Assembly (NCBI GenBank): GCA_964524525.1
Contig: CAZGCP010000001.1
Coordinates: 1 to 33,580, forward strand
Reading direction: 5' to 3'
DNA from: Candidatus Woesearchaeota archaeon
GTDB taxonomy: Archaea; Nanobdellota; Nanobdellia; Pacearchaeales; GW2011-AR1
Length of the DNA: 33,580 nt
How positions within the stretch are numbered: the stretch's first letter is position 1; the number at the start of each line of letters is the position of its first letter. A program made the position numbers and the translations under genes. The notes beneath the pieces are model-generated. The model worked only from the letters and a program-made list of their open reading frames with translations, was not told the origin of the DNA and made no database searches. Below are positions 1 through 33,580 of this stretch, one piece after another.

Positions 1-1
1 A

Positions 2-259
2 GGTGACGGAGTAATAGGAATTGCAAATATACAAAATTTATATAATTTTATAGATATTAAAGTTTTAACAGATAAAAATACAACTTGTGATGAATTAGGA
101 AGATACACTTATTTAAATATTAAAAAAGGTGAAGAAACCAAGATAATCCAATATGGTCCTTCTTGTTATGAAGTTTCTGTTAAAGATTGTGAAATATTAA
201 AAGCAACTGAAAGATTTATGTTAGAAGGTTTTGTAAAAGTTAATAAGATAATTGAATGA
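2..259 (+). CDS. 3' end of an unidentified protein-coding gene; the 5' part lies outside the window
   Basis: Frame 2 is open from the window edge to TGA at 257-259 (...GDGVIGIANIQNLYNF...EGFVKVNKIIE*). No recognisable motif. Confidence 0.35.
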   Translation, partial: GDGVIGIANIQNLYNFIDIKVLTDKNTTCDELGRYTYLNIKKGEETKIIQYGPSCYEVSVKDCEILKATERFMLEGFVKVNKIIE

Positions 260-262
260 TAA

Positions 263-892
263 TTAATTTTTATTAAAATTTCTTTTCTTTTTTATTATAA
301 AATAAACCAAAACAATTATTCCTAAAACAAGAATTAAAATTACTTTAAATAAATTCTCTATTGAAGTGAAAGGTGTTGGTCCTATTGAATACCCAATAAA
401 AATTAAGATTAAAGTCCATATTCCTGCTCCAAGAGAAGTATAAAAACAAAATCTTCCTAAGTGCATTCTTGAAAATCCTGCTGGAAGTGAAATTAATTGC
501 CTTACAACTGGAAAAAGCCTTCCAATAAAGGTGGTTATTTCTCCATTTTTTTCAAAATATCTGTCTGACTTCTTTAAACTTTCTTGTTTAATAAATAAAA
601 AATGCCCGTATTTTGAAACTAGCCTTTCAACACCCTTTCTACCAATAAAAAGTGCAATAGAATAGTTTATAAGAGCTCCTGTAAGGCTTCCTAAAACACT
701 TAAAAAGAAAACTAAAACAAGATCCATACTCCCTTTTTTAATTAATGAGCCTGCTGGAATTAAAATTGCCTCACTTGGAAAAGGAAAAAAAGAACTTTCA
801 ATAGTCATTCCAAAATAAATTCCAAAATAATGAAGATTTTCTATAATTAATAAAATACTCGAATAAATGCTTTGCAATAAATCAAAAACCAT
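263..892 (-). CDS. DedA-family membrane protein (SNARE-associated/VTT domain)
   Basis: 209 aa, polytopic. DedA-like core: ESSFFPFPSEAILIPAGSL...GSLTGALINYSIALFIGRKG...FIGRLFPVVRQLISLPAG. ATG at 890-892 lies 1 nt after the stop of the upstream gene. Confidence 0.75.
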   Translation of the reverse strand: MVFDLLQSIYSSILLIIENLHYFGIYFGMTIESSFFPFPSEAILIPAGSLIKKGSMDLVLVFFLSVLGSLTGALINYSIALFIGRKGVERLVSKYGHFLFIKQESLKKSDRYFEKNGEITTFIGRLFPVVRQLISLPAGFSRMHLGRFCFYTSLGAGIWTLILIFIGYSIGPTPFTSIENLFKVILILVLGIIVLVYFIIKKKRNFNKN

Positions 893-893
893 T

Positions 894-1427
894 TTACTTT
901 TTCTTTATTTGTTTTAAAAGAATTTTGAAATCAGTATAAAAAGGAATCCCTTTTATTTTAAATTTTTTAACTTCCAAAAACCAAATTCCTATTACAAAAA
1001 TTGTGCTTCCCAAATACCATAAAATTTTATGGATTAAAGCAAAAGAAGAAACATCATTCACATATAAAATTCCTAAAACAATTATTCTTGTAATATTTAA
1101 AACTAATAAGATTCCAAAAGAGAAAAGTAATGAATTAATTCTTTTTTTGCAAGAAAGATTTGGAACTGATAAATTCAAAATCAAAAGTAAAAAATAAGCA
1201 GAACCTGCTACACAAGGACCTACAATTTCCAAAGGTATTGAATCCAAAAAAATAGTTGTTCCATTTAAAGAAGTGTTATAAAAAATACTTAATATCCAAT
1301 AAACAGGATAAACAGTTAAAGGAGTAAAAATCCAATAAAAAATATACAATCCTGGAAGTGCAGAAAGAACTAAAATCAAATACCTTAATATAAAATTCTT
1401 AAAATAATTTTTTTTAAATTTTACCAT
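894..1427 (-). CDS. Compact exosortase/archaeosortase-family membrane protein (pacearchaeosortase-like), putative transpeptidase
   Basis: 177 aa with about 5 TM segments. Ordered signature: Cys (EIVGPCVAGSAY), Asn-x-x-Arg (LVLNITRIIVLG), His (ALIHKILWYLG), as in the exosortase/archaeosortase catalytic set. Sits directly downstream of two candidate substrates. Confidence 0.55.
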   Translation of the reverse strand: MVKFKKNYFKNFILRYLILVLSALPGLYIFYWIFTPLTVYPVYWILSIFYNTSLNGTTIFLDSIPLEIVGPCVAGSAYFLLLILNLSVPNLSCKKRINSLLFSFGILLVLNITRIIVLGILYVNDVSSFALIHKILWYLGSTIFVIGIWFLEVKKFKIKGIPFYTDFKILLKQIKKK

Positions 1428-1457
1428 AAAAAGTTTATGAGAACTGACTTTAAATAA

Positions 1458-1691
1458 TTATTTGAACTTTTTTTCTAAAGAATTATAAAATTTTTCTACT
1501 TTTTCTATTTCTGGAATAAATTTTTCTGGACAATATTCTTGATATTTCCTAGCATTTGAAATTAATTGAGGTATTTCTTTTTGATTTAAAGGTAAATCAC
1601 TTCTATTACTATCCAAATAATCATTAATCTGTGATAAAGACTTATAAATTTCTAAAAATTCTTTAGTCTCTTTATCTTTAAGGCAAATCAT
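1458..1691 (-). CDS. Small hypothetical cytoplasmic protein, translationally coupled to the upstream surface-protein gene
   Basis: 77 aa with no TM segment. Its ATG overlaps the upstream TGA (ATGA, 1688-1691). Confidence 0.45.
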   Translation of the reverse strand: MICLKDKETKEFLEIYKSLSQINDYLDSNRSDLPLNQKEIPQLISNARKYQEYCPEKFIPEIEKVEKFYNSLEKKFK

Positions 1692-3742
1692 TTTGAATTT
1701 TTATTGGAAGGTTCCTTTTCCTCTTTATTTTTTCCTTGATTTTTCTTTTTCAAAGATTTTTTCTTTTTACTTTTTTTAGTAGCAATAGAAATTATTTTTA
1801 CAATTATTAAGATTATTGCTATTATTAATAAAACATTAAGAATTGCTTCCCAATTCCAATCTTTGATTCCTTTAGATTTTTTAACTTCAATTGGAAGTTT
1901 AAATTCAGCAACTACTATTCCATCTTTTCCAATATTCCAATTAATAATTTGTTTTCCTGAAACATTTTCTTTTGATTGAAGAGTGATTTCAACATTTTCT
2001 GATTCTCCAACATCAAGAGTTATTTGTGAAGGGTTTATTGAAATTGATTCTGTCCAATTAGAATTAATATATCCTAACTCATATGTTACTGGTTCATCTT
2101 CGGGATTTGTTATTGTTACATTCAAAACAAACTCATCTCCTGATTTCCTACCTTTTTTAAGACTTGCATCAATCATGTTTGATTTTTTAACTTCATCATA
2201 GAAGTGTGCACACCATAATCCAGTAACATCAACATTTGAAGTATAAATTGCTTTTTCATCATCTACTCCTCCTTCATAAATATCTTTTTCTTCCATATCT
2301 TTATCATCATATACTGTAAATGTAATTGGGTATATTTTTTCTTCAACACCTTCAGGTATTCTTACTAATACATCAAAATTAGAACTTCCTAAGGGATTTA
2401 TTCCACTGTCAAATTCAACAACTTCACTAATTCCTAATTCCTCATTTTCTACTTTTACAAAAATCTCATCTTCTGGAATTTTATCATCTCCAATATTCCA
2501 AATTTTAGGTCTGAATTGTATTTCTGAATCACAAGGAACAAATACATCTAAATCTAAATTCTTTATAACTAAATATTCTTTTAATTTAACATTTAAATCT
2601 TTTAAGGCTGAAGTAGCAGTTTCTTCTCCATCAACATTTTCTTCTTCTGCCTTGTCTCCTTCTAACTCTCCTTTAGCAGAAATCAAAAAGGAATAATCAT
2701 CATTTGTTTCAGATAATTTTTTTGGATCTAATGTGAAAACAATTTCCAAATCCATATCTTTTCCTTTTTCTAAATCAAAATCATCTTCATTAATTTCCAT
2801 ATATCCCTCATCTAAAACACATTTATCATCTTTAATATCATATAAACATATTTCAATTTCAATATCTTCAACATCATAATTTCCTTTGTTGTCAAGTGAA
2901 GTTTCAATTTTTATTTTATCGAAAGGGTAGATTTTTGTTTCTTCTCCTAATCCTTCTTCTACTGAAAAAGTTAATTCGTCAAATACTAATTCACCAAGAT
3001 TTGAAATATCTCCTGCATATCCTTTATTATAAATAACCTCTCCTCCAGCATAATCTCCATTAGAAGAGTTTGCATTCACAATTATTGAATTTTCTCCATA
3101 TTTTAAATCATCAAAATCTGAATCAAGTTTCAAAGTAATTTCTTTTTCTTCTCCTGCAGTTAAATCAAAATCATTTTCAGAAAAATTAACATCAAATTCT
3201 CCTGAATAAGTTAAATTAATTTCAGTTAAACCTGTGTTTCCTTCATTCTTTACTGTGATTGATGTGGTTTTTCTAGTAAAAGTTGAATCTGATACTGATA
3301 AAGAAGATGATTCTGGAACACTTACATCTAAGTAAAAAACAGGATTATTATTTAAAGGTCTTAAATCGCTTTGGTTTGTAGGATTTCTTTCATAACCATC
3401 AAAAGTTATTTCTAAATTATATGAATCTGAAGGTTTATGTTTTGGAACACTTACTTCAAGGCTTATTACTCCAATAGTTCCGTTTTCTATTGAATTGAAA
3501 TTTTTTATTTCAACATTTTCCTCAGAAAAAGGGCCATCTAAAACATTTATTGAAGTAGAAAGATTATATAAATCCCAATTTGCATCTGCTTCAACTTCAA
3601 TATTTATAATTTCAGAAGTTCCGTGATTAATATTTTCCATAGCAGAACTAGATTTTAAAGTTATAGCTGCACTAACAAAACTCATAACTAAAAGTAATAA
3701 AAAAATACTTGCTATTCCTAATGTTAATTTTTTTGATATCAT
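1688..3742 (-). CDS. Secreted, C-terminally anchored surface protein, paralog A (S-layer/adhesin-like)
   Basis: 684 aa. Signal peptide MISKKLTLGIASIFLLLLVMSFVSAA. Acidic Asn/Asp/Glu-rich beta-type domains. C-terminus is SKGIKDWNWEA + TM (ILNVLLIIAIILIIVKIISIA) + Lys-rich tail. Collinear with 3801-5843. Confidence 0.85.
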   Translation of the reverse strand: MISKKLTLGIASIFLLLLVMSFVSAAITLKSSSAMENINHGTSEIINIEVEADANWDLYNLSTSINVLDGPFSEENVEIKNFNSIENGTIGVISLEVSVPKHKPSDSYNLEITFDGYERNPTNQSDLRPLNNNPVFYLDVSVPESSSLSVSDSTFTRKTTSITVKNEGNTGLTEINLTYSGEFDVNFSENDFDLTAGEEKEITLKLDSDFDDLKYGENSIIVNANSSNGDYAGGEVIYNKGYAGDISNLGELVFDELTFSVEEGLGEETKIYPFDKIKIETSLDNKGNYDVEDIEIEICLYDIKDDKCVLDEGYMEINEDDFDLEKGKDMDLEIVFTLDPKKLSETNDDYSFLISAKGELEGDKAEEENVDGEETATSALKDLNVKLKEYLVIKNLDLDVFVPCDSEIQFRPKIWNIGDDKIPEDEIFVKVENEELGISEVVEFDSGINPLGSSNFDVLVRIPEGVEEKIYPITFTVYDDKDMEEKDIYEGGVDDEKAIYTSNVDVTGLWCAHFYDEVKKSNMIDASLKKGRKSGDEFVLNVTITNPEDEPVTYELGYINSNWTESISINPSQITLDVGESENVEITLQSKENVSGKQIINWNIGKDGIVVAEFKLPIEVKKSKGIKDWNWEAILNVLLIIAIILIIVKIISIATKKSKKKKSLKKKNQGKNKEEKEPSNKNSK

Positions 3743-3786
3743 TTTGTTGTAATTGGGTAGTTACACAACTTTAAAAACCTTTTGGT
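3743..3786 (-). promoter_or_regulatory. Putative promoter/short 5' region of paralog A, duplicated upstream of paralog B
   Basis: Sense strand reads CCAAAAGGTTTTTAAAG, then 26 nt, then ATG. The TATA-like box lies about 27 nt from the ATG, implying a leaderless or very short leader. Near-identical to 5844-5888. Confidence 0.45.
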
Positions 3787-3800
3787 TTTTTTTTGTGATT

Positions 3801-5843
3801 TTATTTTTTTATTGCTTTTTTAATATTATTATCTTCTTTTTTTAATTTCTTTTTTTTCTTTCCTTGTTTATGTGATGAAACTATAATTCCTGTAACTACT
3901 CCTACAATTGCAATTCCTAAAACAATATTCATAATAATTTTCCAATTCCAACCTTCAAACCAATCTAAAATACCTTTAGATTCTCTAACAGTTACTGGAA
4001 GTTCATAACTTGCAACAGGAATTTTATTTTTACTAATAGTCCACTCTATGACTTGGTCTCCGTAAACATCTTTTTTAGATTCAATTATTAACTGAACAAT
4101 TACTGATTCTTCAGATTCAAGTGTTAATTCAGAAGAACCTAATGAAATTGACTCTGCCCAATCAACAGTAATATTGCTTAAATCATAAGTTACTTTTTTA
4201 TCTTCTGGATTTGTTATTGTTATGTTTATAATAAATTCATCTCCTGATTTTTCTCCAGATTCAAGATCTGCTTTAATCATTTCTAATTTTGTCTGATCAT
4301 TATAAACTGTTTTACACCATAATCCTGAAACATTTATTGTTGAAGTATATGCTGGATGGTAATCTCCCATATCTTGGTAAATATCATCTAAAAAACTTTT
4401 TTCATATTCTTCATAAGGTGTAAAAACAATATCATATTCTCCTTCTTCAATTCCTTTAGGTATTTCAATTAAAACATCAAAACTTGAACTTTCCAAAGAA
4501 TCTAAATCTTCTTTAAATTCAACAATCTTACTAATATTTAAATCCTTATTATAAACTTCAATAAAAATCCCTTCATTTTTCTCTTCATCTCTTTCTATAT
4601 CCTCTTCCATTAAATTCCAGATTTTTGCATTATATTGTATTTCTGAATTACAAGAAATAGATTCCTCAATTTCTAAATTTTCAATATAAACACTTCCTTC
4701 TTTAATTTCAAAATCTAAACTAGCTGAAATACCTGTTTTGTTACCTGCAAATTCTTCCCTATCTCCTTCTTCTAAAGTTCCTTCTGCTTTTATCCATAAA
4801 GTATAATCTCCTTCAAATTCATTTTCTTCTAAAAAATCTTCACTAAGTTTAAAAATTAATTCTAAATCAATTTCATCGCTATCTTCATCTAAATCAAAAT
4901 CATTTTCATTGATTTCCATTTCATCTAAAGTTGCTATTTCATCTCCTAATTCATCAAAAATAGATGCCTCTATTTCAATATCTTCTATTTCATAATCATC
5001 TTTATCTTCAAGAGCTAATGTAAATTCTGTTCTTACTTTATCTAAAGGATAAAACTCTGCATCTTTGGCATCCCCATATCCTTCTACATATTTAAAATCA
5101 AAATCTTCTATTTCTAAATTATCATTTCTTTGTTCTTCTGTGAAATCTCTAAAAAGATTCAATGTTCCTGTGTTATGAGTTCCAGAAGAATTAGCTGTTA
5201 TAGTTATATCATTATCTCCATATTTTAAATCGCTAACATCTGAAGTAAACATTACTGTAACTTCCTTACTTTCTCCAGGAATTAAACTAAAATCATTTTC
5301 AGAAAAATTAATCCAGTTCTTTGAAGAATTAAGATTTATTGAAGTTAGATCTAAATTTCCTTGATTTTTTATTGTTATATTTTTTTTGTTTTCTCTTATT
5401 ACATCAAATTCTGGAGAAGAAACTGAAATATCTTTTGAATCTTTAATAGTTACTGAAAAAGGTAATGAAGTTGTAGTAGATTCTCTTTCTCCTCTAACTC
5501 CAATATTTCCTTTTATAACTCCTGTTTGATATTTATTAAAGGAAACTGTAGCTTGATAATCCTCTGTTATTTCTGTTCCTGAACCATTGCCTATTGTATT
5601 TTTATTAAAACTTATTTGTAATCCTTCTTGTGAAGAAGTAAAATCTGAATAACTCCAATTTAAATCCCCCTCAACTCCCCCATTTGTTAAATTAAATTTT
5701 ATTTTAAAATTTTCATCATGAGAAACTTCTTCAGGAGAATTAATTAAATTAATATCCTCTAAATCAACAGCACTAACAAAACTCATAACTAAAAGTAATA
5801 AAAAAATACTTGCTAATCCAAGAGTCATTATTTTTGATCTCAT
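3801..5843 (-). CDS. Secreted, C-terminally anchored surface protein, paralog B (S-layer/adhesin-like)
   Basis: 680 aa. Signal peptide MRSKIMTLGLASIFLLLLVMSFVSAV. C-terminus is SKGILDWFEGWNWK + TM (IIMNIVLGIAIVGVVTGIIV) + KKKKKLKK tail. Shares blocks with paralog A (NFSENDF, DLKYG.N.I...ANSS, GLWC, GDEF..N.TITNPED). Confidence 0.85.
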   Translation of the reverse strand: MRSKIMTLGLASIFLLLLVMSFVSAVDLEDINLINSPEEVSHDENFKIKFNLTNGGVEGDLNWSYSDFTSSQEGLQISFNKNTIGNGSGTEITEDYQATVSFNKYQTGVIKGNIGVRGERESTTTSLPFSVTIKDSKDISVSSPEFDVIRENKKNITIKNQGNLDLTSINLNSSKNWINFSENDFSLIPGESKEVTVMFTSDVSDLKYGDNDITITANSSGTHNTGTLNLFRDFTEEQRNDNLEIEDFDFKYVEGYGDAKDAEFYPLDKVRTEFTLALEDKDDYEIEDIEIEASIFDELGDEIATLDEMEINENDFDLDEDSDEIDLELIFKLSEDFLEENEFEGDYTLWIKAEGTLEEGDREEFAGNKTGISASLDFEIKEGSVYIENLEIEESISCNSEIQYNAKIWNLMEEDIERDEEKNEGIFIEVYNKDLNISKIVEFKEDLDSLESSSFDVLIEIPKGIEEGEYDIVFTPYEEYEKSFLDDIYQDMGDYHPAYTSTINVSGLWCKTVYNDQTKLEMIKADLESGEKSGDEFIINITITNPEDKKVTYDLSNITVDWAESISLGSSELTLESEESVIVQLIIESKKDVYGDQVIEWTISKNKIPVASYELPVTVRESKGILDWFEGWNWKIIMNIVLGIAIVGVVTGIIVSSHKQGKKKKKLKKEDNNIKKAIKK

Positions 5844-5888
5844 TTTTGTTGTAATTCTGTAGTTACATAAGTTTAAAAACCTTTTGGT
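5844..5888 (-). promoter_or_regulatory. Putative promoter/short 5' region of paralog B (copy of 3743-3786)
   Basis: Sense strand reads CCAAAAGGTTTTTAAAC, then about 27 nt, then ATG. Aligns with the paralog A upstream region with few mismatches. Confidence 0.45.
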
Positions 5889-5907
5889 AATTTATAGAGA
5901 ATAAAGC

Positions 5908-8900
5908 TTAATCGTTTTTAATTATTTTTCCAGTTTTATTATAACCTTTTTCAGTATTAATCTTATAAATGTAAGTTCCACTTGGTCCAGTTATATTAAA
6001 TCTCTTAGTTCCTTTAACATCATTCTCAATTAATCCTTTTTCCAAAGAATTTCCATTTAAATTATAAATATTAATTGAACCATCTTGAGGTTTTTCAAAA
6101 TTATATTTAATATTAAAATCTCCATCAGTTGGATTAGGATATGCTTTAACAGAATAATCTTCAAAAGAGGATTTGTCTATTGATTCATATGTTGTATCAC
6201 TATAAACTGTTTTAGATATAGAGGTGTCATTACCTGCTTTATCTCTAGCATAAATTTCTATAGAGTTCTCTCCTTGTTGATAACCTGCTCCTGTTGTATC
6301 TACTAAATTGTTAATTCCCCAAGATTTTCCATTTACTGTATACCAAGCTGTGTCTAAGTTCTCTTCAATTATTTCCCAAGCCAAATCATTGTCATTCACT
6401 GTCTCTCCTTGAGGTTTATTTATTGAAATTGTTGGTTTTGTATTATCATAAATCCAGTTTCTTGTAATAGAAGAATCATTTCCTGCTTTATCTGTAAAAT
6501 AGTATTCTATTGTATTTGTATCTCCCACCATTCCTTCTAAAGTATCTCCATTACTTTGTTCCCAATCAATTTTATTTCCATTTAATTTTATATATGAATT
6601 AAATGGGTCTATTCTTGAAACTGCATCTGAAACATTGAAATCATTTATAGGATGTGTAGAATAAACTCCTTCTTTATCTGGATGATTTACTTTGAGAGAA
6701 GGTGCAGTATTATCATAAATAAAGTTAATTGTTCTATTTGAATGATTTCCTGCAATGTCTTTTGCATAAATTTGTACTTGGTGTTCTCCTTCAATTTTTG
6801 GAACTTGAATTGTATCTAAATGAGATTTTTTTGGGGGGAAAACTTCATTAACTCCTACATTTATATTTTGTTTTGAATAATCATCTAATTTATACCATAA
6901 AGTATCTAAAAAATTGCTATTATTTGAGCTTGTATCTGAAACTGTAAAAATAAAATCTTCAAGAGTATTTTTATTATAAGAGGAATTATTTTGAAGATTG
7001 AAATTTATTTCAGGATTTTGATTATCTTTATTTGGATTTCCAGTAACAAATCGATTAGAACTTGCAGAATAGGATAAATTAGGATTTCCTACACTATCTA
7101 TATTCCATTCAAGAAAAGTCATGTCTATAAAATTCCCTGTTCCTTCATTATAACCATAATTATATTTTACTTCAATTTTTGAATTACTTAAAGAGTTAGT
7201 ATTTATTTCTGAATCATTTGTTGGATTGAAAAAGAACCAATTATTTGCATCTAGAGGATTATCTTCTGTTAAAATCCCATTAAACCATTCATCACTTGTA
7301 GTATTGTGAACACTATAAATAGGAAGGTTAAATCTTCTTAATGTTTCTAAAGATTCTGGATTTTGTGAAAGAGTTGAACTATATTCTTCTTGAGTTATAT
7401 CTGAAAGGTTTCTTATTCCTTTTGAATTTATTTCTACTTGTCTTGCATAATTTTTGCTGTTCCATACTTCACCAGGAGTAGAATTTTCAGGAATTGAATC
7501 TGATTTATCAATTGAAGCTATGTTTCTAACCCAACTTTGTTTTTCATCATTGGTTAGACTAGTCCAAAATCTTCCTGGAAGATAAGATTTATTTCCTTCA
7601 TCAATATATTTTAAAATCATAGCCTTGTCTATAGGAGTAATAACTCCATCGCCATCAACATCTGCTCTATCATGTGCTCTTGAGATTTCTCCTTCTAATC
7701 TTGGTTGCCCATCTAAATTTATTGCATATTTTGGATTAGGAACATTTTGGCCTAATAAATTATTTATAGAATCTACATCTGCTCGGGTTACTTCTCCATC
7801 ATTATTCAAATCACCATTACCATAACTTGAACTAACATGAGTCTCAGATTGTTTAAATGGATTAATTAACCAGTGTTTATCAAAACCATTAGAAGAATTA
7901 CGATATACAAAATTTTTCTGTGTAGTAACTGTGTTTCCAGCTGAATCTGTGAAAAAGTATTCAATTGTGTTGGTTCCTTCAAGAAGATTCTCTAAAGTAT
8001 CTCCATTGCTTTGTTTCCAATCAATTTTGTTTCCATTTAATTTTATACAAGAGTTTATTGAATCTAAGTAAGTATCTGAAATATTGAATTGATTAATCGG
8101 TCTTTCTAAATATAAACTATCATTTTTTGGAGAACCTACCTTTAAAGAAGGGTAAATTGTATCATAAACAAAACTCTTTGTTATGGAAGTATCATTTCTA
8201 GCTATATCAGAAAAATAATATTCTATTTCATTTCTTCCTTGTCTAGGGTTTAAAACATTTCCTTGAATTGAATCCCAATTATGAATTGTATCATTGTTGA
8301 ATCTTATGAAAGAATTTGTTGAATCTGTTCCAGAAATTGGATCAAATACATTAAAATTATTAAGAGGCCTATAAGAATAATGCATTCCATCTTGTACTGA
8401 ATCTACATTAAAAAAAGGAGCTGTTGTATCATAAACAAAATTTCTTGACATTGAAGAGTTATTTCCTGCTGAATCTGTAAAGAAATATTCCATTTCATTT
8501 AGCCCTTCTATGGGATTCAATATGTCTCCATTACTGTTTTTCCAATCCAAAGTATCTGAATTAAATCTTATGAAAGAATTTGTTGAATCCAAGTAAGTAT
8601 CTGAAACACTGAATTGATTAGTTGGCTTTTCAGAATAGATTGTGTCGTTAACTGGAGTAAGTGAATTTAAATTTGGAGAGATAGTGTCATAAACAAAATT
8701 TCTTGATATTGAAGAGTTATTTCCTGCTGAATCTGTAAAAAAGTATTCTATTGTGTTCCTTACATCTCCAATAGGATTTAGTGTTGCTCCATTGCTATTT
8801 TCCCAACCGCTTGTGTCAATATCAGAACCATTTAATCTTATGAAAGAATTTGTTGAATCCAAGTAAGTATCTGAAATAGTGAATTGATTAGTAGGTTTAT

Positions 8901-9630
8901 ATGAATAATACATCCCATTTTCAGGAGTGGTTACACCTAAATTTGGTTTTGTTGTATCATAAACAAAATTATTTGTTACAGAAGTTTCGTTTCCCAAAGT
9001 ATCAGTAAAATAATAATCCATTTCATTTTTTCCTTCTATTGGATTCAATGTGTCTCCGTTGCTGTTTTCCCAACCAATTGTGTTAACATCAGAAATATTT
9101 AATCTTATGAAAGAATTTGTTGAATCTATTACAGAAACTGCATCTGATATACTGAAATTATTAATTGGTTTTGTTGAATAGTGATTTTTGTTTTGAGGAC
9201 TTCCTATTGTTAATTCAGGAGAAATATTATCAAAATTAAAATTAATTGTTGTATCTTTTACATTTGAAGAATCATCAACAAAATAATATTGTAAAGCATT
9301 CAATCCTTGTTGAGGGTTTAAAGTTTCTCCATTTATAGAATCCCAATTATAAGTTGTATCATTGTTGAATCTTATGAAAGAATTAGAAGTATCTATTTCT
9401 GAAGAATCATCTGAAACAGTAAATTGATTAATTGGCTTTTCAGTATAAACCGAATCATTTACTGGAGAAGTTATTTCTATTTGTGGAGGTATGGTATCTT
9501 GAGCACTTAATTCTTTTGGAGTAGCTAATAAACTAAGTCCTGCAAAAGCTAAAGGTAGAACTGCATTTTTCTTAATTCCCTCCCCTAATCTCTTAAATAA
9601 GCTTACCATTTTTTTCTTCCCTGTTATCAT
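5908..9630 (-). CDS. Giant secreted repeat protein: about 9 Ig-like repeats, a dockerin-like Ca-binding pair, a unique central region and a T9SS-type C-terminal sorting-like domain
   Basis: 1240 aa. Signal-like N-terminus ...AVLPLAFAGLSLLATPKELSAQD. ~86-90 aa repeats (DT..P.L....P.N...YS.KP.NQF..SD...DSTNSFIRLN...W.NSNGD.LNP.EG.N..EYFFTDSAGN.SS..RNFVY). GDLNNDGEVTRADVDSINNLL and DVDGDGVITPIDKAMILKYI. C-terminus YPNPTDGDFNI...INIYNLNGNSL...GTYIYKI...KTGKIIKND. Confidence 0.85.
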   Translation of the reverse strand: MITGKKKMVSLFKRLGEGIKKNAVLPLAFAGLSLLATPKELSAQDTIPPQIEITSPVNDSVYTEKPINQFTVSDDSSEIDTSNSFIRFNNDTTYNWDSINGETLNPQQGLNALQYYFVDDSSNVKDTTINFNFDNISPELTIGSPQNKNHYSTKPINNFSISDAVSVIDSTNSFIRLNISDVNTIGWENSNGDTLNPIEGKNEMDYYFTDTLGNETSVTNNFVYDTTKPNLGVTTPENGMYYSYKPTNQFTISDTYLDSTNSFIRLNGSDIDTSGWENSNGATLNPIGDVRNTIEYFFTDSAGNNSSISRNFVYDTISPNLNSLTPVNDTIYSEKPTNQFSVSDTYLDSTNSFIRFNSDTLDWKNSNGDILNPIEGLNEMEYFFTDSAGNNSSMSRNFVYDTTAPFFNVDSVQDGMHYSYRPLNNFNVFDPISGTDSTNSFIRFNNDTIHNWDSIQGNVLNPRQGRNEIEYYFSDIARNDTSITKSFVYDTIYPSLKVGSPKNDSLYLERPINQFNISDTYLDSINSCIKLNGNKIDWKQSNGDTLENLLEGTNTIEYFFTDSAGNTVTTQKNFVYRNSSNGFDKHWLINPFKQSETHVSSSYGNGDLNNDGEVTRADVDSINNLLGQNVPNPKYAINLDGQPRLEGEISRAHDRADVDGDGVITPIDKAMILKYIDEGNKSYLPGRFWTSLTNDEKQSWVRNIASIDKSDSIPENSTPGEVWNSKNYARQVEINSKGIRNLSDITQEEYSSTLSQNPESLETLRRFNLPIYSVHNTTSDEWFNGILTEDNPLDANNWFFFNPTNDSEINTNSLSNSKIEVKYNYGYNEGTGNFIDMTFLEWNIDSVGNPNLSYSASSNRFVTGNPNKDNQNPEINFNLQNNSSYNKNTLEDFIFTVSDTSSNNSNFLDTLWYKLDDYSKQNINVGVNEVFPPKKSHLDTIQVPKIEGEHQVQIYAKDIAGNHSNRTINFIYDNTAPSLKVNHPDKEGVYSTHPINDFNVSDAVSRIDPFNSYIKLNGNKIDWEQSNGDTLEGMVGDTNTIEYYFTDKAGNDSSITRNWIYDNTKPTISINKPQGETVNDNDLAWEIIEENLDTAWYTVNGKSWGINNLVDTTGAGYQQGENSIEIYARDKAGNDTSISKTVYSDTTYESIDKSSFEDYSVKAYPNPTDGDFNIKYNFEKPQDGSINIYNLNGNSLEKGLIENDVKGTKRFNITGPSGTYIYKINTEKGYNKTGKIIKND

Positions 9631-9730
9631 TTTAGAATTACATCTTTATAAATTTAACGATTATAATTTTGGAATTTTTTGAATAGTTAAAAAGTTTTAT
9701 ATATTTAATTTACTTTATTTTTTAGTAAAA

Positions 9731-10117
9731 ATGACACTAAGATCAAAGGAAAATTCTTTAGGAGCATGGGCATTCCTAGTCGGAGTTATTTTAGCTATTA
9801 TTATTGGAGTTTCATCAGCCCTAATACCTATTCCTGCTATGGAAACATATTCTGCTCAAATCTATGCTATTTTAGTTATTTTGGGGATTATAATTGGTTT
9901 TATGAATGTTTCAGGAAAAGATACTCAAACTTTTATGATTGCTGGAGCAGTATTAGTTATTGTAAGTAGATTTGGGATGGATAGTGTTACTGGTTCTATA
10001 ATTGGTATTGGTATAGGTGATGCTGTTTCTTCTGTATTCGCTGCACTATTAGGTTTATTTGTTCCTGCAACAATAATTGTAGCCTTAAAAGCAGTTTTCT
10101 CAATAGCTAAAGTGTGA
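9731..10117 (+). CDS. Small integral membrane protein, function unknown
   Basis: 128 aa with about 4 Gly/Ile/Val-rich hydrophobic helices. The same-strand overlapping ORF 9766-9969 has implausible composition (rich in Y, F, C, S and W). Confidence 0.6.
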   Translation: MTLRSKENSLGAWAFLVGVILAIIIGVSSALIPIPAMETYSAQIYAILVILGIIIGFMNVSGKDTQTFMIAGAVLVIVSRFGMDSVTGSIIGIGIGDAVSSVFAALLGLFVPATIIVALKAVFSIAKV

Positions 10118-10125
10118 TTATCCCT

Positions 10126-10740
10126 TTAAAATAAATCTTTAAGATTAATAACTTTAGAACTATCTAAATCTAATCTGGGGCAAGCAGTGTTTATCCATGA
10201 ATCTATTTTAGAAAAATTCTCTAATTCATTAAAATTTAAATTATTTGCAATAAAAAAATAAACCTCTTTGTCTTTAATTTTATCTTTTAATTCTAAGGCT
10301 TTTTTAATTCTATTTTGTCCTGGTTTTGTTGATATTAAAATCCCTATTTTCTCGGAATTTAAATAATTCAGGTAAGAAGTTTTCTTTTTTGCTTCAAAAT
10401 TTTCTATTTCTTTTTTAGAAATCTTTTTCAAATTATAATTATCAAAAATAAAAACAGGTTTTTTTGTTTCATAAGCCAATGAAATTCCGTGAAATTTTCC
10501 TGAAGAAATTAATAAAATTACTTCTGTTTTTTCAGAAATAGAAGGTTTGGAACAACCTAATACTTGTGAAAAATTTAATATGTTATGAGAATCAGAAAGG
10601 TTTTTTTTAATATCTTTTGCAATGTCTTCATATTGAATAGAATAAAAAATAGAGAGATTTTTCTGAATCTTTTTTAATTGAGAAATTTTAGATTTATCTA
10701 AATGTTTATTGATTTTGCAAGGCACAAATAATTTTTTCAT
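10126..10740 (-). CDS. dph2: Dph2-like 2-(3-amino-3-carboxypropyl)histidine synthase (diphthamide biosynthesis), N-terminally short form
   Basis: 204 aa. Aligns by eye to the middle and C-terminal domains of archaeal Dph2: QVLGCSKP, LLISSGKFHGISLA, KIGILISTKPGQ, WINTACPRLDLD. Lacks about 85 N-terminal residues. Confidence 0.6.
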   Translation of the reverse strand: MKKLFVPCKINKHLDKSKISQLKKIQKNLSIFYSIQYEDIAKDIKKNLSDSHNILNFSQVLGCSKPSISEKTEVILLISSGKFHGISLAYETKKPVFIFDNYNLKKISKKEIENFEAKKKTSYLNYLNSEKIGILISTKPGQNRIKKALELKDKIKDKEVYFFIANNLNFNELENFSKIDSWINTACPRLDLDSSKVINLKDLF

Positions 10741-10770
10741 AATTTTAAATAGAAATCATTAATTAAAAAA

Positions 10771-11181
10771 TTAACTCAAATCCAATGTTCCCTCAGATTC
10801 CTGAGATTTCTTTTTTTGAAGTCCGCCTTTTACAACTTGTGCAAAAGAAGGTGTTGCAATAATCATGTCTGGTTGATCCTTACCAAATCCTTTTATGTCT
10901 CCTTGAAGAGCATCAGCTGTTTTTTTAATTTTAGATACAGCTCTTTTTAATTCAATAGAATCTTTTTGTCTTAAAGGTTTTACATTTATTACTGCAATAG
11001 TATATCCTTCTCTTAATGCATTAAGAATATCATTAACATCATCATATTCATTTACCACAAATAAACTTACACGCACTTTTTTTTCTTTTTTTTCTTGTTC
11101 CAAATCAATTTCTAAATAGTCCTCAGAAAAGCCCTCTTCAGAAGATTCAGAAAACATTTCTCTTATTCTTTTGAATACCAT
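10771..11181 (-). CDS. sepF: SepF-like cell-division protein (FtsZ membrane anchor)
   Basis: 136 aa. Amphipathic N-terminus MVFKRIREMF. SepF/DUF552-like core VSLFVVNEYDDVNDILNALREGYTIAVINVKPL...AVSKIKKTADALQGDIKGFG...IIATPSF. Confidence 0.65.
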   Translation of the reverse strand: MVFKRIREMFSESSEEGFSEDYLEIDLEQEKKEKKVRVSLFVVNEYDDVNDILNALREGYTIAVINVKPLRQKDSIELKRAVSKIKKTADALQGDIKGFGKDQPDMIIATPSFAQVVKGGLQKKKSQESEGTLDLS

Positions 11182-11232
11182 ATTTAAAATATTATTTGAA
11201 GATTTATAAAGATTTCGTAACTATAGTGAATA

Positions 11233-11574
11233 TTAATCATTTTTATTCTCTTTTTCTTCTTTTTTACTATCTCCTAAAACGTCTTGTCTCAATTGTTCCA
11301 ATTTATCATTTATTGTTTTTTCTTGTTTTTCAATTGAATCTAATCTTGAATTTATTGTTTTTTCTTTTTCTATTAGTTCTTTTTTTGTTTTTTCTTTATC
11401 TGTTTTTAACATTAATTGTCCAACTATTTTATAAACTTCTTCTCCTGAAGACTCTAATTCATTAATAGCTGATTTAGTTTCAGAAATCTCCATTTGAAAA
11501 GATTGTTTTTGATATATTAAGTTCTGTAAATTTTGTTCTAAGAATTGCATTTGCTGAATCTTTTCTTGAGACAT
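11233..11574 (-). CDS. pfdB: Prefoldin beta subunit
   Basis: 113 aa coiled-coil: QQMQFLEQNLQNLIYQKQSFQMEISETKSAINELE...VYKIVGQLMLKTDKEK. Conserved archaeal neighbourhood rpl37ae-rpoP-pfdB. Confidence 0.8.
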   Translation of the reverse strand: MSQEKIQQMQFLEQNLQNLIYQKQSFQMEISETKSAINELESSGEEVYKIVGQLMLKTDKEKTKKELIEKEKTINSRLDSIEKQEKTINDKLEQLRQDVLGDSKKEEKENKND

Positions 11575-11575
11575 T

Positions 11576-11716
11576 TTAATCTGTTTTTATTTTTTTTGTT
11601 TTTGTTCGAGGTTTAAAGAAAATTTTGCTTCCACAATGAGGGCAAACAAATCTTTTATCCAAATCTTTTAAAGTTATTTTCTTTCCACATTTAAAACATT
11701 TATAGTTTGTAGTCAT
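11576..11716 (-). CDS. rpoP: DNA-directed RNA polymerase subunit P (Rpo12/RPABC4)
   Basis: Not in the supplied ORF track (46 aa). My translation is MTTNYKCFKCGKKITLKDLDKRFVCPHCGSKIFFKPRTKTKKIKTD* with a CxxC...CxxC zinc ribbon. Lies between rpl37ae and pfdB. Confidence 0.75.
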   Translation of the reverse strand: MTTNYKCFKCGKKITLKDLDKRFVCPHCGSKIFFKPRTKTKKIKTD

Positions 11717-11717
11717 T

Positions 11718-11936
11718 TTATTGTATATAGTATGTATTTGAAGCAAATTTTTTATTACACTTGGAACACTGCCAAATCCCTTTTGATAATCTTTTAACGC
11801 CCAATTTATCGCAATGAGGGCATTTTTGTTTTACTCTTTGTTTAATTTCAACACTTATTAATTCTGATTTAGGTTTTTTACCATATCTTGGACCAAATCT
11901 ACCTGCTGATTTAATTTTTTTAAGTTTATTAGCCAT
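11718..11936 (-). CDS. rpl37ae: Ribosomal protein eL43 (L37Ae)
   Basis: 72 aa: KKIKSAGRFGPRYGKK...CPHCDK...WQCSKCNKKFA, a zinc-ribbon ribosomal protein. Confidence 0.9.
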   Translation of the reverse strand: MANKLKKIKSAGRFGPRYGKKPKSELISVEIKQRVKQKCPHCDKLGVKRLSKGIWQCSKCNKKFASNTYYIQ

Positions 11937-12053
11937 TTTAAATATTTTGGTTTTTATTATGATTTTCCATATAAATAAGGGTTTTTAAAACTATTCGTTA
12001 ATAACTTTTTATCAAACTTTGTGATGTGTAAATTAGAGGCGGGCTCCTTTCAT

Positions 12054-12434
12054 TTAGAAAGATAATTTCTATAAGAATAGTTTTGTAATGGACTTATTTT
12101 GAAAATATAATTTCTGAAAGGTTTGTTTTTGTAGTGTATCTTTTTTTTGAGAAGATTTCTCTAGGTGGAAATTGATTTTATAAAGTATCTTTTTTGAAAA
12201 GATTTCTCTAGGCAGAGGTTGGTTTTGTAGTGTATCTTTTTTGAAAAGATACATGGGGATGCCCGGATTTGACAAAAAATTCTTTTGTAGGAATGAATTT
12301 TTAGTTCGTCCGTCTTTCCAATGTGATATTCGGAAATCCGAACGAAACCGCAAGCACTTCAAATCATTTTTTATAGAAAAGATTTCTCTAGGCAGAGGTT
12401 GGTTTTGTAGTGTATCTTTTTTGAAAAGATACAT
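12054..12434. repeat. Degenerating array of ~45-49-nt units in the tRNA-Pro trailer. The best units carry a perfect 9-bp hairpin.
   Basis: Unit anchors 'gtatc' at 12136, 12185, 12232 and 12412, with weaker units from 12054 and 12091. Consensus is gtatcttttttgaaaagatttctctaggcagaggttggttttgtagt. Hairpin gtatctttt-ttg-aaaagatac at 12232-12252 and 12412-12432. Confidence 0.8.
12196..12272 (-). repeat. Distal copy of a 77-nt direct repeat. Includes an 18-nt copy of the tRNA-Pro 3' end (12255-12272).
   Basis: 12196-12272 is identical to 12376-12452 (offset 180 nt). On the tRNA strand it reads TCAAATCCGGGCATCCCC followed by 59 nt of trailer. Confidence 0.9.
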
Positions 12435-12452
12435 GGGGATGCCCGGATTTGA
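12376..12452 (-). repeat. Proximal copy of the 77-nt direct repeat (tRNA-Pro T-loop/3' acceptor plus trailer)
   Basis: Identical to 12196-12272. The 12435-12452 part belongs to the intact tRNA-Pro. Confidence 0.9.
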
Positions 12453-12507
12453 ACCGGGGTCATGAAGTCCCAAACCTCATAGGCTAACCAGGCTACCCCA
12501 CATCCCC
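12435..12507 (-). tRNA. tRNA-Pro (anticodon UGG), no intron, CCA not encoded
   Basis: Minus strand: GGGGATG TG GGGT AGCCTGGTTA GCCT A TGAGG TTTGGGA CTTCA TGAC CCCGG TTCAAAT CCGGG CATCCCC. Perfect 7-bp acceptor, 5-bp anticodon and T stems, G37, discriminator A at 12434. Confidence 0.9.
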
Positions 12508-12550
12508 TTAATTTAGATAGAAATAAAAAACACTTAATAAATTTTGCTAA

Positions 12551-13201
12551 TTACTTTTTAGCATCCTTTTTTTCTGATTCACCTTCTTTTGGTTTTTCAG
12601 CAGTACTATTTGATTCTTTTTCTTCAGCAGCTTCTTTTTCTTGCTTTAATGCTGCTTTTTGTTTAGAAGAAACTTGTTTGAAATATGCATCTAATTCTTT
12701 CTTTTTTTCCTCGGGAGTTTCTGTTTTTTCTTCTTGTATTTCTTTATCAAATGTTCCTTTATCAATCTCATTACCTATTTCAACTGCAGATTTATTTTCA
12801 ACTAAAACCCCTAAACTAGCACATGTCCCAACCACAGTTTTTACAGCAGTTTTTAGATTATTACAAAGAAGGTTTTGCATTTTTGTTTTTGCAACAGATA
12901 TTATTTGTTCTATAGAAGCATTTCCTACATGAGATTTAACTTGAGTTCCAGAACCCTTTTCTATTCCTAATTCTTTTTTTAATAATTCTGAAACAGGAGG
13001 TGAAAAAACATTAACTTCAAATTCTTTTGTTCCTGCGTCAATATCTAATTCTACAGGTACTTTTAATCCTTTGAAATCTTTTGTAGCATCATTTACTTGT
13101 TGAATTATTTGTCCCATGTTTAAACCTAAAGGACCTATTTTCTGACTTAATGCTGGTCCTGGTTTCATTTCTCCTCCTTCAACTAATAATTTAACTTGCA
13201 T
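12551..13201 (-). CDS. rpl11: Ribosomal protein uL11 with a ~60-aa Lys/Glu-rich C-terminal extension
   Basis: 216 aa. VEGGEMKPGPALSQKIGPLGLNMGQI...GLKVPVELDID...FSPPVSELLKKELGIEKGSG. The tail after about residue 155 is EEKTETPEEKKKEL...KEGESEKKDAKK. Confidence 0.9.
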   Translation of the reverse strand: MQVKLLVEGGEMKPGPALSQKIGPLGLNMGQIIQQVNDATKDFKGLKVPVELDIDAGTKEFEVNVFSPPVSELLKKELGIEKGSGTQVKSHVGNASIEQIISVAKTKMQNLLCNNLKTAVKTVVGTCASLGVLVENKSAVEIGNEIDKGTFDKEIQEEKTETPEEKKKELDAYFKQVSSKQKAALKQEKEAAEEKESNSTAEKPKEGESEKKDAKK

Positions 13202-13221
13202 TTAAAATCCTCCAAATAAAT

Positions 13222-13689
13222 TTATTCATTTTCTTCTCCTTCTGATTCTTCAGAATCTCTTCTTATAACTTTTACATTATCTAATTTAATTGTTACTGGC
13301 AAAGGCACTGCTGCTCCTAATAAACTAACCACAACTTCTTCTTTTTGTTTATCGATTCTTTGAATTTTTCCTTTTTCTCTTTTGAAAGGTTCTGAAAGAA
13401 TTTCTACTATATCTCCTTCTTCAATAGAAACTGTTTCTATGGAAGGTTGAACCATTCCTTCGATTTCTGGATAATCCACTGTTTTTCCGATAATTCCTTT
13501 CACATAAGGAAGATTGAATGCAGCTTCTTCTGCTGATTCTCTGTCTTCTGCTTCCAAAATAAGGTATCCTCTTAATCCGTGAGGCCTTAAAACAGCATAA
13601 ACATCAACATTTTTCTTTTTTGCTCTATCTGCCACCATCTCTAAAGCTCTTTCTTCCTTATTAGTTGTTACTTTTATAATAAATATCAT
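13222..13689 (-). CDS. spt5: Transcription elongation factor Spt5 (archaeal NusG)
   Basis: 155 aa. NGN domain (IFIIKVTTNKEERA...GYLILEAE) plus KOW (GDIVEILSEPFKREKGKIQRID). Conserved secE-spt5-rpl11 order. Confidence 0.85.
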   Translation of the reverse strand: MIFIIKVTTNKEERALEMVADRAKKKNVDVYAVLRPHGLRGYLILEAEDRESAEEAAFNLPYVKGIIGKTVDYPEIEGMVQPSIETVSIEEGDIVEILSEPFKREKGKIQRIDKQKEEVVVSLLGAAVPLPVTIKLDNVKVIRRDSEESEGEENE

Positions 13690-13817
13690 TTTGCTTAAGC
13701 TACCTCTTAATTTCTCAAGAAGTAGATAGAAGTATTTAAAAATTTAGGTTTATAAATTTTTGGTTTTTTTAATGTCCTTTTTTAAATAATAATTTCTCTG
13801 CTTATTTTTGAAAAATC

Positions 13818-13997
13818 TCACGCAAAAAGGCCCATAATAACTGAAATTAAAAAACCAAATAAACCTAAAATTAAAATTCCTATTGCAGAGACTTTAGCTA
13901 CTTGTTGAAACTCTTGTTTTGTTGGCTTTTTAAGAACATGCCATACTCTCTTACATTTCTTGTAAAAATTATTTAAGTTTTGAAAATGTTTTTTCAT
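13818..13997 (-). CDS. secE: Preprotein translocase subunit SecE (Sec61 gamma)
   Basis: Not in the supplied ORF track (59 aa). My translation is MKKHFQNLNNFYKKCKRVWHVLKKPTKQEFQQVAKVSAIGILILGLFGFLISVIMGLFA* with one C-terminal TM. Lies between ftsZ and spt5. Confidence 0.75.
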   Translation of the reverse strand: MKKHFQNLNNFYKKCKRVWHVLKKPTKQEFQQVAKVSAIGILILGLFGFLISVIMGLFA

Positions 13998-14032
13998 ATT
14001 TTTTTATAGAAAGAAGGTTTTTTAAGTTTATC

Positions 14033-15130
14033 TTATTCGTAAAATTCAATACCTAATTCGTCTTCTATTTCCTGATGTCTTTTCAAATCTCTATTTTCAT
14101 CTCCCATTATTTGAGAACTTTTTACACCTGTAATTATTACCAAAACCCTTAAAGATTTTTCCATATCCAAAGAGATTCTCGCTCCCCCTATTATTTTTGC
14201 ATTAGGGCTTAATTCATTTCCTACTTTTTCTATAATAGCTTTATACTCGTCAAGACTCATATTACTCCCCCCTACCACATTAACCAATGCTCCTGAAGCA
14301 TTTGAAATATCTACATCTAGTAAAGGGTTTTCTAAAGCTTTTTGAACTGCATCTATTGCTCTGTTTTCAGAATCTGATTCCCCTAATCCTATTAAAGAAA
14401 CACCTCCATCTGACATTATTGCTTTAACATCTGCAAAATCCAAATTAACTAATCCATTCGTGGTTACTAGTTCTGTAATTCCTTTTACAGCATTTGTTAA
14501 AATCTCATCTGAAATTTTAAAGGCTGTGTGTAATGGTAAATCTGGAGCTAATTCTAAAAGTTTATCATTTGGAATAACAATCAAAGTATCAACAATAGAT
14601 TCCATTTTTTCTAATCCTAAAGAAGCATTTTCTAATCTTTTTTGACCTTCAATTGTAAAAGGAGCAGTTACAACTCCTATTGTTAAAATCCCTTGTTTTT
14701 TGGATATTTTTGCTATCTCTGGAGCTGCCCCAGTACCAGTTCCTCCTCCCATACCACAAGTTATGAAAACCAAATCACTTCCAGCAATTTTCTTTTTTAA
14801 TTCTGATTCTGATTCCTTTGCTGCTTCTTCACCAATTTTAGGATTGCTACCTGCACCCAAACCTTGAGTTAATTCTTTTCCAATCAACACTTTTTGGTCT
14901 GCATTTGTATAAAGTAAATCTTGAGCATCAGTATTAACTGCAATCAACTGTCCTCCTTTTATTCCAATTTCATTCATTCTGTTCAAAGAATTATTTCCTC
15001 CTCCTCCAACACCAATGACTTTTGTTTTTGTAGATTGATGTTTTATTAATTCTTCTAATTCCCTATCTATTTCATTTCCTTTTGAGAAATTGTTTTGACC
15101 AGATTCCGAGTATTCATTATATTCGTCCAT
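14033..15130 (-). CDS. ftsZ: Cell-division GTPase FtsZ
   Basis: 365 aa. Tubulin signature [37 protein letters not shown]. Confidence 0.95.
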
Positions 15131-15191
15131 ATTAAAGAAAAGTAGTTTCTTGAATTTAAAAGGATTGTTGTTGTAAAATTAGGATAATTAT

Positions 15192-15800
15192 TTAATTAAC
15201 TAATTTATCAATCTCATTGTAGAGTTTTTTAAAATTTGGATTTTCTCCGTTTAACATTAAATCAGGCTTTACATTTTTCTTAAAGTCCCTATGTTCTTGC
15301 ATCCATTTATTGACTCTTGGAAGCCAGTTTTCAAGATTATTGCTATTCCTTTCATTTATCCTTTTAATCATCTTTTCTTTAGAGATTTCTATCTGGATTA
15401 TAAAATAATCTAAGTTGTTTTCTTTACAAACCCTAAAGAAATTTTCATATTCTCTGTCAAAGCTTTTATCTAGAATTACTAGCTTATTTTTTAAAGGAAG
15501 CTCTCTCAAGAAAGAATATATGTAAAGGTTCTTTAGTTTTTCATTTTCCTGTGTGTTATTTACTATTTTATTCTGGCTATTTATTTTCATGATTTCGTCA
15601 GAATCTATCTTTATTCCTTTGTATCTCTGCTTAATTTTTTCAGAAATATATGATTTTCCCGAACAAGGGACTCCTGAAAAAGTTATTATAAGTTGTTTAT
15701 TTGGTTTTTCAGAATAATCTAATTTTTTAAAAAGCTCTTCTGAAATTTTATCAAATGTCTTTTTATCTTTCAAATATAGCTTATCATTTTCCGGAAGCAT
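15192..15800 (-). CDS. P-loop NTPase/kinase-like protein (AAA_33/zeta-toxin-like fold), specific function unknown
   Basis: 202 aa. Walker A is FSGVPCSGKSYISEKI. A hydrophobic strand followed by Asp (LVILDKSFD) serves as a Walker-B-like element. Confidence 0.5.
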   Translation of the reverse strand: MLPENDKLYLKDKKTFDKISEELFKKLDYSEKPNKQLIITFSGVPCSGKSYISEKIKQRYKGIKIDSDEIMKINSQNKIVNNTQENEKLKNLYIYSFLRELPLKNKLVILDKSFDREYENFFRVCKENNLDYFIIQIEISKEKMIKRINERNSNNLENWLPRVNKWMQEHRDFKKNVKPDLMLNGENPNFKKLYNEIDKLVN

Positions 15801-15850
15801 TTTATAGTGTAGTTAGTAAGTTTTTTATATCTTTTTTTACCTGATTTATT

Positions 15851-16573
15851 ATGGATTTTAAAAGGATAGGATTTGTTTTGATTGTAGTTTCTTTAGTGAT
15901 TATCTCATTTAACTTGAATTTCTCTATAACAGGCAATGTTGTCTCTAGTTATTTTAGCGATGTTTCTTTTTTTAATCTCCTTCCTCTGGGTTTATTTTTA
16001 ACAGGTTTTGTTCTTTTATTTACAAGCAATAAGAAAACTCTGGATTATCTAGTTTTGCCAGGAGGATGGGAAGAACAGAGAAGTAAGAGAGCTGAAGAAG
16101 AGATGGATAAAGAAAAACCAGAGAAAATAGTTATTACAGGTTATGTTGAACCAGGGAAATTGAAAGGTTCTCACAGACATAAATACTATAAAGAATTGAG
16201 AAACTACGGTCTAAAGCCAAAAGATATAAGGATTTTACAAGGAAAAGATAGTGAAGAGGATGTTTTATATTTAGGCGAGATGGTGAAAGAAGGAGATAAG
16301 GTAGGATTTGTTACATTTCCTTCACATTTTAAGGAATACCAAGAAATAATTAAAAAAGCTCGGGAAGAAGGAAAATTTCCAAAAGATGTTAAAGTAAAAA
16401 ATATTAACACGGGTTATGAAAATTTTAAGCAATGGCTTTATGGTATTGGGGGTTGGTTGGAAGAAAAATTAAATTCAGGAAAAGTAGATTATGAAAATAA
16501 TAGAGAAGAATCCTATCTTTCAAATGTTTATTCTTCAATTAAAGGAAGTGTTAAGAAGTTATTAAGGAATTAG
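15851..16573 (+). CDS. Membrane-anchored protein with a possible DUF218/YdcF-like domain
   Basis: 240 aa with two N-terminal TM helices. Weak pattern match: LVLPGG...R...IVITGY...GKDSEEDVLYLGEMV...VGFVTFPSHF. Confidence 0.35.
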   Translation: MDFKRIGFVLIVVSLVIISFNLNFSITGNVVSSYFSDVSFFNLLPLGLFLTGFVLLFTSNKKTLDYLVLPGGWEEQRSKRAEEEMDKEKPEKIVITGYVEPGKLKGSHRHKYYKELRNYGLKPKDIRILQGKDSEEDVLYLGEMVKEGDKVGFVTFPSHFKEYQEIIKKAREEGKFPKDVKVKNINTGYENFKQWLYGIGGWLEEKLNSGKVDYENNREESYLSNVYSSIKGSVKKLLRN

Positions 16574-16925
16574 TTGTAAATTCTATTTCCAAAGGTTCCG
16601 GATCTGTGTCTTGATTTCTATATAACTTCATCCTATGTTCGTATGAATTTTGTTTTTTATTATGAAAAGCCTTGTATTTGCCATGGGAATCAGAAAACTT
16701 TTGCTTAATGTATTGTCCTATTCCCGAAGGAGAAGTTCTCCCTACTCCGGATATCGGAGGAAAGGATCCTAAACTAGGTCTCATATCAATATAATCGATC
16801 CCTTTTTTTATATTCTCTCTGTCAATATTATTTAAAATTTCAACAGCTTCCTGTCCTGTTATTTTTTTATCAAGGGTTTTTTCCTTTCCTGTTACGATTT
16901 CTCTTAATGATTTATTCTTAAACAT
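16551..16925 (-). CDS. Hypothetical protein
   Basis: 124-aa ORF with ATG start and coding-like composition. Its 3' end overlaps the convergent 15851-16573 by 23 nt. No motif recognised. Confidence 0.4.
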   Translation of the reverse strand: MFKNKSLREIVTGKEKTLDKKITGQEAVEILNNIDRENIKKGIDYIDMRPSLGSFPPISGVGRTSPSGIGQYIKQKFSDSHGKYKAFHNKKQNSYEHRMKLYRNQDTDPEPLEIEFTTNSLITS

Positions 16926-16959
16926 TGTATTAATTAATAGAATATGTGACTATTTAAAC

Positions 16960-17640
16960 TTATTTTTTAGAATTTTTCTCTTCCTTTTCAGAAGAATCTT
17001 TATCTTGAACTTCTAAATCCAAATCAAGAACTTCTTTAAACTTATCCTTGAGCATTTCTGCAAATTGTTTTATTTGTTTGTCTGCTTTAAGAATTAATTT
17101 TTTATCTTGGATTTCAAAATCAATGTCTTTCCGGAATATAAATTTAATAAATGCTTTAGCTTTCTCATTTATATCTGTAACTTTTCTGTTAACTTTCACA
17201 TCATAAATAACATCTTTCCCTGCTAATAAGTTATTAAAATCCACTAAAACTCTTCCTCCTGAAACTGCTATAACTTTTCCAGTATTATTATCAAAATTAA
17301 AAACAGCTCCTTTTTGAGGATTCAAATTATTTTGTTTAAATACATTAATAGGAACTCTTTCAATTTTTTTAGGGTCTCTCTTTCCAAAAGCATTTTCTGG
17401 AGTTAATTCAATAGTGTATTCTTTTCCTGGTTCTTTTCCCTGAAGAAATTCATCTACTCCTTCAAGAAACATTCCATTACTTAAAGAAAAAATAAAGGGT
17501 TTTCCCTTTTTATCTACTTCTTTAGGACTTAATTCCTTGAGAACTTCTTTTTTATTTGAATCAAAGGGCTCTCCAGTATCTTTAATCTTTCCAGTAAATT
17601 CTATTTCAATAAAATCTCCTTTTTGAAGTTTTTCTACCAT
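16960..17640 (-). CDS. FKBP-type peptidyl-prolyl cis-trans isomerase (long archaeal SlyD-like form with insert-in-flap)
   Basis: 226 aa: GDFIEIEFTGKIKDTGEPFDSN...F.LSNGMFLEGVDEFLQGKEPG...ENAFGKRDP...GRVLVDFNNLLAGKDV.YDVKV. Confidence 0.8.
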   Translation of the reverse strand: MVEKLQKGDFIEIEFTGKIKDTGEPFDSNKKEVLKELSPKEVDKKGKPFIFSLSNGMFLEGVDEFLQGKEPGKEYTIELTPENAFGKRDPKKIERVPINVFKQNNLNPQKGAVFNFDNNTGKVIAVSGGRVLVDFNNLLAGKDVIYDVKVNRKVTDINEKAKAFIKFIFRKDIDFEIQDKKLILKADKQIKQFAEMLKDKFKEVLDLDLEVQDKDSSEKEEKNSKK

Positions 17641-17677
17641 AGAAAAATAATCAATGATATGTTTTTAAGAGTTTTGA

Positions 17678-18343
17678 TTAAAAAGGATCATATAATTTTA
17701 ATTTAGCTCCAATTGAAAATCCTCCAGAAGGCAAATTCGCATTTTCATCTTTCAAAGAAATAAAAGGAGAAAATTTTAAAGATAAATTAAAAATTTTATT
17801 TTTATTTAAATTAATTTCTTTTAAAACATCATATTCTAATAAACCAAAAAACCCATAATTCGAAGAGAGTCTTGTATTTGGATCTTCTTCTGAAAAAAAA
17901 CTTTCTTTTAGTCTAGCATAATAAGCCCCAAATCCAAAATGAAATTTTTCTTCTTGAGGGGGTTTATTTAAAAAAAGGAAATCATTAATTGAAGCACTAG
18001 CCCTAAAGTAATTTAAACAAGCACCAGATTCATACCTATTTGATCCTTTTGCAGGTTTACTATCATAAAAAATACTTGTTTCTATATCTCCTATTCTTTT
18101 AATGCCTTTTGTAAAAGATAATTCTAAACCTGGAAAAATTCCATAAGAATTATTCAATCTTGAATCATTAAATCTAAAAACACTCACTCCAGAAGAAAAA
18201 GTATAATTTCTCATTCCATAAACATTTCTTTTATGTACTTGAGAATTAGTATTAACAAATAAAGAAGTGAGGAAAGTTGTAATTAATATGGATTTTTTTA
18301 ATTTGTTAGAAAGTTTTTTCATAATTATTGTAGTATTAGGCAT
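17678..18343 (-). CDS. Secreted protein with an 8-strand amphipathic beta pattern (outer-membrane beta-barrel-like), function unknown
   Basis: 221 aa. An alternative ATG at 18322 gives MKKLSNKLKKSILITTFLTSLFVNTNSQ, a signal-like peptide. Alternating hydrophobic strands: YTFSSGVSVFRF, GLELSFTKG, IETSIFYDS, CLNYFRASASI, FHFGFGAYYARL, YGFFGLLEYDV, FNLSLKFSPFISL, GFSIGAKLKL. Terminal residue is Phe. Confidence 0.6.
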   Translation of the reverse strand: MPNTTIIMKKLSNKLKKSILITTFLTSLFVNTNSQVHKRNVYGMRNYTFSSGVSVFRFNDSRLNNSYGIFPGLELSFTKGIKRIGDIETSIFYDSKPAKGSNRYESGACLNYFRASASINDFLFLNKPPQEEKFHFGFGAYYARLKESFFSEEDPNTRLSSNYGFFGLLEYDVLKEINLNKNKIFNLSLKFSPFISLKDENANLPSGGFSIGAKLKLYDPF

Positions 18344-18414
18344 ATTAAAAGAATTATTGTTCTTTTATTCTATTATTACATAAACTTTATAAATAAAAAG
18401 TGGTTTTGAATTCC

Positions 18415-18807
18415 ATGGTATTGAAAATAATTAATGCTACTGAAGCAAAAAAGGGGACAAATATTATTGTTGAGGGTGTTCCTTGTATGGTTAAAAATGT
18501 TGATATCTCAAAAACAGGGAAACATGGACATGCTAAATGTAAAATTGAGGCTGTTGGAATTGTTAGTGGACAGAAAAAAGTTTTTGTTGTTCCAGGACAT
18601 GAAAAAATAGAAGTTCCTATAGTAGAAAAAAGAAAAGCTCAAATTCTTTCTAAGGCAGATAAAAAGGCGAGTATAATGGATTTAGAATCTTTTGAAACCC
18701 TTGAAGTTTCTTGTCCAGATCAAGAAGTTTTTAATTCTCTTGAAGAAAATGGAAATTGCGAATATTGGGATGTGGAAGGTGAAAAGATTGTTAAAAGGAA
18801 ATTATAA
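18415..18807 (+). CDS. eif5a: Translation initiation factor 5A (aIF5A)
   Basis: Hypusine-site motif ISKTGKHGHAKCKIEAVG. I prefer ATG at 18415 over the track's GTG at 18400. TATA-like tttataaataaaaa lies about 25-30 nt upstream. Confidence 0.9.
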   Translation: MVLKIINATEAKKGTNIIVEGVPCMVKNVDISKTGKHGHAKCKIEAVGIVSGQKKVFVVPGHEKIEVPIVEKRKAQILSKADKKASIMDLESFETLEVSCPDQEVFNSLEENGNCEYWDVEGEKIVKRKL

Positions 18808-18849
18808 TTAATCAAAAACCTTTAAAAACACTTTAATTCTAAATTAATT

Positions 18850-19014
18850 ATGGCAACAAAAATTCCAGAAGCTCAAAGTAGAATGTTCAAGAATATTTTT
18901 GTATGTAAAAAATGTGCTACAAAAATGAGAGCAGATCCTCAAAAAATCTTAAAAGGAAAAATCAAATGTAGAAATTGTAGTGCAACTGCATTTAGACCCC
19001 TAAAAAGGAAGTGA
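18850..19014 (+). CDS. rpl40e: Ribosomal protein eL40 (L40e)
   Basis: Not in the supplied ORF track (54 aa). My translation is MATKIPEAQSRMFKNIFVCKKCATKMRADPQKILKGKIKCRNCSATAFRPLKRK*, a C4 zinc-ribbon ribosomal protein pattern. Confidence 0.7.
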   Translation: MATKIPEAQSRMFKNIFVCKKCATKMRADPQKILKGKIKCRNCSATAFRPLKRK

Positions 19015-19019
19015 TTAAA

Positions 19020-20453
19020 ATGAATTTTCAAGCATATGACTTAATTTTATTAACAATATTTGTAATTCTTGTGTCTTTCTTTTTATATAAAAACAAAAAA
19101 AACTTGAAAAGAGAAGGTTTGCTTTTTATTTATAGGACAAAATGGGGAATGAAATTAATTGATTCTATTGGTGGCAAATATAAAAAGACTTTAAAATTCT
19201 TAAGTTATATTTCAATAACAATAGGTTACTTATTAATGGGTTTTATGCTTTATTTATTTGGAAAAATTGTTTATATCTATATTGCTCTCCCATCATATGT
19301 TCAGGCTATTAAAATTCCTCCAATAACTCCGATATTCCCTTATATGGATAAAGTAATTCCAGGATTTCCTCCTTTTTATTTTATTTATTTTATTTTAATA
19401 TTAGCAATAATTGCAATTTTTCATGAATTTGCTCATGGGATTTTTATGAGGAGATATGGAATAAAAATAAAATCTACTGGTTTTGGGTTCTTTCCTTTTT
19501 TCCTTCCAATATTTTTAGCTGCTTTTGTTGAGCAAGATGAAGGAAGTATGGAAAATAAATCTCCATTTAAACAAATGGCTGTTTTAGCTGCAGGGACATT
19601 TGCAAATTTATTAACTGCTATTGTAAGTTTTGGTATTCTTCTTTTAATTCTTTCTACAATGTTCAATCCTGCAGGAGTAAATGTTATTCCAGACAATAGT
19701 ATTTTAGTAGCAATCCCTTTAGCAAATATTACAGGAATAAATAATATCACTCTTGATAACCCCACACATGAAATTCTCCTTGAAAATATAGGAAATAAAA
19801 CAGGAATATTAAAAACACAAGAGAAAGAATATCTAATAACAAAAAAAATTTTAGAAAATAAAAATATGACCTCAGAAAATTCAATAAAGGCATATCTTTC
19901 CCCTCCAGTATCAAAAATAGGAACAGATAAATCAGAAAAAAATGCAAATAGGGAAGAGTTTATCATCAAATATATTGGAAACCAAAAAATAACAAGTGTT
20001 CAAAAAATTTCAGAAATTATTTCAGATTATTCTCCAAAAGAAAAAGTAATCATAAAAACAAATAAAGGAGATTATGAAATAGAATTTCAAGAAAGCCCTT
20101 ATGAGGAAGATAAAGCATGGTTGGGAGTTTTTGTTTTACAAAGACCTTTAATTGGGGGGCATAAAGCCATAATGCCGGGGATAGGAAAACCTGGGATTTA
20201 TTATGAAGCAAAATCAGAATTAGGAATAATTCTTGAAAATTTCTTTGAATGGTTAGTTTTAATTAGTTTTGGAGTTGCATTAATTAATATGCTTCCTATG
20301 GGAATTTTTGATGGAGGAAGATTTTTCTATTTGACAATTTATAGCTTAACAAAATCAGAAAAAAAAGCTAAGAATTGGTTTAAATTTTCAACTAATTTCT
20401 TATTGTTTTTAGTATTACTAATAATGATTTTTTGGGGTTTGAGTTTTTTATAA
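19020..20453 (+). CDS. Site-2 protease family (M50) membrane metalloprotease with a PDZ-like insert
   Basis: HEFAHGIF (HExxH) in a TM helix. Second motif is NMLPMGIFDGGRF near the C-terminus. Multiple TM segments. ATG at 19020 preferred over GTG at 19011. Confidence 0.8.
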   Translation: MNFQAYDLILLTIFVILVSFFLYKNKKNLKREGLLFIYRTKWGMKLIDSIGGKYKKTLKFLSYISITIGYLLMGFMLYLFGKIVYIYIALPSYVQAIKIPPITPIFPYMDKVIPGFPPFYFIYFILILAIIAIFHEFAHGIFMRRYGIKIKSTGFGFFPFFLPIFLAAFVEQDEGSMENKSPFKQMAVLAAGTFANLLTAIVSFGILLLILSTMFNPAGVNVIPDNSILVAIPLANITGINNITLDNPTHEILLENIGNKTGILKTQEKEYLITKKILENKNMTSENSIKAYLSPPVSKIGTDKSEKNANREEFIIKYIGNQKITSVQKISEIISDYSPKEKVIIKTNKGDYEIEFQESPYEEDKAWLGVFVLQRPLIGGHKAIMPGIGKPGIYYEAKSELGIILENFFEWLVLISFGVALINMLPMGIFDGGRFFYLTIYSLTKSEKKAKNWFKFSTNFLLFLVLLIMIFWGLSFL

Positions 20454-20485
20454 AGTTTTAAGTAGTTCTTGTTTTTTTTAATAAA

Positions 20486-21496
20486 ATGAATGAAGAAGAT
20501 ATTAGAAAAAGAATGAAAAAGCAAGGTTATCGATTTGTTGGAAATCATTCAGCTGTGCAGATTTGTCGTTGGACTAAAAATTCTTTAAGAGATGAAGGAG
20601 TCTGTTATAAAGAAAAATTTTATGGAATAAAAAGTCATAGATGTTGTCAAATGACTCCTTGGCTTGCTTGTCAAAATAAGTGTTTGCATTGCTGGAGAGC
20701 TATTGAACTTGATTTTAATAAATTAATAAACTCAACAAAAGGAATAAATTCTCCTGGAGAAATAATTGATAATTGTATTAAAGCTCAAAAAAAATTACTT
20801 GAAGGATTTAAAATTCTCCCTGAAACAAAAGATAAAACTGTTAGTAAAGCAAACATGAAAAAGTACCAAGAAGCTTTAGAACCCACTCAATTTGCAATCT
20901 CTCTTTTAGGGGAACCAACATTTTATCCAAAAATAGGTCCTTTAATAGAAGAATTTCGGAGACGAGGTAAAACAAGTTTTCTTGTAACCAATGGAGGGTT
21001 TCCTGAAAAACTAAAAGAACTATATGAAAAAAACCAACTTCCAACACAATTATATATTTCAGTAATGGCAGGGAATAAAAAACTATATGATAGGCTTGTT
21101 AATAGTGAGGATAAAAAAGCATGGGAAAAATTAAATAAAACCTTGGAATTAATGCCTCAATTAGGAGAAAAGACTCGAACTGTTTTTAGAATGAATTTAA
21201 TTAAAGAACTAAATATGGAAGACAAACATATTAGTGAATTTGCTCAGATGATTAAAAAATCTCAACCATTAATAATAGAATGCAAGGGTTTTATGTCAGT
21301 AGGTTTTGCAAGAGAAAGATTAGGTTATGATAAAATGCCAAGAGATAAAGAAATGAAATATTTTGTAAAAAAATTAGAAAAAGAATTGCAAAACATAGGA
21401 GAGAATTACAAGTTTATTGTAGAACACGAACGTTCAAGAGCTTATGCTCTTGCAAAAAATAAAAATGAGTTGAAGATTAAAAAAGAAGAGATTTAA
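20486..21496 (+). CDS. taw1: tRNA 4-demethylwyosine synthase Taw1/TYW1 (radical SAM)
   Basis: 336 aa: GYRFVGNHSAVQICRWTK...CYK..FYGI.SHRC.QMTP...CQNKCLHCWR (a CxxxCxxC cluster plus the upstream Cys cluster typical of TYW1). Confidence 0.85.
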   Translation: MNEEDIRKRMKKQGYRFVGNHSAVQICRWTKNSLRDEGVCYKEKFYGIKSHRCCQMTPWLACQNKCLHCWRAIELDFNKLINSTKGINSPGEIIDNCIKAQKKLLEGFKILPETKDKTVSKANMKKYQEALEPTQFAISLLGEPTFYPKIGPLIEEFRRRGKTSFLVTNGGFPEKLKELYEKNQLPTQLYISVMAGNKKLYDRLVNSEDKKAWEKLNKTLELMPQLGEKTRTVFRMNLIKELNMEDKHISEFAQMIKKSQPLIIECKGFMSVGFARERLGYDKMPRDKEMKYFVKKLEKELQNIGENYKFIVEHERSRAYALAKNKNELKIKKEEI

Positions 21497-21789
21497 TCTA
21501 AATTCTTCTCAGAATATCCTTTAAAACGATATGCTAAATATTTTGTGTTTCCAATTTGTAGAATTGAATGGTTATTTTCTACAAAAGCCAAAGTTTTTGC
21601 ATAAAAATTTAAAGGGGCTTTTGCATTTCTAGGATACATTGCAACAAACTCATTTTTCATTTCAACATCAAAATATTCATGGTTAAAACCTCTGTCCTTA
21701 AAAGTTTCATTAGGAATTCTTTTTATTGCAGACTTCATTTTCTTGATTTCTTTTAAATTCCCGTGAAAGATTATCCCCTCTAATTTCAT
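21493..21789 (-). CDS. Hypothetical protein
   Basis: The track ORF starts at TTG (21801). The first ATG is at 21789 (MKLEGIIFHG...), 1 nt after the upstream gene's stop. No motif recognised. Confidence 0.4.
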   Translation of the reverse strand: MKLEGIIFHGNLKEIKKMKSAIKRIPNETFKDRGFNHEYFDVEMKNEFVAMYPRNAKAPLNFYAKTLAFVENNHSILQIGNTKYLAYRFKGYSEKNLD

Positions 21790-21790
21790 T

Positions 21791-22141
21791 TTACAAATCA
21801 ATCACTCCCTCTTTTGTCAAAGCAGCAAAACGAACTCCAACAGGTAAATTAATTAAAGCAGACATTAAAGCCATGTGTTCTTTTCCTGAACCAGATGCAA
21901 TTGTTAATGCAACTTCCATTCCATTAATTTTTCCTTTAAGTTTTTTAGAAAAAGAATCTGTTAAATCTGTTATTCTTTTTGATAAATCTACTTTGATAAA
22001 CTCAAAATCCTTTTCATGGGAAAATTCCTTAGCAAAATCATCTCCAAGCAGAATTATTTTATCCCAATCTCGGTGTTTCATTAAACCAGATACTTGAGCC
22101 CAAGTTCCTTTTCCAGATGATAATAAAGCTATAAGTTCCAT
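21791..22141 (-). CDS. Hypothetical small alpha/beta protein
   Basis: 116 aa: LLSSGKGTW...ILLGDDF...LTIASGSGKEHMALMSA. A nucleotide-binding-fold-like alternation, but no firm family. Confidence 0.45.
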   Translation of the reverse strand: MELIALLSSGKGTWAQVSGLMKHRDWDKIILLGDDFAKEFSHEKDFEFIKVDLSKRITDLTDSFSKKLKGKINGMEVALTIASGSGKEHMALMSALINLPVGVRFAALTKEGVIDL

Positions 22142-22231
22142 ACTATTAAAAATATTTTTTCTTTTTTAAGTATTATTGTAATAAGAATCCAAATAAGTTA
22201 AATTTATAAAAAATATCAATAATTTACATAT

Positions 22232-22714
22232 ATGGAAAAAAAGGTTAAAAAAATAACAGAAAAGAAAAAGGATGAATTAATAAAAGAACTAAGAATAAAA
22301 AATAGAGAACTTAGGGAAATTCAAAGAGAAAAGAAGAAGAAAGAGGGAGCGAAAACATTTCAATCTGTTTTATCTTTAATAAGTATTGTTGGTTTTATTG
22401 GTATAATTTCCGAAACATTGCTTTATCTTGAAATAACTAATTATGTTAAATTTGCTTGGATGACTATTATGGGTATTGGCTTGTTTATAGAGGCAGATTC
22501 ATGGAAACTTATTAAAAAAATAAAAAACAAAGGTTTTGAAGATGAAAATTTTCATAGATTAGTTACTAGTACTATTGGTGCATTGGCTACAATAATAGGT
22601 ATTCTAACTTTTCCTCTTTGGAACATAACTTCTCCAGGATTCCTTGCAATAAAAGGAACTATTTCAATAATCGCTGTATTGTATATATTTTTTCAAACAT
22701 GGTTCATCAAATAA
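22232..22714 (+). CDS. Hypothetical membrane protein with a charged N-terminal helix
   Basis: 160 aa. Lys/Glu-rich N-terminus followed by about 4 TM helices. Confidence 0.5.
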   Translation: MEKKVKKITEKKKDELIKELRIKNRELREIQREKKKKEGAKTFQSVLSLISIVGFIGIISETLLYLEITNYVKFAWMTIMGIGLFIEADSWKLIKKIKNKGFEDENFHRLVTSTIGALATIIGILTFPLWNITSPGFLAIKGTISIIAVLYIFFQTWFIK

Positions 22715-22811
22715 AACCAAATAATTTAAAAACCCTGAAAAATATTGAATTTTACCAATTAACTACATCATCAGGAGATACTAATTTCTAGACTCTCTGG
22801 TGCATAATGTA

Positions 22812-22816
22812 GGAGG
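22812..22816 (+). promoter_or_regulatory. Shine-Dalgarno-like GGAGG preceding rpl1
   Basis: taGGAGGttaaaaatATG, with 8 nt between the motif and the ATG at 22825. A similar cGGAGGaactaaaataaaATG precedes the P1 gene (24373-24377). Confidence 0.5.
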
Positions 22817-22824
22817 TTAAAAAT

Positions 22825-23457
22825 ATGGCAGAATTAGAAGAACAACTTAAAGAAGCATTAGAAAACTTAAGAAAGAATAGTAAGGAAAGAAAATTTAAAC
22901 AATCAGTAGATTTAGTTGTTAACTTACAAAAATTTAGTGTTAAAAAAAACAATATTAATACATTTGTGACTCTTCCTAATAAAATAAAAAATAAAAAAAT
23001 TGCAGGATTTTTTGAAATTAAAAATAAAAATATTGAAACAATAACTCCAGAAGAATTTTCAAAATACAAAGACAAGAAAAAATTGAAAAATCTTGCTAAA
23101 AAATACGATTTCTTTGTTGCTGAAGCAAAAGTTATGCCTAAAGTTGCTTCTACTTTTGGTAGAGTATTAGGGCCTGCAGGAAAAATGCCTTCTCCTCAAT
23201 TAGGAATAATTCCAAATGTAAATGATAAAGAGATTCAAGAATTAGTTAATAAATTAAATAATAGTGTTAGAATAAGAACAAAAGAAGCAAGCATAAAACT
23301 AATTATTGGGAAAGAAGATTCTAAAGATAAGGAATTGATTGAAAATATCATGACTCTCTATAATAAACTAATAAATGAACTTCCAAAACAAAAAGAAAAC
23401 ATAAAGAATATTGAAATAAAATTCACTATGAGTAAACCTGAAAAAATAAAAGTTTAA
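22825..23457 (+). CDS. rpl1: Ribosomal protein uL1
   Basis: 210 aa: ...RKFKQSVDLVVNLQ...FFVAEAKVMPKVASTFGRVLGPAGKMPSP...SVRIRTKE. First gene of the L1-P0-P1 operon. Confidence 0.9.
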   Translation: MAELEEQLKEALENLRKNSKERKFKQSVDLVVNLQKFSVKKNNINTFVTLPNKIKNKKIAGFFEIKNKNIETITPEEFSKYKDKKKLKNLAKKYDFFVAEAKVMPKVASTFGRVLGPAGKMPSPQLGIIPNVNDKEIQELVNKLNNSVRIRTKEASIKLIIGKEDSKDKELIENIMTLYNKLINELPKQKENIKNIEIKFTMSKPEKIKV

Positions 23458-23458
23458 A

Positions 23459-24352
23459 ATGAGTTTAAGAACAAAAAAAATTCCAAAAAAGAAAGTAAAG
23501 CTAGTTGAAGATTTAAAAGATTTAATTAAAAAAAATAAAACAATTTTGGTTGTTTCTATAAGAAATATTCCTGCTTCAAAATTTCAAGAAATTGCAAAGA
23601 AATTGAGAGGAAAGGCAGTAGTAAAAGTTCCTAAAAAGAGTTTAATTAATAGAGCAATAGAAGAATCTGGAAGAAAAGAGATTAAAAAATTAGAAGAGAA
23701 TATTGATGAAAGTTTTGCTATTTTATTTTCAAATGAAGATGCATTTGATCTTGCTTCAGAATTATCAAAAACAAAAAGTCCAGCAAAAGCAAAAGCAGGA
23801 CAAGAAGCTCCAGAAGATATTGAAATTCAAGAAGGTCCAACAGACTTACCTCCAGGACCTGCAATAAGTGAGCTGGGAGCAGTAGGCTTACAAGTTAAAG
23901 TAGATAAAGGTAAACTAACTATTCAAGAATCAAAAGTAGTTGTAAAAGGAGGGGAAGAAATTAAACCTGCAGTTGCAGATGTTTTAGGTAAATTAGATAT
24001 TAAACCTTTTTCAATTGGATTTACTCCTCTGGGAGCTTTTGATACTGAAGAAAAAAAATATTTTGGAGAAATAAAAATTGATACTGAAGGATATTTAGAA
24101 CAATTAAAACAAGCTTATTCAAAGGCAATCCCTTTTGCATTAGAAATTGGGTATATTACAAGTGAAACAATGAAAATTATGATTCAAAAAGCAGGAGCTC
24201 ATGCTAATAAAATAAATAGAATTATTACAGGAGAACCTGAACCAGTTGCAGAAACTCCAACTGAAGAACCTAAAGAAGAAGAATCCAAAGAAACTAAACA
24301 AGAGGAATCAGAGGCTAATGCTGGTGAAGGACTATCTGCATTATTTGGATAA
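23459..24352 (+). CDS. rpl10: Ribosomal stalk protein uL10 (P0)
   Basis: 297 aa. Acidic C-terminus ending GEGLSALFG. Follows rpl1 by 1 nt. Confidence 0.9.
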   Translation: MSLRTKKIPKKKVKLVEDLKDLIKKNKTILVVSIRNIPASKFQEIAKKLRGKAVVKVPKKSLINRAIEESGRKEIKKLEENIDESFAILFSNEDAFDLASELSKTKSPAKAKAGQEAPEDIEIQEGPTDLPPGPAISELGAVGLQVKVDKGKLTIQESKVVVKGGEEIKPAVADVLGKLDIKPFSIGFTPLGAFDTEEKKYFGEIKIDTEGYLEQLKQAYSKAIPFALEIGYITSETMKIMIQKAGAHANKINRIITGEPEPVAETPTEEPKEEESKETKQEESEANAGEGLSALFG

Positions 24353-24390
24353 TCAAACTCTCCAAAATAAATCGGAGGAACTAAAATAAA

Positions 24391-24690
24391 ATGGAAAACA
24401 TATACGCTGCATTGTTACTGCATAAAGCAGGACAAGAAGTTAATGAAGAAAACTTAAAGAAAGTTGTTGCAGCTGCTGGTCTAGAAGCTGATGAGGGACA
24501 GATAAAGTCTCTTATAACAAGCTTAAAAGATGTTGATATAGACAAAGAACTAGAATCAGCAAGCATGGTTTCTGCTGCTCCTGCTGCCTCAAGTGGAAGT
24601 TCTGAGGGTGCTGAAAAGAAAGCAGAAGAAAAACCAAAAGAAGAAAAAGAAGAAGCTGCAGCTGATGGCTTGTCTGCTCTGTTTGGATAA
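24391..24690 (+). CDS. rpl12: Ribosomal stalk protein P1 (archaeal L12)
   Basis: 99 aa. MENIYAALLLHKAGQEVNEENLKKVV..., Ala/Glu/Lys-rich hinge, C-terminus DGLSALFG. Confidence 0.9.
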   Translation: MENIYAALLLHKAGQEVNEENLKKVVAAAGLEADEGQIKSLITSLKDVDIDKELESASMVSAAPAASSGSSEGAEKKAEEKPKEEKEEAAADGLSALFG

Positions 24691-24749
24691 TTTTTATTTT
24701 GAATTTTTTAAACAGGCAAGCCTTTCATATTCCTAGTTAGAACTATAAA

Positions 24750-24890
24750 ATGGGAAAAGAAAATATTCTAAGAAATGTTTCAGGAATTTCCTTTGTTTCA
24801 ATACTCTTCACACCGACTAACTCAAACTTAGGAATTTCTTTGTTCTTATTTGGTTTAATTATGGGATTCTTTTGGTTTTTAATGCAATAA
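24750..24890 (+). CDS. Possible small membrane peptide (46 aa)
   Basis: My translation is MGKENILRNVSGISFVSILFTPTNSNLGISLFLFGLIMGFFWFLMQ*. It fills an otherwise empty gap. No homology evidence. Confidence 0.25.
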   Translation: MGKENILRNVSGISFVSILFTPTNSNLGISLFLFGLIMGFFWFLMQ

Positions 24891-24928
24891 CAAAATCTTT
24901 ATAACATCATTTAATTTTTTCTTTATCT

Positions 24929-26866
24929 ATGGAATGGAATTTATACAAAAAAGGAGAATTTCTTGAACCATTAAAATTTTCAAACGGAAAGACACAGAAA
25001 GATGTTGTTGAAGAAATTTTGAAAGAAATTGAAAAAGGTGAAAGAGTAATTTTTATCCATGGAAAATGTGGCACTGGAAAAAGTGCTATTGCTTTAAATC
25101 TTGCTAAAGAAATAGGAAAAACATCTATTGTGGTTCCTGGAAAAAATTTACAACAACAATACAAAAAAGACTATGAAGATGAAAAATACATTTTAAAAGA
25201 AAACAAAGAAAAATTAAAAATTTCAGTTATAACAGGAAGAAAAAACCATAAATGTAAATTTCTCGAAGATAATAAAGAATTTTTTTCAAATTCAAAACAA
25301 GAAAAAAACACAAGTTTGCTTGATGTTTTTTCAAAAAAGAGAAATTCAATTAAAAAAGAAATTTCAGAGGATTCTTCTGCAGATAATAATAAACTTCCTT
25401 GTAAAATAGAAATAAAAGAAAAAAACATTGGCAAGATAAGGGAATATTTAAAACAAAATAAAAAAGTCAATATAAAAAATTTTGAAAAAATTTCTGATAT
25501 TAAAAGAATGTCTATTGCACCTGTTTGTCCTTATTGGTCCCCTGTTTTTCCAGAAGAATATGAAATAAATCTTGAAGCAGAAAAGAAAAAATATTATGGG
25601 CTAAATAATATCATTTATAATTATTATAAAAGAAAATCTGGATGCGAATTTTATGAGCAATTCCAATCATATATAAGCTCTGATGTTATTGTTTTTAATT
25701 CTCTAAAATATCAATTAGAATCTTTAATGAATAGAAAACCTTCTACAGAAATAGAAATAATAGATGAGTGTGATGAATTTTTAGATAGTTTCTCTAATAT
25801 AAAAAAAATAAATCTTGATAGGTTCTTGAATTCTTTAAATCCCCTTTATCTGGAAGATATTAATATTGAAAAAGTTAAAGAAATGCAAGAGATTTTAATT
25901 CATTTGAAAAAAGATAAAAAAGTAAAAGAATCCATAGAAAATTCAAAAATATTAAGATTAAAAGAAACCGGGATTTATGACTTGTTTAAAATCCTTCTTG
26001 AAGATGAAAAATTATTAAAAAATGTTGATGAAGAAAGCTATATTTTTGAAATTGAAAATATTGCTAAAATGTTCAAAGAATTTTTTAGTGAAACATTTAT
26101 AATTTTTGAAGAAAAAAATGAAAGCCTTATTGCAAATATTGTCACAATAAATCTTTCTAAAAAATTTTCTAATTTGTTAAACAAAAATAAAATTCTTATT
26201 CTGATGTCAGGCACATTACATTCTAGAGAAGTATTAAAAGAAATGTTTGGGATTGAAAATTTTAAAATAATAGAAGCAGAAACAAAACATCAAGGAATTA
26301 TAAAAATAAAAAGATTAGGAAATGAAAAAAATTGCAAATATTCAAATTTTTTTAATGGTACAATAAATAGAGAAGAGTATCTAAAAAATTTGGATAATTG
26401 TGTTGAGTCGGGTAAAAAACCTTGTTTAGTTCATATTAATGGATTTAATGATTTGCCTTCTGATTATGAAATAGAAAAACTAAATTTAAAGAATCTTATT
26501 GATAAAAGAAAATTAAAAGAACTTCAATTTGAAGATAAAACAGGGGAAAGAGTAAATGAATTCAAATCAGGAGAATTTGATGTTCTTTTTACAACAAGAG
26601 ATTCTCGAGGAATAGATTTTCCTGGGGAAGAATGCAATAGTGTTGTTTTTACAAAATATCCTAATCCTGATGTAAAAGATCCATTTTGGAAGATTCTTAA
26701 CAAAACAAAACCATTACAATATTGGAAATTTTATAAAGACAAAGCAAAGAGAGAAGTTTATCAAAAAATTTATAGAGGATTAAGATCAGAAAAAGACTAT
26801 GTTGAAATATTAAGTCCTGATTCAAGAGTGTTGGAAGCTTTTGAAGAAATGGAAAAAAATAATTAA
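24929..26866 (+). CDS. Superfamily-2 helicase, XPD/Rad3 (DinG)-like, with a Cys-containing insert
   Basis: 645 aa. Walker A HGKCGTGKSAIA, DExD-like IIDECDEF, C-terminal FTTRDSRGIDFPGEECNSVVFTKYPNP. Cys at NHKCKF, LPCKIE, APVCPYW and SGCEFY between motifs I and II, where XPD binds its 4Fe-4S cluster. Confidence 0.6.
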   Translation: MEWNLYKKGEFLEPLKFSNGKTQKDVVEEILKEIEKGERVIFIHGKCGTGKSAIALNLAKEIGKTSIVVPGKNLQQQYKKDYEDEKYILKENKEKLKISVITGRKNHKCKFLEDNKEFFSNSKQEKNTSLLDVFSKKRNSIKKEISEDSSADNNKLPCKIEIKEKNIGKIREYLKQNKKVNIKNFEKISDIKRMSIAPVCPYWSPVFPEEYEINLEAEKKKYYGLNNIIYNYYKRKSGCEFYEQFQSYISSDVIVFNSLKYQLESLMNRKPSTEIEIIDECDEFLDSFSNIKKINLDRFLNSLNPLYLEDINIEKVKEMQEILIHLKKDKKVKESIENSKILRLKETGIYDLFKILLEDEKLLKNVDEESYIFEIENIAKMFKEFFSETFIIFEEKNESLIANIVTINLSKKFSNLLNKNKILILMSGTLHSREVLKEMFGIENFKIIEAETKHQGIIKIKRLGNEKNCKYSNFFNGTINREEYLKNLDNCVESGKKPCLVHINGFNDLPSDYEIEKLNLKNLIDKRKLKELQFEDKTGERVNEFKSGEFDVLFTTRDSRGIDFPGEECNSVVFTKYPNPDVKDPFWKILNKTKPLQYWKFYKDKAKREVYQKIYRGLRSEKDYVEILSPDSRVLEAFEEMEKNN

Positions 26867-27612
26867 ATACCTTCGAGTCCTGAATAAAATTTCTCAGTTC
26901 CTTCTTCTATTTTTTTTAAATTTTTTTTATTAAAAAAAACTTCTTTCAAAAATAAATAAACAATTAATGAAATAAATATAATTGTTAATATAATCAAAAT
27001 AGGGAAAAATACTGTATTAGTTTCCAAAAGTTTTACTCCTAAATAAGATTGTATGAAAATTAAAGGAGCAATTCCTAAACCTGTTGCTAATAAAAATTTC
27101 TTTAAAGAGATATTTGTTAAACCATATAAATAACTAAAAATATCTGTAGAAGTTATTGGATTTACTCTTAATAGAAATAAGGAAAAAGCCCCATGTTTAT
27201 GAGAAAATTTATCAAATTTTTTTAATTTATTTTTACTTACATTTTTTTCAACATAAGACCTTCCATACTTTTTAACTAATTTAAAAACAATATATGCTCC
27301 AATCAAGTTACCTATTAAAACCAATATTCCTCCTAAAAAAGGCCCAAAAACAAGTCCTCCTGCAACATATAAAACTAAAGGGATTAATGGAGCTATAATT
27401 ACTTCTAAAACAACCAATAATATAAATATAAAACCTGCAAAAAAACCTAATGAACTTAAAAATTCCTGAATATCTGAAGGAGAGAGATGAAATAAATTAT
27501 GTATTAAACCTTCATTATAAAAAGAATAAAACATCCATGAACAAACAAAAAGTAAAATTATGATCAAAGGTAAAAATTTTCTTAATTTTTTATGGTTCTC
27601 TTTTTTATTCAT
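26863..27612 (-). CDS. TVP38/TMEM64-family (DedA-superfamily) membrane protein
   Basis: LEVIIAPLIPLVLYVAGGLVFGPFLGGILVLIGNLIGAYIVFKLVKKYGR...RVNPITSTDIFSYLYGLT. The track start at 27615 is TTG; the ATG is at 27612. Confidence 0.75.
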   Translation of the reverse strand: MNKKENHKKLRKFLPLIIILLFVCSWMFYSFYNEGLIHNLFHLSPSDIQEFLSSLGFFAGFIFILLVVLEVIIAPLIPLVLYVAGGLVFGPFLGGILVLIGNLIGAYIVFKLVKKYGRSYVEKNVSKNKLKKFDKFSHKHGAFSLFLLRVNPITSTDIFSYLYGLTNISLKKFLLATGLGIAPLIFIQSYLGVKLLETNTVFFPILIILTIIFISLIVYLFLKEVFFNKKNLKKIEEGTEKFYSGLEGI

Positions 27613-27673
27613 CAATAAAAAAACAAAATTAAATTATATAAATGTTGTCAAAATTTCCTTTATTAATTATCAA

Positions 27674-27706
27674 TTTTTTAAAGAAAACGCCCCCGCCCCG
27701 AATCGA
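27674..27706 (-). repeat. Distal copy of a 33-nt direct repeat. Includes a 19-nt copy of the tRNA-Ser 3' end (27688-27706).
   Basis: 27681-27706 is identical to 27802-27827 (offset 121 nt), and the flanking T-run also matches with one mismatch. On the tRNA strand it reads TCGATTCGGGGCGGGGGCG TTTTCTTTAAAAAA. Confidence 0.9.
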
Positions 27707-27794
27707 GCCTCACTCATTTCATTCGTTCAACTTGTTTCGTATTTCTCTGTGCTTGAAAAGGAAATTCAAAACAAACCTTGTTCGATTTCCCAAA

Positions 27795-27827
27795 TTTTTT
27801 TAAGAAAACGCCCCCGCCCCGAATCGA
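27795..27827 (-). repeat. Proximal copy of the 33-nt direct repeat (tRNA-Ser T-loop/3' acceptor plus trailer)
   Basis: See 27674-27706. The 27809-27827 part belongs to the intact tRNA-Ser. Confidence 0.9.
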
Positions 27828-27889
27828 ACGGGGATGCCCCGGAGGGCCTCGGTCTCAAGCCGAGTGCAATACCATTATGCGACGGAGGC
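27809..27889 (-). tRNA. tRNA-Ser (anticodon UGA), class II with a long variable arm, CCA not encoded
   Basis: Minus strand: GCCTCCG TC GCA TAATGGTAT TGC A CTCGG CTTGAGA CCGAG GCCCTCCGGGGCAT CCCCG TTCGATT CGGGG CGGGGGC G. Acceptor stem has one G-U pair. Discriminator is G. Confidence 0.85.
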
Positions 27890-27933
27890 TTAATTAACTA
27901 AAATATAAGAATAAAATGCAGTTAAAAATCTTA

Positions 27934-29409
27934 CTATTTTACAAAAATTTCTTTATGTCTTTTATAATAATCCTCTGCTTCTTTCAATCTTTTTTTAGAT
28001 TCTGAATAAATTGTCATGATTTTTTCTCCTTTTTTTACTTTCTCTCCTTCGTGAAAATATAAATACAATCCAGATTTTTTATCTACAGGACACCCAGAAA
28101 TTCTAGCAAGATAATTTATTTTTTTTGTATTTATTTCTTTTATTTCAAAAGAAATTTTTGAAATAATGTCTTTTTTATATTTTGCAGGTTTTAATTTATT
28201 AAAATTAGTATCTCCTTTTTGTGCTTTTATAATTTCTTTAAATTTTTCAAAGGCTTTTCCTGAATTAAGTATTTCTAAAGATTTTTCTTTTCCTTTTCCT
28301 TTTTTTACATTATTTGTTAACTCTAAAATTTCTCCTGAAAGTTCCACAGCTTTTCTTTTTAATTCTCTTGGGCCTTGATTTTTTGGGTTAAGAACTTTTA
28401 TCACATCTATCATTTCTAAAACAGGTCCCACACCACTCCCATAGGGTCCTTTGTTAAAAGAAAGAATGCATTTCATTTTAAGATTAAATTTTTTTGCAAG
28501 TTTTTCAAATTTTATTTTTAATCTTTCTGCTTTTTTCTTATCTACTTTTGCATATTTTCCATAAGGCAAATGTATTACTATGTGATTACTTCCTGAAGCT
28601 AATTTTTTTGACATTATAGAAGCTAAAAGTTGTGCTTCAGGATCTATTCCCAATAATTTTTCAACCTGAATAATCTTACTATCTGCAGGAACCATTTCCA
28701 AACCCCCACCCCAAACAACACATCCTTTTGTTTTCTTTACTATTTTTTCAACTTCTTTTGGACAAAATTCTACTTCACAAAGAGTTTCCATTGCATCCAC
28801 AGTTCCAGAAGGAGAAGTTATTGCTCTTGAAGAGGTTTTTGGAATAGTTAATCCAGCTGAAGCACATATTGAAACAACTAAGGGGGTTACTCTTCCTGGA
28901 ATTCCTCCAATAGAATGTTTATCTGCTATTATTTTATCTTTTAAATTTAACTTGTTTCCTGTTTCAATTATTCCTTCTATAAGATATTCTGTTTCTTTTA
29001 TATTCATTCCGTGTTGATACATTCCAGAAACAAAAACAGCTATCTCTGGTTCTGATAAAGAATTTTTAACAATGTCCTGCATAATCTCTTTTATTTCTCT
29101 TCTAGAAAGATGATGTCCTTGAAGTTTTTTCTTTATCCACTCCAAACTTTTTGGAGAAGATGCAAGATTTATATCAACTTTTTGATTTTTATTTAACTTT
29201 AATTTGTGTTTTATTTCTTCTGAAACTGCTATTTCATTATCCTTAAGCAATTTTCCAACAGTATCTACAACTGTAACAATTTCCTTTGTAGAAGTTTTTA
29301 TTTCGATTCTATCTTTTTTTCTTACTCCTAATTTTTTTGCAGTTCCCTCACTAATCATTGCAACAGGAGCCCCTGCATGCCATTTTAAATCTCTTACTTT
29401 TAAATCCAT
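27934..29409 (-). CDS. deoA: AMP phosphorylase (archaeal thymidine-phosphorylase family, DeoA-like)
   Basis: 491 aa. N-terminal extra domain (LKVRDLKWHAGAPVAMISEGTAKKLGV...DRIEI) typical of AMP phosphorylase. DKHSIGGIPGRVTPLVVSICASAGL.IPKTSSRAITSPSGTVDAMETL. Confidence 0.8.
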   Translation of the reverse strand: MDLKVRDLKWHAGAPVAMISEGTAKKLGVRKKDRIEIKTSTKEIVTVVDTVGKLLKDNEIAVSEEIKHKLKLNKNQKVDINLASSPKSLEWIKKKLQGHHLSRREIKEIMQDIVKNSLSEPEIAVFVSGMYQHGMNIKETEYLIEGIIETGNKLNLKDKIIADKHSIGGIPGRVTPLVVSICASAGLTIPKTSSRAITSPSGTVDAMETLCEVEFCPKEVEKIVKKTKGCVVWGGGLEMVPADSKIIQVEKLLGIDPEAQLLASIMSKKLASGSNHIVIHLPYGKYAKVDKKKAERLKIKFEKLAKKFNLKMKCILSFNKGPYGSGVGPVLEMIDVIKVLNPKNQGPRELKRKAVELSGEILELTNNVKKGKGKEKSLEILNSGKAFEKFKEIIKAQKGDTNFNKLKPAKYKKDIISKISFEIKEINTKKINYLARISGCPVDKKSGLYLYFHEGEKVKKGEKIMTIYSESKKRLKEAEDYYKRHKEIFVK

Positions 29410-29414
29410 TTTAA

Positions 29415-30446
29415 TTAGTTTTTTTGTATAAAAACATCTGGAGATTTTTTGTTTTTATATAATTCCAACACAATAAGAAGATATGCTAAAATAAGTGGAC
29501 CTAAAATTACCCCCAAAATCCCAAACATTAAAAGTCCCCCAATCATTCCAATTAAAATTATTGAAGAATTTAATTGAGTTCTCTTAGATATAAAAAGAGG
29601 TTTAAGCATATTTTCTATTAAAGCAGAAAAAATTCCAAAAATAAGTATCCCTATAGTTGCTATTGCATTCCCCTGAATTAAGAAATAAATAGTCACAGGA
29701 GCCCAAACCAAAGTAGTTCCGATAATAGGAAATATACCTGCAAGAGAAGCAACTAATGTTAAAAGTAATGCGTTTGGAACTCCAAAAATAAAAAATCCCA
29801 TACCAACAACTAAACCTTGTACAATACCTAAAAGAACTTGTCCATAAAGAACAGACAAAGTTATGTCTTTAGATGATTTAAAAAGTTTATTTTTAGTTTT
29901 TTCTGGAAAAGGCAATAAGTTTTGAATATATTCAAGCAATAATCTCCCATCTCTCAAAGCAAAAAAGAAAGTAAAAAGAACAACTAAAAATTGTAAAAAA
30001 AGCGTGGGAAAATTCATAATTAAGCTTGTAAAAGAATTCATTAGAGAATTAGTTGTTTTAGTAACAAAAGAGTGAATTACCGAGGCCATTTCAGTGGACA
30101 AATGTTCTGAAGAAAAAAATCCTGGAAGCAAAGTTTTTATGGGAGTTATGTAATCTGCTTGTTGAGAAGCAGTGTAAACCTTAATAGATTGATTAATAAT
30201 TACAGGGGTAAGATACCAAATAGGAATTACAATTAAAACTATTAAAATTAAACACATTAAAAAAGCTGCCCAATTTTTGGATTTTAATTTTTTTCTTGTC
30301 CAAATAAAAATAGGTGAAAAAATAAATGCTAATAAAATACCTGCAATTATAGACATTAAAATCGGTTCTAATAAAAAGAAAGACAAAACAATCAATACTA
30401 CTAATAATATTGAAACCATTACTTTTCTATAAATATCTTGTTCCAT
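29415..30446 (-). CDS. AI-2E family transporter (PerM/UPF0118) membrane protein
   Basis: 343 aa with about 8 TM segments. Typical layout, with the ...GIFPIIGTTLVWAPVTIYFLIQGN... block. Confidence 0.7.
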   Translation of the reverse strand: MEQDIYRKVMVSILLVVLIVLSFFLLEPILMSIIAGILLAFIFSPIFIWTRKKLKSKNWAAFLMCLILIVLIVIPIWYLTPVIINQSIKVYTASQQADYITPIKTLLPGFFSSEHLSTEMASVIHSFVTKTTNSLMNSFTSLIMNFPTLFLQFLVVLFTFFFALRDGRLLLEYIQNLLPFPEKTKNKLFKSSKDITLSVLYGQVLLGIVQGLVVGMGFFIFGVPNALLLTLVASLAGIFPIIGTTLVWAPVTIYFLIQGNAIATIGILIFGIFSALIENMLKPLFISKRTQLNSSIILIGMIGGLLMFGILGVILGPLILAYLLIVLELYKNKKSPDVFIQKN

Positions 30447-30532
30447 TTTTCCCTCTTTTAAATAAAGAGAATCTTAAATTTATAAAGGTTTGTTTGAAAA
30501 AAATTTATAAACTAAACTAATGTAAACATATT

Positions 30533-31243
30533 ATGAATTTCATAAAAAAAATTGTTGATAAGAATTTTGATGAGTCTGTGCATTTGCAATTTCAAAAATT
30601 TTCTAAAGGAGAATTCAAGAATAAAGCAATGATTGAAGCTAAAAATTCTAATGGAAAATATACAATTAAAACTTCTTCTGAATTTGCAAATGAACTTGTA
30701 AGGACAATGTCTAAAAAATTAGGAAATGAAAAAACAAAAGTTACTGGAGCGATTGTGTCTACACTTGATTTAAAGGAAGATTTAGATTATAAGGAAGTAA
30801 AACAGTTTCAAGGAGTTAAAAGATATTTAATTGATAAAGAAATGTCAGGAGAGGAAATAATAAATTTATTAGATAAGTTTCCAAAGAATTTTTTTGCTTT
30901 GAGTTTTTCTACTCCTGATGGAGATATTTTAAAAATAAAACCCAAAGCTCCAAAATCTGGAAAACCTGGTTCAAAGGGAGATGACAAACCAAAAGTAGAT
31001 TTTTGTTCATTAAAAACAACTGACAAAGAAATTGCTAAAGAATTTGTATTTGAAAATCCTGATTTCAAAAAGGCAGAAATTGCTCACAAATACATAATTG
31101 AAAAACTTGAAATACCTGAAGAAGCAAAAAAATCAGGAGATTTCAAAAAAATGAGAGAAGATGCTAAAAGAATGGGGCAACTTATAAGAAAAGCTGAAAT
31201 AGATGATTCTGTTGAAGAAAAAGAAATTGAATTGAAAGCTTAG
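30533..31243 (+). CDS. Hypothetical Lys/Glu-rich soluble protein upstream of the rpl3 operon
   Basis: 236-aa ORF with ATG start and coding-like composition. No motif recognised. Confidence 0.45.
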   Translation: MNFIKKIVDKNFDESVHLQFQKFSKGEFKNKAMIEAKNSNGKYTIKTSSEFANELVRTMSKKLGNEKTKVTGAIVSTLDLKEDLDYKEVKQFQGVKRYLIDKEMSGEEIINLLDKFPKNFFALSFSTPDGDILKIKPKAPKSGKPGSKGDDKPKVDFCSLKTTDKEIAKEFVFENPDFKKAEIAHKYIIEKLEIPEEAKKSGDFKKMREDAKRMGQLIRKAEIDDSVEEKEIELKA

Positions 31244-31343
31244 ATTTAACAACAACCTTTAAAAACCCTCATTTTCTCATTAATTTTATTCCAGGGAACA
31301 AATAAAATGAAATTCTCCGTATTTGAAAATATAATAATAGGAA

Positions 31344-32300
31344 ATGCCAAAAAGAAGATCGCCAAGAAAAGGAAGTTTACAATTTTGGCCCAGAAAAAGG
31401 GCTAAAAAGATTTTACCTAGTGTAAACTGGAATGCTATTAGTTCTGGAAAAAACCTCAAAGGATTTATTTGTTATAAAGCTGGAATGACTTCTGTTAAAG
31501 TAAAAGATAATACTCCTGATTCAAGAACTAAAGGAAAAGATATTCCAATACCTGCTACAATTCTTGAGTGTCCTAAATTAAAGATTTTTTCAGTTAGATT
31601 ACATAAAAACAAACAAGTTGTTTTAGACATATTAAACACAAATCTTGAAAAAGAATTAAAAAGGAAATTGAAACTTCCAAAAAATACTTCTGGAAAGCTT
31701 GAGGATATTAAGCCTGAAGAATATGATGATGTAAGTATTATTGTTTATACTCAAGTTAAGAAAACCGGATTGAAAAAGAAACCTGATTTATCTGAAATTG
31801 GAATTGTTGGAAATAATGTAGAAGAAAAATTAAACTGGGTTAAAGAAAATTTAGGAAAAGAATTTTCTATATATGATGTTTTTGAAGAAGGGCAATTACT
31901 TGATGTTAGAGGGTTGACTAAAGGAAAAGGAACTCAAGGTCCTGTTAGAAGATTTGGTATCCAATTAAAAGTTAGAAAATCTGAAAAGGGTAGAAGAAGG
32001 CCAGGTTCAATTGGTCCGTGGCACCCTGCTCGTGTTACATTCAGAGTTCCAATGGCAGGGCAATTAGGATTATTTACAAGAGTTCATTATAATCAAAAAA
32101 TACTTTCCTTAGGAAAATCTGAAAACCTAAAAGAAAGTTTAGAAGGAATCAAAAATTACGGAAATATTAAAACAGATTACCTAATTGTTTCTGGAAGTGT
32201 TCAAGGACCTTCAAAAAGACAAATTTTAATGACTTCTCCAATGAGGGAAAGTAAATTCCAAAAAAAGAAAAGCTATGAATTTGGAGGAATTATAAAATGA
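31344..32300 (+). CDS. rpl3: Ribosomal protein uL3
   Basis: MPKRRSPRKGSLQFWPRKRAKK...GYKAGMT...GKGTQGPVRRFG...GSIGPWHPARV...MAGQLG. Confidence 0.95.
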   Translation: MPKRRSPRKGSLQFWPRKRAKKILPSVNWNAISSGKNLKGFICYKAGMTSVKVKDNTPDSRTKGKDIPIPATILECPKLKIFSVRLHKNKQVVLDILNTNLEKELKRKLKLPKNTSGKLEDIKPEEYDDVSIIVYTQVKKTGLKKKPDLSEIGIVGNNVEEKLNWVKENLGKEFSIYDVFEEGQLLDVRGLTKGKGTQGPVRRFGIQLKVRKSEKGRRRPGSIGPWHPARVTFRVPMAGQLGLFTRVHYNQKILSLGKSENLKESLEGIKNYGNIKTDYLIVSGSVQGPSKRQILMTSPMRESKFQKKKSYEFGGIIK

Positions 32301-33106
32301 AATCAAAAATTTTAGATTTACAAGGAAAAGAAAAAGGAAATATAGATTTACCTAAAGTATTTGAAAAAAAAGTTAGAGAAGATATTGTTGCTAAAATAAT
32401 TGAAGCAAAAAAAACAATGCAACCTTACTCTCCAAGCCTTGTTGCAGGAAGACAATATTCTGCTCAAGGACAACAAATCCACAGAAGAAAAGTTTGGAAA
32501 AGTCAATATGGAAGGGGAATGTCAAGAATTCCTAGAAAGATAATGATGAGAAGGGGGTCTCAATTCCATTGGGAAGGTGCAGTAGTTCCAAATACCAAAG
32601 GAGGTAGAAGAGCTCATCCTCCAAAAACAATTTCTATGACCAATTTTCCAAAAATAAATAAAAAAGAATTAAAAATTGCATTTGAATCTGCATTATCAGC
32701 AACATCAAATGAAAAATATGTATTAAAAAAATACTCTTCCTTGAATAAATTAGATAAAAAAATACCTTTAATTATCTCTCTTTCAGAAAAAACAAAAATC
32801 AAAGAGATCTTAAAAGGATTAAAACAAATTCTTGGAGAGGATTTATACAATATTGCTGTAAAAAAGAAAAAAATAAGATCTGGAAAAGGAAAAATGAGAG
32901 GAAGAAAATACAAGGTATCTGCAGGAATGCTTTTAGTTACTGGAAATGAGGAAGAATTAAAAACAAAAATGTTTGAAGTTAGAAAAACAAAAAACCTAGG
33001 GATTATGGATTTAGCTGAAGGAGGATTAGGAAGATTAACAATTTATACTGAAAAAGCAATTAAAGATTTAAATGAAAAATTAAAAACAAAGGAAAATAAA
33101 AAATGA
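32297..33106 (+). CDS. rpl4: Ribosomal protein uL4
   Basis: ...AGRQYSAQGQQIHRRKVWKSQYGRGMSRIPRK...GGRRAHPPK... ATGA overlap with rpl3. Confidence 0.9.
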   Translation: MKSKILDLQGKEKGNIDLPKVFEKKVREDIVAKIIEAKKTMQPYSPSLVAGRQYSAQGQQIHRRKVWKSQYGRGMSRIPRKIMMRRGSQFHWEGAVVPNTKGGRRAHPPKTISMTNFPKINKKELKIAFESALSATSNEKYVLKKYSSLNKLDKKIPLIISLSEKTKIKEILKGLKQILGEDLYNIAVKKKKIRSGKGKMRGRKYKVSAGMLLVTGNEEELKTKMFEVRKTKNLGIMDLAEGGLGRLTIYTEKAIKDLNEKLKTKENKK

Positions 33107-33339
33107 AACCAGTATCAACTGAAAAAGCTGTAATGAAAATTGAAACAGAAAATGTTTTAACATTTGAAGTAGGAATAAATAAAACAAAACCAGAAATAAA
33201 AAAAGAAATTGAAGAATTATTTGAAGTAAAAGTTGAAAAAATAAGAATAAAAGTCATTGGAAATAAAAAATATGCTTATGTCAAATTAAATCCAAATAAT
33301 TTGGCTATTGATTTGGCAACTAAATTAGGATTAATGTAA
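33103..33339 (+). CDS. rpl23: Ribosomal protein uL23
   Basis: 78 aa: STEKAVMKIETENVLTFEV...TKPEIKKEIEELFEVKVEKI...KKYAYVKL. ATGA overlap with rpl4. Confidence 0.9.
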   Translation: MKPVSTEKAVMKIETENVLTFEVGINKTKPEIKKEIEELFEVKVEKIRIKVIGNKKYAYVKLNPNNLAIDLATKLGLM

Positions 33340-33340
33340 A

Positions 33341-33580
33341 ATGGGAAAAAGAATAATTCAACAAAGACGTGGAAGAGGAACTTCAACTTATAGAGTAAGA
33401 AAAAAATCATATAAATATCAAATTAGATTCCTTCCTACAATTGAAGGAAAAGGCGAAGTCATCAAATTATTTAATTCCCAAGCCCACTCTGCCCCTCTTG
33501 CTCAAATAAAAGTAGGAAATAAAATGTTTATTATTCCCGCCTATAATCAAATGTGTGAGGGAGAAAAAATTGAATTTAAC
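33341..33580 (+). CDS. rpl2: Ribosomal protein uL2, N-terminal part (runs off the window)
   Basis: MGKRIIQQRRGRGTSTYRVRKKSYKY...GEVIKLFNSQAHSAPLAQIKV... Expected position after rpl23. Confidence 0.85.
   Translation, partial: MGKRIIQQRRGRGTSTYRVRKKSYKYQIRFLPTIEGKGEVIKLFNSQAHSAPLAQIKVGNKMFIIPAYNQMCEGEKIEFN

Follow-up and report, generated by a model that had tools for sequence, protein, structure and literature searches.

A probable pacearchaeosortase/PACE-CTERM sorting locus with a duplicated substrate and a facultative DedA partner in a DPANN archaeon

The five-gene locus described here is, with high probability, a standard pacearchaeosortase/PACE-CTERM system of a DPANN (Pacearchaeota/Woesearchaeota-type) archaeon, and we extend the same degree of confidence to the mechanism proposed below, taken as a whole. 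Judged by its sequences, the sortase-substrate pair is an ordinary member of families that have already been catalogued and curated, with the substrate duplicated in this genome. Only two points are mildly new: the recurrent coupling of the sortase to a DedA protein and, in other genomes, a promoter common to the sortase and a PAP2 phosphatase. The locus lies in a contig of a Candidatus Woesearchaeota archaeon, of which 33,580 nucleotides were analyzed (the window). All five open reading frames are on the minus strand, in the order surface paralog B, surface paralog A, a 77-aa ORF, the sortase and the DedA protein; 30 nt separate the 77-aa ORF from the sortase and 1 nt separates the sortase from DedA. 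Gene order, coordinates and junctions agree with an earlier sequence-only reading of the same DNA. The features of the locus are the following.

5872..5877, minus strand: TATA-like hexamer TTTAAA, 34 nt 5' of the paralog B ATG, putative own promoter (sequence reading)
3801..5843, minus strand: paralog B, PACE-CTERM surface protein of 680 aa with a signal peptide, predicted sortase substrate (NF033506)
3804..3977, minus strand: C-terminal sorting signal of paralog B, with the KGILDWFEGWNW motif, a TM helix and a Lys-rich tail (sequence reading)
3770..3775, minus strand: TATA-like hexamer TTTAAA, 33 nt 5' of the paralog A ATG, putative duplicated promoter copy (sequence reading)
1688..3742, minus strand: paralog A, PACE-CTERM surface protein of 684 aa with a signal peptide, predicted sortase substrate (NF033506)
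1691..1873, minus strand: C-terminal sorting signal of paralog A, with the KGIKDWNW motif, a TM helix and a long Lys-rich tail (sequence reading)
1458..1691, minus strand: soluble orphan ORF of 77 aa, in ATGA start-stop overlap with paralog A at 1688-1691 (single homolog)
1449..1454, minus strand: TATA box TTTAAA, exactly 27 nt 5' of the sortase ATG, within the 30-nt gap (conserved position)
894..1427, minus strand: pacearchaeosortase of 177 aa, predicted membrane Cys transpeptidase of the exosortase/archaeosortase family (NF033505, TIGR04178, AF2 model)
975..1229, minus strand: catalytic core of the sortase, residues 67-151, with C72, R96, N111, R114 and H133 (TIGR04178 region and invariance)
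263..892, minus strand: DedA/VTT-family membrane protein of 209 aa, 1 nt past the sortase stop, lipid-transporter candidate (Pfam VTT_dom)

The 177-aa protein matched the NCBIfam model NF033505 "pacearchaeosortase" with 215.8 bits (cutoff 80, E 3.9e-64) over the full length of the model (positions 3-167 of 167), and the TIGR04178 signature with 30.4 bits (cutoff 23) at residues 67-151. Its homologs already carry the name pacearchaeosortase at NCBI. Both surface proteins exceeded the cutoff of 110 bits of NF033506 "PACE-CTERM-PROT", paralog B with 236.4 bits (E 6.8e-70, full length) and paralog A with 250.6 bits (E 3.4e-74), and with E-values of this size the three assignments are not due to chance. 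The sequence-only reading had proposed an exosortase/archaeosortase with its own adjacent substrates and had itself named the pacearchaeosortase model as one to be searched. The proposal is borne out and, since the enzyme fits that very model, the sortase-substrate part of the system is not new.

The motifs PCVAGS, NITR and IHK were all found in the translation of the window, with the codons of C72 at 1212-1214, N111 at 1095-1097, R114 at 1086-1088 and H133 at 1029-1031. In an alignment of 41 sortase homologs of 50-86% identity, C72, R96, N111, R114 and H133 were invariant, so that the Cys, Arg and His positions on which the earlier assignment had been made to depend are conserved. Its placing of the His in the catalytic pattern is not supported: H133 is invariant here, but the residues found critical by experiment in ArtA are Cys173, Arg214 and Arg253 (PMC9263693). 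The AF2 model (pLDDT 90.9) corresponds to a helical membrane protein with about five long helices and a small beta hairpin, in agreement with the roughly five TM helices read from the sequence. No solved structural relative of the sortase was found by sequence profile or Foldseek (best E 4.4).

Among the other subfamilies, the ArtA model gave no match at E <= 1 in the NCBIfam search, and the scores for ArtE (29.0 bits, cutoff 95), XrtM (24.7, cutoff 125), ArtD (20.6, cutoff 125), XrtH (12.9, cutoff 86) and XrtX (12.8, cutoff 170) all stayed under their cutoffs. Membership in any of these six was therefore rejected. The similarity to ArtD, ArtE, XrtM and XrtH is weak but real; with scores far under cutoffs of 86-125 the sortase belongs to none of them. 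Their models comprise only 150-158 positions, so a "minimal" sortase, regarded earlier as a special trait of this locus, is an already described kind. With Haloferax volcanii ArtA the system has in common the superfamily (TIGR04178) and a major surface protein that ends in a motif, a TM helix and a basic tail. It differs in that ArtA has about 300 aa (912-bp gene) and many PGF-CTERM substrates, whereas the 177-aa enzyme of the window serves essentially one substrate family, whose signal is NW-rich and not PGF. An association of sortase and lipid genes has a precedent in the artA-pssA-pssD synteny of Methanosarcina (PMC7157517), but in pacearchaeosortase loci the linked lipid genes are for transport (DedA) and dephosphorylation (PAP2) instead of synthesis (PssA and PssD).

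The two substrates are 39% identical across their full length, and their translations both show a signal peptide and, at the C-terminus, a KGI..DWNW motif, a TM helix and a Lys-rich tail. This tripartite signal is common to the family and was kept across the 81 tails compared, for which the consensus is (G/D)NWYLWGIGxLN-TM-R/K-K. The paralogs of the window carry a divergent variant of it, with KGI..DWNW in place of NWYLWGIGxLN and a basic tail of about 30-35 residues where the family has 2-3. Clustering identified a substrate homolog in 77 of 80 related DPANN loci, and phmmer placed one immediately upstream of the sortase, in the same orientation, in at least 72; the three loci without one lie on contigs that give only 175-441 nt of upstream sequence. 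The association of sortase and substrate expected by the sequence-only reading is thus general, and the window follows the family in having the enzyme gene directly 3' of the substrate, as in nearly all 80 loci, and in the invariant Cys/Arg core. It departs from the family in the tandem duplication of the substrate including its promoter, seen only in a clade of three genomes (the window, L001 and L081), in the orphan ORF between substrate and enzyme, and in having no PAP2 gene. The two substrates hold 9 and 12 N-x-S/T sequons, a density modestly higher than that of cytoplasmic proteins. Another surface protein, characterized by an S_layer_C domain, is encoded nearby.

The distribution of promoters bears on how these genes are transcribed. 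The sequences preceding paralogs B and A are near-identical, each with its own hexamer. The TTTAAA of the sortase was found at position -27 of the ATG in 59 of the 80 loci and between -22 and -29 in 68; for comparison, the hexamer occurs between -18 and -32 in 32.5% of all gene starts and at 4.4% of random positions. From this TATA box of its own it follows that sortase and DedA form a separate transcript, a bicistron that is probably leaderless. The last four genes, formerly taken for one packed unit, can consequently no longer be regarded as such. No conserved promoter was found before DedA. In the window, a TTTAAA lies 26 nt before the DedA ATG and could serve as an internal promoter in this genome.

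The 77-aa ORF had been suggested to encode an accessory factor. Its overlap with the stop of paralog A and its place between substrate and enzyme agree with a dedicated role in sorting, as chaperone or regulator, and so does purifying selection in the comparison with its sole homolog, from the sister genome L001 (60% identity, ungapped, dN/dS 0.30, coding-like); in addition, some small same-strand ORF begins right after the substrate gene in about 23 other loci. These small ORFs, however, do not cluster with the 77-aa ORF, nor with one another save for two small pairs, and in 21 loci the substrate and sortase genes are at most 103 nt apart, with no ORF between them. Beyond L001 no homolog was found in 5.8e9 proteins or in an exhaustive scan of 1.84e9 representatives, and family-model searches (NCBIfam, Pfam) gave no match. 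Only 1 of the 80 related loci has a homolog. The ORF is absent from L081, the next relative (84% identity between the sortases), where a 37-nt gap separates paralog A from the sortase. As an orphan of two genomes that is missing from the next relative, the ORF does not qualify as a conserved component of the system, and by its sequence distribution it appears to be a young, lineage-specific gene; a role as accessory factor is extremely unlikely.

The DedA protein matched Pfam PF09335 (VTT_dom) with 83.6 bits (threshold 33.9) over the full domain (1-123). Its best NCBIfam match was UptA, with 120.6 bits for NF052604 (cutoff 250) and 96.8 bits for NF052605 (cutoff 300), against 29.7 bits for a second DedA paralog in the window. 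Both scores being under cutoff, an assignment as UptA undecaprenyl-phosphate transporter equivalog was rejected. DedA adjoins the sortase in 29 of the 80 loci, mostly with junctions of -4 or +1 nt (-4, 0 or +1 nt in 21 of the 29), and 51 loci (64%) have none there. When DedA orthologs were sampled in their own right, 7 of 8 proved to lie behind a pacearchaeosortase, and in two loci (L085 and L086) the sortase-DedA pair is retained though the adjacent substrate gene is gone. The linkage is real but facultative. No paper linking DedA to archaeosortases or exosortases was found in the literature searched, in line with the earlier view that this coupling lies outside the described archaeosortase systems; of the linkage whose conservation that reading had asked to be checked, only the DedA part recurs.

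In 35 of the 80 loci a divergent PAP2 phosphatase gene lies beside the sortase, and 45 are without it. The spacer between the two genes is exactly 48 nt, with TTTAAA at its center, in 24 of 34 loci, and this fixed distance around a common TATA box implies co-regulation. The best curated matches of PAP2 were the undecaprenyl-diphosphatases SepP and PRK11837, under cutoff; the window's contig has no PAP2 gene. As 51 loci have no DedA and 45 no PAP2, the sortase does not need either gene as a neighbor. Both flank it in 16 related loci, reminiscent of the bacterial recycling pair of a BcrC/PgpB-type PAP2 and UptA (DedA). The likeness is one of sequence, with scores of the archaeal proteins far under the equivalog cutoffs; the organisms here are archaeal, their lipids being isoprenoid ethers and their carriers of the dolichol type, and the window has the DedA half only. 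Together, DedA and PAP2 may point to a lipid-handling accessory role in the maturation of the surface protein.

Such a role has to be weighed against inherited gene order. The region is strongly syntenic, with two gene clusters (C3 and C4) kept in 67-72 loci and housekeeping genes (SepF, prefoldin, diphthamide synthesis, FtsZ, L11) holding their relative positions across the 80; tiny intergenic distances are usual in these small, compact genomes, so the co-occurrence may be largely a matter of inherited order. The slot after the sortase moreover varies: it is occupied by DedA in 29 loci and by a PF06695 protein on the opposite strand in 25, and 26 loci have neither. That there is no functional link at all is possible but somewhat doubtful: the sortase-DedA pair outlived the rearrangement that removed the substrate gene, nearly all DedA orthologs sampled are sortase-linked, the PAP2 spacer with its centered TATA box is fixed in 24 of 34 loci, and both added genes encode lipid-handling membrane proteins, as expected beside a lipid-anchoring enzyme.

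About equally conceivable, and likewise not favored, is that DedA and PAP2 serve N-glycosylation of the abundant surface protein, the sortase merely residing in the same envelope-biogenesis cluster. PAP2 would then dephosphorylate extracellular dolichyl or polyprenyl diphosphate and DedA would flip the monophosphate back, like BcrC and UptA in bacteria. Flipping of C55-P by DedA-family proteins has been established by experiment (PMC11474028, PMC12893004), and the closest curated matches of both proteins, the sequons of the substrates and the neighboring S_layer_C protein fit this reading. The matches to polyprenyl-phosphate proteins are, however, far under the curated cutoffs of 250, the sequon excess is modest, the window shows neither an oligosaccharyltransferase nor a glycosyltransferase, and it is the sortase to which the genes are physically coupled, through the common TATA box and the bicistron, a coupling that persists in L085 and L086 where no substrate is adjacent. 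The sequence-only reading had instead let DedA supply the anchoring lipid. DedA could, for instance, turn an archaeal lipid of the ethanolamine type to the outer leaflet, where the amine of this acceptor would resolve the sortase thioester. Processing by Haloferax ArtA needs PssA and PssD, archaetidylethanolamine being the proposed nucleophile, and the synteny in Methanosarcina points the same way (PMC7157517); the DedA member PetA is required for the transbilayer distribution of phosphatidylethanolamine (PMC10193950), and the tight sortase-DedA junction and its survival of a rearrangement are compatible with such a supply. We consider it unlikely nonetheless, as it leaves the equally frequent, promoter-sharing PAP2 unexplained, 64% of the sortase loci lack DedA, and the closest curated DedA model is UptA, the NCBIfam matches including none named after PetA or PE transport.

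In the mechanism that we propose for the pacearchaeosortase system, each tandem paralog of a single dedicated substrate would be transcribed from its own duplicated promoter, exported by Sec as a surface protein with Ig-like domains, and tethered after export by its C-terminal signal of NW-rich motif, TM helix and basic tail. The sortase gene would start its own, probably leaderless, transcript at the -27 TATA box and carry DedA along as a bicistron, the 77-aa ORF riding on the paralog A transcript outside the sorting system. Using Cys72 together with Arg114 and the other invariant residues, the enzyme would cleave at the C-terminal signal and then, by analogy with ArtA, transfer the new C-terminus to a membrane lipid. 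Cleavage of the signal and transpeptidation to lipid are known for ArtA only (PMC7157517, PMC9263693), and lipid attachment by pacearchaeosortase would be an extrapolation from the Haloferax enzyme. The lipid part of maturation would most likely fall to DedA, joined in many relatives by the divergent PAP2 that shares its TATA box with the sortase; the lipid acceptor might be brought to the outer leaflet, or a (poly)prenyl-phosphate-type lipid might be recycled. As most sortase loci do without it, DedA would be a dispensable helper.

A more specific version of this mechanism, which we regard as distinctly improbable, is a co-regulated module of three proteins. PAP2 and the sortase-DedA bicistron would fire from one TATA box, and the surface protein would be attached to, or matured via, a lipid of the polyprenyl-(pyro)phosphate type and not an ethanolamine lipid. 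Regenerating the polyprenyl-type lipid and flipping it again would be the task of PAP2 and DedA. The organisms concerned are thought to take lipids from their hosts. If true, the module would give the first hint from genomes at which lipid an exosortase-family enzyme uses as acceptor or carrier.

The five minus-strand open reading frames described in the sequence-only reading were all recovered where it had placed them, junctions included:

263-892, minus strand, DedA
894-1427, minus strand, polytopic protein of 177 aa (the sortase)
1458-1691, minus strand, 77-aa ORF
1688-3742, minus strand, paralog A
3801-5843, minus strand, paralog B

Paralog A and the 77-aa ORF share an ATGA overlap (1688-1691), a 30-nt gap precedes the sortase and 1 nt separates the sortase from DedA. 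The window is an entire contig (33,580 bp, about 27% GC), the remainder of which carries archaeal housekeeping genes (ribosomal proteins L11, L1, P0, P1, L3 and L4, Spt5, FtsZ, SepF, prefoldin, aIF5A, and diphthamide and wyosine synthesis genes). Scanning one genome per GTDB species gave 447 genomes with a relative of the sortase, of which the best 80 loci were analysed. Their contigs bear the labels Pacearchaeota, Woesearchaeota or Nanoarchaeota, and the source of the window is therefore a DPANN archaeon. Four loci with the full archaeal sortase synteny (L011, L046, L048, L060) are nevertheless recorded as bacterial (uncultured Vicingus sp., Patescibacteria group bacterium, 'bacterium', Candidatus Collierbacteria) and are probably mis-binned DPANN contigs.

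The 177-aa protein matched the NCBIfam model NF033505 'pacearchaeosortase' over its whole length (215.8 bits, cutoff 80, E 3.9e-64) and exceeded the cutoff of the general exosortase/archaeosortase signature TIGR04178 (30.4 bits vs 23), whereas its scores against the ArtD, ArtE, XrtM, XrtH and XrtX models were far under every cutoff. A large protein database held 484 homologs, several of them named 'pacearchaeosortase' by NCBI. Its AlphaFold2 model (pLDDT 90.9, pTM 0.83) has five long helices together with a short region of beta hairpin and a helix at the C-terminus; no PDB relative was found by sequence profile, and the best Foldseek match had an E value of 4.4. Cys72, Arg96, Asn111, Arg114 and His133 are invariant among 41 homologs of 50-86% identity. 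Because Cys173, Arg214 and Arg253 are the residues experimentally critical in ArtA (PMC9263693), Cys and Arg form the well-founded pair; His133 is a putative third member of the Cys/Arg/His triad proposed earlier. The compact size, which had been taken to mark a 'minimal' enzyme, is not unusual in the superfamily.

Paralogs A and B, both 680-aa proteins, matched NF033506 'PACE-CTERM-PROT, putative S-layer protein' with 250.6 and 236.4 bits (cutoff 110). Clustering found a substrate homolog in 77/80 sortase loci, and phmmer placed it immediately before the sortase, in the same orientation, in at least 72 of the 80; in the three loci without one, the contig extends only 175-441 nt upstream. The proposal of a sortase with its own adjacent substrates is therefore right. 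This core was already known, since it is covered by curated NCBIfam models and NCBI automatic naming. In the library searched, no paper mentions pacearchaeosortase or PACE-CTERM. The family-wide C-terminal signal reads QPVxVxIE, a short linker and (G/D)NWYLWGIGxLN running into a TM helix, followed by R/K-K. The window paralogs, like their counterparts in the two genomes closest to it, have a divergent KGI..DWNW signal and an unusually long Lys-rich tail.

Tandem duplication of the substrate is likewise limited to the three-genome clade formed by the window, its sister genome L001 and the next relative L081. The sequences upstream of paralogs A and B (3743-3800 and 5844-5907) are nearly identical, CCAAAAGGTTTTTAAA..TGTAACTAC..AATTACAACAAA-ATG, with TTTAAA at -33 and -34, respectively; the duplication therefore copied the promoter and short leader too.

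Only these three genomes have a repeat-rich surface protein of 1240 aa with a dockerin domain (window 5908-9630, minus strand), inserted between the substrates and the conserved C6 neighbour gene. It carries a bacterial T9SS type A C-terminal sorting domain (TIGR04183, 41.1 bits, cutoff 23; Pfam Por_Secre_tail, 31.4 bits vs 27), which is odd in an archaeon, where there is no outer membrane. On the other side, a few genes downstream of the sortase and on the opposite strand, 55 related loci encode a conserved protein (cluster C5; for example L084 6649-8624 and L089 6028-8535) that is about 800 aa long and has both a signal peptide and the Pfam domain S_layer_C. The window stops before its place is reached: the left edge of the contig falls within a C3 homolog (2-256, plus strand), C3 being a TM-anchored protein of about 230 aa that occurs in 72/80 loci and is convergent with DedA, so that the window is cut just short of the conserved C4 and C5 genes. 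The neighbourhood therefore contains a second, perhaps better S-layer candidate, and one may speculate that the PACE-CTERM protein is its membrane-anchoring partner, as SlaB is to SlaA.

The suggestion that the last four genes form one unit did not hold. TTTAAA occurs at 1449-1454, inside the 30-nt gap and exactly at -27 from the sortase ATG, the geometry expected of an archaeal TATA box with a leaderless mRNA. It is found at exactly -27 in 59/80 related loci and between -22 and -29 in 68/80, whereas TTTAAA anywhere from -18 to -32 accompanies 32.5% of called gene starts overall and 4.4% of positions drawn at random. The sortase is therefore more than the distal part of a substrate operon. DedA, in turn, is best regarded as a second cistron on the sortase mRNA: 21 of the 29 junctions measure -4, 0 or +1 nt, and no conserved promoter element was found in front of DedA (5/29 loci, at scattered positions). 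The TTTAAA at -26 of the window DedA is missing in L001 and, being unconserved, was attributed to chance.

DedA adjoins the sortase in 29/80 loci, or in 28 of 74 when only loci with sufficient sequence downstream are counted. The other loci have in this slot an opposite-strand small membrane protein of family PF06695 (25 loci) or neither (26 loci). When sampled from the DedA side, seven of eight DedA orthologs (54-63% identity) lay directly behind a pacearchaeosortase; for the eighth, in L090, the 4 kb upstream contained no sortase. L085 and L086 keep the sortase-DedA pair even though the substrate gene does not lie next to it any more. The coupling noted in the sequence-only reading is thus real and recurrent but optional. 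It is apparently unpublished: the library searched gave only incidental co-mentions of archaeosortases or exosortases with DedA and no paper linking DedA or PAP2 to them. A single acquisition of DedA was considered, but in a neighbour-joining tree of the sortase the DedA-positive loci fell into several separate groups; built on a 180-aa protein, this tree is too weak for counting gains and losses. The best curated match of the sortase-linked DedA is UptA (120.6 bits, cutoff 250). A second VTT/DedA-domain gene in the window (26863-27615, minus strand, 250 aa) is 29% identical to it over 111 aa and scores 29.7 bits against UptA.

The PF06695 protein ('putative small multidrug export'; for example L063 1678-2157) lies between the sortase and C3, and together with DedA it was found in none of the 80 loci. 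A PAP2 phosphatase gene (Pfam 65.3 bits), for which the window contig has no counterpart, diverges from the sortase in 35/80 loci. In 24 of 34 loci the start codons of PAP2 and the sortase are separated by exactly 48 nt, with a palindromic TTTAAA at the centre (21/6/21); PAP2-containing loci include L002, L006, L007, L012 and L020. A single TATA box thus seems to act in both directions, and the arrangement looks like one shared element producing two divergent, probably leaderless transcripts. The best curated matches of PAP2 are undecaprenyl-diphosphatases (36.9 and 29.4 bits).

The 77-aa ORF has a homolog of the same length in L001 (ungapped, 60% identity), and its dN/dS of 0.30 between the two genomes, similar to that of the substrates, is evidence that it is a real gene. 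It is missing from the other 79 GTDB loci and also from L081, whose sortase is 84% identical and where just 37 nt separate paralog A from the sortase. Neither a database of 5.8 billion proteins nor an exhaustive HMMER scan over 1.84 billion representatives yielded a further relative. A hidden divergent family was considered, but jackhmmer on all ORFs of the 80 loci and all-vs-all clustering of small ORFs behind the substrate gave the L001 copy only. The ORF lacks its own TATA box, and its start is coupled to the paralog A stop. Instead of the conserved accessory factor suggested earlier, it is a lineage-restricted orphan on the substrate transcript. In related loci, about 23 small same-strand ORFs (56-151 aa) begin within 80 nt of the substrate stop (for example L043 2195-2440, L059 5310-5612 and L071 7015-7320). 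They are unrelated to the 77-aa ORF and, except for two small pairs, to each other, and the stretch behind the surface-protein gene resembles a hot spot at which small, lineage-specific genes occur. A nine-member cluster of small plus-strand ORFs, with coordinates inside the conserved minus-strand PAP2 gene, was rejected as genes because it is antisense to PAP2.

By analogy with the reaction proposed for ArtA, the sortase would cleave at the NW-rich signal and transfer the substrate to a membrane lipid, and DedA and PAP2 might handle the lipid side. What this could consist of is a matter of graded likelihood. Carrier recycling for glycosylation is a tentative possibility: the DedA family includes polyprenyl-phosphate flippases (PMC11474028, PMC12893004), the UptA-like and undecaprenyl-diphosphatase-like matches of DedA and PAP2 are only suggestive, and the sequon density of the substrates (N-x-S/T, 1.3-1.8 per 100 aa) is raised too modestly to be decisive. 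That DedA supplies the acceptor for transpeptidation seems rather unlikely; the family also includes a phosphatidylethanolamine transporter (PMC10193950), and ArtA requires PssA and PssD, archaetidylethanolamine being the nucleophile proposed (PMC7157517). About as likely as carrier recycling, and again a minority possibility, is that the neighbours represent inherited gene order and no functional link. Regional synteny is strong, with SepF, prefoldin, a diphthamide-synthesis gene and several membrane proteins holding their relative positions in 40-72 loci, which is an important caveat on inferring function from adjacency.

In summary, the earlier observation was confirmed and its interpretation partly supported. 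The claim of a sortase with its own substrates adds nothing new, and the residual value is comparative: in dozens of DPANN genomes the sortase has its own fixed-position TATA box and is usually transcribed with one or two lipid-handling membrane proteins, a downstream DedA and a divergent PAP2 sharing the TATA box. On how exosortase-family enzymes, ArtA included, may obtain their lipid acceptor, the sole known precedent is the gene-neighbourhood clue artA-pssA-pssD. Direct testing is limited by the uncultivated state of the organisms. Given that precedent, the association with DedA and PAP2 is a testable lead, and the promoter and operon architecture is, without amounting to a discovery, a modest lead for archaeal envelope biology.

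Follow-up and report, generated by a model that had tools for sequence, protein, structure and literature searches.

The shared C-terminal tail of two tandem paralogs in a Woesearchaeota contig is probably the PACE-CTERM sorting signal of an adjacent pacearchaeosortase

Two neighbouring genes of a Candidatus Woesearchaeota archaeon encode large paralogous proteins with similar C-terminal ends, and on the same strand, 260 nt downstream of the first of them (paralog A), lies the gene of a compact membrane protein. The question raised by this locus is whether the common ending is a sorting signal addressed to the neighbouring enzyme, and whether such a signal was already known. The window, i.e. 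the whole stretch of DNA analyzed, comprises 33,580 nucleotides of contig CAZGCP010000001.1. The original prediction described, from this DNA, an SKGI.DW motif, a transmembrane helix and a Lys-rich tail on both paralogs, and both open reading frames (ORFs) are exactly as it quoted them. The features concerned are given below in window coordinates.

263 to 892, minus strand: membrane protein with a DedA/VTT domain, its gene immediately downstream of that of the sortase
894 to 1427, minus strand: pacearchaeosortase, 177 aa (NF033505)
1458 to 1691, minus strand: 77-aa ORF, separating the sortase gene from paralog A
1688 to 3742, minus strand: paralog A, 684 aa, PACE-CTERM putative S-layer protein, ending in ...LPIEVKKSKGIKDWNWEAILNVLLIIAIILIIVKIISIATKKSKKKKSLKKKNQGKNKEEKEPSNKNSK
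1835 to 1876, minus strand: signal core of paralog A, aa 623-636, SKGIKDWNWEAILN, including Asn636 within the membrane and the N-W that never varies in the family
1781 to 1846, minus strand: hydrophobic helix of paralog A, aa 633-654, AILNVLLIIAIILIIVKIISIA
1691 to 1780, minus strand: predicted Lys-rich cytoplasmic tail of paralog A, aa 655-684, 30 aa (stop codon at 1688-1690)
3801 to 5843, minus strand: paralog B, 680 aa, of the same family as paralog A, ending in ...LPVTVRESKGILDWFEGWNWKIIMNIVLGIAIVGVVTGIIVSSHKQGKKKKKLKKEDNNIKKAIKK
3927 to 3980, minus strand: signal core of paralog B, aa 622-639, SKGILDWFEGWNWKIIMN
3879 to 3938, minus strand: hydrophobic helix of paralog B, aa 636-655, IIMNIVLGIAIVGVVTGIIV
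3804 to 3878, minus strand: Lys-rich tail of paralog B, aa 656-680, 25 aa

The two paralogs and their 177-aa neighbour are the known PACE-CTERM/pacearchaeosortase pair, which is already curated by NCBI and is not new. The neighbour matches the NCBIfam model NF033505 (‘pacearchaeosortase’) with 215.8 bits for a cut-off of 80, over model positions 3-167 of 167. Paralogs A and B match NF033506 (‘PACE-CTERM-PROT, putative S-layer protein’), a model that extends into the C-terminal helix, with 250.6 and 236.4 bits, respectively (cut-off 110); residues 4-651 of A lie on model positions 2-625 of 627, and residues 4-650 of B on positions 2-621. In genome searches with the two models, A and B are the sole NF033506 matches above cut-off in the assembly and the pacearchaeosortase gene is present in a single copy. 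It had been suggested that the motif may define a signal outside the named ones; it defines nothing new, because the name PACE-CTERM already exists in NCBIfam. The system is one with a single substrate family, present here as a tandem duplicate. A literature search for the family names pacearchaeosortase and PACE-CTERM returned no paper using either, and a search for ‘archaeosortase’ with ‘DPANN’ or ‘Pacearchaeota’ returned reviews, none of them treating pacearchaeosortase. Identification of the PACE-CTERM protein as an S-layer protein is a guess of the curators and is kept here as putative; the N-terminal signal peptide, the acidic ectodomain (pI 4.1) made of Ig-like domains and the 9 N-x-S/T sequons of paralog A, as well as the 12 sequons of paralog B, are consistent with it.

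In both proteins, ..SKGI.DW..(N)W.. is followed by a hydrophobic helix and then by a Lys-rich tail. This succession of motif, helix and basic residues, together with NF033506 alignments that reach the helix, supports the proposal that the tail is a tripartite signal of the sortase type. It was further proposed that the signal differs from LPXTG, PEP-CTERM and PGF-CTERM, and neither tail contains any of these motifs: PGF and PEP are absent from both, ‘LPIEV’ and ‘LPVTV’, located 10-14 residues before the helix, are not LPXTG since they lack T-G, and GlyGly and Cys motifs are likewise absent from the two tails. The tail pattern is not a product of chance in this assembly. Among 1991 stop-to-stop ORFs of at least 60 aa in its 617 kb, only A and B combine SKG[ILVM], G.DW and W.W within their last 90 residues, and they are the top two matches of a signal profile; 16 other ORFs have a generic helix plus Lys/Arg at the C-terminus, all of them without the motif. 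Neither the regular expression nor two profiles revealed further substrates in the assembly. The paralogs share 39% identity over their whole length, and the motif and the last extracellular domain show about equal similarity between them. Because the signal occurs here on two paralogs only, its local conservation could by itself be due to shared ancestry. Restriction of the motif to these two proteins is thus literally true in this genome, and the idea of a sorting signal nevertheless stands, because orthologues in ∼190 other genomes keep the signal beside the enzyme.

It is this conservation in other genomes that gives the block its special status, as two paralogs alone say little. In alignments of orthologues, no other run of 12 columns within the last 230 residues is as conserved as the signal block, and three positions never vary among 14 orthologues of the same order: an Asn, the Leu at +3 from it and the Ile at +7. 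Read from these sequences, the family core is N-W..W at the predicted membrane edge plus the invariant Asn inside the helix, and not SKGI. Both paralogs have the N-W that is invariant in the family as well as the Asn, Leu and Ile inside the membrane. SKGI, a part of the motif in the original prediction, is kept only within the genus, as in the same-genus genome G488 (SKGIQDWDWEAILN). The view that the helix has simply drifted does not extend to its first turns, (I/M)(L/M)N(V/I)(L/V)L, which belong to the conserved block. In sister orders, Asp replaces the intramembrane Asn, in ..FW(I/V)(I/L)(G/A)D(I/V)(I/V)LV.., so that the same Trp is followed by Asp. Most family members stop 3-5 residues after the helix, at R-V-A-R-K. 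The intramembrane Asp/Asn is missing in some substrates of sortase-positive genomes (L060, L063).

The position of these residues suggests, tentatively, that the determinant read by this class of sortases lies inside the outer leaflet, with an invariant Trp at the interface and, one to two turns further along the helix, a buried Asn (this order) or Asp (sister orders), unlike the extracellular PGF, PEP and LPXTG motifs; the genus studied here would then combine a shortened core with a poly-Lys extension of 25-30 aa, which may alter the membrane dwell time of the precursor. The same residues could instead drive helix-helix association between S-layer subunits, independently of any sortase, given that such contacts are known to be driven by a lone Asn or Asp within a transmembrane helix, that S-layer proteins are oligomeric and that the Asn never varies in the orthologue alignment. 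This explanation is highly improbable, as it accounts neither for the way in which the block tracks the enzyme nor for the tight pairing of the genes, and the absence of the polar residue from some substrates also speaks against it.

The enzyme is recognizable as a member of the exosortase/archaeosortase superfamily, whose signature TIGR04178 it matches with 30.4 bits (cut-off 23). Its Cys72, Arg96, Asn111, Arg114 and His133 are invariant in one set of 25 and one of 9 homologues; conserved Cys, Arg and His have been reported as necessary in archaeosortases (PMC6098224), the Cys being Cys-173 in ArtA (PMC7157517). Hydropathy indicates a polytopic membrane protein with 4-5 hydrophobic segments, and an AlphaFold model of moderate quality (pLDDT 73, pTM 0.64) predicts helices at residues 6-23, 27-49, 69-86, 93-124 and 126-154. 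A sequence search of the PDB gave no solved relative, Foldseek with this moderate model gave no meaningful one (best E-value 0.66), and neither Pfam nor the ArtA model of NCBIfam matches the protein. Pfam and NCBIfam scans of six neighbouring proteins contain no match to sortase families of classes A-F. Concerning the flanking genes, the relatives of the 77-aa ORF are confined to the same genus, so that it does not belong to the system in general. The DedA/VTT gene often accompanies the sortase gene in other genomes as well, and its product matches the model of UptA, a polyprenyl-phosphate transporter, weakly and below cut-off. At other loci, some neighbours resemble PAP2 phosphatases on reading of their sequences.

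Co-occurrence across genomes provides the link between signal and enzyme. In a sample of the order, pacearchaeosortase is present in 190 of 201 genomes and the substrate in 198, two genomes having neither. In a sample of the phylum, the sortase is restricted to certain families (69 of 301 genomes). The 46 best matches of a 38-position signal profile (E <= 4e-6), one per genome and almost always on an ORF of 520-710 aa, fall in 41 of the 69 sortase-positive and 5 of the 232 sortase-negative genomes, counts which overstate independence since the genomes are related. The remaining 28 sortase-positive genomes stay under the strict profile threshold, which is read as insensitivity of the profile. 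Linkage is also physical: at least 20 of 29 loci from the order encode, no more than 1.5 kb away from the sortase gene, a protein that ends in the signal, and the spacing between sortase and substrate is 50-80 nt in nine genomes for which coordinates were compared. Identity of the neighbour with NF033505, co-occurrence across the phylum and gene adjacency together support the prediction that the signal is cognate to the compact sortase. The shared tail is thus very probably the PACE-CTERM sorting signal, serving as the tag by which two putative S-layer glycoproteins are recognized by the pacearchaeosortase encoded downstream.

Exceptions to this rule raise the question of whether the tail could be a permanent membrane anchor only, kept by descent in one family, with a sortase that acts elsewhere or leaves the tail unprocessed. 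Genome G035 (95% complete, in 4 contigs) has an intact signal and no detectable sortase, either between the substrate and DedA genes or elsewhere; the tail can thus survive, for some time at least, as a plain anchor. Strong signal matches occur in four more sortase-negative genomes (G305, G261, G229 and G374), and G261 and G381 carry related tails in the absence of the enzyme, a hint that the intramembrane N/D may disappear once the sortase has been lost. When NF033505 (E <= 10) and the general signature TIGR04178 were used to look for an overlooked or diverged sortase in the five exception genomes, only G305 proved to have archaeosortase-like genes, of an unnamed 300-aa type. Occurrence of the motif on just two proteins of the present genome, where other surface ORFs use a plain helix and Lys tail, would also fit a simple anchor. 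Such a role is nonetheless quite unlikely to be the whole explanation. A passive anchor has no need for invariant polar residues in its helix, nor for being the best-conserved block of the C-terminal third of the protein; it would not be expected to follow the enzyme across the families of the phylum or to be encoded beside it in most genomes, and this genome offers the sortase no alternative candidate substrate. In addition, related surface proteins with a TYY tail have a quite different anchor, whether or not the enzyme is present in the genome. The TYY tail was considered as a substitute for PACE-CTERM in sortase-less relatives and was dropped, as the TYY-tailed protein represents a separate paralogue family that also exists in sortase-positive genomes outside the order. 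The cut-off of NF033506 also admits this distinct family in enzyme-less genomes.

A mechanism can be proposed for the PACE-CTERM signal acting as a recognition tag. Each paralog would be exported through its N-terminal signal peptide, as read from its sequence, and would be retained transiently by the C-terminal helix, the Lys-rich tail remaining on the cytoplasmic side according to the positive-inside rule. The sortase, with its four to five helices, would then bind the substrate at its interfacial N-W and its intramembrane Asn, with the invariant Cys72, Arg114 and His133 of the enzyme lying close to the outer leaflet. By analogy with ArtA, the active-site cysteine may finally remove the helix and the tail, and the new C-terminus may be transferred to a membrane lipid. 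This analogy, on which we infer both cleavage and lipid anchoring, is with ArtA of Haloferax volcanii, which cleaves and lipid-anchors its PGF-CTERM substrates (PMC7157517, PMC6098224). Alternatively, the sortase could cut without attaching a lipid, and the protein would then be held in the surface layer by protein contacts, or shed. This is an unlikely outcome, as both steps, cleavage and lipid attachment, require the enzyme and the motif in the only archaeosortase studied (PMC5744192, PMC7157517), and lipid-handling genes recur as neighbours, DedA/VTT in the window and PAP2-like genes, by sequence reading, elsewhere. Points in its favor are the absence of a PssA/PssD-type gene near the sortase in the window and the size of the enzyme, whose 177 residues are about half those of ArtA. 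Small-genome DPANN archaea, to our knowledge, also generally lack lipid synthesis genes of their own.

If the ArtA analogy holds, the pair serves a large group of ultra-small DPANN archaea to fix their main surface protein to a membrane made of lipids that they probably cannot synthesize, which bears on how episymbionts build their envelope. That question belongs to the catalogued family and not to this window. The present analysis adds a sharper consensus of the signal (N-W..W..N/D inside the helix), counts of the signal following the enzyme in a phylum sample, natural cases in which the tail persists and the enzyme is missing, and a caution about the NF033506 cut-off, which admits the TYY-tailed family.

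Among known systems, the NF033505/NF033506 pair is the same system: all three genes pass the cut-offs, and their order is that of most genomes of the order. Compared with most NF033506 members, the window proteins are divergent (250 and 236 bits versus 300-710 bits), their core is 2-4 residues shorter (DWNWE--AILN versus DNWYLWGIGALN) and lacks the second Trp, and 25-30 Lys-rich residues follow where the others end. Compared with most loci of this type, the substrate gene is tandemly duplicated and the genus-specific 77-aa ORF separates the substrate and enzyme genes. The subfamilies ArtD, ArtE, XrtM, XrtH and XrtX have a similar minimal size (model lengths 150-168), but each has its own cognate motif and their scores are far under the cut-offs (95-170 bits): the next-best NCBIfam matches of pacearchaeosortase are ArtE (29 bits, cut-off 95), XrtM (24.7, cut-off 125) and ArtD (20.6, cut-off 125), while XrtX and XrtH match weakly (E about 0.08). 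ArtA with PGF-CTERM resembles the present system in its motif/helix/basic layout, in having the S-layer glycoprotein as main substrate (putative here), and in an enzyme of the same superfamily with conserved Cys, Arg and His. It differs in the Pro-Gly-Phe motif, absent from the window tails, and in the length of the enzyme, roughly 300 aa versus 177 aa. It also differs in the number of its targets, since ArtA genomes contain 1 to 52 PGF-CTERM substrates each (PMC6098224), versus one substrate family per genome here. Exosortase (EpsH/XrtA) with PEP-CTERM is unlike the present system in that the tails have no Pro-Glu-Pro motif, the enzyme gives only weak exosortase matches and the EpsH type has 8 transmembrane segments. 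Sortase A, rhombosortase and myxosortase have unrelated folds, but in the EpsH/XrtA, sortase A/LPXTG, rhombosortase/GlyGly-CTERM and myxosortase/MYXO-CTERM systems, as here, a specialized membrane enzyme reads a C-terminus made of a motif, a helix and a basic cluster (PMC6098224, PMC11980579).

The left end of the window carries five genes, all on the minus strand:

3801-5843, minus strand, paralog B, surface protein of 680 aa
1688-3742, minus strand, paralog A, surface protein of 684 aa
1458-1691, minus strand, 77-aa ORF with a 4-nt overlap with the stop end of paralog A
894-1427, minus strand, 177-aa membrane protein (pacearchaeosortase)
263-892, minus strand, DedA/VTT protein

The 177-aa protein matches the NCBIfam family NF033505 'pacearchaeosortase' over the whole model (215.8 bits, cut-off 80), and paralogs A and B match NF033506 'PACE-CTERM-PROT, putative S-layer protein' (250.6 and 236.4 bits, respectively, cut-off 110). 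The original prediction described the shared C-terminus of the paralogs (Trp-rich motif, hydrophobic helix and Lys-rich tail) as a sorting signal, and the C-termini it quoted match the predicted proteins exactly. Since the NF033506 alignments end inside the C-terminal helix, at residues 651 (A) and 650 (B) or positions 625 and 621 of the 627 in the model, this signal is already included in the curated family. In the paralogs Pfam detects Ig-like domains and nothing else; the enzyme has no Pfam match. The names pacearchaeosortase and PACE-CTERM were not found in the literature searched, where reviews of archaeosortases name ArtA to ArtE only and contain nothing on these archaea. The pair exists as a database curation rather than as a published or experimentally studied system. 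Paralogs and enzyme are members of it on every testable criterion; the prediction correctly rediscovers something already catalogued.

The window is AT-rich (G+C 24-30%) and contains archaeal ribosomal-protein and FtsZ genes; its host is a small-genome DPANN archaeon (assembly of 617 kb in 122 contigs, 80.7% complete). Two further proteins of the window were noted. The first, of 1240 aa (5908-9630, minus strand), carries a C-terminal sorting domain of the bacterial T9SS type (TIGR04183, 41.1 bits, cut-off 23; Pfam Por_Secre_tail, 31.4 bits, cut-off 27) together with a dockerin module and OmpL47-type repeats; Bacteroidota are a possible source of it. The second is a 221-aa ORF (17678-18343, minus strand) with a signal-peptide-like N-terminus, an aromatic C-terminal residue and no Pfam match.

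Both paralogs read as having a clear N-terminal signal peptide followed by an ectodomain that is acidic (pI about 4.1) and rich in N-x-S/T sequons (9 in A and 12 in B). The signal-peptide cores, LG(I/L)ASIFLLLLVMSFVSA, are identical (3660-3742 and 5760-5843, minus strand) despite 39% overall identity, which suggests gene conversion or a strong constraint on the 5′ end. The last ectodomain is about as similar between A and B as the tail, and a search of the assembly places the signal in these two proteins only. Within their own genome, the case for the motif being more than simple shared ancestry of two paralogs is weak; across genomes it is clear.

When the C-terminal 230 residues are aligned for 14 orthologues from the order of the window (Pacearchaeales), the signal emerges as the 12-column stretch with the strongest conservation. 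This block begins with an invariant Asn, followed by Trp in 11/13 sequences and a second Trp three positions on in 10/12, while its helix part holds invariant Asn, Leu and Ile. The consensus of the order is ..G....(D/G)NW.(L/I)WGIG.LN(I/V)(I/V)L...II.VA.(R/K)V.(R/K)(R/K)-stop, with which the cores of the window can be compared:

Paralog A core, DW-NW-E--AILNVLL
Paralog B core, GW-NW-KI--IMNIVL

In both, N-W persists together with the N, L and I inside the helix, the second Trp is missing and the core is 2-4 residues shorter than the consensus; the proteins then extend 25-30 Lys-rich residues past the point where other family members end. The SKGI element of the predicted motif is conserved within the genus (G488, a same-genus genome, has SKGIQDWDWEAILN) and not beyond it. 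The 77-aa ORF is genus-specific, with 60% identity to a copy in one same-genus genome, no homologue in the other 39 relatives searched and no Pfam or NCBIfam match. Shortened core, long Lys tails, tandem duplicate and 77-aa ORF are all minor local variants. Substrates from outside the order, ..(V/I)FW(I/V)(I/L)(G/A)D(I/V)(I/V)LV...K(L)(I/L)F..KK, display the same Trp, then an intramembrane Asp.

Enzyme and substrate occur together in nearly all of the order. The enzyme occurs in 190 of the 201 genomes sampled (73/76 of high quality) and the substrate family in 198 (192 above cut-off), with both missing from two genomes. As a rule 50-80 nt separate the two genes (examples are G175, G027, G113, G055, G173, G084, G164, G118 and G045), and at least 20 of the 29 loci fetched have, no more than 1.5 kb from the enzyme gene, a gene that ends in the signal. 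Of 301 genomes sampled across the phylum, 69 have the enzyme (66 above cut-off), which is confined to certain families (e.g. 10/10, 9/9 and 11/14 against 0/24 and 0/36). A 38-position signal profile, built from substrates inside and outside the order, was run on this sample. Its 46 best matches (E <= 4e-6), one per genome and almost always in an ORF 520-710 aa long, fall in sortase-positive genomes in 41 cases and in five of the 232 sortase-negative ones, counts that are descriptive and carry no statistical test because the sampled genomes are related. Weaker matches are unspecific hydrophobic segments. Family matches, adjacency and cross-genome co-occurrence all uphold the predicted pairing with the adjacent sortase, and the shared tail is almost certainly the cognate signal of the pacearchaeosortase family.

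The five sortase-negative genomes among these best matches are informative. In G035, from the same taxonomic family as the window (95% complete, 4 contigs), an intact substrate tail, ..SSLIWIIAAVNLVLIILIILVAVRLSHR (L079, C1:377000-385000), is followed after 34 nt by a DedA gene, and the sortase gene is absent from its usual slot and from the rest of the assembly; the enzyme seems to have been lost naturally here. In the family of G229 and G374, the enzyme is normally present. In G305, which has no NF033505 enzyme, a PACE-CTERM-like protein retains the FWIIGD core, and two members of the archaeosortase family, 304 and 320 aa long (L076:345-1256 and L078:1492-2451), score about 50 bits with the general TIGR04178 signature, enough to pass it, and match no named subfamily. 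G261 is devoid of any archaeosortase, as is G381 from its family, and the Asp is missing from the tails of both.

For 18 genomes without the sortase, the best NF033506 match is a protein 414-487 aa long (L035-L052, e.g. L035:641-1984, minus strand), in which Ig-like domains precede a helix, a short basic stretch and an acidic tail with an invariant cytoplasmic end, (T/S/P/K)YY-stop, mostly (Q/E)TYY. That this tail is an anchor replacing PACE-CTERM was considered and rejected, as the protein also occurs in sortase-positive families outside the order. A profile search finds it in 247/301 genomes of the phylum sample, usually once, with or without sortase, and in 0/14 genomes of the order of the window at E <= 1e-6. 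Because of this distribution, which includes sortase-positive families, the TYY-tailed proteins are a separate paralogous surface-protein family and not an alternative tail. A divergent TYY-type protein of 437 aa ending in GESYY is present in the genome of the window (contig C32, around C32:4146-4796). Three TYY-tailed proteins (L035, L050 and L052) score 111-137 bits with NF033506, slightly above the cut-off of 110, without a PACE-CTERM signal and in genomes without pacearchaeosortase. Automatic annotation will therefore label such proteins 'putative S-layer protein' even in genomes that lack the pacearchaeosortase; the curated cut-off is slightly too permissive.

The DedA/VTT protein is a recurrent neighbour of the sortase gene, which at most hints at a lipid-handling step. 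The copy in the window weakly resembles the polyprenyl-phosphate transporter UptA, under the cut-off of that model, and some sequences at sortase loci of other genomes read by eye like PAP2 phosphatases. Another recurrent protein, ending ..NA(T/S)CD..GRY......CY......CEIL..TE(R/K)F(M/I).E.. (window 2-259, plus strand, a fragment with no Pfam match; loci L006-L034), is encoded beside the genes for sortase, DedA and substrate in the majority of loci from the order; it is often accompanied by a second small protein with the C-terminus ..C(V/I)(F/Y)I.G......L.D.FL..I.G(I/V).

Comparison of homologues reveals that Cys72, Arg96, Asn111, Arg114 and His133 are invariant in the enzyme, for which PDB sequence and fold searches returned no similar solved structure. 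Following the positive-inside rule and hydropathy, with which a moderate AlphaFold model (pLDDT 73) is roughly consistent, the Lys-rich termini and the KKR loop (residues 94-96) probably face the cytoplasm. Cys72, Arg114 and His133 would therefore lie toward the outer leaflet, presumably level with the N-W...N segment of the substrate. By analogy, the active-site cysteine would cleave the substrate, freeing helix and tail, and the new C-terminus would be passed to a lipid amine, as in the model proposed for ArtA (PMC7157517), in whose system cleavage and lipidation both require ArtA and the PGF motif (PMC5744192). This parallel moderately favors cleavage plus lipid anchoring as the outcome. 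As originally predicted, the system is not PGF-CTERM, PEP-CTERM or LPXTG, because neither their motifs nor their enzyme models are matched. It would work like ArtA/PGF-CTERM, but stands outside that subfamily.

Follow-up and report, generated by a model that had tools for sequence, protein, structure and literature searches.

A T9SS type A C-terminal domain on a predicted surface protein of a DPANN archaeon

The P0001 gene and its neighborhood

The window analyzed here, a stretch of 33,580 nucleotides (positions 1 to 33,580 of contig CAZGCP010000001.1, assembly GCA_964524525.1), comes from a fragmented metagenome-assembled genome (MAG; 122 contigs, 80.7% complete) and encompasses a conserved S-layer/pacearchaeosortase block that is headed by the gene for a 1240-aa protein, P0001. 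The genes of this block and the features of P0001 are listed below by position in the window.

263..892, minus strand: DedA/UptA-like membrane protein, the last gene of the block (PF09335, 83.6 bits)
894..1427, minus strand: pacearchaeosortase (NF033505, 215.8 bits against a cut-off of 80)
1688..3742, minus strand: PACE-CTERM putative S-layer protein 2 (NF033506, 250.6 bits)
3801..5843, minus strand: PACE-CTERM putative S-layer protein 1 (NF033506, 236.4 bits against a cut-off of 110)
5908..9630, minus strand: gene of P0001, a predicted secreted surface protein of 1240 aa (open reading frame and translation)
5914..6144, minus strand: T9SS type A C-terminal domain (CTD), residues 1164-1239 (TIGR04183, PF18962, profile match and dN/dS)
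6169..6915, minus strand: Ig-like domains (Glucodextran_B/Big_3_4/Big_13-like), residues 906-1154 (PF09136)
6916..7560, minus strand: domain of about 215 aa without a family, residues 691-905 (no match in Pfam)
7603..7815, minus strand: dockerin type I-like pair of Ca-binding loops, residues 606-676 (PF00404)
7876..9498, minus strand: six tandem Ig-like repeats of about 90 aa (HYR/OmpL47/Big_13-like; repeat anchor and HMM)
9502..9630, minus strand: signal-peptide-like N-terminus, residues 1-43 (by inspection; kept in the orthologs)

The translation of the open reading frame (ORF) at 5908-9630 ends exactly in the tail sequence quoted in the initial annotation, and the stop codon (5908-5910) lies inside the range 5908-6150 that had been assigned to the tail there. 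Residues 1-43, read by eye, consist of a Lys-rich start followed by the hydrophobic stretch AVLPLAFAGLSLLA and by LSA/QD, although the 19-aa hydrophobicity window never reaches 1.4 in this N-terminus. The anchor P.N.F.[VI]SD of the Ig-like repeats recurs at residues 66, 155, 246, 336, 422, 511, and 994, the last of these in a seventh copy of the repeat at residues about 975-1065; among the HMMs, NF047446 (45.1 bits) and PF02494 (27.6 bits) match the repeats. The dockerin-like loop pair scores above the PF00404 cut-off (29.5 bits vs 22.9), which P0001 has in common with cohesin-dockerin systems; unlike in those systems, the dockerin is located mid-protein rather than terminally, and a search of the genome (80.7% complete) for cohesin (PF00963) found none. 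The domain at residues 691-905 is common to the paralog P0009 and to a 476-aa CTD protein of the relative G009 (sequences read by eye); in the latter protein, dockerin-like D-x-D-G loops can be discerned by eye, and Pfam picks up the tail only. Residues 906-1154 match PF09136 (30.9 bits vs a cut-off of 27) and, more weakly, Big_13 and Big_3_4. The composition of P0001 is Asn/Ser/Thr-rich, and no hydrophobic segment was found beyond the signal peptide, including in the last 200 aa.

The genes flanking P0001 are archaeal, in agreement with the initial annotation: they encode L11, Spt5, FtsZ, SepF, aIF5A, L1, P0, P1 (which terminates in GLSALFG), L3, L4, a TYW1-like protein, and Dph2. In three independent assemblies, the genes follow one another in the order Spt5, L11, SepF, Dph2, P0001, two PACE-CTERM S-layer proteins, pacearchaeosortase, DedA, the position of the DedA/UptA-like gene being identical in both of the other assemblies; this last protein also matches NF052604, at 120.6 bits, which is under the cut-off of that model.

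The gene next downstream of P0001, across a gap of 64 nt, encodes S-layer protein 1. Thus, a second system for C-terminal sorting of surface proteins, pacearchaeosortase/PACE-CTERM (NF033505 and NF033506), lies directly downstream of P0001 in the same conserved block. The PACE-CTERM signal consists of a transmembrane helix and a Lys-rich tail, both of which are present at the C-termini of the two S-layer proteins, whereas P0001 has no C-terminal hydrophobic segment and no match to NF033506. Given that P0001 lacks any hydrophobic segment past the signal peptide, it is not a pacearchaeosortase substrate. Because the neighboring pair uses PACE-CTERM, which is read by the pacearchaeosortase encoded at 894-1427, the cell carries two kinds of C-terminal module. 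The initial annotation had noted the distinct signal of the neighbors, and this part of the claim stands; it had also called them paralogs of P0001, but these NF033506 S-layer proteins are paralogs of each other only. In more distant relatives, CTD genes have other neighbors, and adjacency to S-layer genes as a general rule was rejected, having been seen within the genus only, which weakens the case for a specific link between the CTD and the S-layer.

A type A domain in a genome with no detectable T9SS

The C-terminus of P0001 had been read as a Bacteroidota-like T9SS type A sorting domain, and both profile models bear out this assignment. TIGR04183 (cut-off 23) matches the whole protein at 41.1 bits and the isolated tail at 48.6 bits (E 5.7e-13), with profile positions 1-72 of 72 aligned and the match ending at residue 1239 of 1240; PF18962 scores 31.4 bits vs a cut-off of 27. 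A six-frame search of the genome for the tail yielded 47.9 bits (E 6.5e-13). We further constructed a tail profile from P0001, its three close relatives in archaea, and the more divergent P0011; the latter comes from a Logan metagenome, has a signal peptide in the style of Bacteroidota, and is not counted among the archaeal relatives. This profile matches the solved type A CTDs of Flavobacterium johnsoniae, 8glj_D (E 1.2e-8) and 8glk_D (E 5.5e-5), and the alignment with 8glj_D extends to the sequence KTGKIIK, which is identical and terminal in both.

The tails of Bacteroidota T9SS cargo (e.g., 8GLJ and 8GLK, solved with SprA-PorV; PMC10994853) belong to the same family, are about 75 aa long, and occupy the extreme C-terminus, and they come in addition to an N-terminal signal peptide, to which the signal-peptide-like N-terminus of P0001 (by inspection) would correspond. 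The motifs held in common are YPNP, the central G, GxY, and the near-terminal Lys in a K-x-x-x-K end, all of which are present in P0001. When nine archaeal lineages are compared, G1194 and G1219 are invariant (9/9), Y1221 is found in 8/9, YPNP in 6-7/9, and the near-C-terminal lysine in 7/9. The motifs of the CTD define the fold rather than contacts with the translocon, and the near-C-terminal lysine is functionally important in T9SS transport (PMC10994853). The differences from Bacteroidota cargo are that SprA, PorV, and PorU are undetected in the archaeal host of P0001, and that bacterial tails are at most about 40% identical to that of P0001. For the C-terminal 656 aa, AlphaFold yielded a model, from a four-sequence alignment, that is too poor for fold claims (pLDDT 42); the tail in it comprises 7-8 strands at low pLDDT (about 42-60), a seven-stranded beta-sandwich being expected of the family. 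Because the model is poor, the tail fold rests on sequence homology. Judged by these profile and motif matches, the tail of P0001, which is encoded in an archaeal genome, is confirmed as a member of the T9SS type A CTD family, and the conjunction of the tail match with archaeal flanks is far beyond chance.

The initial annotation held that an archaeon has no T9SS, and our searches likewise detected no component. PorU, PorV, SprA, GldL, and PorP were sought in the genome (80.7% complete) and none was found, and the score of GldM, 13.5 bits vs a cut-off of 180, is at chance level. The positive control for the SprA search, a Flavobacterium genome, gave 2807 bits; the searches for PorU, GldL/GldM, and PorP were run without a positive control. 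SprA was not found in the sister genome either, and among the 301 genomes sampled from the phylum, none has SprA or PorV above the cut-off, the single partial PorV match being that in the closed relative G051 (25.9 bits). Archaea of this kind are not known to have an outer membrane. Since no T9SS machine was found in this 80.7%-complete genome, the tail most likely does not act as a signal for outer-membrane export.

Proposed role of P0001 and its tail

The reading that we favor, with moderate confidence, is that P0001 is a Sec-exported adhesin-like surface protein and that its tail is a folded module for retention or interaction rather than a secretion signal. P0001 would then be a large adhesin-type surface protein of a Pacearchaeota/Woesearchaeota-like (DPANN) archaeon, in which a signal peptide is followed by seven Ig-like repeats, the dockerin Ca module, the uncharacterized domain, Ig-like domains, and the bona fide T9SS type A CTD. 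It would probably be exported via Sec and located at the cell surface, with the tail kept as a stable C-terminal beta-sandwich whose most probable task would be the non-covalent retention or orientation of the protein at the surface, such as by contact with the S-layer proteins of the genes immediately downstream or with their glycans; alternatively, the tail might serve as a binding module. The retention of the lysine in seven of the nine archaeal lineages may point to a signal function that has been preserved, which counts against the view of the tail as a plain module.

Such a function is at the core of a different, in our view unlikely, explanation, modeled on the PorU/PorV attachment step of T9SS: the tail might be a working sorting or attachment signal that is recognized and removed by archaeal machinery unrelated in sequence to T9SS, which would fix the protein to the envelope. 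The strong purifying selection on the tail, the retained near-terminal Lys that is relevant to T9SS transport, and the location of the P0001 gene within the main envelope-biogenesis block are all consistent with this possibility. Two candidate partners were considered, namely, a 221-aa barrel-like protein encoded 8 kb away, which has a signal peptide, all-beta secondary structure, and Phe at its C-terminus, and the weak PorV/FadL-like ORF of G051, which adjoins a gene for a caspase-like lipoprotein. However, none of the candidate partners is found to co-occur with the tail. The 221-aa ORF was rejected because it is confined to the genus (3/41 relatives) and is missing from the syntenic slot in the third assembly; furthermore, its AlphaFold model, from a three-sequence alignment, is unreliable and too poor for fold claims (pLDDT 49), a Foldseek search with this low-confidence model gave no significant match, and a PDB sequence search was empty. 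The G051 pair was rejected as a general partner, being a singleton among the 301 genomes, with no homolog here. A PorU-type sortase was not found in the genome.

Even less weight can be given to the notion that, in single-membrane DPANN archaea, the tail acts as an address tag that machinery without detectable sequence similarity to T9SS reads, perhaps cleaves, and uses to hand the protein to the S-layer. The selection on the tail, its transport-relevant lysine, and its place in the envelope-biogenesis block would be compatible with this notion, but the analysis found no partner gene that co-occurs with the tail. If this were true, the reading of the tag would be an archaeal counterpart of the bacterial T9SS attachment step.

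The initial annotation also raised engagement of the machinery or surface of a bacterial partner. Under this scenario, the target of P0001 would be another cell, a partner or a host, and the tail or the whole adhesin would engage either the T9SS or the outer membrane, of the Bacteroidota type, of a neighboring bacterium. DPANN archaea are commonly episymbionts, and the adhesin-like architecture of P0001, its dockerin in a genome where no cohesin was found, and the exclusive affiliation of the nearest non-archaeal tails with Bacteroidota and related groups all would fit; nevertheless, the known DPANN hosts are archaea. No specific bacterial partner is indicated either, the closest bacterial homologs being at most about 40% identical, and we found nothing in support of engagement of partner machinery; this scenario appears quite improbable. 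Moreover, T9SS recognizes the tail from the periplasmic side (PMC10994853), which is out of reach of an external protein.

Distribution, conservation, and origin of the tail

P0001 is not a one-off case among archaeal proteins: 41 of the 301 genomes sampled from the phylum carry the domain, single-contig genomes among them, with a patchy spread among relatives. The T9SS CTD is usually regarded as diagnostic of outer-membrane secretion of the Bacteroidota type; given that none of the 301 genomes has SprA or PorV above the cut-off, the domain alone is no evidence of type IX secretion, and the name "T9SS type A sorting domain-containing protein" is misleading in the archaeal genomes that bear it. 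In the literature, we found no paper treating a T9SS-type tail on such archaeal proteins; one published table entry gives the same domain annotation for an archaeal secreted protein, without domain analysis, and the lineage and the cargo differ from those of P0001. A conserved, selected tail in archaea without T9SS poses the question of the fold's own function, and the tail marks candidate surface or adhesion proteins of uncultured DPANN archaea that are likely mediators of cell-cell contacts.

No other part of P0001 is as well conserved as the tail, which evolves under purifying selection. Among three orthologs, it has the lowest dN of the protein, with dN/dS of 0.11-0.23 at dS of 0.6-1.0, and it is 66% identical to the tail of the paralog P0009 vs 41-51% in other regions. 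Moreover, the reading frame is unbroken in three genomes as well as in the paralog. A bacterial gene captured in the past, of which the tail would be a relic without function, is therefore a very unlikely explanation, even if the patchy spread would be in line with it and even if decay of CTD genes does occur in the lineage, as attested by a remnant with two stop codons in contig C112, from which about 2.9 kb that the sister genome has kept were lost.

With respect to origin, the initial annotation proposed a horizontally acquired beta-sandwich reused for adhesion or anchoring. Reuse is the part that our analysis favors; horizontal acquisition is plausible but unproven. Among bacterial tails, the closest are those of Bacteroidota and related groups, at 25-40% identity, so that no recent donor can be named, and the composition of the P0001 gene is native. 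The phylogeny of CTDs suggested at the outset, built from 12 archaeal and 47 bacterial tails, has little resolution: the archaeal tails fall into at least five groups, no donor emerges, and a single old origin of the archaeal tails may be compatible with it.

Mis-assembly or mis-binning of a bacterial fragment into an archaeal contig might be suspected from the fragmentation of the MAG into 122 contigs and from the Bacteroidota-like A-Q motif in which the P0001 signal peptide terminates, but is hardly credible given that the junctions on both sides of the gene recur in the independent assemblies GCA_964462045.1 and GCA_054921295.1, that GC content is uniform (25-30%) over the gene and its flanks, and that the domain is present in single-contig genomes of the phylum as well. 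The contig is archaeal rather than a chimera. Full-length orthologs of P0001, of 1320 aa and 1140 aa, occupy the same position in the two other assemblies, and the homologs retrieved by word-index protein searches are at the genus level only.

The C-terminal domain and the protein that carries it

The 1240-aa product of the open reading frame at 5908-9630 (minus strand) ends in 80 residues identical to those that the initial annotation had quoted and assigned to a C-terminal domain (CTD) of the T9SS type A sorting kind. This assignment is confirmed by both curated models: TIGR04183 scores 41.1 bits with the full-length protein and 48.6 bits (E 5.7e-13) with the isolated tail (the last ~76 residues) against a cut-off of 23, and PF18962 scores 31.4 bits against a cut-off of 27. 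The TIGR04183 alignment spans 72/72 profile positions, stopping at residue 1239, and a six-frame search of the genome recovered the tail at 5914-6144 with 47.9 bits. The tail was combined with its three close archaeal relatives and with the more distant P0011, which comes from a Logan metagenome and has a signal peptide in the Bacteroidota style; the resulting profile matched solved cargo tails of Flavobacterium johnsoniae, namely, 8glj_D (E 1.2e-8), with the alignment extending to the common terminal KTGKIIK, and 8glk_D (E 5.5e-5). Ahead of the tail, the following features were delineated.

N-terminus: signal-peptide-like by sequence, Lys-rich, AVLPLAFAGLSLLA, then LSA/QD
Repeats: six in tandem, ~90 aa each, and a seventh at ~residue 975
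Residues 606-676: dockerin type I, above cut-off
Residues 691-905 (window 6916-7560, minus strand): domain of ~215 aa, no Pfam family
Residues 906-1154: Ig-like domains, Glucodextran_B and related models

The signal-peptide-like N-terminus is kept in the orthologs, and the repeats match the HYR, OmpL47-type and Big_13 models. Despite the dockerin, no cohesin was detected in the genome (80.7% complete). Asn, Ser and Thr together make up 32% of the protein, which contains a single Cys and no hydrophobic segment beyond the N-terminus, features that would fit a glycosylated extracellular protein without a membrane anchor of its own.

As read from the sequences, the region of residues 691-905 has counterparts in P0009, a paralog of 709 aa, and in a CTD protein of 476 aa from a relative (G009); the latter has dockerin-like D-x-D-G loops, with Pfam matching its tail only. 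By eye, the P0009 domain contains a Cys (GEWECGRF) where the 1240-aa protein has none, and a His is present in P0009 and the G009 protein (AHAINGV / GHGMNAF) and missing from the 1240-aa protein at that place. These differences hint at an inactivated enzyme-like fold.

Conservation and probable role of the tail

Among the three orthologs compared (dS 0.6-1.0), the dN/dS of the tail is 0.14, 0.23 and 0.11, against 0.26-0.29 for the whole gene; in two comparisons no other region has a lower dN than the tail, and in the remaining one the tail is above the lowest dN by no more than 0.002. The tail is also 66% identical to that of P0009, compared to 41-51% for the remaining regions, and is therefore under purifying selection. 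In a comparison of nine archaeal lineages, both glycines are present in all nine, the GxY tyrosine in eight, the near-terminal lysine in seven and YPNP in six or seven. Because the motifs of type A tails set the fold without contacting SprA or PorV (PMC10994853), their retention in the archaeal tails shows that the fold is kept.

We consider it rather likely that the 1240-aa protein is a secreted, adhesin-like surface protein that has kept the T9SS-type tail as a folded C-terminal module. The tail would then probably act at the cell surface, in non-covalent retention or interaction, and not in secretion.

An unlikely alternative is that archaeal machinery of another kind still reads the tail as a signal. 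The sole hint of more than a kept fold is the lysine, retained in 7/9 lineages, which is the one possible exception to the lack of contacts, its main transport role being said to lie elsewhere (PMC10994853). 

The genome (80.7% complete), searched for the T9SS components PorU, PorV, SprA, GldL and PorP/SprF, yielded no match, and the 13.5 bits obtained for GldM are meaningless. The SprA search, validated on a Flavobacterium genome (2807 bits), was negative in the sister archaeal genome as well. In a sample of 301 genomes of the phylum, of which 300 are at least 90% complete, neither SprA nor PorV scored above the cut-off anywhere. At least one tail above the cut-off was detected in 41 of these 301 genomes, that is, in 28 of the 225 genera, single-contig genomes included; among the 41 nearest relatives, 10 have it. 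Judged from these genomes, the tail is a recurrent, patchy component of an archaeal phylum apparently without a T9SS.

The candidates for archaeal machinery that might read the tail failed, one being confined to a genus and the other a singleton in 301 genomes. The former, a 221-aa ORF (window 17678-18343, minus strand), has a signal-peptide-like start, an OMP-like ...LKLYDPF end and no family match. Its AlphaFold model is all-beta, with nine strands, and unreliable (pLDDT 49); there was no significant sequence or Foldseek match, small OM barrels being among the non-significant Foldseek matches. Homologs (60-69% identity) were found only in two close relatives; where their context is readable (locus L114), they occupy the same slot, between aIF5A and FKBP. 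As a partner of the tail, this ORF was rejected: it is genus-confined, 8 kb separate it from the CTD gene, and its slot is empty in a third assembly that still has the CTD protein. The other candidate comes from the genome of a relative with four CTD proteins.

L115:769-2777 (minus strand): gene pair in G051, a closed 1.3 Mb genome of the same class

One member of the pair encodes a 303-aa protein whose N-terminus weakly resembles PorV/FadL (NF033710, 25.9 bits, under the cut-off); the adjoining gene encodes a lipoprotein of 366 aa with a Tat signal and a His/Cys motif of caspase-like type (PF00656, 17.1 bits). It was rejected given that the 303-aa protein is the singleton; homologs of both proteins are absent from the window's genome.

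We give little credence to the possibility, raised in the initial annotation, that a bacterial partner is the target of the protein, and that the tail is a functionless relic is quite improbable, purifying selection speaking against it.

Origin and turnover

When 1.84 billion representatives were searched exhaustively with HMMER, only three close relatives of the tail emerged (61-80% identity), each carried by a protein with the same architecture; they were followed by a continuum at 30-45% identity, in which many of the inspected proteins carry Bacteroidota-style signal peptides. The best matches outside the archaea, among species-representative genomes, are 25-40% identical over the full tail (higher identities involve short segments only) and come almost all from Bacteroidota, with Kapaibacteria and Chlorobiota. 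The tree built from 12 archaeal and 47 bacterial tails is unresolved; in it, the window's tail groups with support (97) with nothing but its orthologs and paralog. Archaeal tails appear in at least five places, and the supported branches are compatible with a single origin. A bacterial origin, in line with the proposed horizontal acquisition, is plausible, but would be neither recent nor traceable.

A second CTD gene has been lost. Contig C112 of the same genome carries, just after rtcB, a remnant tail (locus L002, 1291-1467, plus strand; 30.9 bits) with two TAA stops. At the same rtcB site, the sister genome carries a gene for 705 aa together with an intact CTD protein of 323 aa, and the remnant matches the 3' end of the gene for the latter with 78.6% DNA identity, which indicates that ~2.9 kb were lost in the window's genome.

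The tail family itself is already well known, and archaeal proteins so annotated are mentioned incidentally, as in a table of PMC6461988; our search of the full-text literature found no paper treating T9SS tails in DPANN or other archaea. The present locus contributes the tail on a 1240-aa repeat/dockerin/Ig protein heading a conserved S-layer/pacearchaeosortase block, the selection figures, the phylum-wide tail counts set against SprA and PorV, and the dated loss of the second CTD gene.

Genomic setting

The window is an entire contig of a 617-kb genome (122 contigs, 80.7% complete, 1.2% contamination), with an even GC content of 23-32%, and 26-30% over the CTD gene and its flanks. The flanking genes are archaeal, as the initial annotation held: L11, Spt5, FtsZ, SepF, aIF5A, L1, L3, L4, P0, P1 with a GLSALFG end, Dph2 and a TYW1-like radical SAM enzyme. 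The nearest public relative is labelled Candidatus Woesearchaeota, and the encoded pacearchaeosortase is indicative of the Pacearchaeota/Woesearchaeota part of DPANN.

An identical gene order is seen in two further, independent assemblies (GCA_964462045.1 and GCA_054921295.1): Spt5, L11, L37ae, prefoldin or a small unassigned ORF, SepF, Dph2, a 128-aa membrane protein, the CTD protein, two PACE-CTERM proteins, pacearchaeosortase and DedA. The junctions on either side of the CTD gene are therefore real; a chimeric assembly is ruled out for practical purposes, and an assembly artefact is barely conceivable with the same order in three assemblies.

The two PACE-CTERM putative S-layer proteins directly downstream of the CTD gene (gaps of ~60 nt; 236 and 251 bits, cut-off 110) each terminate in a TM helix and a Lys-rich tail, and are followed by pacearchaeosortase (216 bits, cut-off 80) and a DedA/UptA-like protein. 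These neighbours indeed bear a different C-terminal signal, as had been noted, but the paralogy is between the two of them and does not extend to the CTD protein. Adjacency to S-layer genes is not a general rule: in more distant relatives, the CTD genes are not located beside S-layer or sortase genes.

The Dph2 homolog (window 10126-10740, minus strand) is only 204 aa long, covers positions 74-280 of a 308-position model with 119 bits, below the equivalog cut-off of 203, and looks N-terminally truncated; the gene calls of both sister assemblies show the same short form (206 aa). At 12069-12473 (minus strand), the string NPGIPMYLFKKDTLQNQPLPREIFS occurs twice in the translation, which indicates a direct DNA repeat, not a gene.

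Follow-up and report, generated by a model that had tools for sequence, protein, structure and literature searches.

Why does an intact tRNA-Pro gene carry, 180 nt downstream, an exact second copy of its own 3' end? The question is raised by one locus of the window, the whole stretch of 33,580 nucleotides analysed here, which belongs to the 0.62-Mb MAG of a Pacearchaeota-like DPANN archaeon (G000). tRNA genes are classic landing sites for integrases, and such elements bring their own enzyme. We compared the locus with the rest of this genome and with the genomes of its closest relatives, two congeners (G001 and G002), all three MAGs being 81-88% complete. On the basis of this comparison, the duplicated tail of tRNA-Pro is best explained, with a probability of roughly 0.7, as target-derived direct repeats that arose when a miniature element of 103 nt, which forms a hairpin and contains no gene, was inserted.

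The duplicated tail of tRNA-Pro and its insert

The tRNA-Pro(tgg) gene is located on the minus strand at positions 12434-12507 (ARAGORN; Rfam RF00005, 59 bits), and all other features of the locus are given on the same strand. Positions 12196-12272 are identical to 12376-12452 over 77 nt, and the match ends abruptly on both sides. An exact repeat of this length cannot be attributed to chance. The proximal direct repeat (DR1, 12376-12452) consists of the final 19 nt of the tRNA (TCAAATCCGGGCATCCCCA, nt 55-73, 12434-12452), which start within the T-loop, followed by 58 nt of native trailer. The distal direct repeat (DR2, 12196-12272) contains an orphan copy of nt 55-73 (12254-12272) and the same 58-nt trailer. 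The initial annotation had already reported this layout and the exact identity, and it had rightly noted that the distal copy has no partner strand for either the T stem or the acceptor stem. Its total of 77 nt stands; the division into 18 and 59 nt becomes 19 and 58, the end of the tRNA having been placed one base apart.

The trailer in DR1 comprises two terminator-like hairpin/T-run modules, and this trailer module recurs 3' of many tRNAs in the genus. Decaying further copies of the terminator-hairpin module, each about 47 nt, extend 3' of DR2 (12054-12195; repeat families D2-D5). These form the context of the locus and lie outside the insert.

The two repeats enclose an inserted element of 103 nt without any ORF (12273-12375), as delimited by the family alignment and recognized by the family's CM R1 (67.5 bits, E = 1e-13; RNA fold z = -2.8). 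Read along the minus strand, it starts with the filler tataaaaa, continues with an inverted copy of the T-loop and a core hairpin, and closes with an A/T tail hairpin ending in T6-G. The inverted copy, here called IR' (GATTTGAA, 12358-12365), is part of a conserved left module (ATGATTTGAAG, 12357-12367) and is the exact reverse complement of T-loop nt 54-61 (TTCAAATC) of the same tRNA-Pro. In the centroid fold, the first 6 nt of DR2 are paired with IR'. The core hairpin (12295-12354) has a 13-bp stem with a conserved G-A/G-A internal loop and an apical loop of about 11 nt, as defined by covariation among 69 copies. The tail, designated type A (12273-12304; CTAAAAATTC...GAATTTTTTG), forms an A/T hairpin according to the alignment and the fold. 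Its stem variants are compensatory (AAAAATTC/GAATTTTT, AAAAATTT/AAATTTTT and AAAAATTTC/GAAATTTTT), and its T6 run is terminator-like and located immediately 5' of the distal repeat.

The window's second locus of this type, tRNA-Ser(tga), shares the architecture, as had been observed before. The intact gene (27809-27889, minus strand; ARAGORN) is followed by an element flanked by direct repeats, which were delimited by repeat comparison: DR1 (27793-27827) covers tRNA nt 55-73 and 16 nt of trailer, and DR2 (27672-27706) is an orphan 3' end with trailer. The two match at 34/35 positions, and the final 19 nt of the tRNA are exact. The element between them (27707-27792) belongs to a Ser subfamily (CM R1, 44.7 bits, E = 5e-8) and carries an IR' (GGGAAATCGAAC, 27780-27791), a core hairpin (27722-27782) and a tail of type B (GTTGAACGAATGAAATGAGTGAGGC). 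The AATCGAA within its IR' is the exact complement of the TTCGATT loop of the same tRNA. An orthologous unit was found in G002.

A dispersed family of structured units

The insert is a member of a larger family. An alignment revealed a conserved core common to the spacers of six loci, and CM R1 detects 23-29 copies in G000, 15 in G001 and 46 in G002. Relatives of the tRNA-Pro spacer are present on at least 15 other contigs. The initial annotation had suggested comparing the spacers with one another and with viral sequences; this revealed a single repeat family and nothing related in IMG/VR, where a 16-mer of the core gave chance matches only (0/80 of those loci match the CM). Among GTDB genomes, the sole true match of the 16-mer was G002. 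A 27-base gapped pattern of the core retrieved nothing from JGI metagenomes, and the CM found no copy among 38 further genomes of the same family or order. Judging from the genomes compared, the element family is apparently confined to one genus. No description of it was found in the literature.

The structure of the core is under constraint. Across the 69 copies, 96.9% of the cells of the hairpin are paired and 9/13 pairs show compensatory changes. None of 500 shuffled controls reached the observed level of pairing, and slid registers were 41-63% paired. The core hairpin is thus maintained by compensatory change. The units share further properties: at tRNA loci, their orientation is always that of the tRNA, and every unit bounded by direct repeats is short (80-180 nt, at about 25 loci), with spacers of 80-161 nt that are devoid of ORFs. 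Terminal inverted repeats were not found at the element's own ends; the sole inverted pair is formed by IR' and the copy of the target, and it is target-specific.

Strong conservation of a hairpin would also fit a functional RNA. Transcribed together with the tRNA, the element might act as a non-coding RNA or a cis-acting structure, such as a module for processing, termination or pairing with the T-loop, and the duplications might be by-products of copying between loci. The compensatory substitutions, the constant orientation and the terminator-like T-run of tail type A agree with this explanation, as does the complementarity of IR' to the resident T-loop, which has persisted in three species at orthologous loci, including those that have lost the distal copy. 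We nevertheless consider it improbable. The family occurs in one genus and varies from 15 to 46 copies between congeners, many tRNAs have no element, occupancy and core type vary at orthologous sites, and some copies are antisense at protein-gene starts. In an Rfam search with gathering and E-value thresholds, tRNA was the only match and the element matched no family. Inspection of the core by eye revealed no C/D-box, H/ACA, k-turn or hammerhead motif, and no 3-nt bulge is present beside the G-A pairs. Furthermore, covariation of the hairpin is equally expected for a structure recognized as DNA, as at REP and IS200/IS605 ends.

Targeting of the T-loop and turnover at orthologous sites

Elements of the family are strongly associated with tRNA genes. 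In G000, 12 of 22 copies are located at most 260 nt downstream of a tRNA on the same strand, a position expected for 0.7% (P = 5e-21). The scan of tRNA genes proposed in the initial annotation detected the pattern at other loci of the genome and in its relatives, an outcome that favours a real pattern. Genome-wide, 6 of the 23 tRNAs predicted by ARAGORN are followed, at a distance of 80-160 nt, by an exact copy of their own last 19-20 nt, and two intron-containing tRNAs show the same downstream 3'-end repeat. Overall, at least 20 different tRNAs are followed by a member of the family together with an exact duplicate of the respective 3' end, and about half of the tRNA genes are colonised. Downstream 3'-end repeats were recorded at 27 tRNA loci, of which 23 have an exact match of 14 nt or more. 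The start of DR2 falls at nt 54-56 in 23/27.

The inverted copy is likewise specific to its target. In tRNA-linked elements it measures 8-11 nt, is situated at the tRNA-proximal end and can pair with the start of DR2. An exact reverse complement of the tRNA's own 7-nt T-loop is present between tRNA and core at 18/31 loci, as compared with a mean of 4.5 and a maximum of 11 when pairings of tRNA and element were permuted (2000 trials). Where the loop differs from TTCGAAT, the complement represents the tRNA's own variant in 14/21 loci and the generic variant in 1/21.

Members of the family are also found at non-tRNA sites, where 17-35 nt of local sequence are duplicated on their flanks. For example, a ribosomal-protein operon of G002 contains near-identical elements at three gene junctions, each with a different local duplication of 17-34 nt. 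The length of the flanking repeats is variable and ranges from 17 to 77 nt across all loci. As the repeats contain trailer sequence and no CCA, they were not copied from mature tRNA. Microhomology between element ends and targets was considered as the sole cause of the repeats and rejected: it is present at some gene-start sites (TTTCATTT) and absent at T-loop junctions.

Orthologous sites were compared between the sister species. G002 carries an element at Gly(tcc), Gly(gcc) and Leu(aag), three sites at which G000 has none. Behind one and the same IR', the Pro, Met and Ser loci contain either core types that vary from species to species or several units in a stack. The left module of the tRNA-Pro element is also present at the orthologous locus of G002, and at that of G001 it is changed to fit that species' TTCGAAT loop. 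Orthologous Asp, Met and Ser loci retain an intact tRNA, while their distal copy has decayed or disappeared. At the Met locus of G002, the repeat of 18 nt does not adjoin the insertion point. The comparison shows that element sites have evidently been gained, lost and re-filled between sister species, and we infer from the three MAGs that the element is mobile.

These observations bear on two other accounts of the duplicated tail. One dispenses with a mobile element and invokes only local events around a native terminator hairpin, either replication slippage or tandem duplication, the latter being among the hypotheses of the initial annotation. Such events do occur in these genomes: whole units are perfectly amplified in tandem at contig C39 and at L038, and the trailer of tRNA-Pro consists of tandem copies in decay. 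As the primary cause, local duplication was dismissed, and an origin without any mobile element is very unlikely. Only 77 nt of the 180-nt period are repeated, the middle 103 nt are a family member with relatives on other contigs, sister species have empty sites, and the boundary of the repeat is fixed at nt 54-56 in more than 20 different tRNAs.

The other account regards the proximal 3' end and the element together as an intron in the T-loop and the distal copy as an alternative 3' exon, such that the tRNA could be made with or without splicing; an alternative 3' exon had been mentioned in the initial annotation. The archaeon has many intron-containing tRNAs, and an exact duplication of the exon means that splicing at equivalent positions would yield the same tRNA. 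We assign this account a very low probability, similar to that of slippage. When every register was examined at 23 loci, the BHB motif never scored above control registers. The best arrangement at the Pro locus was H2/A2/B3, i.e. (2,2,3) as opposed to a full (4,3,3), and the window's only full BHB score is in the trailer and rests on G-T pairs. Read-through is disfavoured in type A elements by the T6 run that precedes the distal copy, and the element is found at non-tRNA sites as well. A functional distal copy in general, another of the earlier hypotheses, is unsupported on related grounds: the copy decays or disappears at the orthologous Asp, Met and Ser loci, follows a T6 run in Pro-type elements and is associated with no BHB motif.

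Candidate enzymes, mechanism and related systems

No integrase or cargo gene is present between the repeats. Cas1 (PF01867) is absent from G000, G001 and G002, with control genomes positive, and reverse transcriptase (PF00078) is absent from all three, which, like the trailer sequence in the repeats, speaks against a retroelement or SINE-like insertion. The Y2/IS91 family was not detected in the genus, in a search that had no positive control. A single gene for an IS200-like Y1 transposase occurs in G000, flanked by different hairpins (CCGCAGCAAGCTGCGG), and none in G001 or G002. DDE transposases are scattered, comprising an ISNCY on a GC-rich, probably mis-binned contig, an IS1182 in G001 and an IS1634 fragment in G000, and their contigs have no end sequences in common with the element. 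The IS1634-family fragment is C-terminal (NF033559, 119 bits), is interrupted by the IS200-like gene and shares no termini with the element; it was found on contig C108 of G000 only, in a set of MAGs that are 81-88% complete. The sole recombinases common to all three genomes are Xer-like tyrosine recombinases, of which each has two. Genomes of the taxonomic family commonly encode two or more, and those of the three genomes have no element or tRNA nearby.

The repeats could also be attL/attR scars of tyrosine-integrase elements (viruses, plasmids or islands) that entered at T-loop att sites and lost most of their interior, with the core as a retained att-proximal end. The T-loop sublocation of attB is established in the Williams-type classification of tyrosine-recombinase tRNA integration, which includes a 5'-end/D-loop variant (10.1101/2020.11.02.365908). 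A repeat that begins in the T-loop and reaches the 3' end is the textbook signature of the former (10.1101/2020.11.02.365908), and repeats observed here that run from the 5' end to the D-loop at tRNA-Val and tRNA-Glu fit the latter. As in such integration, the repeats at our loci reach to or past the 3' end, the gene stays intact and repeated events stack units. In a genome of another genus (G018), four different 3' fragments of tRNA-Thr lie downstream of a tRNA-Thr gene, a pattern that foreign attP sites would produce if integrated serially, and the two Xer-like genes per genome provide tyrosine recombinases in all three MAGs. Unlike integrase-borne elements, however, the units measure 80-180 nt at about 25 loci, encode no integrase or other gene and include an inverted T-loop copy. 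A lineage of integrase-borne elements has a single cognate target, the 3' end of which is part of its attP, whereas here one core is found behind at least 20 tRNAs and at protein-gene junctions, with exact local duplications of 17-77 nt; no attP-bearing element can carry all of these. Nothing related is present in IMG/VR, and there is no T-stem half-site mimicry just 5' of the distal copy. We therefore regard integrase scars as an unlikely explanation, about on a par with a functional RNA. The hypothesis of integrated-element scars, as first put forward, included two variants. That of a miniature non-autonomous element is borne out, the spacer being a complete member of a dispersed structured family. 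That of the rump of a large element is not, as no integrase is present and the tRNAs and non-tRNA sites each have their own local duplication.

On the preferred reading, insertion of a miniature element, the T-loop (nt 54/55) would be the point at which the element entered the tRNA-Pro gene. Everything between this point and the end of the transcription unit would have been duplicated, resulting in a complete tRNA with its terminator upstream and an orphan 3' fragment downstream. Because the element duplicates the end of the gene that it enters, the gene stays intact. Insertion probably occurs at the DNA level through a trans-acting enzyme that the element does not encode. One break would be fixed 5' of the T-loop motif and the second made at a variable distance, which would produce long direct repeats of variable length. 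Two origins are conceivable for the inverted T-loop copy: it may be templated from the broken T-loop end on insertion, or its role may be to restore a duplex T-loop site within a folded single strand, as in CTX-phi and integron attC. Neither the inverted copy nor loci such as Met in G002 can be accounted for by a simple staggered cut.

A more specific proposal can be advanced tentatively, and we judge it more doubtful than insertion as such. The units may be protein-less 'hairpin cassettes' of an undescribed kind, i.e. elements of about 100 nt with an inverted (IR') and a direct copy of the target's T-loop end on one strand. The closing stem between these copies would either restore a duplex T-loop site, within a folded single strand, for a host Xer-like recombinase or result from nick-primed strand displacement in which the template is switched to the displaced T-loop end. 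By both routes, essential RNA genes could be entered without being broken. The mechanism could be general in ultra-small prokaryotes; G018 has a like architecture with unrelated spacers.

The family is of interest in that a gene-less element of about 100 nt occupies roughly half of the tRNA genes of a symbiont genome of 0.6-0.7 Mb, nearly always at T-loop nt 54-56. Its target-derived inverted copy hints at how the site is recognized or how the insert is written. If worked out, the mechanism would add a novel route by which minimal mobile DNA can use essential RNA genes as targets without harm. Elements of this type could also explain orphan tRNA fragments and contig breaks, which are common in DPANN and CPR MAGs. 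For annotation purposes, the distal fragments should be taken neither for pseudogenes of separate tRNAs nor for prophage borders, and assemblies are fragmented by the repeats.

Several known systems share some of these features. Casposons use the Cas1 integrase and generate target duplications of 14-15 bp at tRNA 3' ends. The duplications of the present element also cover the tRNA 3' end, and units likewise stack in tandem. Unlike casposons, the element has no fixed duplication length and no terminal inverted repeats, and Cas1 is missing from the three genomes. REP/RAYT and IS200/IS605 elements differ in that their insertion leaves no target duplication, in contrast to the long duplications found here, and the sole Y1 gene is associated with other hairpins.

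A general resemblance in form exists to MITEs and other miniature non-autonomous insertion elements, which are likewise small, non-coding, multi-copy, structured, lineage-specific and intergenic, generate target duplications and are polymorphic in presence among close relatives. In contrast to MITEs, the element lacks terminal inverted repeats of its own, and its duplications are long and variable rather than short and fixed. It also differs in its extreme preference for one position in tRNA genes and its fixed orientation, and the search for a parent transposon yielded none. IS1634 and IS1549 create direct repeats that are long and vary in length (8-514 bp), by an unknown mechanism (PMC2266710). 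The target duplications observed here are similarly long and variable, and the IS1634 family is diverse in archaea and represented by the fragment in this MAG. IS1634 elements, however, are 1.5-2 kb in length, have terminal inverted repeats and show no tRNA specificity.

The inverted and direct target copies can be compared with the forked attP(+) hairpin of CTX-phi, an Xer-dependent IMEX, and with integron attC. Unlike in these systems, the duplex of the element spans nt 54-63 only; the model would need the tRNA 3' end to be carried beforehand, and it leaves the copies at protein-gene junctions unexplained. In common with them, an inverted and a direct copy of the target on one strand can be modelled as folding into a duplex resembling the chromosomal site. 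If a strand folded in this way were integrated at nt 53/54, the observed order DR1-linker-IR'-core-tail-DR2 would result, and further units could stack at the regenerated site.

The repeats behind tRNA genes

The direct repeat at tRNA-Pro(tgg) (12434-12507, minus strand) marks one copy of a mini-insert that is specific to the genus, contains no gene and duplicates its target. The copy of the tRNA 3' end that the initial annotation reported downstream of this gene was confirmed as an exact 77-nt identity between 12196-12272 and 12376-12452, which ends sharply on both sides. Read on the tRNA strand, the repeat starts within the T-loop with TCAAATCCGGGCATCCCCA (tRNA nt 55-73) and continues through 58 nt of trailer. 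The like architecture claimed for tRNA-Ser(tga) (27809-27889, as called by ARAGORN) is also present: its last 19 nt and 16 nt of trailer recur 121 nt downstream, with 34/35 positions identical. This tRNA-Ser was unreported by the Rfam tRNA model at the gathering threshold in a whole-window scan. The window additionally encodes prefoldin, FtsZ, ribosomal protein L11 and an AMP-phosphorylase-like protein. The host is a Pacearchaeota/Woesearchaeota-type DPANN archaeon, represented by a MAG of 617 kb in 122 contigs (28% G+C, completeness approximately 81%).

The initial annotation had suggested searching other tRNA loci and relatives for the pattern. All ARAGORN tRNAs of the source MAG (G000) were compared against the entire genome, and an exact copy of the last 19-20 nt was found 80-160 nt downstream in 6/23 of them: Pro, Ser(tga), Gln(ctg), Gln(ttg), Arg(cct) and His. 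Downstream copies were also found at two intron-containing tRNAs, one with two tandem units. Introns are frequent in the tRNAs of this MAG (contigs C11, C25, C30, C39, C53, C57, C64), and ARAGORN without intron mode misses or mislabels such genes, for example as ‘tRNA-Stop(tta)’ or ‘Phe(aaa)’. Over the MAG and two other species of the genus, G001 and the closest congener G002, 27 tRNA loci carry a 3'-end repeat, which in 23/27 includes an exact copy 14 nt or more in length. The distal copy starts at nt 54, 55 or 56 in 23/27. Repeats measure 17-23 nt at most loci, 26-55 nt at several and 77 nt at tRNA-Pro. An intron within the T-loop was rejected: a bulge-helix-bulge scan of 23 loci in all registers gave none above control periods, the score at tRNA-Pro is poor (2/2/3), and a T6 run preceding the distal copy argues against it as well.

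The tRNA-Pro trailer (12054-12434, minus strand) is a decaying tandem array of approximately 47-nt units, each comprising a hairpin with T-run (GTATCTTTTCAAAAAAGATAC) followed by ACTACAAAACC. In all three species this module stands behind many tRNAs, and it seems to be the usual tRNA terminator of the genus.

A conserved core and an inverted T-loop copy

Six of the tRNA spacers share a core hairpin, GGTTTCGTCTGGATTTCC-loop-GGAAAGACGGGCGAAC, followed either by a short A/T hairpin with a terminal T-run or by a tail of one of three further types. Copies detected with a covariance model built on the core number 23-29 in G000, 15 in G001 and 46 in G002; 38 further genomes from the same family and order have none. 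In an alignment of 69 copies that was itself fitted to the model, 96.9% of cells in the 13-bp stem are paired, with compensatory changes in 9/13 pairs; an independent MAFFT/RNAalifold result agrees. This level was reached by none of 500 shuffles, and sliding the register lowers pairing to 41-63%. Rfam holds no family matching the element. The copies prefer tRNA genes and keep a fixed orientation: in G000, 12/22 follow a same-strand tRNA by no more than 260 nt, against an expected 0.7% (P = 5e-21). A weak match to the element model within an M50 peptidase ORF of the window (19056-19109, minus strand; 27 bits, E = 0.006) is probably due to chance.

Between the tRNA and the core lies IR', a segment of 8-11 nt that is the reverse complement of nt 53/54 to 62/63 of its own tRNA and usually begins 3-9 nt past the end of the proximal repeat. 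At tRNA-Pro it occupies 12358-12365 (GATTTGAA). IR' tracks the T-loop variant of its host gene: TTCAAAT is matched by ATTTGAA in Pro, Ile, Met and Leu, TTCAATT by AATTGAA in Asp, and TTCGATT by AATCGAA in Ser. The exact 7-mer reverse complement of the own T-loop is present at 18/31 loci, compared with 4.5 on average and at most 11 in permuted pairings. Where the loop differs from TTCGAAT, the own variant occurs in 14/21 loci versus the generic one in 1/21; 2/21 element-less tRNAs carry their own inverted T-loop. The inverted and distal copies together imply that both sides of the core and tail join a DNA end beginning at nt 54, one of these ends being inverted and short, at about 10 nt. When the element is folded in silico together with the distal copy, the beginning of the latter pairs with IR', and this pairing closes a three-way structure with the core and tail hairpins. 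Plain tandem duplication, offered as one explanation in the initial annotation, is not supported.

Gain, loss and range of targets

Occupancy differs between the species: G002 has filled sites at tRNA-Gly(tcc), Gly(gcc) and Leu(aag), where G000 has empty ones. tRNA-Pro carries an element in all three, each with an IR' matching that species' own T-loop, and the core type, the tail type and the position relative to the terminator module differ. At tRNA-Ser of G002, a second, younger-looking unit sits exactly between IR' and the old core, with a 55-nt duplication from nt 54 to the end of IR', and the oldest distal copy is degenerate. Distal copies at Asp and Met are lost in G000 and retained in G002, and the G001 tRNA-Pro element lacks one. 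Since distal copies are lost or degenerate at orthologous loci, they are dispensable, and the suggestion that they are functional is not supported.

Among 39 tRNAs from six genomes beyond the genus, downstream 3'-end copies were found only in G018, from another genus of the family. These loci (L311, L299, L305, L287) hold arrays of tRNA 3' fragments behind the tRNAs, with IR'-like inverted T-loop segments and with spacers unrelated to the element family; one locus has four different tRNA-Thr 3' fragments in a row. Searches of IMG/VR and JGI metagenomes returned nothing related to the element.

Copies away from tRNA 3' ends are also flanked by local duplications. In G002 locus L037 (G002:C5:11900-15400), three near-identical copies lie antisense at gene junctions of a ribosomal-protein operon. 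Each has its own flanking duplication, of 17-34 nt and spanning a start codon, so the end of the upstream gene and the start of the downstream gene are each kept in one repeat copy. Beginnings of genes in this operon resemble L29 and L14. At tRNA-Val and tRNA-Glu the copies lie upstream, and the duplication takes in the first 13-16 nt of the tRNA, up to the D-loop; other copies have local repeats of 24-46 nt. Upstream of tRNA-Val(tac) (G000 C27 4600-4850; G002 L038 1660-1820), the leader is duplicated together with tRNA nt 1-13; its segment ACGAGT (G000) or ACGGGT (G002) complements the 5' acceptor strand of the tRNA, with covariation between the two species.

Runs of approximately 100 N fall within element/tRNA-end repeats (G000 C57 1350-1449; G002 L034 816-914), as do many contig ends (G000 C11; G002 C2, C5, C13, C18, C33, C35). 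The family is therefore one source of breaks in the assembly of these MAGs.

Possible insertion mechanism and known systems

This range of targets bears on whether the repeats are scars of integrase attachment sites. Their boundaries, from T-loop to 3' end and from 5' end to D-loop, are classical att sublocations (10.1101/2020.11.02.365908). However, no unit contains an integrase or any other gene, and the targets are too varied for a ready-made attachment site, so the duplication must be made at insertion. Of the two options given with the initial proposal of att-like scars, loss of most of the insert or a miniature non-autonomous element, the latter points in the right direction.

We infer that the mini-insert enters at the DNA level by a trans-acting activity. 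Cas1 and reverse transcriptase are absent from the three genomes of the genus, and a Y2/IS91 search, run without a positive control, was negative. An IS1634-family fragment (G000 C108), an IS1182 element found in G001 and an ISNCY element (G000 C117) have no termini in common with the element. An IS200-like Y1 gene occurs in G000 only, and its hairpins differ from the element's. It is the genus's sole Y1 gene; with CCGCAGCAAGCTGCGG hairpins on its flanks, it interrupts the IS1634-family transposase gene on C108 (L314). C117 (L313) is a 1.7-kb contig with G+C clearly above the 28% of the MAG, and is probably mis-binned. Each genome of the genus has two Xer-like recombinases, unlinked to elements; at least two per genome are common across the family.

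Of the two breaks that insertion would involve, one would lie 5' of the T-loop motif and the other at a distance that varies. Since IR' provides the motif on the opposite strand, secondary insertions such as that at the G002 tRNA-Ser locus would have both breaks 5' of the motif, once per strand. Transposition that creates long, length-variable target duplications would account for the non-tRNA copies, but not for IR'; the only described precedent is IS1634 and IS1549, whose direct repeats are similarly long and variable (8-514 bp) and whose mechanism is not known (PMC2266710). Alternatively, a folded single strand whose stem of IR' and direct repeat imitates the T-loop site could be recombined in the manner of CTX-phi attP(+) and integron attC sites. 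This would reproduce stacking and the order DR1-linker-IR'-core-tail-DR2 (DR1 and DR2 being the proximal and distal repeats), but fails on the gene-junction copies. Neither model is complete. By our own reasoning, nick-primed strand displacement, with a template switch onto the displaced strand and run-off at its 5' end at nt 54, would yield both features. No description of this architecture was found in the searchable literature. The element can be classed beside both tRNA-targeted insertions and MITE-like elements, as a variant of these with a possibly new mechanism.

Follow-up and report, generated by a model that had tools for sequence, protein, structure and literature searches.

Spare tRNA 3' ends in an archaeal genus flank E, a small gene-less element that may copy itself by homology-primed DNA synthesis

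Results

We found that an intact archaeal tRNA-Ser(UGA) gene is followed by a spare copy of its own 3' end, and that a short sequence, here called element E, lies between the two. On balance, we favor the reading that the spare end arose as the duplication on the right-hand flank when one copy of E was inserted, and that E copies itself by homology-primed DNA synthesis. The window (the whole stretch of 33,580 nucleotides that was analyzed) is contig C1 of a 617-kb archaeal MAG with 27.9% GC and 122 contigs (genome G000). The tRNA genes of this genome do not encode CCA, and many of them contain introns.

The 3' end of tRNA-Ser(UGA) is duplicated downstream

The features of the locus, in the order in which they are met on the tRNA strand, are as follows.

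27809-27889, minus strand: intact tRNA-Ser(UGA) (ARAGORN; Rfam RF00005, 49.1 bits)
27793-27827, minus strand: repeat copy A1, with positions 55-73 of the tRNA and 16 nt of its trailer (TCGATTCGGGGCGGGGGCG TTTTCTTAAAAAAATT) (repeat search; exact 26-nt core)
27707-27792, minus strand: element E, subfamily iii, ending ...GTTGAACGAATGAAATGAGTGAGGC, between A1 and A2 (nhmmer, E-value = 1.4e-10)
27780-27787, minus strand: antiT, AATCGAAC, an antisense copy of the T-loop variant of the same tRNA-Ser (GTTCGATT), with an A-run before it
27732-27775, minus strand: P1 hairpin of E (TTTGTTTTG-AA-TTTCC, loop, GAGAAAT-A-CGAAACAA), which forms the conserved family core (RNAalifold)
27672-27706, minus strand: repeat copy A2, the spare 3' end of the tRNA (positions 55-73) with trailer (repeat search)

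A1 and A2 form a 35-nt direct repeat, identical at 34 of 35 positions (97%), with an offset of 121 nt and 86 nt in between. A duplication at this offset had been proposed in a preliminary description made from the sequence alone; the repeat and the ARAGORN and Rfam calls of the tRNA bear it out, the exact 26-nt core is present, and the coordinates first given were correct to within 2 nt. The 19-nt tRNA part of the repeat occurs exactly twice in the window. In 100 dinucleotide-preserving shuffles there was no match to it, even with 2 mismatches permitted.

The T-arm of the tRNA is CCCCG-TTCGATT-CGGGG, and CCA is unencoded. In the direction of the tRNA, the repeat begins at T55, the second T of the T-loop, runs through discriminator G73 and extends 16 nt into the A/T trailer. 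It thus holds the 3' strand of the T stem, the 3' strand of the acceptor stem, the discriminator and part of the trailer, in agreement with the earlier account, in which the copy begins within the T-loop and extends over the discriminator and the oligo-T trailer. That account also had the copy without complementary 5' strands, and the sequence of A2 agrees: it has neither the 5' acceptor strand nor the T-stem partner strand. A2 abuts the last base of E, and on its other side is the following gene's promoter region. An AMP phosphorylase-like gene adjoins the locus in G000. Neither of the two proteins that flank the locus was found among other contigs on record.

It is hardly credible that the duplication is an artifact of assembly, whether from the misjoining of a repeat or from the collapse of a variant in the population. 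N-gaps do lie at some of the loci described below (contig C57 of G000; Gly-tcc, Arg-tct and C7 of G002). Against this, the same architecture recurs with different sequences at no fewer than 24 loci in three independent assemblies, including the syntenic locus for tRNA-Ser in G002, a sister species with its own independent assembly, and typical k-mers or reads are longer than the 35 nt of the repeat.

Spare 3' ends are found behind many tRNA genes and always start in the T-loop

We surveyed the whole G000 genome using as probes the 3'-terminal 18 nt of all predicted tRNAs. Exact copies on the same strand were found downstream of tRNA-Pro (+180), tRNA-Ser (+121), tRNA-Gln(CUG) (+112), tRNA-Gln(UUG) (+117), tRNA-Arg(CCU) (+156), tRNA-His (+99) and an intron-containing tRNA on contig C39 (+114 and +228). 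At the C39 locus the spare copy covers the whole 114-nt unit, repeated twice. The spare copy of tRNA-Ile(UAU) was decayed. A duplicate of the 5' end at tRNA-Arg(UCU) on C57 flanks a run of Ns and was set aside as a scaffolding artifact. Together with G001 and G002, the other two species of the genus in the genome collection used, spare 3' ends were found at 8 tRNAs in G000 and at least 17 more in the other two, at least 24 loci over the three congeneric genomes.

The start of the spare copy was confined to the T-loop. At 24 of 24 loci it lay at positions 54-56, 17-23 nt before the 3' end of the tRNA, a clustering of breakpoints of the kind that the preliminary description had proposed to look for, at positions ~55-57. 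The far end was variable and lay anywhere from the discriminator to 58 nt past it. The suggestion that these loci share a mechanism tied to the T-loop is upheld by the common start. The further suggestion, that the mechanism is site-specific recombination with an attP-bearing element, is not; copies at unique non-tRNA sites, for example, have flanking duplications of their own (see below).

The inserts are copies of one structured element

We found that the inserts between the paired copies are homologous to one another. They define element E, which is 75-95 nt long and gene-less. From 5' to 3', E consists of an A-run, the antiT segment (antisense T-loop plus a few stem bases), a small hairpin of the form GAAC(C)-TTTA-(G)GTT, the long hairpin P1, and a 3' part that is specific to the subfamily. 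In P1, stems of 8 and 5 bp are separated by a GA/GA internal loop, and the terminal loop is ~10 nt. The commonest 3' part is an A/T hairpin ending in TTTTTTG. The window holds a second copy, which is flanked by an 83-nt repeat (12190-12272 and 12370-12452):

12273-12367, minus strand: sister copy of E, subfamily i, behind tRNA-Pro (covariance model, 91.2 bits; nhmmer)

We searched for E with nhmmer and with a covariance model trained on 11 copies. There were 20-28 copies in G000, 16 in G001 and 43 in G002, ~77 in total. The copy at tRNA-Ser matched covariance model R1 with 42.4 bits (E-value = 1.3e-6, positions 27700-27790). Searches of 38 other genomes from this family and order gave no convincing match, and judging from these genomes E appears to be restricted to the genus. 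In the sequence examined, E lay within 160 nt downstream of 28 tRNAs on the same strand, compared to 4 on the opposite strand. About 12 of the ~30 predicted tRNAs in G000 carry it.

The hairpin of E is conserved, covarying and strand-specific. Over 76 distinct copies, 97.2% of P1 cells were paired, and 8 of the 13 pairs were altered on both sides. In slid controls, with the P1 partners moved by 1-3 columns, 42-64% were paired; the 76-copy alignment was fitted to the covariance model and is therefore biased toward structure, and the margin over the controls is large. P1 was more stable on the tRNA strand in 64 of 70 copies (mean of -11.8 vs -6.9 kcal/mol). One P1 pair is U.G in 59 of 76 copies. 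With this pair and the GA/GA internal loop, the conserved hairpin looks like a protein-recognition site.

E appears to be undescribed, with no Rfam family and nothing found in the literature searched. With Rfam 15 at a permissive E-value, only tRNA was above threshold at the tRNA-Ser and tRNA-Pro loci, and all other matches fell far below their gathering scores. For the GA-rich 5' segment, we considered and rejected a hammerhead ribozyme, a C/D-box and a K-turn, because the motif is not conserved among copies.

The antiT segment matches the T-loop of the local tRNA

We found that antiT corresponds to the local T-loop variant at 23 of 25 clean loci. The expected number was 8.0, and none of 100000 shuffles reached 23. 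The variants matched were TTCGAAT, TTCAAAT, TTCAATT, TTCGATT and TTCGACT. The match is mostly at the level of the T-loop class, because it rarely reaches past 2-5 nt of the T stem. At a few loci antiT includes stem bases specific to the tRNA (GAGAT at Glu, GGGAG at His, CAGG at Gln). Exact antisense matches to the T-arm of at least 8 nt were found downstream of a tRNA only where a variant of E is present.

The sole inverted pair of E is that of antiT with the T-loop of the flanking tRNA copy. It depends on the tRNA and is missing in the copies at non-tRNA sites. In predicted folds of E together with the spare copy, antiT pairs with spare-copy positions 55-63 at 6 of 8 loci. The predicted helix between antiT and A2 would close a three-way junction and leave the 3' acceptor strand single-stranded. 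For the tRNA-Ser copy, this helix is predicted to be only 6-7 bp and is absent from the minimum-energy fold.

Two origins of these arrangements were rejected. Formation of antiT by fold-back (snap-back) was ruled out, as it lacks priming complementarity. Conservative recombination in the T-loop, at a folded site like integron attC or that of CTX phage, would yield chimeric tRNAs on moves between tRNAs, and the antiT:T-loop stem is half a site.

Copies at non-tRNA sites indicate that the flanking repeats are target duplications

Some copies of E are at sites other than tRNA genes. They are oriented opposite to nearby genes, have their 5' end at or within P1 and no antiT, and keep a constant 3' end (...TTTTTTG). 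The direct repeats on either side of them are unique in sequence and measure 32 nt on contig C1 and 32, 18 and 11 nt on contig C5 of G002, 12 nt on C40 of G000, and 12 nt on C30 and ~25 nt on C72 of G001. Flanking repeats of at least 12 nt were present at 43 of 73 copies of E and at 21 of 397 random sites of equal geometry; a few of the 43 are neighboring copies of E that match each other. Over the copies of E, the length of the flanking duplication ranged from 11 to 77 nt. One element cannot bring prior homology to many unique targets, so the repeats must arise at insertion. We conclude that they are target duplications, and not attP homology or att cores.

These results bear on the possibility that the repeats are the attL and attR cores of an integrase-encoding element that entered the T-loop and then lost its interior. 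The spare copy does run from the T-loop past the discriminator, as at att sites of the T-loop sublocation, and each genome encodes tyrosine recombinases. The specificity of a single integrase cannot explain homologous inserts of 75-95 nt at more than 20 different tRNAs, nor does it account for separate duplications at unique non-tRNA sites. There is no integrase nearby, the recombinases are not specific to the genus, and E was on no viral contig. We regard this reading as largely refuted, and as very unlikely for the tRNA-Ser locus.

The junctions of E depend on its subfamily

The right junction of E is precise and the left junction is variable, usually lying at an A-run. In subfamily i (...TTTTTTG) the junction is at T55 (7 of 7 loci), and in subfamily ii (...GTAAGTTTTT) E merges into the tRNA sequence at T54-T55 or before. 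In the other three, iii (...GAGGCC), iv (...TTTTCGCA) and v (...GGAGCC), the junction is at C56. A nuclease with one site would give one offset, whereas annealing to a copied T-loop tail would reproduce the offset of the donor. The subfamily-specific offset fits annealing to such a tail, and not a single fixed cut; it also speaks against site-specific recombination at one constant crossover position.

Sequence next to the donor copy can move with E. A non-tRNA copy on C5 of G002 carries along its donor flank (AATTTTCTT), with the junction in a 7-nt microhomology. At tRNA-Ser(GGA) of G002, E is followed by a foreign tail that resembles Ser(UGA) and is not local, and therefore E and the tail can be copied as one block.

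E has turned over within the genus

At the syntenic tRNA-Ser locus of G002 (contig C5), the order is tRNA, trailer with antiT, a first copy (E1), a perfect 55-nt repeat, a second copy (E2) and a decayed fragment. E2 and the E at tRNA-Ser in the window are orthologs, and they differ by two compensatory pair changes. E1 is the newer, tRNA-proximal copy, and it is the spare copy of E2 that has decayed. This order indicates that new copies enter beside the tRNA and displace older ones. The tRNA-proximal copy outscored the distal copy in 5 of 6 arrays.

Several comparisons indicate that E was active recently, in lineage-specific bursts. The GGCTTTCC variant is present in 7 copies, all in G002. For 34 of the 43 copies in G002, the nearest non-tandem relative is within the same genome. 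One pair of copies is 98% identical and has different flanking repeats. At the same tRNA, the presence or subfamily of E varies by species: subfamily i or v at Pro, i or ii at Arg-CCU, and iv, iii or i at Ile-UAU. Leu-AAG is empty in G000 and filled in G002. A scan of metagenomes with the 3' half of the tRNA-Ser gave 11 contigs, all of other lineages and with plain T-rich trailers, and no filled and empty pair within a species among them. Spare copies are decayed at G002 Ser A3 and Arg-tcg and absent at G000 Asp, Phe and Met.

The variation among species is relevant to a functional reading, in which E is part of the tRNA unit, as a co-transcribed trailer RNA, as a terminator module or as an intron of the T-loop whose last exon is duplicated, and in which selection for folding or processing of the RNA maintains antiT and the spare end. 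The structure is specific to the tRNA strand, the G000 and G002 orthologs at tRNA-Ser differ by compensatory changes, at several loci the tRNA is not separated from E by a terminator, and subfamily i has T6 at its end; all of these would suit such a role. But the upstream tRNA is complete (49 bits), so no splicing is needed; no bulge-helix-bulge (3-nt bulge, 4-bp helix, 3-nt bulge) was evident by eye at the junctions; and an oligo-T run lies inside the would-be intron. The reading is also at odds with the differences in presence and subfamily at the same tRNA, with the decay or absence of spare copies just described, and with the copies at non-tRNA sites that are opposite to nearby genes. We consider it distinctly unlikely.

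No dedicated enzyme or carrier of E was found

We searched for genes whose products might move E. Xer-like tyrosine recombinases are encoded twice per E-bearing genome, far from the E loci, and 0-5 times in genera of the family without E. They were rejected as movers of E because they are not specific to the E-bearing genus. An IS200/IS605 TnpA (Y1_Tnp) is encoded by one gene, on C108 of G000, and is not in G001 or G002. It too was rejected, since its flanking hairpins are GC-rich and unrelated to E. There was no TnpB above the cut-off in the genomes searched and no match to reverse transcriptase PF00078 in G000, G001 and G002 (81-88% complete), and no transposase-encoding parent of E was found in the genomes searched.

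Carriers were also sought. Among viral contigs, the P1 pattern gave 11 matches, all of them chance as judged by the covariance model, and none of these contigs carries E. Matches from a scan of genome contigs with a loose pattern were likewise due to chance. The linked integrase gene or circular element that the preliminary description had suggested looking for was not found in association with E.

This search bears on the possibility that E is a non-autonomous DNA transposon. A dedicated enzyme, possibly encoded by a virus, a plasmid or unassembled DNA, would recognize P1, antiT would guide it by pairing with the T-loop of the target, and two widely staggered cuts would be filled in to give long duplications. 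Such a reading gains from the conserved and covarying hairpin with its invariant GA/GA loop and U.G pair. It also gains from the predicted antiT:A2 closing helix with a free 3' tail at 6 of 8 loci, and from the agreement of antiT with the local T-loop variant (23 of 25 loci) and, at some, with stem bases of the particular tRNA. It is weakened by the want of a candidate enzyme, as TnpA is confined to G000 and has unrelated hairpins, no TnpB scored above the cut-off and Xer is not specific to E-bearing genera. In addition, duplications of 11-77 nt are unlike those of any known transposase, the junction offset tracks the subfamily of E, and antiT is missing from the non-tRNA copies. We judge a transposon to be fairly unlikely.

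A model for copying of E by homology-primed synthesis

We infer a copy-and-paste mechanism, no dedicated enzyme having been found in the genomes searched. In the homology-primed model that we favor, a DNA 3' end would be generated in the antisense strand of the tRNA gene, within the T-loop, by a nick or as a stalled nascent strand. This end would anneal to the T-loop-like tail behind a resident copy of E, either in a read-through transcript or in a DNA strand. The end would then copy E and rejoin the chromosome downstream, usually at an A-run, with the result that positions 55-73 and some of the trailer would be made twice. antiT would travel with E, and it would remain matched since hops need the same T-loop variant.

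In this model E can hop among tRNA genes, and the spare copy is always local, because all tRNA genes share a near-identical T-loop of 8-11 nt. As the repeat starts in the T-loop, the tRNA stays intact and its old 3' end is pushed downstream. The model accounts for the precise, subfamily-specific right junction, the local spare copy and the variable length of the repeat. It also covers the 5'-truncated copies elsewhere, the growth of arrays next to the tRNA, the fixed orientation and the class-level match of antiT.

The model leaves unexplained the few tRNA-specific matches of antiT in the stem and the strong conservation of the hairpin. Pure inheritance of antiT does not predict the stem matches at Glu, His and Gln. 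A dedicated enzyme or a function as RNA would explain a hairpin that resembles a protein site better than template switching by accident. The E at tRNA-Ser is orthologous in G000 and G002, and thus the insertion is apparently old. A1 and A2 differ at 1 of 35 positions despite this age, and it must be assumed that they were later homogenized or that E was re-copied in place.

The templating strand could be RNA. As a tentative variant, which we consider rather improbable, E would be an RNA-templated, SINE-like archaeal element. It would be transcribed by read-through from the tRNA promoter and freed when the tRNA 3' end is processed, its 3' tail, identical to the tRNA, would anneal at the T-loop of the template strand to prime its own copying, and antiT would fold the RNA. 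If so, E would represent a pathway like target-primed retroposition in prokaryotes outside group II introns.

Relation of E to known elements

E is like SINEs and target-primed retroposons in its constant 3' end, 5'-truncated copies and variable flanking duplications. Like SINEs and R2-type retroposons, it carries over the 3' flank of the donor, resides in the unit of a highly transcribed RNA gene and shows lineage-specific bursts. R2-type elements are co-transcribed with the host RNA gene into which they are inserted (PMC3414825). E differs from SINEs in that no reverse transcriptase or autonomous partner was found in the genomes searched, its host is a prokaryote and it is not derived from a tRNA; for E, an RNA intermediate is hypothetical.

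Among small repeated DNA elements, E resembles MITEs, the Rickettsia palindromic elements, REP/BIME and the IS200/IS605-derived PATEs: all are small, non-coding, multicopy, hairpin-forming and mostly intergenic. Unlike MITEs, E has no terminal inverted repeats defined by the element itself, and its duplications are long and variable, compared to the short, fixed ones of MITEs. The hairpins of PATEs and REPs are recognized on one strand, and P1 is strand-specific. PATEs and REPs make no flanking duplications, whereas E does, and no cognate Y1 transposase with matching end hairpins was found for E. The strict orientation of E and its preference for positions behind tRNA genes also set it apart from the small palindromic elements.

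Template switching of the FoSTeS/MMBIR type is similar to the inferred copying of E, with junctions in short shared sequence (T-loop, A-runs), a variable target duplication and no need for a dedicated enzyme. Those events are sporadic; in contrast, one structured E has been copied dozens of times with its hairpin conserved, which indicates that E itself promotes copying or is selected for it.

Non-canonical T-loop introns of archaeal tRNAs, for which "intron transposition" has been described in Thermoproteales, share with E an insert of ~90 nt at positions 54-56 and the presence of related inserts in different tRNAs. E differs from them in having a complete tRNA before the insert, internal oligo-T runs and non-tRNA copies, and no bulge-helix-bulge was seen by eye.

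Williams, in 2002, is said to have described integrative elements with tyrosine integrases whose attB is the T-loop sublocation of a tRNA gene. As with such elements, an intact tRNA is followed by a partial copy from the T-loop to the 3' end, and the gene is restored by sequence from the element side. Unlike them, E is ~87 nt long and has no integrase, it is found at more than 20 tRNAs as well as at non-tRNA sites, and its repeats range from 11 to 77 nt.

If our reading of E as a homology-primed element is correct, a 0.6-Mb symbiont genome tolerates dozens of selfish or semi-domesticated copies of E in the units of essential, mostly single-copy tRNA genes, and it does so because each insertion rebuilds the end of the gene. 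The T-loop, a sequence common to all tRNA genes, seems to be used as portable homology, a targeting logic that differs from those of integrases, transposases and CRISPR-guided transposons. It is common practice to read spare tRNA 3' ends as scars of integrated viruses or plasmids. In this genus they would not be such scars. The repeats associated with E also break assemblies at tRNA loci.

E-linked duplications at tRNA 5' ends

We found that E, the ~87-nt gene-less hairpin element, also lies upstream of a tRNA gene, tRNA-Val(UAC), at two loci:

Source genome (G000), contig C27, 4714-4797, minus strand: E upstream of tRNA-Val(UAC)
Sister species G002, contig C4, 21852-22031: E upstream of tRNA-Val(UAC)

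The 5' leader together with tRNA positions 1-14 is present in duplicate, one copy on each side of this E, and the junction falls within a GGT microhomology with the D-arm. The arrangement is common to both genomes. Duplication of the 5' leader around E indicates that E-linked duplications extend beyond tRNA 3' ends. A separate upstream duplication, of the leader and first 9 tRNA nucleotides (AAAAAAGCCTCCGTC), was found at tRNA-Ser(UGA) of the other sister species, G001 (C65 135-215; locus L071). It encloses a 50-nt insert that has no relation to E.

Tandem and foreign spare 3' ends

On G000 C39 (2923-3265), an intron-containing tRNA is followed by two 114-nt units, each a tRNA 3' end plus E, in perfect tandem. 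The 3' end of that tRNA is therefore present three times. ARAGORN called the tRNA as Ser(UGA) with a 43-nt intron, a doubtful call.

At G002 C12 (~3930-4130; locus L052 433-640), TCGATTCTGGGCGCGGGCG follows E behind tRNA-Ser(GGA). Because this tail resembles the 3' end of tRNA-Ser(UGA) and not that of the local tRNA, the spare copy is foreign.

In metagenome locus L218 (Ga0180007_10005100), an antisense T-loop segment, GAAATCGAAC, lies 31 nt after tRNA-Ser, with no recognisable P1, the conserved long hairpin of E. The segment could be what remains of an E-like element in a lineage beyond this genus.

Assembly gaps

Runs of N coincide exactly with tRNA/E repeat loci (G000 C57 1296-1468; G002 L035, L036 and L054), and the sequence on the two sides of the C57 gap is identical. 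Together these indicate that scaffolding breaks down at the repeats. The number of tRNAs counted in MAGs of this kind is probably too low.

A TnpA gene and a probable zinc-ribbon ORF

Their positions are:

G000 C108, 1385-1920: IS200/IS605-type TnpA gene, 161 aa (Y1_Tnp, E-value 4.5e-31)
Window 11624-11725, minus strand: small conserved ORF near tRNA-Pro, with orthologs on G001 C18 and G002 C18

The TnpA gene is located within a truncated transposase-like ORF and has GC-rich hairpins (CCCCGCAGCTTGCTGCGG) on its flanks. No IS200/IS605-type TnpA was found in G001 or G002. The G000 gene may be a recent arrival, or its contig may be mis-binned. The small ORF scored 19.5 bits against the Cas12f1/TnpB zinc-ribbon model, below the cut-off of 26.3, and is probably merely a zinc ribbon.

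A second repeat family in tRNA trailers

Many tRNA trailers are built from a second repeat family, separate from E, in which ACTACAAAAC comes after a hairpin, (G)TATCTTTTCAAAAAAGATAC. Degenerating tandem arrays are frequent. The family occurs at:

Window 12054-12434
G000 C25, 3190-3400
G000 C39, 3270-3400
G000 C45, 2532-2582

The E behind tRNA-Arg(CCU) on G000 C45 is interrupted by one inserted copy of this family.
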